Origin: a virus
Lineage: Duplodnaviria; Caudoviricetes
Reading direction: 5' to 3' (one strand)
IMG/VR virus record: IMGVR_UViG_3300043580_000039
Location: 1 to 42,065 of that record
Length of the DNA stretch: 42,065 nucleotides
In this document: positions 1-42,065 of the stretch, piece by piece
Layout: each line of letters begins with the position of its first letter
Position numbering within the stretch: position 1 is the stretch's first letter
The notes under the pieces: generated by a model
The model's database searches: none
What the model saw: the letters and a program-made list of their open reading frames with translations, nothing else
Told to the model about the DNA's origin: nothing
Position numbers and translations under genes: made by a program

Positions 1-151
1 CTAGTAAATTTAGGTGTTCTGCCGTCAACACTAGCTCCTACAATAACACAGAATGTTCTTAATGCGCCTTGGGCTTTAATAGGGAACATGCAAACTAATG
101 TGGCTCTTATTACAGGAGCTTACGCTGTTATTAGCTCTAATTATATACAAT
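1..151 (+). repeat. Terminal direct repeat, copy 1 (assembly overlap of a circular/permuted genome)
   Basis: 1-151 is identical to 41915-42065 except T25 vs C41939; it lies inside a gene. Confidence 0.95.
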
Positions 152-2646
152 GTACAATGGACACAACTACAGATACTTTTGCTATTCAAACTAATGATCC
201 TGGGCACCCTCCGCAAAATTGTAATATTCTCTCAGGTCCAGGTGGTACTGGATTTGCTACAGATGAAGATTTTGTAATTTTGAATGGTTACACACCTTAT
301 CCTTATGGTGTAAGTATTCAGTTTGATGTTATGCTTAGGCCAGGCGATTTTGCAGGTGATGTTGTTAGTGATTATTATACTTATGTTGTTAACGATGTTA
401 GTAACCAAGCGGATTTTGATTCTATATCAGGTGTTTTTACTATTAGGATACCAAGAATAAACTTCCAAAGAGCAGGGAGCGGTGGTTTTGATTGGTCTAC
501 AGTTTACGGATTCCGGCTAACTATCAAATCACCTAAGAATCCTACTACTGGACTTCCAACTGTTGTAAATGTCTGGGGTCCTTACATGGGACAAGCTTAT
601 TTTGTTATCAGGGGCGGTTCCAGCGCACAGTTTGGTACTTATCAATATGTTCAGGTAAATGTTAATAACACAGGTTCTTATCTTGCTAAATCTATCATGG
701 GGCCACTAAGTGTTCCTGTTACACTTGACGGAATCAACGCACTTGTAAATATCCAGAATCCCACAGCTATAGATCCACAAGTTAATGAAGTTTGGATTTT
801 CAGGACAGGTGGTAACTTAGGTGGAAACTTCTATAGAGTTATTGTATCAAAGCCACCTTTCACAAGTCCTATTTATGATAGCATGGGAGATCAGGATGCG
901 TTAGATCTTGATATTCAGGCGAATACTCAACTGATAAGTGTAGCCCAAATTCCAGATAAAATATTTGATATCATAGGGCCAATACAAGGTAGGTGGCTTT
1001 ATTTTACCACTAACTTTATGTATCCAAGTGAAATTAATGATCCTGATCTTGTTAATCCAGGTATTGCAATTCGCACTTGCGGTAGTACTAGTGAGTTATT
1101 TTTGTGGGCACGACCTGTATCAGCAAGTGTTGTTTTAGTTGGGACTTCTATAGATTGTTATTTGCTGACAGGAACTTTTAGCACTTTTCCAGATGGTACG
1201 ATAGATGTATATTATCAGAATCTTGGAGTTAAGTTTCCACCACTAACTTATGATGCTATAGCTTATGGAGGGGCGGTTTATTATTTAGCTGCTGATGGCT
1301 GGCGCATGGTGCTTCCTACAACTTTCGGTAGTACTTATAGTAGCCAGAATAATCAACTTATCGTGTCACCTAATACTGATAGACTTTATAGAGGGGAAAC
1401 TTGTTATGGTTACGTGCCACCTGCTATGCCTACAAGTCCAGGGCAAAAGAGATTCCCTGTTACTATTGCTAAAAACAAGCTCTGGTGTTTTGTTACAGGA
1501 ACTAACGGGCGCGGAGAAGTTTATGACTTCTTGAGACAATATTGGAGACCTTATAATTATAATTTAGGTGATGCTAGCGCTTGTGTAGCTACTCAAGATA
1601 ATAAGATTCTAGTGTTCTGTGCGGATAAAGCAATACGTGAATATGATTATCCAGGTTCTAAACTTATTGATGGCTTGACAAGACAGAATGTGAATTTACT
1701 GTTTACTTTTAAAGATAACGGGAAACCAAGACAGCGTAAGGATACTTATACTTTTAAGAGTCGCTTGATGACTTCAACTAGTGGGAATTTGTTCTTATCT
1801 ATTACTGATGAAACAGGATCAACTATAAACATCGGGCAAACACTGTATGCTCCTAATAATAGCCAGGAGGTATTTTTAGACTTAAGCCAAACTTACGGGC
1901 TAATACTTCCAAAAGCCTACCAAGTTTATTTGCATGGTGATTTGGGTGATGTAATTCTAGAAGATTGGTCTATTGATTTTGACAGCCGGCCTGTTCCACT
2001 AACATTCTTAAGAATACAACCTACTAATCTGGGTTCGGCAACTAAAAAGAGAATCAGGACAATTCCACTTGTCATAGATACAGTTGGGAATCATGTAACT
2101 TTTATTCCTAATGTGGATGGAGTGAATCAGCTTCCAACAATCTTTACAACCAACTTTAAGCAGACTGTATTTCACTATTTTACTTCAGATGTTTTTGGTA
2201 TTGATTACGGTGGCACACTTACTTGTTCTAGTGGCATGATGGAAGTTTGGGATACAGGATTTTCAGGGCAGGGACTTTCACCAGATTCTGTACAAAACTT
2301 GCCAATGCAACATGCTTTTGACCAAGTTGGGCCACTTGATACTTTTAGGTGGGGCAAGATTGTTAAGATGGCCCTTAGAACTTTTAGTAACGGTGGTCCA
2401 ATTCCCTTTAAAGTGTATTTTAGTGATGCTATGATTTGGAATAGTCAGTTTAATACTATAGGAGGTGTTGAAGATGAATATATTGTAGACTTGCCCAAGG
2501 GTGTATCAGGAAGAATTCTACGAGTTGAACTTGGGCCGTGTCCTTTCACTTTTAGTAGATACTATATAAAATTCCAAGTAGCAATAAGCAGTAGTCAAGA
2601 GGATACTGAACTTAAGTGGATAACAGTACCAGGGCAGGGAATTTAA
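1..2646 (+). CDS. Tail tubular protein B / nozzle (P22 gp10 or T7 gp12-like), 3' part
   Basis: Frame is open from nt 1; beta-rich; lies after the adaptors and before the ejection proteins. Confidence 0.7.
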   Translation, partial: LVNLGVLPSTLAPTITQNVLNAPWALIGNMQTNVALITGAYAVISSNYIQCTMDTTTDTFAIQTNDPGHPPQNCNILSGPGGTGFATDEDFVILNGYTPYPYGVSIQFDVMLRPGDFAGDVVSDYYTYVVNDVSNQADFDSISGVFTIRIPRINFQRAGSGGFDWSTVYGFRLTIKSPKNPTTGLPTVVNVWGPYMGQAYFVIRGGSSAQFGTYQYVQVNVNNTGSYLAKSIMGPLSVPVTLDGINALVNIQNPTAIDPQVNEVWIFRTGGNLGGNFYRVIVSKPPFTSPIYDSMGDQDALDLDIQANTQLISVAQIPDKIFDIIGPIQGRWLYFTTNFMYPSEINDPDLVNPGIAIRTCGSTSELFLWARPVSASVVLVGTSIDCYLLTGTFSTFPDGTIDVYYQNLGVKFPPLTYDAIAYGGAVYYLAADGWRMVLPTTFGSTYSSQNNQLIVSPNTDRLYRGETCYGYVPPAMPTSPGQKRFPVTIAKNKLWCFVTGTNGRGEVYDFLRQYWRPYNYNLGDASACVATQDNKILVFCADKAIREYDYPGSKLIDGLTRQNVNLLFTFKDNGKPRQRKDTYTFKSRLMTSTSGNLFLSITDETGSTINIGQTLYAPNNSQEVFLDLSQTYGLILPKAYQVYLHGDLGDVILEDWSIDFDSRPVPLTFLRIQPTNLGSATKKRIRTIPLVIDTVGNHVTFIPNVDGVNQLPTIFTTNFKQTVFHYFTSDVFGIDYGGTLTCSSGMMEVWDTGFSGQGLSPDSVQNLPMQHAFDQVGPLDTFRWGKIVKMALRTFSNGGPIPFKVYFSDAMIWNSQFNTIGGVEDEYIVDLPKGVSGRILRVELGPCPFTFSRYYIKFQVAISSSQEDTELKWITVPGQGI

Positions 2647-2649
2647 CTT

Positions 2650-3543
2650 ATGAGCACGCCAACTGATATAAGAGATCACAAAGTGGATATGTTGTCCACT
2701 AAGAATACTGATATGAAACAAAGGCGTGTTGTGAATGCTGCTAATGCTGTTGATAATGGGGATTATGTTACTTTAGTTCAACTAAACAGTGTAGAGAGTG
2801 AACTGCAAAGTGATGTTACTACTATAAATCAGAGTTTAAATAGCTTAGCTACTACAGTGTTACTAACACATGCAAGATATGGAACACATGCGCAGCGGTT
2901 ACTTTTAACTCCTACACTTTATAATACTGTGCTATATGCTGAAACTGACAGAGATAACATATTGTATCAGGTTCAGAATGTGGCTAATATTCTTAAGTGG
3001 GTTTATGTGAGTGGCGTGATGTTCGGGACACTTAGCCCGGATTTAAGACCCACTGATTTAGCTACAGGTGATGTTGGATTTTTATATCAGACTACAGATA
3101 CTTTTGAACTATTTAGGTGGAGCGGCACAGCTTGGGTAAATCAGACTTTAGGTAACTTTGGTTATTTTGTAAATGCTGCTTCTAATATGACTCTTACAAC
3201 AACTCCAACTGATGTTCCAGGTTGTTTTATAAGTTTACCAAAAGCTGGCAGGTATCACTGTGTTTATGCTGGCTTTATGAATCTTTCAGGTGCTGATGGA
3301 GCCGCTTTTGCATCAATTGCTTTACAAGTTAATAGTGTAACTATTGGTAGTGGAGCAGCTGTACAATTTCCTAATGGAACAGGTGTTAGTGCCTTCGGAG
3401 TAACTATTTCTAACAATGCTAATTTTACTACAGCAACTCCTGGTTTAATAGCTAAACTACTTGGTTTTAAAAGCGGTGGTACTGGCAGTAGCTTTATACA
3501 AGCTGTTTATACTAATATCAATTGTGTCTGGTTAGGTAACTAA
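2650..3543 (+). CDS. Trimeric tail needle/fibre protein
   Basis: RRVVNAANAVDNGDYVTLVQL resembles a trimeric-adhesin neck, followed by a coiled coil and a C-terminal beta-sandwich similar to that of 40702..41535; occupies the P22 gp26 position. Confidence 0.6.
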   Translation: MSTPTDIRDHKVDMLSTKNTDMKQRRVVNAANAVDNGDYVTLVQLNSVESELQSDVTTINQSLNSLATTVLLTHARYGTHAQRLLLTPTLYNTVLYAETDRDNILYQVQNVANILKWVYVSGVMFGTLSPDLRPTDLATGDVGFLYQTTDTFELFRWSGTAWVNQTLGNFGYFVNAASNMTLTTTPTDVPGCFISLPKAGRYHCVYAGFMNLSGADGAAFASIALQVNSVTIGSGAAVQFPNGTGVSAFGVTISNNANFTTATPGLIAKLLGFKSGGTGSSFIQAVYTNINCVWLGN

Positions 3544-3559
3544 AAGAGAGGCTATTCTC

Positions 3560-4453
3560 ATGTTTCCTTCACTTCCTGGGCTCAGTCTTCCTGGAGTTAA
3601 CGTCGGTGGTGGGTTAGGTGGAAATTTATCTATTCTTGCACCACTGCTAGCAAGTCTAGGTTTAAGTGGAGTTGCAGGCGGGGCAGGGACTCCTACAAAT
3701 ACAAATACCACAAGTTCGTCAACAGGAACAAGTGATGTTAGTTCACAATCAGATACTAATAATACTCTAAGCACGCTGCTTAATTTCCTGAATAACTTTT
3801 CTCAAGATACCACAGGTACAACAAATACAACAGGTACAAGTGTTCAGGGCACAACTCCAACACTAAGTCCTGCAACCCAAGCTTTCATGGATAATCTTAT
3901 TGGTAAATATAATGCTCAAAGTGCTCCAAGTCTAACAGGTTTTGGTGCGCAGCAAACTAATAATATTAATGTAGCTGCGGATGCCCAAAAGAAAGCTATT
4001 GATAATATTATGGCAGCACGCGGTTTAAGTACAAGTCCTGCTGCTGGAACTGCACAAACTGGATTAGAACAGAATAGGCTAAATCAAATAACTAGTATGC
4101 AACAGGGACTCCCACTTTTACAGAATCAGATGAATTTACAAAATCTTGCGGGGGCAAGTGCATTCTTTAGTGCTATTCCCAAGGGATCTATAACTACAGG
4201 TTCCACAGCTCAGCAAGGTCAAACAACTCAAAATACAACTGGTCAACAAAGTGGACAACAAACAGGATCACAAACTGGTAGTAGTTCTACTACAGGAAGT
4301 CAAAAGGGCACAACTACACAAACTGGTACTTCTAGCACTGTGGGTTCTACAGGTGGTGGTGTGGGTGGTGCCGCCGCAGGTTTGGGTGGTGGCCTTGCAA
4401 CTATTTTACCATATCTAGTACAAATATTTGGTGCGAAACCTGCAACTCCCTAG
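3560..4453 (+). CDS. Internal virion/ejection (DNA pilot) protein 1
   Basis: G/T/S/Q low complexity, hydrophobic Gly-rich ends, MAARGLSTS motif, synteny. Confidence 0.6.
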   Translation: MFPSLPGLSLPGVNVGGGLGGNLSILAPLLASLGLSGVAGGAGTPTNTNTTSSSTGTSDVSSQSDTNNTLSTLLNFLNNFSQDTTGTTNTTGTSVQGTTPTLSPATQAFMDNLIGKYNAQSAPSLTGFGAQQTNNINVAADAQKKAIDNIMAARGLSTSPAAGTAQTGLEQNRLNQITSMQQGLPLLQNQMNLQNLAGASAFFSAIPKGSITTGSTAQQGQTTQNTTGQQSGQQTGSQTGSSSTTGSQKGTTTQTGTSSTVGSTGGGVGGAAAGLGGGLATILPYLVQIFGAKPATP

Positions 4454-4489
4454 CCTTTAGTTAGAGAAAACTTTTAGAGGAGACAAAAC

Positions 4490-5980
4490 ATGGCAATTCA
4501 AGAAGCAAATCTAGTAGTTCAAGCTCTCCAAAATGCTCTAGCTGGAATGCAGCGGAATCAGGAGTTTGCCCAAGATAGGGAGTTTAAGCAAAAGCAATTT
4601 GAAGAAGAACAAAAGCAGAATGCTATTCATAAAGAAGCTGCTGATAGACTCTATAAAGTACAAAAAGCTCAATTAGATTCTGAGCAGGCGCAGAGAGATT
4701 TCGCTAATTCTCAGATTTTTCAACAAACAGGAATTACACCTCCTGGAGCACAAGTTATACCAGGAATACAACCTCAACAACAACCACCTACACAAATTCA
4801 AGTTCCACAGATAAATCAAAGTTCACCTGTTTTTGGAAGTCCACAAGTTGGAGTAGGTGCAACTTATCCTGGACTTACAGATCAGGCACAACAAAAACCA
4901 CTAGTTCTTAGTGATTTACAAAATAGCCGTGTCGTCAATCCTAGTGGTAGCTCACAAGTTGTACCGCCGCTGGAACAAAGCCCAAGTGTAAAACTAGCTG
5001 AGCAGAAAGCAGCAGAAGCTAATGCTAGGAAAATAATAGATCAACAGTTACTTCAACAAGCTGAAGAGAAAAGACAACTTAATGTTATGCAAGCCACTCA
5101 AGTATCTGAGGGTGAGCGAATGTTAAAAGTTATGGGACAGGAACATACTTATAAACAAGCGGAAATAGCACAACAGCTACAGGGGAATAAAGATCTTGAG
5201 AGTATGCGAGCAAAAGCTCAGCTAGATGTTGCTAGAATGAGAAGCGGCGGTGGTCTTGAAGATTTTGCACAAATGCCTAATGCTGTAGATACACTTACTA
5301 GAATGAGAACTGGTACTCTTAGTCAAGAAGAAGTTAATAAGTCCCCTTTTAAAAAACAGATAAGTGCTTATGCAGTTGAGAATGGTATTCAGATTCTACC
5401 ACAAGCTAAAAGTAACCAGATAGCTGCACTTGAAACTATGGGTAATATTCTACCAACTATTAGAGAAATGATAAATCTTAGGGAACTTCACCCACTAAAA
5501 GTTAACAATCCACTTACTGATATAGGTCAACAATATAAGAAAGATGTAGATACTTTAAGAGCAGCGGCCCCACAAGCTAGCGTTGCTACAACTGGCGTCC
5601 GGCGATTCACTCAACAGGAATTAGAGAGATTTGATGATTTTTTTATCCCTGGTAAAAATCCACTTACAAGTGGAACAGCAGCTAATCTTAGTAAATATAA
5701 CGAGTTTGTAACTAATCTAAATCAATCTATGGATCAAGTTACCAAGGGTTTGTCTGGTGAACAAAAAGATGCTATTTTATCTAACCTAAAAAGTAAAGGT
5801 TTAATATATACAAAGCCTGCTGGTGTAACTGATAGTCCTTCCGGAACTTCTCCAAGCACAGGTGGTATTTCTAAAAGTCTAACTGGTAGAGAACCACAAG
5901 TGCAACTTGGGCCTAAGCAGGGTATTAAAGTTTGGAAGCAGAATCCTAGAACCGGCGCTCTTGAATTAGCCCCCGAATAA
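4490..5980 (+). CDS. Internal virion/ejection protein 2
   Basis: Gln-rich coiled coil, GAGGAG RBS, synteny. Confidence 0.55.
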   Translation: MAIQEANLVVQALQNALAGMQRNQEFAQDREFKQKQFEEEQKQNAIHKEAADRLYKVQKAQLDSEQAQRDFANSQIFQQTGITPPGAQVIPGIQPQQQPPTQIQVPQINQSSPVFGSPQVGVGATYPGLTDQAQQKPLVLSDLQNSRVVNPSGSSQVVPPLEQSPSVKLAEQKAAEANARKIIDQQLLQQAEEKRQLNVMQATQVSEGERMLKVMGQEHTYKQAEIAQQLQGNKDLESMRAKAQLDVARMRSGGGLEDFAQMPNAVDTLTRMRTGTLSQEEVNKSPFKKQISAYAVENGIQILPQAKSNQIAALETMGNILPTIREMINLRELHPLKVNNPLTDIGQQYKKDVDTLRAAAPQASVATTGVRRFTQQELERFDDFFIPGKNPLTSGTAANLSKYNEFVTNLNQSMDQVTKGLSGEQKDAILSNLKSKGLIYTKPAGVTDSPSGTSPSTGGISKSLTGREPQVQLGPKQGIKVWKQNPRTGALELAPE

Positions 5981-6000
5981 TTTTTAATAGGAGAATAAAT

Positions 6001-7527
6001 ATGTCACCTGAACCAGAAGTTGCGTCACCTGCTGATATACCGGAATCTGGTGCAAGACCAAATACACAAATAGTAGGACCACAGTTACAACCACAGACTC
6101 AACGTATTCCACAAGGGCAGGGAAATCTTGTTCTTTTAAATGATGGAAGCAAACACTTTTTTCCTGAAGGAACTACAGTTGACCAGATGCACAAGACTTT
6201 AAGTATTGGTCCTGTAAAACGTGATGATAATTGGGTAGATAAGATTCGGCCTTTTGTAGCAGGTGGTGCTGGTGCTTTAGCTGCCAGTGCAACAAGTTTA
6301 ATTCCTGGTGTTGGAGAAACAGGCATAGCTCAAGTAGCTGCTGATACACAAGGTTATTCTATAGTAGATAGCTTGATGAAATACTTAGGTTCTAACCCAC
6401 CAAAATCTTATAGTGAAGCTTTAACAGATAGTGAAGCTGATGCAGCTATTAATGCTGTAGCAGGTAAGCTAATTGGTACAGCATTCAAAGGTGTTAAGGG
6501 CTTGTTTAATGTTAAACAACCTGATTTTTACAAACTAGCTCCAACTACAAGTCAGGCTTTAGAAAAATATGGCATGAAATCACTTGCTACCATTCCTAAG
6601 TTTCTAGAAAACTACGGAGTCCCTGAAGCTAAAGCCGCTGCACTTGATAAATCAGGTGGAATAGGTTTCACTCAGGCCCTTGCACATGCTAATGCGCTTA
6701 ATGGCAGGCAAGCAACTACTAATGCCAATCCACAGAAACTATATGATTCTATAAAAGGGCAACTCCAACTTGGACTTGATGAGTTACCAACATCAAAATA
6801 TCTTGAGGGCACACTTCACAAAGCAAGTGATGAAGCTTTGAATCTACTTGCACAAGGGAGTGACCACTTTAAAGTACTTGATAGTGTTATAGAAAATCCA
6901 GATAAGCTAAGCAAAGTTCTTAAGGTAGGTACTTTTGCAGGTGGTCCTGCCATGAATGTTAGACAGGATTTAGCTGCTTATAAGTTTATGGATGTTATTA
7001 ATAAAGCTACAACTAAAGATGCTAAAGGTGCCACTAGAATAGATCCTGAAGTACTTGGGAATCTGTGGAATAAACCTGAAGCGCAATCTAGTTTGGATTT
7101 GCTATATGGTAAAGCAGGGAAAGATAGAATTACAGACTTTTTTAAAGATATTGCTTATACACAATCAGATCAGGCAGCAGCTAGCAGAGTGCCACTTAAA
7201 TATATGGGAGCAGGAAAGTTTCTACTAACTATGGGAACCCTTGCACATGCTGTTACTACAGGTAATTATGTAGCACCTGCTGGAATTGTTGGAGTACAAA
7301 TAGGTTCTAGTCTTGTTGGCAGGGCACTTACTAATCCTAGTACTTCCCGTATGTTCTCAGAATTGGCGAAAGGCGGACTTAAAGAGAATCCTGCTTTTGC
7401 AGCTAAGGTAATTGGGAATGCTATAAGAAATCAGACTGTTGGACTTGTAAGTCATGATGGGAAAGTGCAAGAGGGCAGTTTTGTAGAGAACCCTAAAACA
7501 GGGTTATTAGAATTCAATAAGAACTAA
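6001..7527 (+). CDS. Internal virion/ejection protein 3
   Basis: Ala/Gly-rich helical protein with hydrophobic segments, AGGAG RBS, synteny. Confidence 0.55.
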   Translation: MSPEPEVASPADIPESGARPNTQIVGPQLQPQTQRIPQGQGNLVLLNDGSKHFFPEGTTVDQMHKTLSIGPVKRDDNWVDKIRPFVAGGAGALAASATSLIPGVGETGIAQVAADTQGYSIVDSLMKYLGSNPPKSYSEALTDSEADAAINAVAGKLIGTAFKGVKGLFNVKQPDFYKLAPTTSQALEKYGMKSLATIPKFLENYGVPEAKAAALDKSGGIGFTQALAHANALNGRQATTNANPQKLYDSIKGQLQLGLDELPTSKYLEGTLHKASDEALNLLAQGSDHFKVLDSVIENPDKLSKVLKVGTFAGGPAMNVRQDLAAYKFMDVINKATTKDAKGATRIDPEVLGNLWNKPEAQSSLDLLYGKAGKDRITDFFKDIAYTQSDQAAASRVPLKYMGAGKFLLTMGTLAHAVTTGNYVAPAGIVGVQIGSSLVGRALTNPSTSRMFSELAKGGLKENPAFAAKVIGNAIRNQTVGLVSHDGKVQEGSFVENPKTGLLEFNKN

Positions 7528-7535
7528 AAACTAAT

Positions 7536-7820
7536 ATGGAAATGGAATTCCTTGGCGATAGTTCTTGTATAAGCTCTGCTGGATACGAAGCAGGCTATTT
7601 AACTGTTGAATTTGAAACAGGGGAAGTTTATACTTACTCTGAAGTACCTCCCCAAGTATATGGAGCTTTCAAGCGTTCTACAAGTAAAGGCTATTATTTT
7701 AATAGGGCTATAAGAAATAACTATAGTTTCACGGAAGGGCCGGCACCTGATTTGGATGTCAAGGAAACAGGGAAAGCCCTATTAGAAACTATGTTGGGTC
7801 CTGAGTTTTTTGATAGTTAG
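7536..7820 (+). CDS. KTSC domain protein
   Basis: SSCISSAGY...LTVEFETGEVYTY..VP..VY..F....SKGYYFN..IR..Y matches the KTSC consensus. Confidence 0.85.
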   Translation: MEMEFLGDSSCISSAGYEAGYLTVEFETGEVYTYSEVPPQVYGAFKRSTSKGYYFNRAIRNNYSFTEGPAPDLDVKETGKALLETMLGPEFFDS

Positions 7821-8005
7821 ATCAGATAGAATCCCCTCTCCCTTGCTTCTTCTAGATTCTTGAAAGTATACAGTCTGTGTTGGAACCAGATTTGTATTTC
7901 ACAATCTAAGTGAGACTCCGCTGTTTTCCCACATCTAGTACAAGCATTTTTAGGCGCACCTGCACTTGTACGTTCCTGACTTTGCACAAAATCGTGATCT
8001 TGCAT
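7817..8005 (-). CDS. Small Zn-binding hypothetical protein
   Basis: HxF...CTRCG....H motif; last gene of the leftward operon. Confidence 0.55.
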   Translation of the reverse strand: MQDHDFVQSQERTSAGAPKNACTRCGKTAESHLDCEIQIWFQHRLYTFKNLEEARERGFYLI

Positions 8006-8014
8006 CTTTAGTTT

Positions 8015-9205
8015 TTAACTCCCGCCACCTCTCAAAGCAGTAATAGCTCTGGGTGTTAGCTGATAATAGACTCCATCCTTAAGCATATGCTGTTTAAGAA
8101 TACCTGCCTCTTCGAGTGCTACTACAGCTTTATCCATAAGCTCTATATCAAAATTCTGCCAATGTGTTCTGATTATTATCTTCCTGCTAAGTGTGTTATT
8201 GTCAGCAGTCAGTAAGTCAGTGATAATTGTCCCACCGATATTTCCTATTTCTGTCTTTGCGTTGTTCATGGTGAATAGATTGTAGTTTGGAACCAAGCCC
8301 AAACATTCCTCAATTGCCTGTTCTATGTGGCGTTTTAATATACATTGGCTAAGGTCATTAGCAGCTAATATCATGCTTATCTTTAACACGTGCGTATGAA
8401 TACGACCTACGATACCACTTATTTCTTTCTTTTGACTGTAAGACTGTCTGAAGGGATTGTACCAATTCTCGTATTCAACAATCGCAGCCTCCTCAAGTTT
8501 AAATTCTCCATGCAGTTGTGTTATTTTCTTGATATGCGCCAGCACGTTCTCTTTACTTACTTTCAGCGCATCGTGATCCACTCGCATTAAACTATTACTT
8601 TGTCGAAACTCGTTAGGCGTTATAAGAAGTGTACGAGCTAAAAAACCTCCCCTAATTACAGTTTGGTCAAACAAACCTTGTAGCATATCCTGATTACTTG
8701 CAGCTATTACAGAAAACACAACTCTATCAAGTGTAACCGTGGGACCTGTCCGCAGCCGGTACTTATAGTTAGGTTTGTAATCATAAATATCTGTCAGGAT
8801 CTTCAGTCCATCAGGATCTGAAACAATACCTGCGCTAAGTTCCGTTGCGTAGAAAGTTGCTGCACTTGACTTAATTACTTTCCCATTAGCATCTGTTTCT
8901 GCACGGCCTAATTCATCTATAATAGCCTGTACAGAAGCACGCCCACTTATAGTTTTATAAGAAGGCACACTTGTATTAACCAGACTTTCACAGAATTCTA
9001 TTGGCCGGTTCTTTCTATGGCCAGAACTTTCTGCTAGAAACAGAATATACAGATTGGGGAACAAGAAACTATCCCCGTTCTTTATATAACACCTATCTCT
9101 TAGTGCAGTTGAAATAAGTGAGTAGGAACTCCACTTCCAAAACGACGCTGGGCTTTCAAAGATACTACTGTGCTTGAGATACGCACTAATGAAATTTTCT
9201 GGCAC
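8015..9205 (-). CDS. DUF3987-like P-loop protein (putative replicative helicase-like)
   Basis: F..WS....IS..L......PNLYILF.A.S..RK and GGFLAR motifs; C-terminal winged-helix-like segment; adjacent to the polymerase. Confidence 0.6.
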   Translation of the reverse strand: MPENFISAYLKHSSIFESPASFWKWSSYSLISTALRDRCYIKNGDSFLFPNLYILFLAESSGHRKNRPIEFCESLVNTSVPSYKTISGRASVQAIIDELGRAETDANGKVIKSSAATFYATELSAGIVSDPDGLKILTDIYDYKPNYKYRLRTGPTVTLDRVVFSVIAASNQDMLQGLFDQTVIRGGFLARTLLITPNEFRQSNSLMRVDHDALKVSKENVLAHIKKITQLHGEFKLEEAAIVEYENWYNPFRQSYSQKKEISGIVGRIHTHVLKISMILAANDLSQCILKRHIEQAIEECLGLVPNYNLFTMNNAKTEIGNIGGTIITDLLTADNNTLSRKIIIRTHWQNFDIELMDKAVVALEEAGILKQHMLKDGVYYQLTPRAITALRGGGS

Positions 9206-9264
9206 ATTCCCTCGTCACCTCATTCTTTTTACAACTAGCCTCTTTTTGGGCTTCGCTTTTAACA

Positions 9265-9552
9265 CTACTTAACACCTGTTGTTTTATAACTACGCACGTT
9301 ATTCAAGTGCATCAAACCTTTAACTCTATCAGTAATACCTGTGTCTACTTTACGAAAATTAGCAGTCCCGCGACTATAAGCATTATAAGCGTCATCACCT
9401 TCAGTAGTAAGCACTAGTTTATTTCCACTTCTGGTAATCCAACCTCTTACTAATAAACTACCAAAAGTAACCATGCTAAAAGTGCCAGCATCTGTAACAG
9501 TAACTTCATGATTTACTAGATATTTTAGAGTCGAGTATTGATATGCTGTCAT
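9265..9552 (-). CDS. Hypothetical protein, possible winged-helix
   Basis: SLLVRGWI...LVLTTEG pattern; translationally coupled to the upstream gene. Confidence 0.5.
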   Translation of the reverse strand: MTAYQYSTLKYLVNHEVTVTDAGTFSMVTFGSLLVRGWITRSGNKLVLTTEGDDAYNAYSRGTANFRKVDTGITDRVKGLMHLNNVRSYKTTGVK

Positions 9553-9872
9553 TTCGTATGGCCTCCTGCCAATCCTTCTATCAAAGCTACGACATCGTTA
9601 AGAAAATTCTTCTGATCCCTCAACTTGTGCAACAGTTCGCTAACTGTCATCTCCTTGATTAGCTCAGGAAGTTCTGCTTCACCTATTAGTTTTACTGTTG
9701 GTACGACAGCTTCCTTATCCCTCTTCTTATACTCTCTAACAGTCTTATGCCTAGGACCAGTTTTAAAATTATTCGCAAAGCTTTCAGAGTGAACCGCCCA
9801 CTGGTGTTTCCGTAAACTCGACAAACCGTTAAAACCTTTTGACTCCGGGCACTTCTTACAATAAACTCGCAT
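9549..9872 (-). CDS. C2H2 zinc-finger protein
   Basis: YCKKC-x5-F-x5-L-x2-H-x4-H; AGGA RBS. Confidence 0.7.
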   Translation of the reverse strand: MRVYCKKCPESKGFNGLSSLRKHQWAVHSESFANNFKTGPRHKTVREYKKRDKEAVVPTVKLIGEAELPELIKEMTVSELLHKLRDQKNFLNDVVALIEGLAGGHTK

Positions 9873-9920
9873 GTGTGTTTTGTCCTTTTCTTTTTTAGTT
9901 TTAGTTTTAACTGCTGGCTC

Positions 9921-12410
9921 TTAACAACTTGTTGTTTCCAACTTAATTTCCTGCATTGCGTTCTCATCCCATGATTCGCCAACACTAATTTCAGCAGGTA
10001 TTACCAACTCGAAATCTCTTCTAAGAGTACACTTCCTAAAGTCGATAGGATCACTCTCAACATTTTGTTTATAGAGCAATCCAAATTCAAGCGCACGATC
10101 TTTTTTAACCTCACTAAGAGCAGAATCGTGGTTCTCAGAAAGCAAAGCCGCCCACTCGTTAACCCGTGGCTGACTATAAGTTTTTGCGATACCACTAAAT
10201 TTTGTCTGGTCACTAACAATAGTCTGTGGCAGGAAACTAATACCTTCGTTATAAGTACCTTTATCAATCCTATCAAAAAAGTCACGACGCCTGCCATTCG
10301 GTGCAACTAAACAATGACTAGCTAAGTCAATAGCTTTGCGAATTTCCCTATGGAAAACATCTTTAATTGCAGGTTCTTTCAGAGTGATCTTATCTAGAAG
10401 TGTCTTACACTCTTTTACTGGCCGCTGTGTCATCATAGAGAGTCTATCAGGTCCCATGTTTCTCTCATAAGCATGTCGCACAGTTTTAGATAAGTGATAT
10501 CTGTCAATCCCATCCACAAGAACATTCTTAAGAATTTGACTTGGCAGGCAATCAAAAACTAGTGATCCGGTGTATCTATGGATGCCAGGATTATTAAATA
10601 CCCCCATATCAAAATTGCCACTAAGCACCCTATCAACTCTAGCTTCAGCCCCATTAAGATCGCACTCAACAAATATAAAACCTGGACTTGGAACAAACAT
10701 AGAACGCAAGTCTTTTCCATAAGTCTCCCACTCTATCATGAAGCCATGTTTACCAATAGTCTGTAAGCTGTGACCTAAGTTCTTTACTAGTATCTTGCCA
10801 TCTTCAATATAAATAAGTTGATCTGTTGTTTCACCGGCACTTGAACGTCCGTTCTCAGTACCTGTAAGATTAAATTCACACCTGAATCTTTCATCAGGAT
10901 GCAAATGAAGCTCTAAGATCTCTATAACCTTGTGAAGTTTCCGGGCTCCAATAATAGCACTAAGCACAAGTGGCCCACTGCTAGGAGCATGTTCTGCTTC
11001 ACCGTAGACTTTAAGAATATCTAAAGATTCCTCATCAGTACTAGGTTCTCCCTCTTTAGTTGTTTTCATCCCCCGGAGTTTTTTATAACCTAGCTCTGTG
11101 AAAATAACTTCTCGGCACTGTTTGCTACTCAGTGGATTAAAGTAATCTCTATTCAACAGGAAGCGACACTTGAGTTCCTGAATATGAAACAAACTTTCGT
11201 ATCTATCTAGAAGTGAAAGCTGCTTAGTTTTGTCAATACGAATGCCCCTATCTTCCATCTTACGATAAATAGGTAAGCAGAGCATCATGTTATCATAGAC
11301 TTCTTTAACACCTAGCTCAACTAATTCTTTCTTCTGTACTGTGTAGATCTGGTGATCCGCTAGGCTATCTTTAGCATTATATAAATAGTATCTATCACGC
11401 TTTGTCCTATCAGGATCAAAACTCTTACCCTCGTCTTTAAAATAGGGAAGCTCAGTATAAATAGAAGTGAGGAATCCTAGATTCTTGGGGAATTCGCAAT
11501 ACAGGGCACTTGAGGCCAGCATAGTATCGCCAACCACGTTATTAACTTTAAAACCCCACCTCTCCATGAGTTTCCAGTCATACTTAATATTTTGGTTAAC
11601 TTTAGGAATATCACTAGCTAGCATACGTGAAACTAGATCCATCATAAGAACTCTATGATCGTGATCTATACTAGAATCTACAAGAGGAACACAAACAGAT
11701 TCAAATCCGTCAAAGCAAAAGCTTATGCAGATAGGAATCTGAAAGTAAGTCTCAATATCGAATACAAGAAAACCCTTATCTTCTTTACACTTCTTGAAAG
11801 CTCTATCAAAGAAAGCTCTAAGAGCACCTGAGTTTCTAGCTACCCATATGTTATATTTTTTATCAGGGATAGGATCGTTATTAAGATATCTGCGGATCTT
11901 ACCAAAGTCAATTCGACTAATAACACGTAATCTGTACTCTTGGTTAAGATACGGATATGGTCCTAAAATTGGTAGGACTTTAAGATTTTCCTGGGTAAGT
12001 GAAAATTGACCGGCGGGAGGTAAAACAGAACCTCTGAACTTTCTAATGCTGTTCAGGTTTGTGAGGAAGTTGAAACTTTGCTCTCCCAAGGGAATCAAGA
12101 GATTCGGCTTTAAGTCATTAATCTCTTCAATTAAGATTGGCCCATACTTATCTAGCAGAGGTTGAAAGTGCAAATCCTCTTTAGTTTTATCAGCTTTCTT
12201 GAGTTTCTTCTCTGAGATAGCAGGCACTTGCTCTTTAATAAGACAAGAGCGCCAAAAGTCATCCAGATTTAGATTCTGCTCTTTACAAAAGTCTCTAAGC
12301 AGATCGCCACTATGACCCACTAAAGCATAGCCTGTATCCATATCTTTGCCATGCGGGGCATCTGCAATAAAGAAAGCTTGAGGATTCGAATTACCGTGGC
12401 TTTTTATCAT
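9921..12410 (-). CDS. polA: Family A DNA polymerase with N-terminal uracil-DNA-glycosylase-like domain and 3'-5' exonuclease
   Basis: UDG4-like GN..P.AFFIADAP...G.ALVG.SG.LL; Exo motifs FDIET, NQNIKYD, YNAKD; TENGRSS; motif A DLNGAEAR; motif B R...K...H; motif C HDS. Confidence 0.9.
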   Translation of the reverse strand: MIKSHGNSNPQAFFIADAPHGKDMDTGYALVGHSGDLLRDFCKEQNLNLDDFWRSCLIKEQVPAISEKKLKKADKTKEDLHFQPLLDKYGPILIEEINDLKPNLLIPLGEQSFNFLTNLNSIRKFRGSVLPPAGQFSLTQENLKVLPILGPYPYLNQEYRLRVISRIDFGKIRRYLNNDPIPDKKYNIWVARNSGALRAFFDRAFKKCKEDKGFLVFDIETYFQIPICISFCFDGFESVCVPLVDSSIDHDHRVLMMDLVSRMLASDIPKVNQNIKYDWKLMERWGFKVNNVVGDTMLASSALYCEFPKNLGFLTSIYTELPYFKDEGKSFDPDRTKRDRYYLYNAKDSLADHQIYTVQKKELVELGVKEVYDNMMLCLPIYRKMEDRGIRIDKTKQLSLLDRYESLFHIQELKCRFLLNRDYFNPLSSKQCREVIFTELGYKKLRGMKTTKEGEPSTDEESLDILKVYGEAEHAPSSGPLVLSAIIGARKLHKVIEILELHLHPDERFRCEFNLTGTENGRSSAGETTDQLIYIEDGKILVKNLGHSLQTIGKHGFMIEWETYGKDLRSMFVPSPGFIFVECDLNGAEARVDRVLSGNFDMGVFNNPGIHRYTGSLVFDCLPSQILKNVLVDGIDRYHLSKTVRHAYERNMGPDRLSMMTQRPVKECKTLLDKITLKEPAIKDVFHREIRKAIDLASHCLVAPNGRRRDFFDRIDKGTYNEGISFLPQTIVSDQTKFSGIAKTYSQPRVNEWAALLSENHDSALSEVKKDRALEFGLLYKQNVESDPIDFRKCTLRRDFELVIPAEISVGESWDENAMQEIKLETTSC

Positions 12411-12416
12411 GAGTTT

Positions 12417-12581
12417 TTATTTATTCTTATCTTCTAGTATAGTGATTCTCTCTTCAAGCGCTGTGAATATATCTTCGATGTCGTTTTGGAGATCGTAGAG
12501 AGTCCACGGCTTTTCATCACCAGTCCCGTTGTATAGTTTCGCCATTTCTCGCAGCTTGGTGATAATCTCTGCATCGCTCAT
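12417..12581 (-). CDS. 54-aa hypothetical protein (not in ORF track)
   Basis: MSDAEIITKLREMAK...LEERITILEDKNK; ATGA overlap with the upstream stop; fills the gap exactly. Confidence 0.7.
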   Translation of the reverse strand: MSDAEIITKLREMAKLYNGTGDEKPWTLYDLQNDIEDIFTALEERITILEDKNK

Positions 12582-12793
12582 TTATTCTTACTCCTATCTT
12601 CGAGAATTGCAATCCGCCCCTCGTGGGATATCATATAACCTAGTAACATATCAGTTTTCACTACAAGAGAATCAATCTTATCCTCCATAGCACTTAGCTT
12701 AGCTTCCAGATATTTTATCAGGATAGTTAAGAAAATTGCTGCTGTAGGAATTATAACACCTGTAAGTGCAAAGAACAGTTGTGTAGTTGTCAT
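12578..12793 (-). CDS. Small membrane-anchored coiled-coil protein
   Basis: N-terminal TM helix (LFFALTGVIIPTAAIFLTILI), then a coiled coil. Confidence 0.7.
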   Translation of the reverse strand: MTTTQLFFALTGVIIPTAAIFLTILIKYLEAKLSAMEDKIDSLVVKTDMLLGYMISHEGRIAILEDRSKNK

Positions 12794-12795
12794 CT

Positions 12796-13098
12796 TTAAC
12801 TATCCTTTTTCTTATTCTTCTTAGCGAAATCTAAAACAGTCTCACGTTGGTCAAAATAACGACCCTCTTGCCTAGCAATAAATTCTTTCATAGCGGCTAT
12901 CATATCTTCTCTAACAACATTAGCAATATAATTCATACGCATACTTTCACCACCTGTTAGCCCGAACATCATAAGACAAAAGCCATACTTATGTTCAGAA
13001 CCTGCGGTAGTTTTCTTAAGGACATCAGCTATAATATGCCCTATATCATTCATAATTTCTTGAAGGATTGGCTCTAGCGGCTGTTCTTGTTCAGGCAT
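12796..13098 (-). CDS. Hypothetical protein
   Basis: ORF; likely start MPEQ at 13098; GF.L..F...MNYIAN..REDM pattern. Confidence 0.6.
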   Translation of the reverse strand: MPEQEQPLEPILQEIMNDIGHIIADVLKKTTAGSEHKYGFCLMMFGLTGGESMRMNYIANVVREDMIAAMKEFIARQEGRYFDQRETVLDFAKKNKKKDS

Positions 13099-13294
13099 TC
13101 GGAGGCTCCAATACAATTATCTTAATTGCTTTAATTTTATTAAGAGCTACCTCAAGCTCAGTGTTTCTAGCCTCTAGCTCTTTAATATAAGTTTCAATCT
13201 TAGGGAAATGTATCCCCATAGCATCTTGCATACCAGTTAAATCTCTATAAGACTGCAATACTTTCCAAATAGCATCAAGATTCTTTGTGACCAT
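13091..13294 (-). CDS. Small coiled-coil hypothetical protein
   Basis: ATG 13294 with GAGG RBS. Confidence 0.55.
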   Translation of the reverse strand: MVTKNLDAIWKVLQSYRDLTGMQDAMGIHFPKIETYIKELEARNTELEVALNKIKAIKIIVLEPPNA

Positions 13295-13315
13295 AAGTTT
13301 TTCCTCAACAATCAA

Positions 13316-13466
13316 AAAGTGAAGCGCGTCGGTAGCTCTGCCAGACTATCCACTCAACTTGTACAAAGTTCATGGACTAGGGGACTTCTAGGTTCTCAAC
13401 TAGATGGACAAACTAATCGAGACTCCATGATTCCGATACTGTTTATTTATTCGCGCGCTACACTTT
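13316..13466 (-). ncRNA. Candidate structured intergenic RNA
   Basis: Nested complementary segments: AAAGTG.AGCGCG/CGCGCT.CACTTT, TCGG/CCGA, TCATGGA/TCCATGA, plus three internal hairpins. Confidence 0.5.
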
Positions 13467-13490
13467 AAAATTTACTGCTATAGACTAAGA

Positions 13491-13928
13491 TTAAAAAGCA
13501 GGTGCTGTTGCTCCGTAGCCTTTCGGATGGAAACTGTTAACAACATTTATCAAATGTCCATCAACAGTCTGAACTCCCCATGCTGCATCGAAAGGCTGGT
13601 TTACCAATTCATCGGTATCCAGCGCAAAATCTTCTGCTTTAACTTCCCGCCCGGAAATAGCAGAATGTACAGTTAACAAATAAGCCTGCGGGAAGAATTG
13701 CATATCTCCCAACAAGCTAACATTGTTCGACTCCGAATTAAAAATAACAGTTCGGGTTTTCCCTTTGTACTCACCCTCTGTAATTGTGAAATCTACAAAG
13801 TAGTGAACTGATTTACCACTAGTAGATTTCGTGGGTCCGGTAAGACTTGAAATCTCAGTAGGGTAAATATTTGCCGGGACCACAGTGGTCTGCAAAGCAT
13901 CTGCTGCGTTAAAGTGAATTACGGCCAT
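13491..13928 (-). CDS. Single-stranded DNA-binding protein (DUF669-like)
   Basis: VP...Y...I.......S.SGK....V.F.I.EGEYKG; aromatic C-terminus (APAF); follows the AAA ATPase. Confidence 0.6.
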   Translation of the reverse strand: MAVIHFNAADALQTTVVPANIYPTEISSLTGPTKSTSGKSVHYFVDFTITEGEYKGKTRTVIFNSESNNVSLLGDMQFFPQAYLLTVHSAISGREVKAEDFALDTDELVNQPFDAAWGVQTVDGHLINVVNSFHPKGYGATAPAF

Positions 13929-13962
13929 TTTGTTTGTCCTTTTCTTTCTGTCTCAAGACTTA

Positions 13963-14814
13963 TTATTTACTAGTAGCAATATCATTAACATTACTAGAAA
14001 CCTTGTTCGCTAATGCTAGTGTAAACTCACGAAAATCTTTGCCTGTGATATCATAGTATCCAGGTTTGAATCCAGGGAAACTTGTACAGGCGAGATCACT
14101 TATATATTCCACGTAAAACTTTTCCTGCCCATTCTCAACTTCCCGATCAAAGCGAAATATGTGATCGAAGTAGATAGACATGTTAGCACTGATTTTATCT
14201 CTCAGGCTTAACTTCTCACCTACTTTAATACTATCCGCATAAGCATCTTTATAAGTCTTATTATTAACTGTAACCATAGGCTTATCAAACTTATCAATAA
14301 CATGGGCCGTCATAATAACATTAATAGGGAGGCTTCGCAAAAAGCTTAGATAGCTGTCCATGCCGGTAGATTCAAATCCATAATCTTCAGGACCTGCCAT
14401 ATTAACAGTTCCAAGCCTCTTACCTTTATTCTCCGCATGTGTTAGCGGAATAGCATCCAAGATAAGATTCTTGCAAAAAGCTGTAGCACTATCAGATATA
14501 TAAGTTTCATAGGGTGATTTTCCTGTACCTATTAAAGTCATCAAGGCATCAAGATCATCATTCACCCGCTGAAAAAAAGTGCTAGTGTTACCAGCTATCT
14601 TAGGTGGGAAATAATCATAATCAATACGAGTTTTATCTATCCAGGGGGCTCCAAGAATACCACGAATACGGCCATCCCCATCTAAAACTTTAGCTCTTTT
14701 CTTAGGATCTTTACTTAACCAAGAGCAAGCTGCTACAGTTTTCCCACTGTGCTTTGGTCCTACAAAAAGAGCCATAAAGCGGCTTTCCGGTGTTAGATTA
14801 CTTGCTGTCGGCAT
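13963..14814 (-). CDS. AAA_24/Sak4-like ATPase (recombination/annealing)
   Basis: Walker A GPKHSGKT, Walker B-like ISDS, NVIMTAHV, YFD. Confidence 0.75.
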   Translation of the reverse strand: MPTASNLTPESRFMALFVGPKHSGKTVAACSWLSKDPKKRAKVLDGDGRIRGILGAPWIDKTRIDYDYFPPKIAGNTSTFFQRVNDDLDALMTLIGTGKSPYETYISDSATAFCKNLILDAIPLTHAENKGKRLGTVNMAGPEDYGFESTGMDSYLSFLRSLPINVIMTAHVIDKFDKPMVTVNNKTYKDAYADSIKVGEKLSLRDKISANMSIYFDHIFRFDREVENGQEKFYVEYISDLACTSFPGFKPGYYDITGKDFREFTLALANKVSSNVNDIATSK

Positions 14815-14820
14815 CTTAAG

Positions 14821-14976
14821 TTATTTTCCCTCACATTGACATTCTACATCCTCAAGACTTGCAAAATTATTTGCCGGTTCTGTGTAGAAGTTATAGCTAT
14901 GTCTAGCTAGTAAAGATTCGAGATCTTCTAGAGCCTGTTCTCTATTAGTCAAGTCGAAGGCAATTTCGATTATCAT
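14821..14976 (-). CDS. 51-aa hypothetical protein (not in ORF track)
   Basis: MIIEIAFDLTNREQALEDLE...CQCEGK; ATGA overlap with the upstream gene. Confidence 0.6.
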   Translation of the reverse strand: MIIEIAFDLTNREQALEDLESLLARHSYNFYTEPANNFASLEDVECQCEGK

Positions 14977-15308
14977 TTTGTTTTCTCTTTAATTTCCTTT
15001 TCTAACCACTCTATAGCTTTCTTATGTTGAGCTTCAGCTTCAAGCCATGTTGAGCAACGTTCCTGATACATATGTATATCATTAAGACCAAAAATCATAG
15101 TCTCAAAAAGTTGTGGCTCATGATTAAGAAGATAAGCACTAAAATCAATCCCTAAAAATATTGTAGATACCCTATAATTATTGTTATCAATAAAATCTGA
15201 ACCAACTCTACAGTTATTTTCAAAATCATCCATGAAAACAGCCCACTTAAGAGTATCAGGTTCTGGTATAGGAGTTTGACCTATTAAAATGTAAAGTCCT
15301 CTAGCCAT
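14973..15308 (-). CDS. Conserved phage hypothetical protein
   Basis: VSTIFLGID...LFETMIFG...R.STW.EA.A.H is a pattern I recognise from other phages; GGAGG RBS. Confidence 0.7.
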   Translation of the reverse strand: MARGLYILIGQTPIPEPDTLKWAVFMDDFENNCRVGSDFIDNNNYRVSTIFLGIDFSAYLLNHEPQLFETMIFGLNDIHMYQERCSTWLEAEAQHKKAIEWLEKEIKEKTK

Positions 15309-15332
15309 AGTTAAGATCCTCCATATAGCTTC

Positions 15333-15557
15333 TCAGGAACCTGTAACTTTAGGAAACCGCACCTCCGGCAAATCCCGCGCCCATTGAATAAGTTCTTGTG
15401 GCTTTCTTTCGGCTGCGGGTCTGCCAGTTATTTCCTCATAGATTATAGCTAGTGAAAAGCCTAATCCCATGAAGAAAGACATATCGAGGTGCTGTTCTGC
15501 TATTTCTAGCATATAAGTTGAAACACGCTTGGCGATTCTTATATCTGTGGAAGTCAC
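15333..15557 (-). CDS. Hypothetical protein
   Basis: ORF in operon, AAGGA RBS. Confidence 0.55.
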   Translation of the reverse strand: MTSTDIRIAKRVSTYMLEIAEQHLDMSFFMGLGFSLAIIYEEITGRPAAERKPQELIQWARDLPEVRFPKVTGS

Positions 15558-15574
15558 TTCTTTATCCTTTCATT

Positions 15575-16045
15575 TTATTTTCTCCACCTGTCCCCAAATT
15601 CTTCCTGTTGGTCATCAAACTCTTCTTCTTCATCTAAAATCTCTTCTTCTTCTTCTTCTTCTTCTAAGTCTGAAGAGTCAAGCTCAAGTTCTTCCGGACT
15701 CAAGTTAACAGATTTTTCAGTAGAAGGAAAGAGAACACCCTGATCAGTTTTTAAAGCTAAATTCAGCGGATCAAAATGTTCAGTCCCCAAGTATTTAGTT
15801 AACTCTTGTGCTTTCTGGTGAAGTTTAGCTTTCTTCGTATCAGAGCAATTCAGACACTTTGGTTTAGCACGTCTGAGATCCTCCCTACTTAAAATCATTT
15901 CCGCACCACAGGAATTGCACAAGCTTAATTTGCCTAATAGTACTTCTTTATCAATATGATGTGTGCAATTAGGCGCGGCACACCTGTACCAATTAGGTCT
16001 AGCTTTATATCTTATATAAGTGTGAACATGCTTTATCGCCGGCAT
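15575..16045 (-). CDS. Zn-binding protein with acidic tail
   Basis: CxxxxC, CxxC, CxxC; E/D-rich C-terminus; GGGAG RBS. Confidence 0.65.
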   Translation of the reverse strand: MPAIKHVHTYIRYKARPNWYRCAAPNCTHHIDKEVLLGKLSLCNSCGAEMILSREDLRRAKPKCLNCSDTKKAKLHQKAQELTKYLGTEHFDPLNLALKTDQGVLFPSTEKSVNLSPEELELDSSDLEEEEEEEEILDEEEEFDDQQEEFGDRWRK

Positions 16046-16066
16046 TTGAGTCTCCCTTGTCTAAAA

Positions 16067-16273
16067 TTACATTATTTCAGCTAACGCATATAGCCTAGTA
16101 GCAATAGCCGATAGAGAATTAAAACTTCTACTGCACTTGTGACTATCTAAATCATGCAGTGCTATTGCATCAATTGCAGCAGCTAGTTGTGCTAAATTTG
16201 CAGTTTGTGTATCTATAGATATACTAATATCATCATCTTTAGTAAAATCGAAAACATCTTTGTGTCCAGGCAT
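16067..16273 (-). CDS. Hypothetical protein
   Basis: ORF with AAGGAG RBS. Confidence 0.55.
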   Translation of the reverse strand: MPGHKDVFDFTKDDDISISIDTQTANLAQLAAAIDAIALHDLDSHKCSRSFNSLSAIATRLYALAEIM

Positions 16274-16301
16274 AAGAGTCTCCTTTTAGCTTACTGCAAG
16301 A

Positions 16302-17279
16302 CTACCAGGGCCTCCAAACATTTTCCTTGATCTTGAATAACTGTTTCTCTTTACCTTCAGCAACTCTTGGATCGATCTCTTCGCAGAGTGTTGTGTAATA
16401 ACAATACTGCGGTTTATCTTTCTCATAAGTCAAGCGAGCACCAGAACATGCTCCCCAATTTCTTTCGATCTCCTGTTTATTCTGACTGGCCTGGAGAACC
16501 TTCTTCATTCTCTGAAAGATAGCAATTAGCCTTTTGTGCCAGGCCGCTAACTCTACACTGTTAAAAGTAATAATATCTCGGGTTAGAGAATCCGGTTGGA
16601 TTTTTTGTTGCAGTCTCACGTAATTCGTCACGCCCATCGACAATTTCGTAATTAGTGAGTAGTTTTTGAATTGGATACTTCGAGGATAAAGCCAGTGGGT
16701 CTTTGTTTGAAACTTGTGATCCATGAAACATTCAAGTCCCTGAAGCTTCCCGATGATATCTATGCGACCTTCGAGAACAAACAGATTCTCCGAATCTTCG
16801 AATATGCTTTCTGAGAATCCTACTTCAACATGTTGTTCACTCAGCGGAATAATATCATTCTGCTGGTAGTTAAAAACATATTCCCGAAAGCGCTTCCGAA
16901 CTTGAGAGCGTACTAGATTACTAAGATTAAAAGGATGCGCACGATACTTTGTGCATTTCTTGCAACGTTTGCACTCTTCGATGTTAAGAACCTGCACTAA
17001 GCAGTGGAATTCTTTTGAACATCCACATTCGCAGATATCCTCATCAGGATTATATGCAAAGCAAGCTTCCAGTGCATCGTTAAGTCCTACCCCCCGAAAC
17101 TTGAGTCTGTAGAATATGTCAAGTAACTTATGACCGTAGGTTCCGGCGTTCATTGCCTCATCTTGCAGATTGAAATATGCCGGTTCCAATCTTTTAATAT
17201 AATAGTTTAACCAACGTTGCGGACACTCAAGAAACATGGAAATCTGCGAACTATCTTGGACTAGAGTAAATTTGCTCAT
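16302..17279 (-). CDS. PD-(D/E)XK Cas4/RecB-like exonuclease
   Basis: S.I..F.ECP, GT..H, EGRID...DHK, Q...Y, C-terminal C...C....C. Confidence 0.8.
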   Translation of the reverse strand: MSKFTLVQDSSQISMFLECPQRWLNYYIKRLEPAYFNLQDEAMNAGTYGHKLLDIFYRLKFRGVGLNDALEACFAYNPDEDICECGCSKEFHCLVQVLNIEECKRCKKCTKYRAHPFNLSNLVRSQVRKRFREYVFNYQQNDIIPLSEQHVEVGFSESIFEDSENLFVLEGRIDIIGKLQGLECFMDHKFQTKTHWLYPRSIQFKNYSLITKLSMGVTNYVRLQQKIQPDSLTRDIITFNSVELAAWHKRLIAIFQRMKKVLQASQNKQEIERNWGACSGARLTYEKDKPQYCYYTTLCEEIDPRVAEGKEKQLFKIKENVWRPW

Positions 17280-17472
17280 GTGGTCTGTTTTTTCCTTTGT
17301 GTGTGTATGTTATTTTTGTTTTTACTACTTTTACTAAAAGTCACTTTGCCGTGTCATACAAGTGTAACACGTTTTGAGCACGTTCTAGGGCCTGTGCGCG
17401 GCAGGGTAGGGAAGGTACCTAACCCGTGCGATTGATTCAACCTACGAGCCCGTATCGTCATTGCAAGGCATC

Positions 17473-17751
17473 CTACGAGTGACCCTCCGGGCTGGGCTCT
17501 GAGGACTCTGCTTTCGCCTTTTCTTCATTTGGCAAATCGATTTTACTCTTTTCTAACTTACGATTTATATTATCCCGTAGCCATTTAGAAATATGAACTA
17601 AAGCATATTCCACCGGAAGCTCTGTCAGCAAACAAGTCACATACTTAGTGCCGCCGATAGTATCCCGCACATAAACTTGATCTGCATGTTGCTCAATTCT
17701 ATTTACAAGATCCAAGAGATCCTGCAAGTCTGCTTTGTGTTGTTTGGTCAT
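17473..17751 (-). CDS. Hypothetical protein
   Basis: ORF downstream of the helicase. Confidence 0.55.
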   Translation of the reverse strand: MTKQHKADLQDLLDLVNRIEQHADQVYVRDTIGGTKYVTCLLTELPVEYALVHISKWLRDNINRKLEKSKIDLPNEEKAKAESSEPSPEGHS

Positions 17752-17768
17752 TCTGATTCTTTACCTAC

Positions 17769-19520
17769 TTACAACCGCCCCGCAATAGTTCTTTCTGCAA
17801 GGTCTCTAAAACTTACTGCATCCTCTTGGATATTCCAGTTGTTGTAAACTGTTTCTCCTACTGCTAATCTTTTACCTTCTACCATGTCATACCACCATTC
17901 GTCTAGAGTACCTTTAGCAATAATATATTCTACGTTCGTGGGATTCTTTTTGATGCTGAAATCCGGATTGTAGAACCTAAATTCAAACTGCGCTTCGACT
18001 TCTGAATTCCATTGCCTTTCCAGAACCAGCACATTATCGCAATAGTGGAAATCCATTCCGACACCACCGGCTAACATATTAACAATAAGAAATTGTCTTG
18101 AAGAGTGCTCCCACTCCCGCATGATTCTATCTTTTTGCTCTGCGTTATCTTGTCCACTCAGCTTGTAGCAATTCTTGTCCATTCCAAGCTTTGTGTAAAG
18201 AACTTCTCGCACGGTTTCGTGATGGATACCAATAGCATACTTAGCATCAGTTTCCATTGTGCAAGCTTCAAGATAATCCGCAGTCCACATAAGTTTCATG
18301 AGCCCGCAAATCCGCCGCAGCTCCATTAGATCATCGGCAAGATCAAAATAAGTTGGATTAGCTTTCGCAGCTATCTTTGTTTCCATCTTATCTAGAACTT
18401 TGTTATAAGCCGATGTCAAACTAGACTTATCAGGTTCGATAACTGTATAAATTTTATTAAGCTTGGGAAGCTCTTTGTAGACATCCTCTTTCTCTCTTCT
18501 TAGAAAGTAAGGTTTGATTACATCTTTAAAAGCTTGTATATAACCAGGTTTAACACGCGACCACTTTCCCTTGCTGTCTTGTTGTAACCAAGTGCGTCTG
18601 AAAGATTCCAGACTTGAAAACTTCTCAGGATTTACAAGATTCAGAGGTACGAAATACTCTTCAGCGCGGTTTAAAATTGGAGTACCAGTAAGCAAAATCA
18701 AACCACAGGGCTTGCTTATTGGATCTTGTTTTCTATCCTGTGATTCTTTATGTTGCTGTTGTTGATAGCAATGTTGTCCACATTCCGGGCATTTTGTAGA
18801 CTTGGCAATCATAACATGCCCGATACGCTTATCGAACTTCTGTTTTCCTTCTTCTTCCCACTGGTGCTGACATCGCACACAAGTAAAATCTAACATCTTA
18901 GAAACTTCACCTGTATTGAGGAAAGCTACAAATTCTGTAAGAGCCTGACTTCTGTTAGATTCAGTATTCTTAAAAGAATGAGCTTCATCCGCAATAATAA
19001 GTTTGAAGGGAATCTTTTTGAGAGATTCTAGAACTTTAGGACGAGAGAATGTATCCATGCTTAGAATATAAGCTGAGAAACCCGGTGGAATCCAGGCATT
19101 AGAACCAATAACAGGGAAAATACCATTTGGCAAAGTATCACACCAAACTTTGTACTCGCGAATCCACTGCCAAAGATTTGCACTGCGTACTAAAATTAAG
19201 CAAGGGGTGCGTTCTTTATAAGCATTTTTAAGTGCTAGCAGACCTTGGGGAGTTTTACCTAGGCGCATTTGGTCACCCAGGATACAATTAAAATCTGACT
19301 CTAAGATAAATTGAACGCCGTCCTCTTGATAAGGCCGTGCATGTTTATCTGTTAGGTCAGCAGATTTAAAATCTAGATTACTTTTATCAACTACCGTAAT
19401 ATCTTTTGCAAACAAGTGCCCGCATTCGTACTCAAAAAGCTTTGTTCCTTCGATAGTGAATTCATTCTTGAGTTTCAGAATCTTTCCACATTGCGGGCAT
19501 TCGTATTTTAGTTTAGCCAT
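17769..19520 (-). CDS. SNF2-family helicase/ATPase with Zn ribbons
   Basis: RPYQ, DQMRLGKT, DEAH, LLTGTPILN, LRR.K..V...LP, AGGVG. Confidence 0.85.
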   Translation of the reverse strand: MAKLKYECPQCGKILKLKNEFTIEGTKLFEYECGHLFAKDITVVDKSNLDFKSADLTDKHARPYQEDGVQFILESDFNCILGDQMRLGKTPQGLLALKNAYKERTPCLILVRSANLWQWIREYKVWCDTLPNGIFPVIGSNAWIPPGFSAYILSMDTFSRPKVLESLKKIPFKLIIADEAHSFKNTESNRSQALTEFVAFLNTGEVSKMLDFTCVRCQHQWEEEGKQKFDKRIGHVMIAKSTKCPECGQHCYQQQQHKESQDRKQDPISKPCGLILLTGTPILNRAEEYFVPLNLVNPEKFSSLESFRRTWLQQDSKGKWSRVKPGYIQAFKDVIKPYFLRREKEDVYKELPKLNKIYTVIEPDKSSLTSAYNKVLDKMETKIAAKANPTYFDLADDLMELRRICGLMKLMWTADYLEACTMETDAKYAIGIHHETVREVLYTKLGMDKNCYKLSGQDNAEQKDRIMREWEHSSRQFLIVNMLAGGVGMDFHYCDNVLVLERQWNSEVEAQFEFRFYNPDFSIKKNPTNVEYIIAKGTLDEWWYDMVEGKRLAVGETVYNNWNIQEDAVSFRDLAERTIAGRL

Positions 19521-19615
19521 TTGTTTGTTCTCTCTTTAAGTCTTTAAGTCTAATCTTATCAGATACTTGAGAGCCTGTCAATAGGACTAACAGGCTATTA
19601 GTACTAGCGTGCGAT

Positions 19616-19783
19616 TTAAAAACCGGCACCTTCAGTTAAAATATAAGCTGTAGTTTCCATAACAATAACTAGCTCACCTTTAACAAAATCTCTATTGTTG
19701 TCTGAAGATTTTAATTCCAGACGTAAATCTTTTTCACGATGAGCCAGCCAGTTGAGTAAGTTATCCCGCAAATCTTGTGTCAT
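19616..19783 (-). CDS. Hypothetical protein
   Basis: Likely start MTQD at 19783. Confidence 0.5.
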   Translation of the reverse strand: MTQDLRDNLLNWLAHREKDLRLELKSSDNNRDFVKGELVIVMETTAYILTEGAGF

Positions 19784-19817
19784 ATTTTTCTCTTTCTTGT
19801 GTCTCTCTGGGTCATGA

Positions 19818-20603
19818 TTATTTCTTGTAGACTCCTGTTTTAAGTAAATCTGCATCTATTGCAATAGCTATAGCTTCTTTCGAACCGCCGAACTTTGTTA
19901 GCATATCTATTGAATTATTCCGCTGTTTGAAAATCTTTAGGGCTGCTTTTCTTTCCAGCAACCCATGATCTGACATAAACTGCCCTAAAGCTATTTCTTC
20001 AGAATCGTCAACAGCCTTAGTAGTAGGCCTGCTACTTGTAAGAGCTTCTTTGCGCGCCTTATCGAAATGCCGCTTTTCCCGTTCTGCAAGTGCATCTTTC
20101 CTTCTTTTTGGATCTTGTTGAATTGCTATTTGAGTTTGTGCGACACATGCCTCTAACATTTTTAAGTGTAGAGACTTCTGTTCAAAGTCCATTTCACTTA
20201 CTAATCTTGTAGACTGTAGCCTAGCGTTATTTTCGTTAGTTATTAAGCTTAGCTCCATATCAGGAATAACACTAAGCCGTATCATGTTTAAGTAATCTAA
20301 TTCTAGAGAGCTTACCGGAACCTCCCGCTCAATTTTAATAGTTTGTGCCAGACCAGCACATCTAATATGTATAATATCCATATCAATATATGCTGGTTCT
20401 TGCCCAGGTTCTAGCAGTTTGTGATATCTTTCGAGACACCATAAAGCTTCCCTGAGATTCACAGGTTCTTTACATGAAGAACACGCGTTATGTTCGTGGC
20501 AAAACATCAAACCTGATTCACGTGTGTCATGACCTAATGTTTTAGCACACACTAGGCATTCTTTGTATTCTTGTCGGATAAGTTGCAAAGTTGAGCCCAT
20601 CAT
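19818..20603 (-). CDS. Zn-finger plus coiled-coil hypothetical protein
   Basis: CxxC...CxxH..CxxC N-terminus. Confidence 0.65.
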   Translation of the reverse strand: MMGSTLQLIRQEYKECLVCAKTLGHDTRESGLMFCHEHNACSSCKEPVNLREALWCLERYHKLLEPGQEPAYIDMDIIHIRCAGLAQTIKIEREVPVSSLELDYLNMIRLSVIPDMELSLITNENNARLQSTRLVSEMDFEQKSLHLKMLEACVAQTQIAIQQDPKRRKDALAEREKRHFDKARKEALTSSRPTTKAVDDSEEIALGQFMSDHGLLERKAALKIFKQRNNSIDMLTKFGGSKEAIAIAIDADLLKTGVYKK

Positions 20604-20638
20604 TTCTTGTTTTGGCCTTTCCCTTAAGTAAGTAAACT

Positions 20639-20860
20639 CTATTTAACAATCCTTACTTCTATAGGTTCAGGCTTAGTTTGCAAGTGCCAGCTAATACTAT
20701 TCAGGCCAGACACTAATAACATACCAAGCAAATACAAGATTCCTAATGCTATAGGAAAGCTTACCGCAGCTTTAAACTTATTTCTGTGGCCTTTCAAGTC
20801 TCTATCTTGATAAGCCATAAAAAAGCCACCGACAACTGCCGTAATAATAATACCTAACAT
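20639..20860 (-). CDS. Two-TM membrane protein
   Basis: Two hydrophobic helices separated by a basic loop; AGGAG RBS. Confidence 0.65.
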   Translation of the reverse strand: MLGIIITAVVGGFFMAYQDRDLKGHRNKFKAAVSFPIALGILYLLGMLLVSGLNSISWHLQTKPEPIEVRIVK

Positions 20861-21117
20861 TAGTTTGTGAACTCCTTTAATAAAAACTCTTCAAACTGAG
20901 GGTCCGTAACTTCTGCATACAAGAAAGCGTTATCTTTGAGCTTATAAAAGCTTATTTCCCACCAGTGAGTATTAATAAGCTCGAAGAAAGCTTTCGCTCT
21001 AATCTCATAACATTCAGCTTGTTGGTTATTACCTTGTTGTCTGCAATATACAGCAGATTCCATACAATCTCTGTACCATTTTTCGTAATAGTTAGAGAGT
21101 ACCTTATAGAATATCAT
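20860..21117 (-). CDS. Hypothetical protein
   Basis: ORF with AAGGA RBS, coupled to the next gene. Confidence 0.55.
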   Translation of the reverse strand: MIFYKVLSNYYEKWYRDCMESAVYCRQQGNNQQAECYEIRAKAFFELINTHWWEISFYKLKDNAFLYAEVTDPQFEEFLLKEFTN

Positions 21118-21160
21118 GTGAGTGTGTGTGTCCTTTTGTAGAATCTTTTAAAGTGTAGGC

Positions 21161-21580
21161 TTAGGCTTTATGAACGGGCCTCTCGAAGTGATCTTTCAGT
21201 TTATCTTCTAAGGAGTCCAAAGAACCTAAAGAAGAATCTTTTGAAAGGCGCTTCATTCTACGAGATTCCCGTTGTGATTCGATGTCACGTGTTTCATCGA
21301 ATCGCGCGTTTTGCAAAGACTGTATTTCAAGTATCTGCGTACGTGCCATTTCCCGTTGTTGCTCGGTTTCAGGCAAATCGTCATCTTCAATTAAATCTAG
21401 AAGATAATCAACATCCTGATATGCGAGTCTTGCACTTCTAGGATCTAGAGAGATCTTTTGAAGCTTAGGTACAGTATAAGAACGTTGCCGCTCTGTATAC
21501 TTAGTATCTGAATCCATATCCTTGATTAGCTCCAGTAAATACGAGCAATCAGCTTTAGAGAGTTGTACAAATTGTGCCAT
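21161..21580 (-). CDS. Helical protein with internal duplication
   Basis: ATG 21580 with AGGAG RBS; LSKADCSYLLELIKD / LAYQDVDYLLDLIED repeat. Confidence 0.65.
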   Translation of the reverse strand: MAQFVQLSKADCSYLLELIKDMDSDTKYTERQRSYTVPKLQKISLDPRSARLAYQDVDYLLDLIEDDDLPETEQQREMARTQILEIQSLQNARFDETRDIESQRESRRMKRLSKDSSLGSLDSLEDKLKDHFERPVHKA

Positions 21581-21688
21581 CTTTTTAAGTCTCCTATTTG
21601 ACCTATTTGATATTAGCTTTAACAACTAACCAATACCACCTAGTAGCCCTTACTTTAAATTCTAAGCAAAGGCTACCAAGTGGGACTG

Positions 21689-22015
21689 TTAGACAGTATC
21701 TTTTATAAGTCCGCCTGCATCTACAAAGTGAACAAAGGTTCCTTGCATACCACGTTGTTCTGCTTTTAGCTCTATGCCATATTCTGACAGAGCCATTTCA
21801 GCAAGAACAGAAAATACAATATCATTAGTAGCAGATTCTCCCAGGTTCTCTAGGAATTCTCTGCAAACTATCTTTATTTGACCTTCCGTTAGTTTTTTCA
21901 TTTGTTCTTTCTCTCTTTTACACTTCAAGCAATACTCTGAACCTATCTTGGATCTTAATAGCGGTACCTTATGCTTTGGACAAGTACCGAATACATGTTT
22001 TAATTTAGTTTTCAT
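21689..22015 (-). CDS. Zn-ribbon hypothetical protein
   Basis: CPKH...YCLKC. Confidence 0.55.
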   Translation of the reverse strand: MKTKLKHVFGTCPKHKVPLLRSKIGSEYCLKCKREKEQMKKLTEGQIKIVCREFLENLGESATNDIVFSVLAEMALSEYGIELKAEQRGMQGTFVHFVDAGGLIKDTV

Positions 22016-22032
22016 ATTAGGCTATTAAGCTA

Positions 22033-22446
22033 CTAAGCAGACTTCTTTATTTGCCGAAACTCTTTACAGCCGCATTTCAGGCATCCAGTCTTTATTAGCC
22101 CAAAGTTATTGCTACTTGTTAGACTTGTGTAGTCTGAATGTTCGTACAGAAAGTGATGGCACTGGCAGAATTTTGCACTGCGGGGAATAAAATATTCCTT
22201 ATCATCTACATACGGCGGTATACCAAAATCTCTGGTCATCTTATACCACAGATGTTTAGCTTCACCAATTGTTAGGTTGTAATCAGAAACTAGCTTATAA
22301 ATTATTCTAGCCATGTACCGTTGTGTAACCGGGCCACTAACTAAAAGTCTATCAGCAATATTAGAGTTATCAAGAACCTGAATCCAGAAATACACATTGG
22401 TTATTTTGGTTACAGGTTCTAGGAGAGTCCAGTATAGTTTTAACAT
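22033..22446 (-). CDS. Hypothetical protein with C-terminal Zn motif
   Basis: CQCHH...H...CLKCGCKEF. Confidence 0.55.
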   Translation of the reverse strand: MLKLYWTLLEPVTKITNVYFWIQVLDNSNIADRLLVSGPVTQRYMARIIYKLVSDYNLTIGEAKHLWYKMTRDFGIPPYVDDKEYFIPRSAKFCQCHHFLYEHSDYTSLTSSNNFGLIKTGCLKCGCKEFRQIKKSA

Positions 22447-22451
22447 TAGCT

Positions 22452-23117
22452 TTAAAGTTTCTCCTTCTTCTTAAGATCTATTATCTTACTATTATCAGCA
22501 AAGCGCTTATTTATCTCCTGAACTTCGAGATCCATCGCATCCATAAATTTCTTTATGACAGGCGATTTGTGTCTTAACTCTTGGGACTTCAAAACTTGTT
22601 GTGCCGCTCTTTCTGCCGCTCTTTGGTCTACAAGCTGCGTACCGAAATCTTTCTCAGGTGCTTTTAACTTTTGTTTAGCAGTTAGGGCATTTCTGAGTCT
22701 TTTATCTACAGTACGCAATCTTACGTGATGCCATCCTTTATCAACTAACTTTAGTGCCCAAATTTCCGGAGTTTCACCAGATTTTAAAGCACCCTCAAGA
22801 GTCCACCTGTTTAGGGAAGTTTCTAAGGTACTTGTGCTAGGCCCAGTTTTCAGTTGAGTAATAGAACTGTAAATAGATCTATCGATTGTGAGGGCTTTTG
22901 TTATGCAGATTCCTTTGCGTTCATTACTAGGAATCTTATCTGATGGTTTTCTCGAAAGTCTTGGAGCTTTTGGATCATCCCACCAAATGTCCGGAAATTC
23001 ACAATACAGGCGAGTAACTTCCGGGCTTATGTGGATAATCTTTTCCGGAGGTTTTCTCGTTAGTTCTTTACGTGGAAATTCAGAACCTAGTGGCGTGTTG
23101 TATTTTGTGAATGCCAT
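22452..23117 (-). CDS. Hypothetical early protein
   Basis: 221-aa basic ORF in operon. Confidence 0.6.
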   Translation of the reverse strand: MAFTKYNTPLGSEFPRKELTRKPPEKIIHISPEVTRLYCEFPDIWWDDPKAPRLSRKPSDKIPSNERKGICITKALTIDRSIYSSITQLKTGPSTSTLETSLNRWTLEGALKSGETPEIWALKLVDKGWHHVRLRTVDKRLRNALTAKQKLKAPEKDFGTQLVDQRAAERAAQQVLKSQELRHKSPVIKKFMDAMDLEVQEINKRFADNSKIIDLKKKEKL

Positions 23118-23118
23118 A

Positions 23119-23280
23119 TTATAACTTTACTTTGTAGTGTGTTTCGAGCCTTTCTAACATTTTGATGTAAAGCTCTATTTTCTGTTGTATTTCACATTTC
23201 AAAAGCTCTAAGTAATCTTTCACTTGAGCTTTTGTCATGCTGTTTAGATCCGGTGGGAAGTCTTTAGGGATTTGTAGCAT
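23119..23280 (-). CDS. 53-aa hypothetical protein (not in ORF track)
   Basis: MLQIPKDFPPDLNSMTKAQV...HYKVKL; TAATG overlap with the upstream gene. Confidence 0.6.
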   Translation of the reverse strand: MLQIPKDFPPDLNSMTKAQVKDYLELLKCEIQQKIELYIKMLERLETHYKVKL

Positions 23281-23537
23281 TAAAGTTTCTCTACCTTAAC
23301 CTTATTCGGGTGAGGACTCATGCCTAGAGTCTTTTGAAAGATCCCTAGATTATCATTAGCTATCAGAGCTTTTTTAATTCGATTCCTGCTATCATTTGCA
23401 GTTACGATAGCTTCCATGCAAGATTTGCAAGTTTCGAATATATCGAATGTTGTTATCCGATATTCAGGTTTTGCCTCTTGGCATACGAAACATAGCTCTG
23501 GGTTAACTTCTAGTTTTTTATCTTTCGGAGTAGTCAT
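23280..23537 (-). CDS. Zn-binding protein, first gene of the leftward operon
   Basis: CFVC...CKSC; AGGA RBS. Confidence 0.6.
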   Translation of the reverse strand: MTTPKDKKLEVNPELCFVCQEAKPEYRITTFDIFETCKSCMEAIVTANDSRNRIKKALIANDNLGIFQKTLGMSPHPNKVKVEKL

Positions 23538-23662
23538 TATTTTATTCCTGTGAGAAGTTTTTAAAGTGTCACTTTTAAGAGTTCTAATCGGTACTAGTAC
23601 TAAAGTACTTGGTCCTAGGGTGTTCTCCTGAGTGTAGCAGACATAAGCATGAGTGAACTACG

Positions 23663-23690
23663 AGTATAGCACGTGTGGAGCAAGTGTAAA
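23663..23690 (-). promoter_or_regulatory. Leftward sigma70-type promoter
   Basis: Minus strand TTTACA-16nt-TATACT with TGn extended -10. Confidence 0.55.
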
Positions 23691-24150
23691 GGTCTTTATT
23701 CCCTTTAGAATGAGTAAGATAGAGAAAAAGCTACCCGGAGTCTGGTAGTCACTCAGAGCTTCGTTAGCAGGGTTTCCGGATTCCCTTGTAAGTCATTGAT
23801 TCTATACTATAAGACTGTAGAGTATGAATCTCGAAACGTTAGCGTTATTAAGGGTGCGGTATTTTGAGGGTTAAGTGCTTTGTTTTGTTTTTTATTTTTT
23901 TTTTTTAAACTTTTCTGCAAACCACGGGCTCAGACACTATGAGTGTGTAGGGCTCTTGACACGCTTTATGCTTTCAAGTGGAATAAGTCCCTATCTTTGC
24001 AATGGGTTAGCTGGATGCTACAGGCTTAGCACGTGCTTTGGGCATGTTGGAAACGTGCTGAAATCATGCCCTACGATGTCTACGGCACACGAGCCATTTA
24101 TTAAATCAATGACTTTATTTCACAAAGTGGCAAACAGAGAATACAGAAAC

Positions 24151-24179
24151 TTGCACTTTTTATTTTTCTCAACTATACT
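24151..24179 (+). promoter_or_regulatory. Rightward sigma70-type promoter P1
   Basis: TTGCAC-17nt-TATACT. Confidence 0.55.
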
Positions 24180-24265
24180 TGTTTTAGTAGCCCGGTGGTT
24201 CAGGGGCTCTTAAGAGGGGAATCTGAATCAGGGGGGTGAAATCGAAGCAAATAGTTCAAAAAAGC

Positions 24266-24294
24266 TTGACTCAAGAAAGCTAGCCTGCTAAACT
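24266..24294 (+). promoter_or_regulatory. Rightward sigma70-type promoter P2
   Basis: TTGACT-17nt-TAAACT, TGn extension, A-tract upstream. Confidence 0.65.
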
Positions 24295-24437
24295 AAGAGA
24301 GTAGTAAAGAGGTTGAGACAACAAGACAACATGGCGAGCGCTAAACGCAAGCGGGTAACGGCTGTACTCGACACACAAGCTCAAGACTTAGATACTGACT
24401 TGACGTATGGACAACGGCAAGATCTAAAAATAATCGT

Positions 24438-24473
24438 AGACAACACTTTAACCAAAGACAACACTTTAACCAA
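24438..24473 (+). repeat. Perfect 18-bp tandem duplication AGACAACACTTTAACCAA x2
   Basis: Read directly from the sequence. Confidence 0.9.
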
Positions 24474-24498
24474 AACTTCGACACAAGGAAAAAAGAAA

Positions 24499-24987
24499 AT
24501 GACTCCAACAACGGCTGTAACCACAAAGAAGATTCAGCGGACGGTATTTGACTTGCAAGTTTTCGACGATGTGAAACTTGTAAAGGATGTGCCGCTTCCA
24601 AAAAAGCCCGAAGAAATTCAAGAGGCACTGGATATCCTGGGCTCCAAAGAAAAGCTCTTGGAAGTTATCTACAAAGGTCTGATTGCTGAAGCTACAGACA
24701 GCGCGTGGGAAGATATCGACGGTTTCAGGATTGTTGGTTCTATCGGACCCGACAAAGATGGAAACGTCGTATACACTCCTGACGCCGACGGGGAGCCCAC
24801 TGAACCTTACACGGGAAAGTTTGCCGATGAAGCAAAGGGCAAGCTTATCAATGCGGCGATTTTGAGTCTCGCAAAGATGCAGGGATACGAAAAGTCTCTG
24901 TCCAAGGAAAAGAAAGCCGCGCTTAAGGAAAAGGCGACGGAATTTCTTCGCGCCAATCCTGCAATGCTGCAAAGTATTCAGGGTTAA
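24499..24987 (+). CDS. 162-aa early protein of unknown function in its own transcription unit
   Basis: ATG 24499 with AAGGA RBS (the track start 24313 is probably over-extended); promoters upstream and terminator downstream. Confidence 0.75.
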   Translation: MTPTTAVTTKKIQRTVFDLQVFDDVKLVKDVPLPKKPEEIQEALDILGSKEKLLEVIYKGLIAEATDSAWEDIDGFRIVGSIGPDKDGNVVYTPDADGEPTEPYTGKFADEAKGKLINAAILSLAKMQGYEKSLSKEKKAALKEKATEFLRANPAMLQSIQG

Positions 24988-25040
24988 CAAGCTCTGTCTT
25001 AACTGAATAACTTATCCCTAACTGGCAAGGGACTAACGGA

Positions 25041-25090
25041 GGGAGGATAATTAGATCTGAGGTATTAAGATCTAGTTATCCTCTTTTTTT
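25041..25090 (+). terminator. Rho-independent terminator
   Basis: GAGGATAATTAGATCT / AGATCTAGTTATCCTC stem followed by T7. Confidence 0.8.
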
Positions 25091-25248
25091 ATTTGTGCCT
25101 GCTAATCAGATAATCGGGTATTAATACATGCGTATCTTAAGTACCAGGTACCACTCCCCCAAGGTACTAGAACTTTAAACCTAGGCGGCCCTGATCTGAA
25201 GTACATATATACATATATACATATACATAACAAAACAAAAGAGGAAAC

Positions 25249-25680
25249 ATGGACACCACAAACATCAAAAAACGAGCCCTGGAATATCTAGAAAAAGATG
25301 ATTTAAAAGGGGCGCTTATCAGTTTGGGTTCTGACCTTAAAAAGAGCCCTGAAATAAAAATAAGTCGAGTGTGGGATGAAATTTTCATGGCAGGCCTGAT
25401 GATTGTCAAGTCTGGAGATGCGAAAGGTGTAAGAGACCTAATAACTAATCTTGATGATATTATAGAAATAGCTAATATATCTCAAGATAATAGGGCTAAA
25501 GAAGCTGCGGAACAGGGAGATAAAAAAGGTAAAACACTAGGACAAATAGCAACAGAACATGGTTGGGATAAGATGCCACTAAATCAACTTTCAATGTTAG
25601 CTGAAGCTATGGGAAGTTATTGTCTAGCTAGGATACTTATTGCAGAAGCGGAAACAGTTAAAGCTTCGGAGGATAACTAA
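25249..25680 (+). CDS. Hypothetical protein
   Basis: GAGGA RBS; C-terminal GWDKM domain shared with the next gene. Confidence 0.65.
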   Translation: MDTTNIKKRALEYLEKDDLKGALISLGSDLKKSPEIKISRVWDEIFMAGLMIVKSGDAKGVRDLITNLDDIIEIANISQDNRAKEAAEQGDKKGKTLGQIATEHGWDKMPLNQLSMLAEAMGSYCLARILIAEAETVKASEDN

Positions 25681-25683
25681 GAT

Positions 25684-25881
25684 ATGTCAGAAATAAAAAA
25701 GGAAATACCAAAAGAACTAATAGAGCTGGCAGAAAAGAACGGCTGGGATAAAATGTCTCATGAGGAACTTTCAAACTACTCTCAAGGTCTGGCGCTTTAT
25801 TATATAATGAAGTTTAAGCCAGAATTAGGTTTACAACTTGAGGTAACTATGGTAAGAGAACTTAAGGAGGACTTAAACTAA
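25684..25881 (+). CDS. Hypothetical protein (GWDKM paralogue)
   Basis: GGAGG RBS. Confidence 0.6.
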   Translation: MSEIKKEIPKELIELAEKNGWDKMSHEELSNYSQGLALYYIMKFKPELGLQLEVTMVRELKEDLN

Positions 25882-26309
25882 TGAATCTCTCTTGGCAACC
25901 TAAATATAATCCAAAAGAATGGCACTTTCTGGATATGTTTGGACCGGCAGGTTATAGATTTATCAACAGAACTACTAAATTGCGGGTTATCATATCCGTA
26001 GGTAAGTTTAAAATAGGACAAAAACTTAAACTGGAAGAACTTCTAACAGACCCGACACTCAGAGAATCAGGGAATGAATGGATTCACATTAGCTTGTCAA
26101 GAAAAGACAGAATGCCGGATTGGAAAGATCTTGTTACAGCACGACAAGGTTTTTTAGAGCCTACAGCTTATGCTTATCTAGTATTTCCACCTGAGGATAA
26201 ATATGTTAATATACATAAGACTTGTTTGCATATATACTCAAGATTAGATGGGCTACCGGAGCTTCCGGACTTTCATATGGAAATAGTATCTGGTATCAAT
26301 AGTATTTAA
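25881..26309 (+). CDS. Conserved phage hypothetical protein (W.H.S.S...P.W...YVN.H..CLH family)
   Basis: WIHISLSRKDRMPDWKDL...FPP..KYVNIHKTCLHI; AGGAGG RBS. Confidence 0.7.
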   Translation: MNLSWQPKYNPKEWHFLDMFGPAGYRFINRTTKLRVIISVGKFKIGQKLKLEELLTDPTLRESGNEWIHISLSRKDRMPDWKDLVTARQGFLEPTAYAYLVFPPEDKYVNIHKTCLHIYSRLDGLPELPDFHMEIVSGINSI

Positions 26310-26325
26310 TAGAGGGCTTAAGAAC

Positions 26326-26589
26326 ATGGGTAAGAAATCTCTCAAGAAGCAGGAAATACAGAATATCTTAAGTAAAGACTGGGCATCGCGCAGAGCTAAG
26401 AATAAAGAACGCTCAGAGAAAGGTTCTGCACTTACCAAGAAATGGAAAAAGCAGGAGAAGACTTTAAAAGAACTTGAGAAAATAAAAGCGGAGGTTGATA
26501 AACATAACCTTCAAGTGCAACTTCAGAACCTTCAGCCGAATAAAAAGCGCAGACCTAATTATATCACCACTCCTGATTCTTTATTTTAA
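26326..26589 (+). CDS. Lys-rich coiled-coil protein
   Basis: ORF with GAGGG RBS. Confidence 0.55.
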   Translation: MGKKSLKKQEIQNILSKDWASRRAKNKERSEKGSALTKKWKKQEKTLKELEKIKAEVDKHNLQVQLQNLQPNKKRRPNYITTPDSLF

Positions 26590-26689
26590 GTTTGCCGGTA
26601 TAGTCTGGTAAGTACTAAGGCAAATCCTACCACATATATTAAGTGTAATTTTATCTGCTCTGTTATCAGTCACTTAGGCTCTAGGGCTA

Positions 26690-26718
26690 TTGACTAGGGC
26701 GTTCCCCCGTGGTAGAAT
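26690..26718 (+). promoter_or_regulatory. Sigma70-type promoter ahead of the packaging/late operon
   Basis: TTGACT-17nt-TAGAAT with TGn extension. Confidence 0.65.
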
Positions 26719-27115
26719 TAGGCATCCAAAGTGTAGTGAACTTGTAGGAATGCTGAGTTTCGGGTTAACATCACTTTAAATAAACCCTGGTCTTAAAGTT
26801 TTGCTAGGGTAAGTTAACCTTAAGAATCTTCAAGCTGCTGTCTGCTTTTGCTATTTGACCTTCTCGGCTTTAAATAAAGCCGATGGAGTCATCTTGTCTT
26901 ATAGCACTTGTGACAACACGCGCGAAGATTATGCACGATTAAGATTAGAAGAGAGTCCCCTAAGACTCCTAAGATTACAACAACAGCAAAGTAAAATAAC
27001 ACCTCCCCCCTCTTTTGTTAGTGTAAAACCTCCCTTCGTTCTTAAGTCTCCCCTAGCTTTTTCCTCAGAAGCTCAAACTTTTCAAAATCCCCAACAGAAG
27101 AAAGGCAAACATCAG

Positions 27116-27526
27116 ATGCCACTCTCTCTACATAACTACAAGTTTATTCTAAACGTGCTTGTGGATATTGTTATTTATATTAGATCTGATAATAAAACCG
27201 CAACTCTTGAAGAGATCTGTCAAGCGTTAGATAAGAATATTGAAAATTTCAAAATGCATGGTATAGATTATGTTCTGGAACTACGCAGGCAACAGGAAAC
27301 TGAACTAGAAGCAGAATTAGAAGCTTCAGGTGGTTTTTTAGTTGAAACAGAACCTAGTCCTGAACCTGAACCTGAGCCTGAAGATGATAATCCTGATAAA
27401 GTAGAAATAGAAGAAGAAATAGAAGAAGTAGATTTTGAAGTAGATATTGAAGAAAGAGTAGAAAAAGAATACGAAGAAGGCCAGGAACAGCCCCAAGAAA
27501 AGGTGACTCACCATGCCACTGATTAA
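27116..27526 (+). CDS. Protein with very acidic C-terminal half
   Basis: Likely start MPLS at 27116 (AAAGG RBS); EPEPEP and E-rich tail. Confidence 0.6.
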   Translation: MPLSLHNYKFILNVLVDIVIYIRSDNKTATLEEICQALDKNIENFKMHGIDYVLELRRQQETELEAELEASGGFLVETEPSPEPEPEPEDDNPDKVEIEEEIEEVDFEVDIEERVEKEYEEGQEQPQEKVTHHATD

Positions 27527-27923
27527 ACCTGAAGTGCAGAAAATCCTACGTGAAGCAGGGCTCACTAAAGATTCTGGTGGTGATTATTCTGAGGACTTAA
27601 CTTTAGAAGGTCACTTAACAGAAGCCGGTCTATCTAGTAATGCTATTGCAGAAAATTTATCTAATATTGCTCTACATAGCGGAAATGATAATCTGAGGCT
27701 TCGGGCTTTGGAAACGGCGCTTAAGATTAAAGGCGCGCTGAAAGAACAGGTTACTGAACTTCCTAACTTTACGATAGTTATTCAAAATACCAGTCCTAAT
27801 AGTCAAGACTTATCTAAAACAGGTGGTGTAAATCCTATCCTGTTTCCAAGACAATCTTTAAATTTGAACACGAATGCAAGTCAACAAGAGCCTTCAGATT
27901 CAAAAGGGCCACTCAAAAATTAA
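27513..27923 (+). CDS. Putative terminase small subunit
   Basis: IAE.L..IA......RLRALE..LKIKG resembles a TerS oligomerisation helix; upstream of TerL. Confidence 0.45.
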   Translation: MPLIKPEVQKILREAGLTKDSGGDYSEDLTLEGHLTEAGLSSNAIAENLSNIALHSGNDNLRLRALETALKIKGALKEQVTELPNFTIVIQNTSPNSQDLSKTGGVNPILFPRQSLNLNTNASQQEPSDSKGPLKN

Positions 27924-27946
27924 ACTGCTCGTTAACTTTGCTGTAA

Positions 27947-28297
27947 ATGGAGAGACGCATGATGTCTTCTGCTAATCTAATTAACAGAGATACACAAGAT
28001 GCACAGGCACAGGCTACACAAGCGAGTATTGCTGAGGCTATACAAAAAGCCCAAGCCAAGAAAGAAAGTTTTTCTCATCTCTATATCATGTTTTATCGAC
28101 ATGGGATGAATGCGAATTTAACTAAGGGTTTTTATTTTCCTGGAACTCTTTTAGAAGCTCGCGCTCGTGCAGAGGCTCATTGTAGTGTTATGGGATATAA
28201 ATTTATATTTGTAAGGCCAATGGTATGTAATCTAGAGGAAGAAGAAAAATATAGGATGCGTGGTATGGCTGAAGGAGATATTCCTCGTGATTATTAA
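27947..28297 (+). CDS. Hypothetical protein
   Basis: ORF in operon. Confidence 0.6.
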   Translation: MERRMMSSANLINRDTQDAQAQATQASIAEAIQKAQAKKESFSHLYIMFYRHGMNANLTKGFYFPGTLLEARARAEAHCSVMGYKFIFVRPMVCNLEEEEKYRMRGMAEGDIPRDY

Positions 28298-28490
28298 AGA
28301 TATTTCATGGGAAAGAATTAGAAGTCATTTCACTGTAGAAGAGAAAGCTCTGATACGTGAAACAATAACAGGGCGTGTTATATGTCCTGCAAGTACAAGT
28401 ATTGATATTGATAGGCTTCCGGATGACCTACAAACTAAATTAACTGACTTGCTGAAAGAAGATAAGAAGATTTTGAAAGTAGGACCTTAA
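28287..28490 (+). CDS. Hypothetical protein
   Basis: GTG 28287 with AAGGAG RBS. Confidence 0.5.
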   Translation: MIIKDISWERIRSHFTVEEKALIRETITGRVICPASTSIDIDRLPDDLQTKLTDLLKEDKKILKVGP

Positions 28491-28492
28491 AA

Positions 28493-28702
28493 ATGCCAGC
28501 AGTAAGTACAAAACAAAGACAGCTCATGGCGATAGCTGAACATCACCCTACTAAGGTGTATGCAAAGAATCGTGGAGTCTTGAAAATGGCAAAAAGTCAA
28601 CTTCACGATTATGCTGCAACAAAAGGTCTTCCAGGTTCTGTTAAAAAAGCTAGCGCCAATATTTCAAAAGCGCGTTCTGGTAAAGATAATGATAGTGATT
28701 AG
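28493..28702 (+). CDS. DUF3008-like small basic protein
   Basis: MPA.S.KQ...MA.A...M...QL.DYA.TKGLP. Confidence 0.65.
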   Translation: MPAVSTKQRQLMAIAEHHPTKVYAKNRGVLKMAKSQLHDYAATKGLPGSVKKASANISKARSGKDNDSD

Positions 28703-28734
28703 AGTTAAAGTCTAACAGAGAAAAGGAAAAACGA

Positions 28735-29136
28735 ATGCTCGCAGAAATCACGCCGATTAACATTCCAGGTATGAGACCAGATAACTCACTTCCTGGTTCT
28801 GGAAATTATCCAGATAACAGTCTTCCTGGCGGTGGTGTAAGTGTTGCACCTCCAATTGTTCTACCTCCACTTCCTCCAACAGTAAAACCGCCGGTAGGAA
28901 TTTGGCCTCCACAATTACCAACTCCTGGACATCCGGCTCAACCTATTTTTATTCCTGATACTCCTGATAATTCTCTACCTCCAGAACTTCCTCCTGGTTC
29001 TGTTTGGCCTCCTCTTAATCCTGGAGATGGAATTGGAGGAAAAGTTCTAGCCTTAGTTTGGCTAGTAGGTGTAGGTTACAGATGGGCTGTTTTGCAAGGT
29101 CCACAGATTTGGCCGCCAGTGGCACAACCCAAATAG
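28735..29136 (+). CDS. Proline-rich PDNSLP-repeat protein
   Basis: PDNSLP x3, (I/V)WPP x3, hydrophobic LALVWLVGVGYRW segment; AAAGGA RBS. Confidence 0.75.
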   Translation: MLAEITPINIPGMRPDNSLPGSGNYPDNSLPGGGVSVAPPIVLPPLPPTVKPPVGIWPPQLPTPGHPAQPIFIPDTPDNSLPPELPPGSVWPPLNPGDGIGGKVLALVWLVGVGYRWAVLQGPQIWPPVAQPK

Positions 29137-29165
29137 TAAGTTTTAAAAATTCCTCAGGGGGAGGA

Positions 29166-29218
29166 AAGGGGGATAGTTTATTTTGAAGCTCCTGCTCTTC
29201 TTAGTAGACTATCCCCTT
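29166..29218 (+). terminator. Long hairpin, possible terminator or processing site
   Basis: GGGGATAGTTTATT / AGTAGACTATCCCC stem; weak U tract. Confidence 0.4.
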
Positions 29219-29235
29219 CGGATTTAAAAAGAAAG

Positions 29236-29403
29236 ATGTTAATGTGCATTATGTATTTCGATCCAATGTGTTGTTATTGTCATAAGCAAATTGGGAACCT
29301 TGGAATATTTGAAGATGATCTAGTGTTTTGTTCCGAGGTTTGTTACGAAGCTTATAAGAAGATGGCTTCAGAAGCTCCTGAGCATAGTACAGAAAGCTTA
29401 TAG
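29236..29403 (+). CDS. ~55-aa TRASH/MYM-like Zn-finger protein (not in ORF track)
   Basis: CCYC...VFCSEVC; start uncertain (several Met). Confidence 0.5.
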   Translation: MLMCIMYFDPMCCYCHKQIGNLGIFEDDLVFCSEVCYEAYKKMASEAPEHSTESL

Positions 29404-29416
29404 AAGGATTAAAGCA

Positions 29417-29644
29417 ATGGCACTAATGCAATCGTTGAGACAACAGCATTTTGTAGAAAAGAGTGCCGCGCCTACTAGCAGTAGAATGATTGAAGGTATG
29501 TCAGGTTTAAGTGAAGGTGTACCTAAAATGCACCCACTAAAAAGTTCTATGCCTGTTCTTAAAGCTGCAAGTATGATGCACAACTTAAAGATAAAGAAAT
29601 TTAAAATGCCTAGTCTTAAGTTGCCTGGCCTTAAGATACACTAA
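29417..29644 (+). CDS. Met/Lys-rich basic protein
   Basis: AAGGA RBS; precedes TerL. Confidence 0.55.
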   Translation: MALMQSLRQQHFVEKSAAPTSSRMIEGMSGLSEGVPKMHPLKSSMPVLKAASMMHNLKIKKFKMPSLKLPGLKIH

Positions 29645-29652
29645 CTAGGCAA

Positions 29653-31146
29653 ATGGATTTAACAGTTCAATTTGCGAATATAGCTCAGGAAGCTTTCTAC
29701 TATGCAACAGCCCGCAATCAATGCTTTAGTGGAGGTTTTAATAATGGTAAGACTTGGGTGGGCTGCTTTAAAAGCTTTAACCTACTTAATATATTTCCTA
29801 ACTATCGCATGTTGATAGCGCGCCAGAAGTATACAGATCTCAAGCGCACAACAATGCAGACATTTTTTAAACAGATGCCCAATGAGCTTATTGACGCGCA
29901 TAATGAGCAGGATGGTTTTACTGTCCTTAAAAATGGCTCACTAATAAATTGGTTGCACCTGGATAATATTGATGAGAATACTTTACGTGGTATCGAACCT
30001 AATTCTATTTTAGTAGATCAGGCTGAGGAAACAGAAGAGAAAGTTTATGATGTTTTAGATGCTCGCGTAGGCCGGTGGGATGGCGTGGTAGTGCCGGTTC
30101 CACTTTTGGAAATGCACGAAAAAATCTTTGATACACCTTGGCCAATGAACAAATACGGAAAGTACATCGTGCCAAGTTATCTCATGATGCTTTGTAACCC
30201 TGATACTGAGTTTAGTTATATTTTTAGGAAATATCACCCAGATAGTCCTGAGAGAGTACCTGGATATTTTTTCTGTGAAGGTGAATGGCAGAGAGATCTT
30301 GGTTCTGAAGAAAGTTATGACCAAGCTTTAAATAGGGATGCAGAATGGGTAGATAAATATGTTAGAGGAAAGTGGGGCACAAGCCAAGCTGCGATTCACT
30401 TTATACGTAAAGATAGTATTCTAGAGCCTACAGAAGAATTGTTAGAGCTTGTTTTAACTAAAGGTAACCTATTTAGAGTTCTGGATCATGGAGATACTGC
30501 ACCTACTTGTTGTTTGTGGGTTGCAGCAGTAGCAGGAGTTTATATTGTCTACAGAGAATATTATACTGCTGGTAGGATGATATCTTTTCATAGGCAATCT
30601 ATATCAGAGTTAAGTGGTTTAGAATATTATAGCGGTAACTACGCAGATCCGCAGATCTTCAAAAAGCTATCACAAAAATCAGGTGGTTTTTGGAGTGTTA
30701 GTGATGAATACAGAGACTCAGATCTTGAAGCTCCTGAATTACTTTGGACTCCTGCGGACAATAACGAGTTTGCAACACGAAATAGAATTAACGAACTCCT
30801 TCAACAAAGCCCCAGGTTCAGACATCCTCTTACAAAAGAAACTAATGCACCTGGACTCTATTTTATCAAAGCTGATGCCAATTATCCTCAAGGATGTAGA
30901 GAAGCTATTAGGCAACTTGGTGCACAGCGAAAAAAATTCCTCGGTACAGTAAATGGTAAAAGTCAATATAGTGATGATAGGGATGATAATATTCCAGATC
31001 ATGCTTATGATTGTATTAGATATTTTGTAGCTCAACACGGTTCACAGCCGCGCGCTTCACAAAAAAGACCCCCAAGAAATTCTTTTGCTTACTTTAACTC
31101 TCTGCTGAATAAGTCTTTAGGTTACTCTGCTAATTCTACCCAGTAG
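29653..31146 (+). CDS. terL: Terminase large subunit
   Basis: Q motif, Walker A GGFNNGKT, LRG, Walker B ILVDQAEE, motif III CNP, nuclease LDHG, ADP, DHAYDCIRY. Confidence 0.92.
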   Translation: MDLTVQFANIAQEAFYYATARNQCFSGGFNNGKTWVGCFKSFNLLNIFPNYRMLIARQKYTDLKRTTMQTFFKQMPNELIDAHNEQDGFTVLKNGSLINWLHLDNIDENTLRGIEPNSILVDQAEETEEKVYDVLDARVGRWDGVVVPVPLLEMHEKIFDTPWPMNKYGKYIVPSYLMMLCNPDTEFSYIFRKYHPDSPERVPGYFFCEGEWQRDLGSEESYDQALNRDAEWVDKYVRGKWGTSQAAIHFIRKDSILEPTEELLELVLTKGNLFRVLDHGDTAPTCCLWVAAVAGVYIVYREYYTAGRMISFHRQSISELSGLEYYSGNYADPQIFKKLSQKSGGFWSVSDEYRDSDLEAPELLWTPADNNEFATRNRINELLQQSPRFRHPLTKETNAPGLYFIKADANYPQGCREAIRQLGAQRKKFLGTVNGKSQYSDDRDDNIPDHAYDCIRYFVAQHGSQPRASQKRPPRNSFAYFNSLLNKSLGYSANSTQ

Positions 31147-31213
31147 TTCTGCTAGTTCTGCTAGTTCCAACCTGCTGATAAGTACCCTCCAAAAATTTTA
31201 GTAAAGAAAGGGC

Positions 31214-33106
31214 GTGTCTCTAATGCCCGAAAAAGACTATAGTGCTATTTGCAATCCCTGGAAACATCGGATTGACGCTGCTAATAAAATGTTCGGGGAA
31301 TGGGAGGGTAAATTTAAGTGTAAATTGCTAGAAGAATACTATGAAGGATTCCAATGGAAGCAACGGAGGGATTATCCTACTACGAATTACAATCCTTATA
31401 CTCTTAATCTGGTGTATTCTACTATTAAGATCAAACTAGCGGGCGTGCTGTTTCAGAAACCTACCTATAAAATACAACCGAGCCCTGGAAATAGCCAGTG
31501 GAATTTAGATTTCGCGGTTCAAAGTGCCCAGCTAAAAGAAGATGTTCTAAATACGATAGTACAGAATCAGAATGTTAATTTTACTAAGCATATCAAGCGG
31601 GCGGCTTTAGATAGTTTTTTCAGGTTTGGAATTATAGAGGTAGGTTATGCTAATGATTGGCGAAATCCACAGAAGATAGACCCAAAGTTGAAGAGTTGGG
31701 ACGAACCAGATATTCCACAACAGGATGATAAAATTGTTGATGAGAATCTGGTACCTGTGAATGAAAGATTTTACATAAAACGAATTTGGCCGCACAGGTT
31801 CAGAGTATGCGCTAGTGAAGCTACAGATTTAAATGATTGTGACTGGATGGGATACTATGATTACTATTATACCCGTACATTGCAAAATACTCCAGGTATC
31901 AATTGGCCTGATAATTATAGTGGTGGATCTTATGTTAGTGCTGAATATGCGTCCGGATTCGTGGGCGGAGGATCAGGATATGCAAGTAACGATGATACAC
32001 TTAAGACACTTTATAATAGTGGAGAAATAAGCAGAGTTTGGCATATCTGGGATCAAATAAGTGGAAAAAGACTCTTGCTACTTGATGATTATGAAATGAC
32101 GGAATTGTGGTCCACAGATTTTAAACGGCATCCTTTTCTTGATCTGCGGTGGGATTACAGAATCCGTGGTTTTTATCCTTTGCCACCTGTTTTCCAATGG
32201 CTAAGTCCACAAGATGAGATTAACGAAGCTAGAGAACAGGTAAGATCTTACAGAAGGCGCTTTACAAGAAAGTTTCAAACTGTTAAAGGTCTTATAGATG
32301 AGGAAGAGAAGGAAAAGTTTGCAAGTGGACCTGATGGTATTCTGATAGAAGTTAAACAAGCTGATGCTATTAAAGCTATTGATAACCCTGAAATTGGCCC
32401 AACAAGTGAGAATGCTCTAGTATTAGCTAAGGATGACTTTAATATTGTTAGTGGAACTTCGGCTGAAGCAAGGGGACAAGATTCTGACAGGGAAACTGCA
32501 ACTCAAGCGAAAATTATTCAATCAAGAGCAATGATTCGTGAGAGTGCAGAACAGATGGATTTTTCACAGTGGCTGTGTCTGATAGGGCGGGAGTTACTTT
32601 GCCAACTGCAAGAAAGATTAGTTGATGGGCTTTGGGTAAAGTACACTCAAAATCCAAGTCCTGATGGTCAACCTGATCCGCAACAAATACAACAACCTAC
32701 ATATAAATATGTTACTAGTCAGGAAATAGACGATGGTTATGATTATGAAATAGATTTTGATGTACAAAATAGCACTCCGCAAGCTATGCAAGCTGCACAA
32801 CAGAGTTTTGTTAACTTCTTAAGTTTGCTTGGTAACTTTCCTATGATAATGAAAAGTCCTGCAATGATTAGAGAAGCTGCTTATAGGGTAGGTTATAAGA
32901 ATGAACAAATAATTAAACAAGCTCAACAAGTTGCGATAACGCAGGCTCAAATAGAAGCTCAACAAATGCAACAACAGCAACAATCAGGTCAAGTAGGAAG
33001 TGGCGGTGGCCCTGGTCCTGGAAACGCAGCAAAAACTCAAACTGCACAAATGCAAACTCCAGTCACTTCCCAAATCAACGAACAGTTAAGTGGGCAGATT
33101 CAGTAA
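31214..33106 (+). CDS. Portal protein (P22-like)
   Basis: EYYEGFQW, LN, G..EV, Q.EIN, SG....RG...ETAT motifs; Gln-rich C-terminal barrel; follows TerL. Confidence 0.85.
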   Translation: MSLMPEKDYSAICNPWKHRIDAANKMFGEWEGKFKCKLLEEYYEGFQWKQRRDYPTTNYNPYTLNLVYSTIKIKLAGVLFQKPTYKIQPSPGNSQWNLDFAVQSAQLKEDVLNTIVQNQNVNFTKHIKRAALDSFFRFGIIEVGYANDWRNPQKIDPKLKSWDEPDIPQQDDKIVDENLVPVNERFYIKRIWPHRFRVCASEATDLNDCDWMGYYDYYYTRTLQNTPGINWPDNYSGGSYVSAEYASGFVGGGSGYASNDDTLKTLYNSGEISRVWHIWDQISGKRLLLLDDYEMTELWSTDFKRHPFLDLRWDYRIRGFYPLPPVFQWLSPQDEINEAREQVRSYRRRFTRKFQTVKGLIDEEEKEKFASGPDGILIEVKQADAIKAIDNPEIGPTSENALVLAKDDFNIVSGTSAEARGQDSDRETATQAKIIQSRAMIRESAEQMDFSQWLCLIGRELLCQLQERLVDGLWVKYTQNPSPDGQPDPQQIQQPTYKYVTSQEIDDGYDYEIDFDVQNSTPQAMQAAQQSFVNFLSLLGNFPMIMKSPAMIREAAYRVGYKNEQIIKQAQQVAITQAQIEAQQMQQQQQSGQVGSGGGPGPGNAAKTQTAQMQTPVTSQINEQLSGQIQ

Positions 33107-33126
33107 TTGAAAAGGAGATTCAAAAG

Positions 33127-33273
33127 ATGATTACAGTACACTTTATTATCTTAGTACTCGCTTTCGTATTAGTTTTACTCTATGCTATGGGTGCTAGAAC
33201 TCCTAAAATAGACTTAGGTTGGCTTGGATTTGCTTTGTTTATCCTAGATTTTCTATTGGTTAATATTAAGTAG
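33127..33273 (+). CDS. 48-aa two-TM membrane protein (not in ORF track)
   Basis: MITVHFIILVLAFVLVLLYAMGARTPKIDLGWLGFALFILDFLLVNIK; AAAGGAG RBS. Confidence 0.75.
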   Translation: MITVHFIILVLAFVLVLLYAMGARTPKIDLGWLGFALFILDFLLVNIK

Positions 33274-33284
33274 GGAGAAATAAA

Positions 33285-34184
33285 ATGGCAGAACAACAGG
33301 ACACCGCAATAGACACTACACTAACTAGTGCAATCACACAAGCTGTAGCTACTCACAGAGAAATCGACCCACAAGATAAGTCTGATGTAAAAGTAGAGGA
33401 CAGGGAAGATAGTCAGGACAAAAAAGATGACGAAACCAAGAAAGAAGATAAGAAAGACGATACTAAGCAGGCGGAAGCAGATCAGGACATATTAGATAGA
33501 GAACAAGGTATTGCACTAATAAAGGCGCTGCGGAATCCAGAACAGGCAGCTTTTGTTATTGACTACATGGCAAAACAAGCTGGTTACACAAAACAGACTG
33601 TTGAAACAAAGCAGGATGTTAAAGAAGCTCAAGCTGATATTAATGCTATTTTAGAACGTAATCTAGGTGAGGATTTTAAGTTTCTAGCCCCTAAGCTTGC
33701 TCCTGCAATTAAAGAAACACTGGAAGCGATGCTAGCTGCTAAAAATGGAGAAGAGCTTGGTTCTCTGAGAGCCCGGATTGAAAAACAGGAACTGCGCGAA
33801 ATACAAAGTGAGACTTTAAAAACTCACAAGGATCTTTCTCAGGAGTGGTTTGGTGCAGATGATATGCCTGCAAATGTTATCCAAGAAATGACAAAAGCTA
33901 TGGATGAGTTTCCTCCTAGTGATCCAAACATGACTCCCGAACGTTATTACAGAAGAATTTTTGCTTTGGTTGCTGGTGAGTTGGAACTTACTAAAACTGG
34001 AAATAAAGGGCGCGGTAGCATAGATAAAACTGCAAGAAATAGATCTGATGCTACTGCAAGAAATCTAGCCTCGCAGAATCGGGGGGTTACACCTAATGTT
34101 GATGGCGCTAATCCAAAAAAGCTTTCTTTGAAAGATGCAGTTTCGCTAGCTCTTGAACAGGTGGAACAAGCGTCTAGAAAGTAA
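33285..34184 (+). CDS. Scaffolding protein
   Basis: Acidic N-terminus, helical, C-terminal SLKDAV helix; directly upstream of the MCP. Confidence 0.7.
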   Translation: MAEQQDTAIDTTLTSAITQAVATHREIDPQDKSDVKVEDREDSQDKKDDETKKEDKKDDTKQAEADQDILDREQGIALIKALRNPEQAAFVIDYMAKQAGYTKQTVETKQDVKEAQADINAILERNLGEDFKFLAPKLAPAIKETLEAMLAAKNGEELGSLRARIEKQELREIQSETLKTHKDLSQEWFGADDMPANVIQEMTKAMDEFPPSDPNMTPERYYRRIFALVAGELELTKTGNKGRGSIDKTARNRSDATARNLASQNRGVTPNVDGANPKKLSLKDAVSLALEQVEQASRK

Positions 34185-34194
34185 AGACGTAAAC

Positions 34195-35343
34195 GTGGCT
34201 CTAACGTTCGGTAATCAGACGGCTCCAAATAATATTACGACTTATCTGGACTCAGTGTTCAGCACAAGTTTAGCTAATTATAGAAAAACTCTGATTGATA
34301 ACATCGGGGCAACTAATTCTATTCTATATGATCTTATTAAAGGTGAAAGCTATGAAGAAGCTGACGGCGGCACATACATAGCAGAAGAATTAATGTATGG
34401 ACTCGCACCGGCGGATTCGTACGATGGCTATGATGAGCTTTCTACTTTACCTACTGATGGTATTACTCAAGCTCAATATGAGTGGCGTCAAGTAGCAAGT
34501 CCTATTGTTTATAATACTAAGGAAGTAGTTCAGAACGAACATAAAATTATTAACCTTGTTAAAGCTAGAATCCAGCAATCAGAACTTGGTATTCAAGAAG
34601 CCTGGGCTCAAGCTTTTATGTGGGGAGCAGGTGCTGGAAATATGCAAACTCCCAAAACTAGTACTGTTAATGGTTCTTATAATGTTGAGCCTTTGCCGAA
34701 ACTAGTAAGTTATAATACTGCCGGTCAGGATGCTATCAGTGGAGTTAATGCGACTGGTGCAGCTTTAACTGTTGGTGGTATTCCTGAAACTCCTAATACA
34801 TGGTGGCAGAATCACTGGGGAACTAGTGCAGCTACCAGTTATAGTACTTTTATGTATGAGTTAGAGAGCATGTATAATCTTACTACTTTAGGAACTGGTG
34901 GTGCCCCAAGTCATATGATGATGGATCAGGTTACCTACCAGAATTTTATTCATGCTTATTTTGCAGTTTATAAGGCTAATGCAGATGCTCTAAATAATGA
35001 GTATCCTTTTGTTGGTAAGAAGTTTTTGAATGCTAAAGTTATCATGGATGATAAAGTTCCTGATGTCTACAGTAACAGGCCCGGTACTCAAGTTGGTGGT
35101 ACGGTGAATCCTGGAACTATGACTTATGGATCTTGCTACTATGTTAATGCTAAATTCTTTAAGATCCGGTATCACCCCTCAAGAAATTGGGATATGTTGA
35201 AGGATGAGAACGGTAACACTTTTGCTAAACCTATCAATGGTGATTCTCGTGTTGGCCATGTTGGTTGGATGGGAAATGTTACTGTTAATAATAGACGTAA
35301 ACATGGAGTATTAGGGAAGTTTGCACGTAGTTACGCTAACTAA
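34195..35343 (+). CDS. Major capsid protein (HK97 fold)
   Basis: L.DNI......L......GG..I...L.Y....YDGYD.L pattern; size and synteny; likely GTG start at 34195. Confidence 0.85.
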   Translation: MALTFGNQTAPNNITTYLDSVFSTSLANYRKTLIDNIGATNSILYDLIKGESYEEADGGTYIAEELMYGLAPADSYDGYDELSTLPTDGITQAQYEWRQVASPIVYNTKEVVQNEHKIINLVKARIQQSELGIQEAWAQAFMWGAGAGNMQTPKTSTVNGSYNVEPLPKLVSYNTAGQDAISGVNATGAALTVGGIPETPNTWWQNHWGTSAATSYSTFMYELESMYNLTTLGTGGAPSHMMMDQVTYQNFIHAYFAVYKANADALNNEYPFVGKKFLNAKVIMDDKVPDVYSNRPGTQVGGTVNPGTMTYGSCYYVNAKFFKIRYHPSRNWDMLKDENGNTFAKPINGDSRVGHVGWMGNVTVNNRRKHGVLGKFARSYAN

Positions 35344-35406
35344 TCTTCAAACAGTCAACTCAACAAACGGGTTAGCCCCCGACTGAAAATGTGAAAGAGG
35401 CTATAA

Positions 35407-35964
35407 GTGAGAACAAAGCTAATTGAATCAAATAAACCTGAAAAGTACATTCACAATGTACGAAATGTGGATACAAGTCCGCAGGGTTTGACAATTCCTA
35501 CTGGATCACCTTTGGTTTTAAACCTGAGTAGTGTTCCTCAACCTCCAACTTATACAAATTCTCTACCTGCTGGATGGGAAGATGGTTTACAAGTGGTACT
35601 TCCAAATACTGCTGGTGTAAATCCAACCCAACTTTTCTTTTACGGAGTAGCTACTGGACCTATCCTAGTTCAACAATTGGGAGAAGCAGTAGTTTTTGGT
35701 GTTTGTCAAGCTGCTGTTATCAGAGGTACAAGAAGTGCTACAACTGCACCTTGGCCTTCTGGAGCTAGCGCTGCTGTGGCAAGTAACTTTTTAGTCATTG
35801 ATGTTCCTAATAATGCTTTTGCAACAGCTGCTAGTGTTTCTAGTGTTGAAGCTACTATCATTCTGTTGGATAATTTTACGAGTTATTCAAGTTCTGCTTC
35901 GAGTGCAGGCGATACAAGAACTGCATTCTCACAACTTGCAAGAGCTTTTGTTAGACTTATGTAG
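35407..35964 (+). CDS. Capsid decoration/cement protein
   Basis: Follows the MCP; FYGVA...G.AVVFG pattern; Ser/Ala/Thr-rich. Confidence 0.6.
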   Translation: MRTKLIESNKPEKYIHNVRNVDTSPQGLTIPTGSPLVLNLSSVPQPPTYTNSLPAGWEDGLQVVLPNTAGVNPTQLFFYGVATGPILVQQLGEAVVFGVCQAAVIRGTRSATTAPWPSGASAAVASNFLVIDVPNNAFATAASVSSVEATIILLDNFTSYSSSASSAGDTRTAFSQLARAFVRLM

Positions 35965-36036
35965 TAAGTGATATTGTTAGTCTTTAGTTCCGTTAGCAGC
36001 TTACGTGTGTGTGTTCTGAGTAAATTCATGTGGCTA

Positions 36037-36069
36037 CGGGGGGCTCGGAATCTTGGGTCCCCCGCTTTT
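36037..36069 (+). terminator. Terminator after the capsid genes
   Basis: CGGGGGGCTCGG / TTGGGTCCCCCG stem (several G-U pairs), then TTTT. Confidence 0.6.
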
Positions 36070-36091
36070 AAATAAAATAGGAGAATATGAA

Positions 36092-36859
36092 ATGGCCGCC
36101 GCCCTTAAGAAAAGATTGAAAATAGTTGTAGGAACTAACAGTTTAACTGAAGCTCAGTATCCTGCTTACACTAATCATTGCCAATTTTGGTTCAGGCTTG
36201 GTAGAAGTTATCCTGATATAGACTTTGTTTTCTCAAATCCGAGTCGAATGTCTATTGATAGAATGCGGAATATGACTGCAAAAACTGCAATAGCTACTGA
36301 TGCAGATTATATTCTTTTCTTGGATGACGATGTTTTGGTAAATCCTAACTATGGGTTGAAACAACTTATCGATTGTAAAGCTGATATTGCAGCAGGTAAA
36401 GTATGTGTAAGAGGTTGGCCTTTTGATTATATGGCTTTCTTAAATGATGGGGAAGGGTTGCAAATTCTAAAGTACATGCCTAAAAAGGGCATGTTGGATG
36501 TAGATGCGGTTGGATTCTCCTTTGCTTTGCTAAAAGTTTCTTTGCTGAGAAGACTTCAGGAGCCTTATTTTATTACAGGTGTGAATCATACTGAAGATAT
36601 TTACTATTGTATTAAAGCTAGGCAGGTGGTCCCAAATTGCACTATCAAGATTAATTGTGAGTGTGAGTGTGGACATATACTGTGGCCTGAAATTATTAAC
36701 GAAGAAAACAGGGAAATCTACATGGAATATTTTAAGAAGATAAATAAAATAACAGAAAAAGCAAAGCCGAATGGCGCTGGTGATAGAGGTTCAGAATATC
36801 TAAAAATGGTAAAAGGACAAACTTATGCTAGTAAAAAAGCAAAAGAAGCGAGAGCTTAG
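36092..36859 (+). CDS. GT-A fold (family 2-like) glycosyltransferase
   Basis: RN...A....DYILFLDDD (DxD), VDAVGFSFAL, EDIYYC, GH; ATG 36092 with AGGAG RBS. Confidence 0.85.
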   Translation: MAAALKKRLKIVVGTNSLTEAQYPAYTNHCQFWFRLGRSYPDIDFVFSNPSRMSIDRMRNMTAKTAIATDADYILFLDDDVLVNPNYGLKQLIDCKADIAAGKVCVRGWPFDYMAFLNDGEGLQILKYMPKKGMLDVDAVGFSFALLKVSLLRRLQEPYFITGVNHTEDIYYCIKARQVVPNCTIKINCECECGHILWPEIINEENREIYMEYFKKINKITEKAKPNGAGDRGSEYLKMVKGQTYASKKAKEARA

Positions 36860-37409
36860 ACTTAACATAGGTTGTGGTAGTAATAAGATATCAGGTTATG
36901 TAAATATAGATGCTGAGAAAACTTGCAAACCTGATATCTTATTAGATATAACTAGGAACTTGTTGCCTTATAAAATAGGTACTGTAGATGAAATCTTGTT
37001 TTTTCACTCTATAGAACATATAAGTAAAGCACTACATAGGCCGGTTTTACTTGAATTTGCCCGTGTTTTAAAGCCTTGTGCTAAATTAATTATTAGTTAC
37101 CCTAACTTCTGGGAATGCGCCAAAAGATGGTTCAAGAATACTAATGGACAACGTACTTTTTGGGAAGCTACACTTTATGGCAGGCAACTTTACCCAGGGG
37201 ATTTTCATGTTTGTGCTATGAATCCTGACGAGTTAACTAGTATGCTTTATGAATGTGGATTCAAAAATGTTAAATCTTTCCCTGAGCCAATAGAAGTTTT
37301 TAATACTGTAACTACGTGTATTAAGAATCCAAATGGACCTATTCCAACTTATGAAACTGTAATAGCTAATGATATGAAAAATATGCTAGTAGTCAAGGGG
37401 GCTGCATAA
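36825..37409 (+). CDS. Class I SAM-dependent methyltransferase
   Basis: LNIGCG motif I, GYVNID, VDEI...H.IEH, RVLKP...L.I..P. Confidence 0.85.
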   Translation: MLVKKQKKRELRLNIGCGSNKISGYVNIDAEKTCKPDILLDITRNLLPYKIGTVDEILFFHSIEHISKALHRPVLLEFARVLKPCAKLIISYPNFWECAKRWFKNTNGQRTFWEATLYGRQLYPGDFHVCAMNPDELTSMLYECGFKNVKSFPEPIEVFNTVTTCIKNPNGPIPTYETVIANDMKNMLVVKGAA

Positions 37410-37410
37410 C

Positions 37411-39291
37411 ATGGGATTGGTAGTTTCACACAAGTTTATTTCACAGAAACCTGACAGTCTGGACTTAACTCTAGTCAATCCAACAAATTGGAATGCACTT
37501 CATGCTGTTGCTGACAATTCTAGAAGTGCTTTTAATATAGATTATCTATTTACACTTACGCCAGGTGGTAATCTTACAGGTGGCATCAGTAATACTGTCA
37601 CTATAAGTCCTGTGCCTGTAGGTATTAATGGTAACGATTCTAAACATGTTGTGTATTTGAGCGGCGGCACCGGGGCAGGGGAGGCTGTTTTAATTACTGG
37701 TGGCAATGCTGTAAGTGGCGCTGCAAGTGGAACTCTTACTTTCACTCCTGCTAACAATCACAGTGGGCTCTGGACTATTACAAGTGCAACAAGTGGAATG
37801 GCAGAGGCTCAGCAATATTTACTTACGAACTTTGGCGGTGGCCAGGTAACTATTGTAACAGGGCAATGGCCTATTTACGGAACTACTTTCTTCCAAGATA
37901 ACATGGTATTTGCAGGTTTTGGAGTTGCTTCTTCTCTAAATCCACAGAGTAATAATGTTATTGTGTTCCAGGGTAATGTGCCTACAAAAGCTACTGTGGA
38001 ATACACACTTAATTCTGATAACATCTTCTTCAGGGACTTTACAATAGATGCTATAGGGCTTGGTAATATACAAAATAACACAGGTGGAATCGTAGGGCTG
38101 AATGCAACTAATTCTATAGAGACTTGGAGTTATGTTAATATCCAAATCAACAACGTAGACTTTAATAATGTATTTAGTGCTGTGACATTCTGTAGAGTTT
38201 ACGGTTTGTCTATACTCAATTGCAGGCTTTGGTTTAATAGCAAGATAGAACTTAGAGATAGCACAACTGCAAATTCTATAGCTTATTTTAATGCCAACAT
38301 AACAATAGATAAACTTTGGTATAACTGGCACCCTATGAATAATCCAGCTGGTGTACAGGTTACAATGACTAATAGTATTATATTATTATTCAATTGTGAG
38401 ACAACTAAGATAACAGATTCTTTCTTTGCGATGCGCGGTGGCACAACTGCTGCACAAGGTTCTGTAGCTATTACTTGTTTAGGTGGAGAAGATTATTATA
38501 TATGCAGATGTGTATTCGTACAAGTGTGGTCTGCTATTGTAATAGGATCTTTCACTGCCGGTGGTCCTATTACACTTTATGCTAGTTTTATTACTATCTC
38601 GGAATGTAGTGTTGATGGTATCTGGGGACCTGGTATTGTAGTAAATCCTGGTACTGGTTCAGGTGCTAATCAGCAGTCTGATCACATACAGATAATTGGT
38701 TGTGAGATAACAGATCTTATTAAGAACCAAGGAGGCTTAGCTTTATTTATTCTGTTAAATTCTTACACACGTCAGGTTCTGATTTCTAATAACGTGTTCA
38801 GAGGTTTATTTGGTTCTACACAGCAAACAGGATTAGATATAAATAGCAATGTTAGTGATATAACTTTCGGGCAGAATCTGTGGGATAACGAGTCTGATTC
38901 TGGTGATGTTAGCGGAATTCACCCTGTTGGGATATCTCTAGATCCCAACTCTTTTAGAGTTTATGGACTAGAGAATAATCTGTTTTCAGCTATAGGGTGG
39001 GGAACTAATGTTTCTGATGCAATGGATATTGTTCCCTCAGTAGCTAATTTATTTGTTGTGTCAAATAGGCGATTTGTAACTGTTACAGGCTCTACTAGTG
39101 TTACAAGTATGATTTATAATGGAATGCCTAATGATATTATCAGGCTCTTGTTTCCAAATGCTATAACTATTGTGAAGGGTGGTAATCTTAAACTTAACAG
39201 TAACTTTGTAACAACAGGAACTGCTACAGGAACTTTAACTCTTATGTGGGATGGTACAAACATGGTAGAACTAGCAAGATCAGCGAACTAG
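37411..39291 (+). CDS. Tailspike with right-handed beta-helix (putative polysaccharide depolymerase)
   Basis: GGG.V.I..G...I entry motif; N/I/S-rich repeats (I.N..F, I..C.I); C-terminal L.WDG..VE domain. Confidence 0.75.
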   Translation: MGLVVSHKFISQKPDSLDLTLVNPTNWNALHAVADNSRSAFNIDYLFTLTPGGNLTGGISNTVTISPVPVGINGNDSKHVVYLSGGTGAGEAVLITGGNAVSGAASGTLTFTPANNHSGLWTITSATSGMAEAQQYLLTNFGGGQVTIVTGQWPIYGTTFFQDNMVFAGFGVASSLNPQSNNVIVFQGNVPTKATVEYTLNSDNIFFRDFTIDAIGLGNIQNNTGGIVGLNATNSIETWSYVNIQINNVDFNNVFSAVTFCRVYGLSILNCRLWFNSKIELRDSTTANSIAYFNANITIDKLWYNWHPMNNPAGVQVTMTNSIILLFNCETTKITDSFFAMRGGTTAAQGSVAITCLGGEDYYICRCVFVQVWSAIVIGSFTAGGPITLYASFITISECSVDGIWGPGIVVNPGTGSGANQQSDHIQIIGCEITDLIKNQGGLALFILLNSYTRQVLISNNVFRGLFGSTQQTGLDINSNVSDITFGQNLWDNESDSGDVSGIHPVGISLDPNSFRVYGLENNLFSAIGWGTNVSDAMDIVPSVANLFVVSNRRFVTVTGSTSVTSMIYNGMPNDIIRLLFPNAITIVKGGNLKLNSNFVTTGTATGTLTLMWDGTNMVELARSAN

Positions 39292-39301
39292 AGAATCTGC
39301 T

Positions 39302-40012
39302 ATGGGAAAAACAAGAGGTCAAGTTAAGGCTGAGATTCAGACTAATCTAACTGATCTCAATCTTAACTTCTACAGTCAAGAGGATCTTAATCAATCTATA
39401 CAAGATGCTTATGATGATATTGTAATTCTCACACAGTGTATCCAGAAACAAGTTACAATTAACTGGATTAGTAACCTAAGCTATTACAATTTCAAGGACA
39501 TGGGTGTTTATGATTACATGGGTGTGATAGCTATTTTTAATAATGTTACAAACTTGTGGCTTCGTGATGATTTAAATTTACGGGACTTTGACAGAATCAG
39601 ACGTGATTGGGAAAACTGGATAGGAACTCCGCAATTTTGGGCTCCAAGTGATCCTAAAAACATAGGGATAGCACCAAAGTATCATGCTGATAATATTAAA
39701 TATGGTGCTTTCGATGCAGGCTCTTTTAACAACCAGGCTTTCTTTATTAACAATAGCTCCCAATTTAGCCTTGGTAACTTTATCCTATACTATTGGGCAG
39801 TGGCTCCTATTTTAACTAGTGATAATGATACTTTCTTGATAGCCTCAGATAAAACCACCGCTTTGACAAGATATTGTACAGCGGATTTACTTGAGCAAGC
39901 ACAGGAATTTAATAAAGCTGGGTCTTTCTGGCCTCTATATAATACAGATGTTCAAGAGTATGCTGATAGAGTTAAGAGAAATTGTAAGTCAGATTTGCTC
40001 TTGAGGATATGA
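39302..40012 (+). CDS. Head-tail adaptor (tail tubular A-like) 1
   Basis: S..DLN..I.DA, W....GTP.F motifs; synteny. Confidence 0.6.
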   Translation: MGKTRGQVKAEIQTNLTDLNLNFYSQEDLNQSIQDAYDDIVILTQCIQKQVTINWISNLSYYNFKDMGVYDYMGVIAIFNNVTNLWLRDDLNLRDFDRIRRDWENWIGTPQFWAPSDPKNIGIAPKYHADNIKYGAFDAGSFNNQAFFINNSSQFSLGNFILYYWAVAPILTSDNDTFLIASDKTTALTRYCTADLLEQAQEFNKAGSFWPLYNTDVQEYADRVKRNCKSDLLLRI

Positions 40013-40015
40013 ATT

Positions 40016-40690
40016 ATGCCACTGTGGACTAGTGAATCAATTGTGAGATTTTCTCAAGAAGGTGAGAATGATTTTGCAGAAGAGTATCCTTGTATCTTGA
40101 CTAGAATGTCACTTCCTGTAGTTAGGAATCAGGCTCTTTATACACTTCCTGATGATGTTCGGTCAATACGTCGAATAACATGGCAAAGTCAAAAGATGGA
40201 CCCACTTGGGCAGCGTAATATGAGAGAAGTATTCTCTTATGCTACTCAAGTAGGAAAACCCTATTGGTATGTTTTTAATAATATAGGTGCTAATAGGCTA
40301 CAGTTTTTTCCTATACCTGATGAAACTATAAATCCAAGTGGTCTAAATCTCTACAGTGATGCTATTAATACTGACGTGATTATAGAATACTTTGTGTTAC
40401 CTAATTATGCTAACTATGTAATTCCACAATACTTCAGGCGCCGGCTTTTAAAAGCATATGTGCTAAAAAGTTGTTTCTCTATTGAGGGGGCCGGTCAGAA
40501 TTTGAAGAATCGTGATTATTTTAATAGCAGGTGGGACGGATTGAAGCAATTATATGGACAATTTCTTGATGAAATTCACAACAAGTCTAGAAAGCTATGT
40601 TTGAATGGAATCACAAGTTCTCAATTTTTCCCTGCTACTCCTGTGTTACCTGTGAGTAGATTTGGTATTGGAATTGATGATGGGTACTAG
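40016..40690 (+). CDS. Head-tail adaptor (tail tubular A-like) 2
   Basis: YTLPDD...I.R, GKP..Y, L.FFPIPD, IP..F...L..YV motifs. Confidence 0.65.
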
Positions 40691-40701
40691 GAGATGCTAA
40701 G

Positions 40702-41535
40702 ATGGCAGCAACTAACGAAGCTTACTTTCGAAGATATCTTGTAGATCCAACAAGTATTGATGCTAATACTCCTAAATATGGAGAAATAATAGAAGGGCCA
40801 CCTGGACCACAAGGCCCTATGGGTCCACAAGGAATACCTGGACCAATAGGTTTAACAGGTCCGGCAGGAACACCAGGAATACCAGGAGCTACAGGTTCTC
40901 AAGGACCACAGGGAATCCAAGGTCCCATAGGAAATACTGGTCCTACTGGAAATACAGGTGCCCAAGGTCCTGCTGGAGTTCAAGGTGCAACAGGACTAAC
41001 TGGCCCACAAGGAAATCCTGGAGTTATAAATGTTGTTCAATATCAAGGTATTGTTACAAGTTCTAGACCTAATTTAAATTTTACAACAACTGGTACAGGT
41101 GTTACGGTTACAGATGATAATGTTAATAATAGAACTAACGTATCTATACCTGGACCGGCTTCAGGTTCTAAAAGAAATAGTTCAAGTCCAAGTGGTAACT
41201 TACTTCTGACAACAACTTATCAGGATATCAGCAATCTTTCGCTGACTGCCACTGTTACTGGAGTTTATATTGTTATTGGCGTGATTGATTTTTCTGTCAT
41301 TGGAGCAGGGGATAACGGCCAACTTTTACTCGGTAGATTAAATGCTATTGGAGTTCCACAAACACAACTTATTATTTTTGCAGGGCTTGATACTTCTAGG
41401 GCAACTGTTACTCAAACATGGCTAGTTGGTTTGAATTCAGGTCAAAGTATTACATTACAAGCAAGTAAAGGTGGCGGATCAGGAAGTAGTTTAGCTGGTG
41501 TCCATAGTTCACTTGCAATGATAGCAGTGCTTTAA
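40702..41535 (+). CDS. Collagen-like fibre protein with C-terminal beta-sandwich (BclA/C1q-like)
   Basis: 25 consecutive G-X-Y triplets (40795-41019); LNF.G.GVTVTDD linker; GGAG RBS. Confidence 0.8.
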
Positions 41536-41548
41536 GAGAGATCTGAAG

Positions 41549-42065
41549 ATGCCGGAAACTTTATTTAACCACGACTTTAGTGCAGGCTGGTGTCCTTCTG
41601 ACGATCAAGTTGATGGGAGGCCAAATGCTTTACTTCAGATGGATAATTTAGAACTTGATAGGAATGGCGCGCTGCAACTTATTCATGGCACGTTAGGAAT
41701 TTGGGGAGGTTTTACTGGCCATGCACATACTATGTTTAGTAGATTTATAAATAATGTACGTTATGATTATAGTGCGCTTGACGACGGATCTGTTTATCGA
41801 AATCCTGTTAGTATTATAACTGGTGGGGATACTACTAATGCTGCTTTTGGAACAGCTTTCAACTTTACACTTATCTGTTCAGGTACTAAAAGATTCAAGG
41901 ATAACGGCACTACTCTAGTAAATTTAGGTGTTCTGCCGCCAACACTAGCTCCTACAATAACACAGAATGTTCTTAATGCGCCTTGGGCTTTAATAGGGAA
42001 CATGCAAACTAATGTGGCTCTTATTACAGGAGCTTACGCTGTTATTAGCTCTAATTATATACAAT
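41549..42065 (+). CDS. 5' part of tail tubular/nozzle protein; joins 1..2646 across the circular junction (total ~1003 aa)
   Basis: ATG at 41549 (MPETLFNHDFSAGW...MDNLELDRNGAL) is open to the contig end and in frame with position 1; the DFSxG...N.....G.L start is typical of podovirus nozzle proteins; missing from the ORF track. Confidence 0.8.
   Translation, partial: MPETLFNHDFSAGWCPSDDQVDGRPNALLQMDNLELDRNGALQLIHGTLGIWGGFTGHAHTMFSRFINNVRYDYSALDDGSVYRNPVSIITGGDTTNAAFGTAFNFTLICSGTKRFKDNGTTLVNLGVLPPTLAPTITQNVLNAPWALIGNMQTNVALITGAYAVISSNYIQ
41915..42065 (+). repeat. Terminal direct repeat, copy 2
   Basis: Matches 1-151 with one mismatch. Confidence 0.95.

Follow-up and report, generated by a model that had tools for sequence, protein, structure and literature searches.

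How a family A DNA polymerase can work without the fingers tyrosine Tyr766 (Klenow numbering) is the question raised by a phage gene with a strongly altered motif B. According to PMC3715850, Tyr766 and Glu710 are conserved throughout family A, and Arg754 has been called non-mutable in Taq (PMC8599892). In the window, that is the whole stretch of DNA that was analysed (42,065 nucleotides, without any N, from a complete 42-kb phage), the first-pass annotation had placed an Arg on Tyr766 and a His at position 762, and had proposed an active polymerase with an altered nascent base-pair pocket, possibly for unusual substrates, lesion or uracil handling, or unusual priming. The motif A, B and C strings that it quoted and the three Exo motifs are all found on the minus strand at the positions below, in which Klenow equivalents follow an equals sign and counts out of 120 refer to the best 120 homologues, query included. 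This enzyme is the single recognisable DNA polymerase of the phage; a tRNA search found none.

9921..12410, minus strand: DNA polymerase, 829 aa, with UDG-like, 3'-5' exonuclease and family A domains (Pfam PF03167, PF01612 and PF00476, all above cut-off)
11880..12401, minus strand: UDG-like domain of family 4, residues 4-177, predicted to lack glycosylase activity
11313..11855, minus strand: 3'-5' exonuclease domain, Exo I-III intact
11748-11762, minus strand: Exo I, FDIET
11577-11597, minus strand: Exo II
11367-11381, minus strand: Exo III, YNAKD
10644..10661, minus strand: motif A, DLNGAE, with D584 (=D705) and steric-gate E589 (=E710), 120/120
10632..10634, minus strand: Asp593 (=Met714), acidic residue specific to the clade, on the helix that follows motif A, which may pair with Arg650 through a putative contact
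10578..10586, minus strand: Gly609 (=Asp732, lost) and His611 (=His734, kept)
10452..10502, minus strand: motif B / O helix, RYHLSK (10485-10502) and TVRHAYERNMG (10452-10484), with Tyr638 (=R754, 10497-10499), Lys642 (=K758), Arg645 (=N761), His646 (=F762, 10473-10475), Glu649 (=I765, 10464-10466), Arg650 (=Y766, 10461-10463) and Asn651 (=G767)
10224..10250, minus strand: motif 6, with Asn721 (=Arg841, lost), Ser725 (=Asn845) and Gln729 (=Gln849, kept), register taken from the family profile against Klenow
10122..10133, minus strand: motif C, NHDS, with His761 and catalytic Asp762 (=D882), 120/120

The product of ORF 9921-12410 is a family A DNA polymerase by fold and descent. It matched PF00476 at 52.5 bits (cut-off 34.3) and the phrog_17 profile with an E of 6e-58, and its predicted model (pLDDT 95.4) superposed on Pol I, Bst and Klenow with Z of about 29-31 and rmsd of 3.3-4 A, the structural alignment with 6vdd giving Z 30.9 and rmsd 3.7 over 547 aligned residues. 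The catalytic Asps, the steric-gate Glu and the three Exo motifs are retained as first reported, D584, E589, K642 and D762 being present in 120 of 120 best homologues and D218, E220, N274, D278, Y344 and D348 in 93 of 93 clade members; R522 (=Arg668) is likewise invariant in alignment A1. The canonical motif B RxxxKxxx[F/Y/L]xxxYG is not matched, Tyr638, His at the 762 site and Arg650 standing in it instead.

The placement of Arg on Tyr766 and of His on 762 was confirmed by family alignment, Klenow profile match and structural alignment. KTVRHAYERNM of the query corresponds to KxxRHAGNYDM in distant relatives, and the K, H and Y of the family profile fall without gap on Klenow K758, F762 and Y766. 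In the model, the O helix covers residues 637-649 and O1 starts at 654. When the model was cut at Arg650, its final residue aligned to Klenow 766, Bst 714, Taq 671, T7 530 and M. smegmatis 745, with Z of only 3-6.7 and rmsd of about 3-5 A, values that back the register and not side-chain geometry. The tyrosine of AYE (Tyr648), the alternative candidate for 766, is Tyr in only 9 of 120 homologues and the structure puts Arg650 there. In the same way, a sequencing error or private change is rejected, position 650 being Arg in 119 and Lys in 1 of the 120 homologues, and His646, Glu649 and Tyr638 each being found in all of them. The Arg of RYHLSK (Arg637) lies one residue off the Arg754 site, which holds Tyr638, and it is variable (Arg in 106/120).

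Among 450 distinct polymerase domains, 167 form a clade with Arg/Lys766, Glu765, Asp714 and Tyr for Arg754, and 283 lie outside it. Position 766 is Tyr in 243 domains, Arg in 169, Lys in 1, Leu in 22, Phe in 9, Asn in 3 and Gly in 3, and Glu765 accompanies all 170 Arg/Lys766 proteins and none of the 243 with Tyr766. His762 is far more widespread (438/450, including 167/167 in the clade). Asp714 and Tyr754 are both present in 167/167 clade members, Val occupying 714 in 261/283 outside; Asn841 is found in 164/167, against Lys/Arg in 269/283 outside. Moreover, Tyr754 comes with Gly732 in 167/170 Arg/Lys766 proteins, and Arg754 with Asp732 in 227/280 others. The change of Arg754 to Tyr and those linked to it at 714, 732, 765 and 841 had been overlooked by the first-pass annotation. 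Motif C lacking Glu883 is not peculiar to this protein but a family-wide trait (Glu in 2/283 outside the clade and 0/167 inside). Outside the clade, no coupling of Arg761 to the loss of Arg754 was seen (44/52 vs 205/231).

Glu-Arg is also present in three proteins that lie outside the clade (P0197, P0319 and P0335, single sequences known at protein level), and these keep R754, D732, V714 and K/R841. Obligate compensation by Asp593 or Asn721 is therefore unsupported: neither residue is required for Arg766, and both may reflect clade history instead of compensation. Synonymous codons are freely used, with six codons at R766 and similar freedom at E765. A single-sequence scan of viral contigs returned 0 relatives and an alignment-based one 46 loci; scanning bacterial genomes for the host yielded no usable lead, the hits being a 1.8-kb contig at 40% and three distant loci. 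Arg766 was not met in any cultured phage, the best GenBank phage matches being about 24% identical and the three inspected being His762-Tyr766.

Within the His762 family tree, Tyr766 changed about 24 times. In a 300-row tree built without the motif B columns, the fewest changes were 24 to non-Tyr, 14 to Leu, 5 to Phe, 3 to Arg and 4 to Glu765. A 40-row tree required 4 changes, and one single Glu-Arg clade was rejected (p-AU 1.67e-47). Glu765-Arg766 thus appears to have arisen 3-4 times, apparently at least three. The polymerase gene is under purifying selection, dN/dS of the polymerase domain among relatives being 0.025-0.067 (about 0.03-0.07) in the five pairs, out of 8 compared, for which it could be measured without saturation; the other 3 (two of them saturated) were left out. 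Together with the conserved catalytic and exonuclease residues, this low dN/dS upholds the initial proposal: the polymerase is apparently active, and its altered nascent-pair pocket is conserved across the clade.

Since Arg766 is clade-wide and apparently originated at least three times, the enzyme probably works as a copier of ordinary DNA whose checking pocket was rebuilt. Our favoured reading, which we hold to be probable though well short of certain, is that of an ordinary-DNA replicase with a rebuilt fingers pocket in which Arg650 is predicted to take over the tyrosine's jobs. Its established part comprises the register, the clade conservation, the linked changes, the repeated origin and the purifying selection. 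An ancestral His762 fingers helix, mostly Arg761-His762, would have relaxed the need for Tyr766, which would then have given way repeatedly to Leu, Phe, Asn, Gly or Arg, Arg766 being tolerated only beside Glu765. The main clade would have locked the change by a charge swap, gaining Asp593 below the end of the O helix and losing the template-binding Arg841, whereas Arg754 and its Asp732 anchor had presumably already gone in sister lineages. The triphosphate would be held by Arg645, His646, His611 and Lys642, and Arg766 would assume the stacking of the tyrosine and its contact to Glu710, while the UDG-like domain would serve only for structure or DNA binding. PMC3715850 reports that the hydrogen bond to E710 counts for less than the size and shape of residue 766, so that a large planar side chain could stand in. 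A real difference in fidelity or rate is nevertheless possible, since both Y766A and Y766S turn Klenow into a mutator (PMC3715850) and Arg754 is called non-mutable in Taq.

A bolder reading, which is possible and which we put forward tentatively, is that of a second chemical solution to the fidelity checkpoint, evolved repeatedly by these phages, in which the Glu-Arg pair would gate the nascent base pair electrostatically and not by aromatic stacking, the main clade doing so without the gamma-phosphate-binding Arg754. If true, the enzyme should differ in its profile of errors, of ddNTP/analogue use or of lesion bypass, and might even start chains without a primase.

The other explanations draw on the replication module around the polymerase gene:

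8015..9205, minus strand: DUF3987 AAA+ protein, probable replicative helicase, without a primase domain (PF13148 E 2e-5, below cut-off; Atlas score 0.98 against DUF3987 clusters)
13491..14814 region, minus strand: probable SSB (13491-13928), a homologue of this 145-aa ORF matching phrog_378 SSB with E 4e-5
13963-14814, minus strand: Sak4-like annealing protein (phrog_124)
16302-17279, minus strand: PD-(D/E)XK exonuclease, same replication module
17769-19520, minus strand: SNF2 helicase-like protein, same replication module

On gene maps, the DUF3987 gene adjoins the polymerase in both Arg766 and Tyr766 loci. A ParB-methyltransferase gene occurs in 0/20 Arg766 modules and 18/25 others; it was rejected as the cause of Arg766, the five nearest Tyr766 loci also lacking it.

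Arg766 could loosen the insertion pocket of a lower-fidelity or lesion-tolerant replicase whose intact exonuclease cleans up. The mutator effect of non-aromatic 766 substitutions in Klenow fits this explanation, and a relative-rate test was mixed: branches are longer in the neighbouring PD-(D/E)XK gene (root-to-tip median 2.32 in the Arg clade vs 1.37-1.91) and the Sak4 median is slightly higher, but the helicase shows no speed-up (1.48 vs 1.02-1.65). A 42-kb genome holding a single recognisable polymerase speaks against it as well, and so strictly is Glu-Arg fixed that a new, specific contact seems more plausible than a loss, which leaves a mutator unlikely.

Retuned template handling, either strand displacement or coupling to the DUF3987/SNF2 motors, is a more doubtful proposal in which base checking would not be the target and Arg766 would grip the template backbone in place of Arg841. 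It agrees with the nearly complete replacement of Arg/Lys841 by Asn in the clade and the lack of any aromatic residue at 771 there, R841, S769 and F771 acting in Klenow strand displacement (PMC10520511). However, the three outside Glu-Arg proteins keep Lys/Arg841, and Tyr766 relatives have the same gene module.

Priming by the polymerase itself appears improbable. The phage has a helicase and no primase was found: Prim-Pol, DnaG N-terminal, Toprim_2 and AEP small subunit families had no match in 5 complete genomes each, nor did window Pfam scans reveal a primase domain, a search that a divergent primase may escape. The conserved 261-aa ORF 19818-20603 was rejected as a primase (Atlas scores <=0.80, TM <=0.27 by query). 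A family A enzyme, CCPol, can prime with MP (PMC7581432), but the exonuclease here is whole, unlike that of CCPol, and a host primase, transcripts or Sak4/exonuclease recombination could prime. Tyr766 relatives, including Microcystis phage Mel-JY34, share the primase-less module, and the missing primase is therefore not explained by Arg766.

Finally, the pocket could have evolved to suit a modified base or a changed pool of dNTPs, as in DpoZ or SPO1 enzymes. Tyr to Phe in both DpoZ groups is the sole described natural change at 766, glycosyltransferase-like and methyltransferase-like genes are present (one of each in the window), and dATP/dGTP pyrophosphohydrolase-like genes occur in 12/20 Arg766 modules vs 3/25 others (10 vs 2 when only the families identified by a search are counted). 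Such a neighbour is enriched but not required, being absent from the window and 7 other Arg766 modules, and the two transferase genes sit among capsid genes. The DpoZ model NF038380 scored 22.8 (cut-off 500). PurZ (PF00709; control 14/14) and thymidylate-synthase (PF00303; control 10/14) families were found in 0/5 complete genomes, and window Pfam scans, which could miss remote homologues, gave no modified-nucleotide synthesis gene. Six of 48 common palindromic hexamers, all restriction-type, are absent from the window (0.05 expected) vs 0/1859 non-palindromic ones, CTGCAG being observed 0 times for 10.7 +/- 3.6 expected; this avoidance is an indirect sign, and it is common to Tyr766 relatives too. 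The UDG-like domain is predicted from its sequence to be inactive as a glycosylase: compared with T. maritima UDG, GEGPG is replaced by ADAPH, PF by AL, N by C56 and HP by GP, changes affecting Phe, Asn and His residues that we take to act in the pocket. The cluster cysteines are lost and TIGR00758 scored 23.9 (cut-off 125.3), and G150 is found in 91/93 clade members. P0319, on the other hand, combines Glu-Arg with an intact UDG motif. With a degenerate UDG pocket, no base-modification gene and six missing palindromes, the suggested unusual substrates and uracil handling are unsupported, and a modified-base pocket is the least probable explanation.

A large natural clade thus has neither Tyr766 nor Arg754, despite the universal and non-mutable descriptions. 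Its near relatives offer a graded series (Tyr, Phe, Leu, Gly and Arg at 766, with or without Arg754), which together with the independent Glu765-Arg766 origins opens to direct testing the reason for the invariant tyrosine elsewhere and the freedom that His762 brings. In a survey of viral PolA, only F/L/Y762 was kept (PMC9069017), a filter that would have discarded the whole His762 family. As candidates for analogue incorporation or strand displacement, too, these enzymes are untried.

Judged by its residues, the Arg766 enzyme is a variant within family A that is unlike the described PolA groups at 754, 762 and 766. With E. coli Pol I Klenow, Bst and Taq (PolA cluster 1 of PMC10201439), it shares the fold and D705, E710, R668 and H734, and also K758, Q849, H881 and D882. 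It differs by having Y for R754, G for D732, H for F762, E for I765, R for Y766, N for G767, D for M714, N for R841, S for N845 and S/G/A for E883, and it carries a UDG-like domain where Klenow-type PolA has a 5' nuclease. The UDG-PolA fusions of the N4-like cluster 17 and of unclassified SPO1, SP-10 and SP-15 have the same UDG-exo-pol order and about 800-900 aa, and are described without His762 or Arg766 in the accessible text of PMC10201439. Cluster 17 has a degenerate UDG as here but Phe at B3 (762) instead of His646, and SPO1 types serve modified-uracil genomes, whereas the phage enzyme lacks intact UDG catalytic residues and the searches above found no modified-nucleotide genes. DpoZ (phiVC8-like and Wayne-like) is likewise naturally substituted at 766, by a conservative Phe at B4 and with a PurZ pathway, whereas this enzyme has Arg and PurZ was not found. 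CCPol-MP-Cch2 of SCCmec (PMC7581432) is also a family A enzyme beside a helicase without separate primase, yet CCPol misses most of the exonuclease and needs MP, while Exo I-III are complete here. A further comparison is with Microcystis phage Mel-JY34 (PP438425) and Desulfofustis phage LS06-2018-MD01 (OP947158), for whose His762 polymerases no characterisation was found. They are about 24% identical, keep Arg754 and Tyr766 and have a ParB/methyltransferase-type gene upstream, but they share His762, the UDG-like N-terminus and the gene order to the downstream gene of roughly 360-400 aa (DUF3987 in Mel-JY34). By its His762, its UDG-exo-pol order and its downstream DUF3987 gene, the phage enzyme fits the His762 UDG-PolA family as delimited here.

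At position 766 (Klenow numbering) the phage polymerase carries arginine in place of a residue regarded as invariant; the replacement is real, is conserved and has evolved repeatedly. The window, of 42,065 bases, spans an entire phage record (CheckV 100%), including terminase and major capsid genes. A 151-base direct repeat is present at its ends (1-151 and 41915-42065, 99%); the record is classed linear despite this repeat, and the genome is complete or circularly closed. An 829-aa protein is the sole polymerase in Pfam and PHROG scans of the window ORFs. Its AlphaFold model (pLDDT 95.4) matched Pol I-type structures at Z of about 29-31, and its gene lies in a module ordered SNF2, PD-(D/E)XK exonuclease, Sak4, probable SSB, polymerase, two small ORFs and DUF3987 protein.

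Features of the window
7536-7820 and 40702-41535: KTSC-domain gene closing the structural arm, and tail-fibre-like gene with collagen repeats
9265-9552: 95-aa ORF, polymerase-helicase slot
9549-9872: 107-aa ORF, polymerase-helicase slot, with a homologue giving a C2H2 zinc-finger hit
9921-12410, minus strand: 829-aa polymerase with UDG, 3'-5' exonuclease and family A polymerase domains (Pfam)
19818-20603: cysteine-rich 261-aa ORF, conserved upstream of SNF2
28735-29136: 133-aa proline-rich ORF carrying PDNSLPG repeats, immediately ahead of the terminase region
36053-37409: genes for an Anp1-like glycosyltransferase (E 1.6e-6) and a methyltransferase-like protein, directly following the major capsid gene

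Both slot ORFs occur in close relatives only. Elsewhere in the family, unrelated small genes alternate in this slot (for example L063:2546-3010, L070:11812-12246 and L026:1328-2136 in relatives' loci), some resembling dATP/dGTP pyrophosphohydrolases or nucleoside deoxyribosyltransferase. The 261-aa ORF is kept in 20 Arg766 loci and 2 others, and a family search with it found none. The PDNSLPG-repeat ORF has a homologue in the related genome G001 only.

All motifs were confirmed where the first-pass annotation had located them from the sequence. Its reading of motif B was right in placement and one residue off for the Arg of RYHLSK, the Arg754 position being Tyr638. The query reads KTVRHAYERNM against KxxRHAGNYDM in distant relatives; a family profile of 137 members aligns to Klenow without gaps through motif B and motif 6; and a model of residues 505-650 places its last residue, Arg650, on Klenow 766, Bst 714, Taq 671, T7 530 and M. 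smegmatis 745 (Z 3-6.7, low because the piece is small). Since these three lines agree, Arg650 is position 766. Tyr648 of 'AYE' was rejected as the 766 residue, as Tyr stands there in only 9 of the best 120 of 297 homologues and the structural alignment puts Arg650 at 766. Among the same best 120 of 297 (query counted), position 650 is Arg in 119 and Lys in one, which answers positively the earlier question of whether the motif is clade-conserved, and Glu649, His646, Tyr638, Asp593 and Asn721 (Klenow 765, 762, 754, 714 and 841) are present in 120/120. Across 65 locus ORFs, position 766 is encoded by six different Arg codons.

Polymerase sequences, 512 in all, were pooled and kept if they had Asp705, Lys758, Asp882 and a residue at 766; dropping duplicates left 450, in which these three residues are invariant by construction. 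The set over-represents relatives of the query and of the distant sequence P0197. His762 was found in 438/450, and position 766 was Tyr in 243, Arg in 169, Lys in 1, Leu in 22, Phe in 9, Asn in 3 and Gly in 3. The main clade comprises 167 of the 170 Arg/Lys766 proteins, and its 47 sampled members were monophyletic (support 0.974, in a 218-row tree without motif B and query residues 593 and 721). It is marked by Glu765, Asp714 and Tyr754 (each 167/167) and by Asn841 (164/167). Tyr754-Gly732 occurs in 167/170 Arg/Lys766 proteins and Arg754-Asp732 in 227/280 others; Arg754 and Asp732 thus go together and are lost jointly, a pattern that fits the Asp-Arg salt bridge described in mycobacterial Pol1 in the accessible part of PMC7102940. 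Because sister lineages with Tyr766 have Tyr, Gln or Glu at 754, the loss of Arg754 predates Arg766. A subgroup of six (P0284, P0287, P0307, P0341, P0347, P0349) combines Phe766 with Gln replacing the steric-gate Glu710 (motif A, for example, DMSACQ) and an insertion ahead of His734, a separate odd active site.

Glu765-Arg766 was also found far from the main clade in P0197, P0319 and P0335, each a single database sequence. Over the 450 sequences, Glu765 accompanies Arg/Lys766 in 170/170 proteins versus 0/243 with Tyr766. A 300-row tree, which combined 20 of the 167 main-clade members with the other rows of <40% gaps, required a minimum of three changes for Arg766, four for Glu765 and 24 for any non-Tyr residue. 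In a 40-row set, whose rows were chosen after inspection of earlier trees, four changes were needed and a single Glu-Arg clade was rejected (AU test, p 1.67e-47). Contrary to expectation, the three outside sequences retain Arg754, Asp732, Val714 and Lys/Arg841. Independent cases link Arg766 to Glu765 alone; the association with Asp593 and Asn721 rests on one origin. Three more proteins (P0353, P0377, P0378) have Glu765-Gly766 with Arg at the Asn845 position, the arginine being possibly supplied by motif 6 rather than the O helix.

According to the accessible portions of PMC3715850 and PMC7155079, Klenow Tyr766 stacks on the terminal pair when open and pairs with Glu710 when closed; Y766A acts as a mutator and Y766F behaves almost normally, side-chain size and shape outweighing the hydrogen bond. 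His762 and Arg761 would alter the O-helix surface such that Tyr766 becomes replaceable; Arg would be the sole charged solution, viable only next to Glu765. Arg650 would stack through its guanidinium and pair with Glu589 and perhaps Asp593. Arg645, His646, His611 and Lys642 are predicted to take over from the lost Arg754 in contacting the triphosphate. A relative-rate comparison for a mutator gave a mixed outcome over only 5 sister loci (helicase no, Sak4 slight, exonuclease yes).

The Arg766 enzyme likely acts like an ordinary proofreading phage replicase. Its exonuclease residues are invariant in 93/93 aligned clade members, and dN/dS of the polymerase domain was 0.025-0.067 in the five measurable pairs of relatives among eight tried, two being saturated. 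Compared with T. maritima UDG, the UDG-like domain has lost the uracil-pocket residues (Phe, Asn and His) and the cluster cysteines. In P0319, Glu-Arg occurs together with a UDG motif that looks intact, so Glu-Arg and UDG state are independent.

Regarding the kind of DNA copied, five complete genomes including the window yielded neither a PurZ-family nor a thymidylate-synthase-family gene. Pfam scans covering another 135 and 78 ORFs of the window and relatives, most without any hit, showed no base-synthesis pathway. Palindromes are depleted in all tested loci (17 Arg766 and 15 other, O/E 0.50-0.90), which points indirectly to DNA that host restriction enzymes could cut. In the window, 6 of the 48 palindromic hexamers expected at least 4.5 times are absent (0.05 zeros expected), namely CTGCAG (also checked by shuffles), CCATGG, GGATCC, GAGCTC, GCATGC and ACCGGT, compared with 0/1859 non-palindromic ones. 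GGATCC is scarce in many related loci, and these patterns may hint at which restriction systems the host has. On the other side, pyrophosphohydrolase-like genes, none of them in the window, occur in 12/20 Arg766 modules versus 3/25 others and count toward unusual DNA; one family is labelled from phrog_801 and sub-threshold PF18909, one from phrog_5658, and a third presumably belongs here. The position of the glycosyltransferase and methyltransferase-like genes (homologues in 4/5 and 3/5 related genomes) suggests a role in decorating virion proteins rather than in modifying DNA. In distant His762 phages (L124:7394-8713 and a further 25 loci), a fusion of ParB-N and N6/N4 methyltransferase lies upstream of the polymerase; neither the Arg766 clade nor the Tyr766 sisters nearest to it have this gene.

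Searches for primase families (Prim-Pol, DnaG N-terminal, Toprim_2 and AEP small subunit), over five complete genomes each with the window included in three of the four, found none, and the DUF3987 protein begins almost at its ATPase core. Since Tyr766 relatives and Microcystis phage Mel-JY34 share this primase-less arrangement, it is a family question and no effect of Arg766.

The branch hosting the Arg766 enzymes is an undescribed phage branch of UDG-PolA. In its accessible text, PMC10201439 sorts PolAs into 19 clusters, with non-N4 UDG-PolAs left unclassified, and presents the Phe of DpoZ at the 766 position as a unique substitution; His762 members may appear in its logos or supplements. 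The tyrosine is described as otherwise strictly conserved, and the Taq equivalent of Arg754 as non-mutable, in the available part of PMC8599892. As far as their accessible sections go, PMC9069017 retained F/L/Y762 only, and PMC6302109 and bioRxiv 10.64898/2026.05.20.726624 discuss just these types. No published His762 or Arg766 PolA was found in the literature searched, whose coverage excludes most subscription papers. Set against the described motif B groups, the phage polymerase is a family A enzyme by fold and descent that fits none of them.
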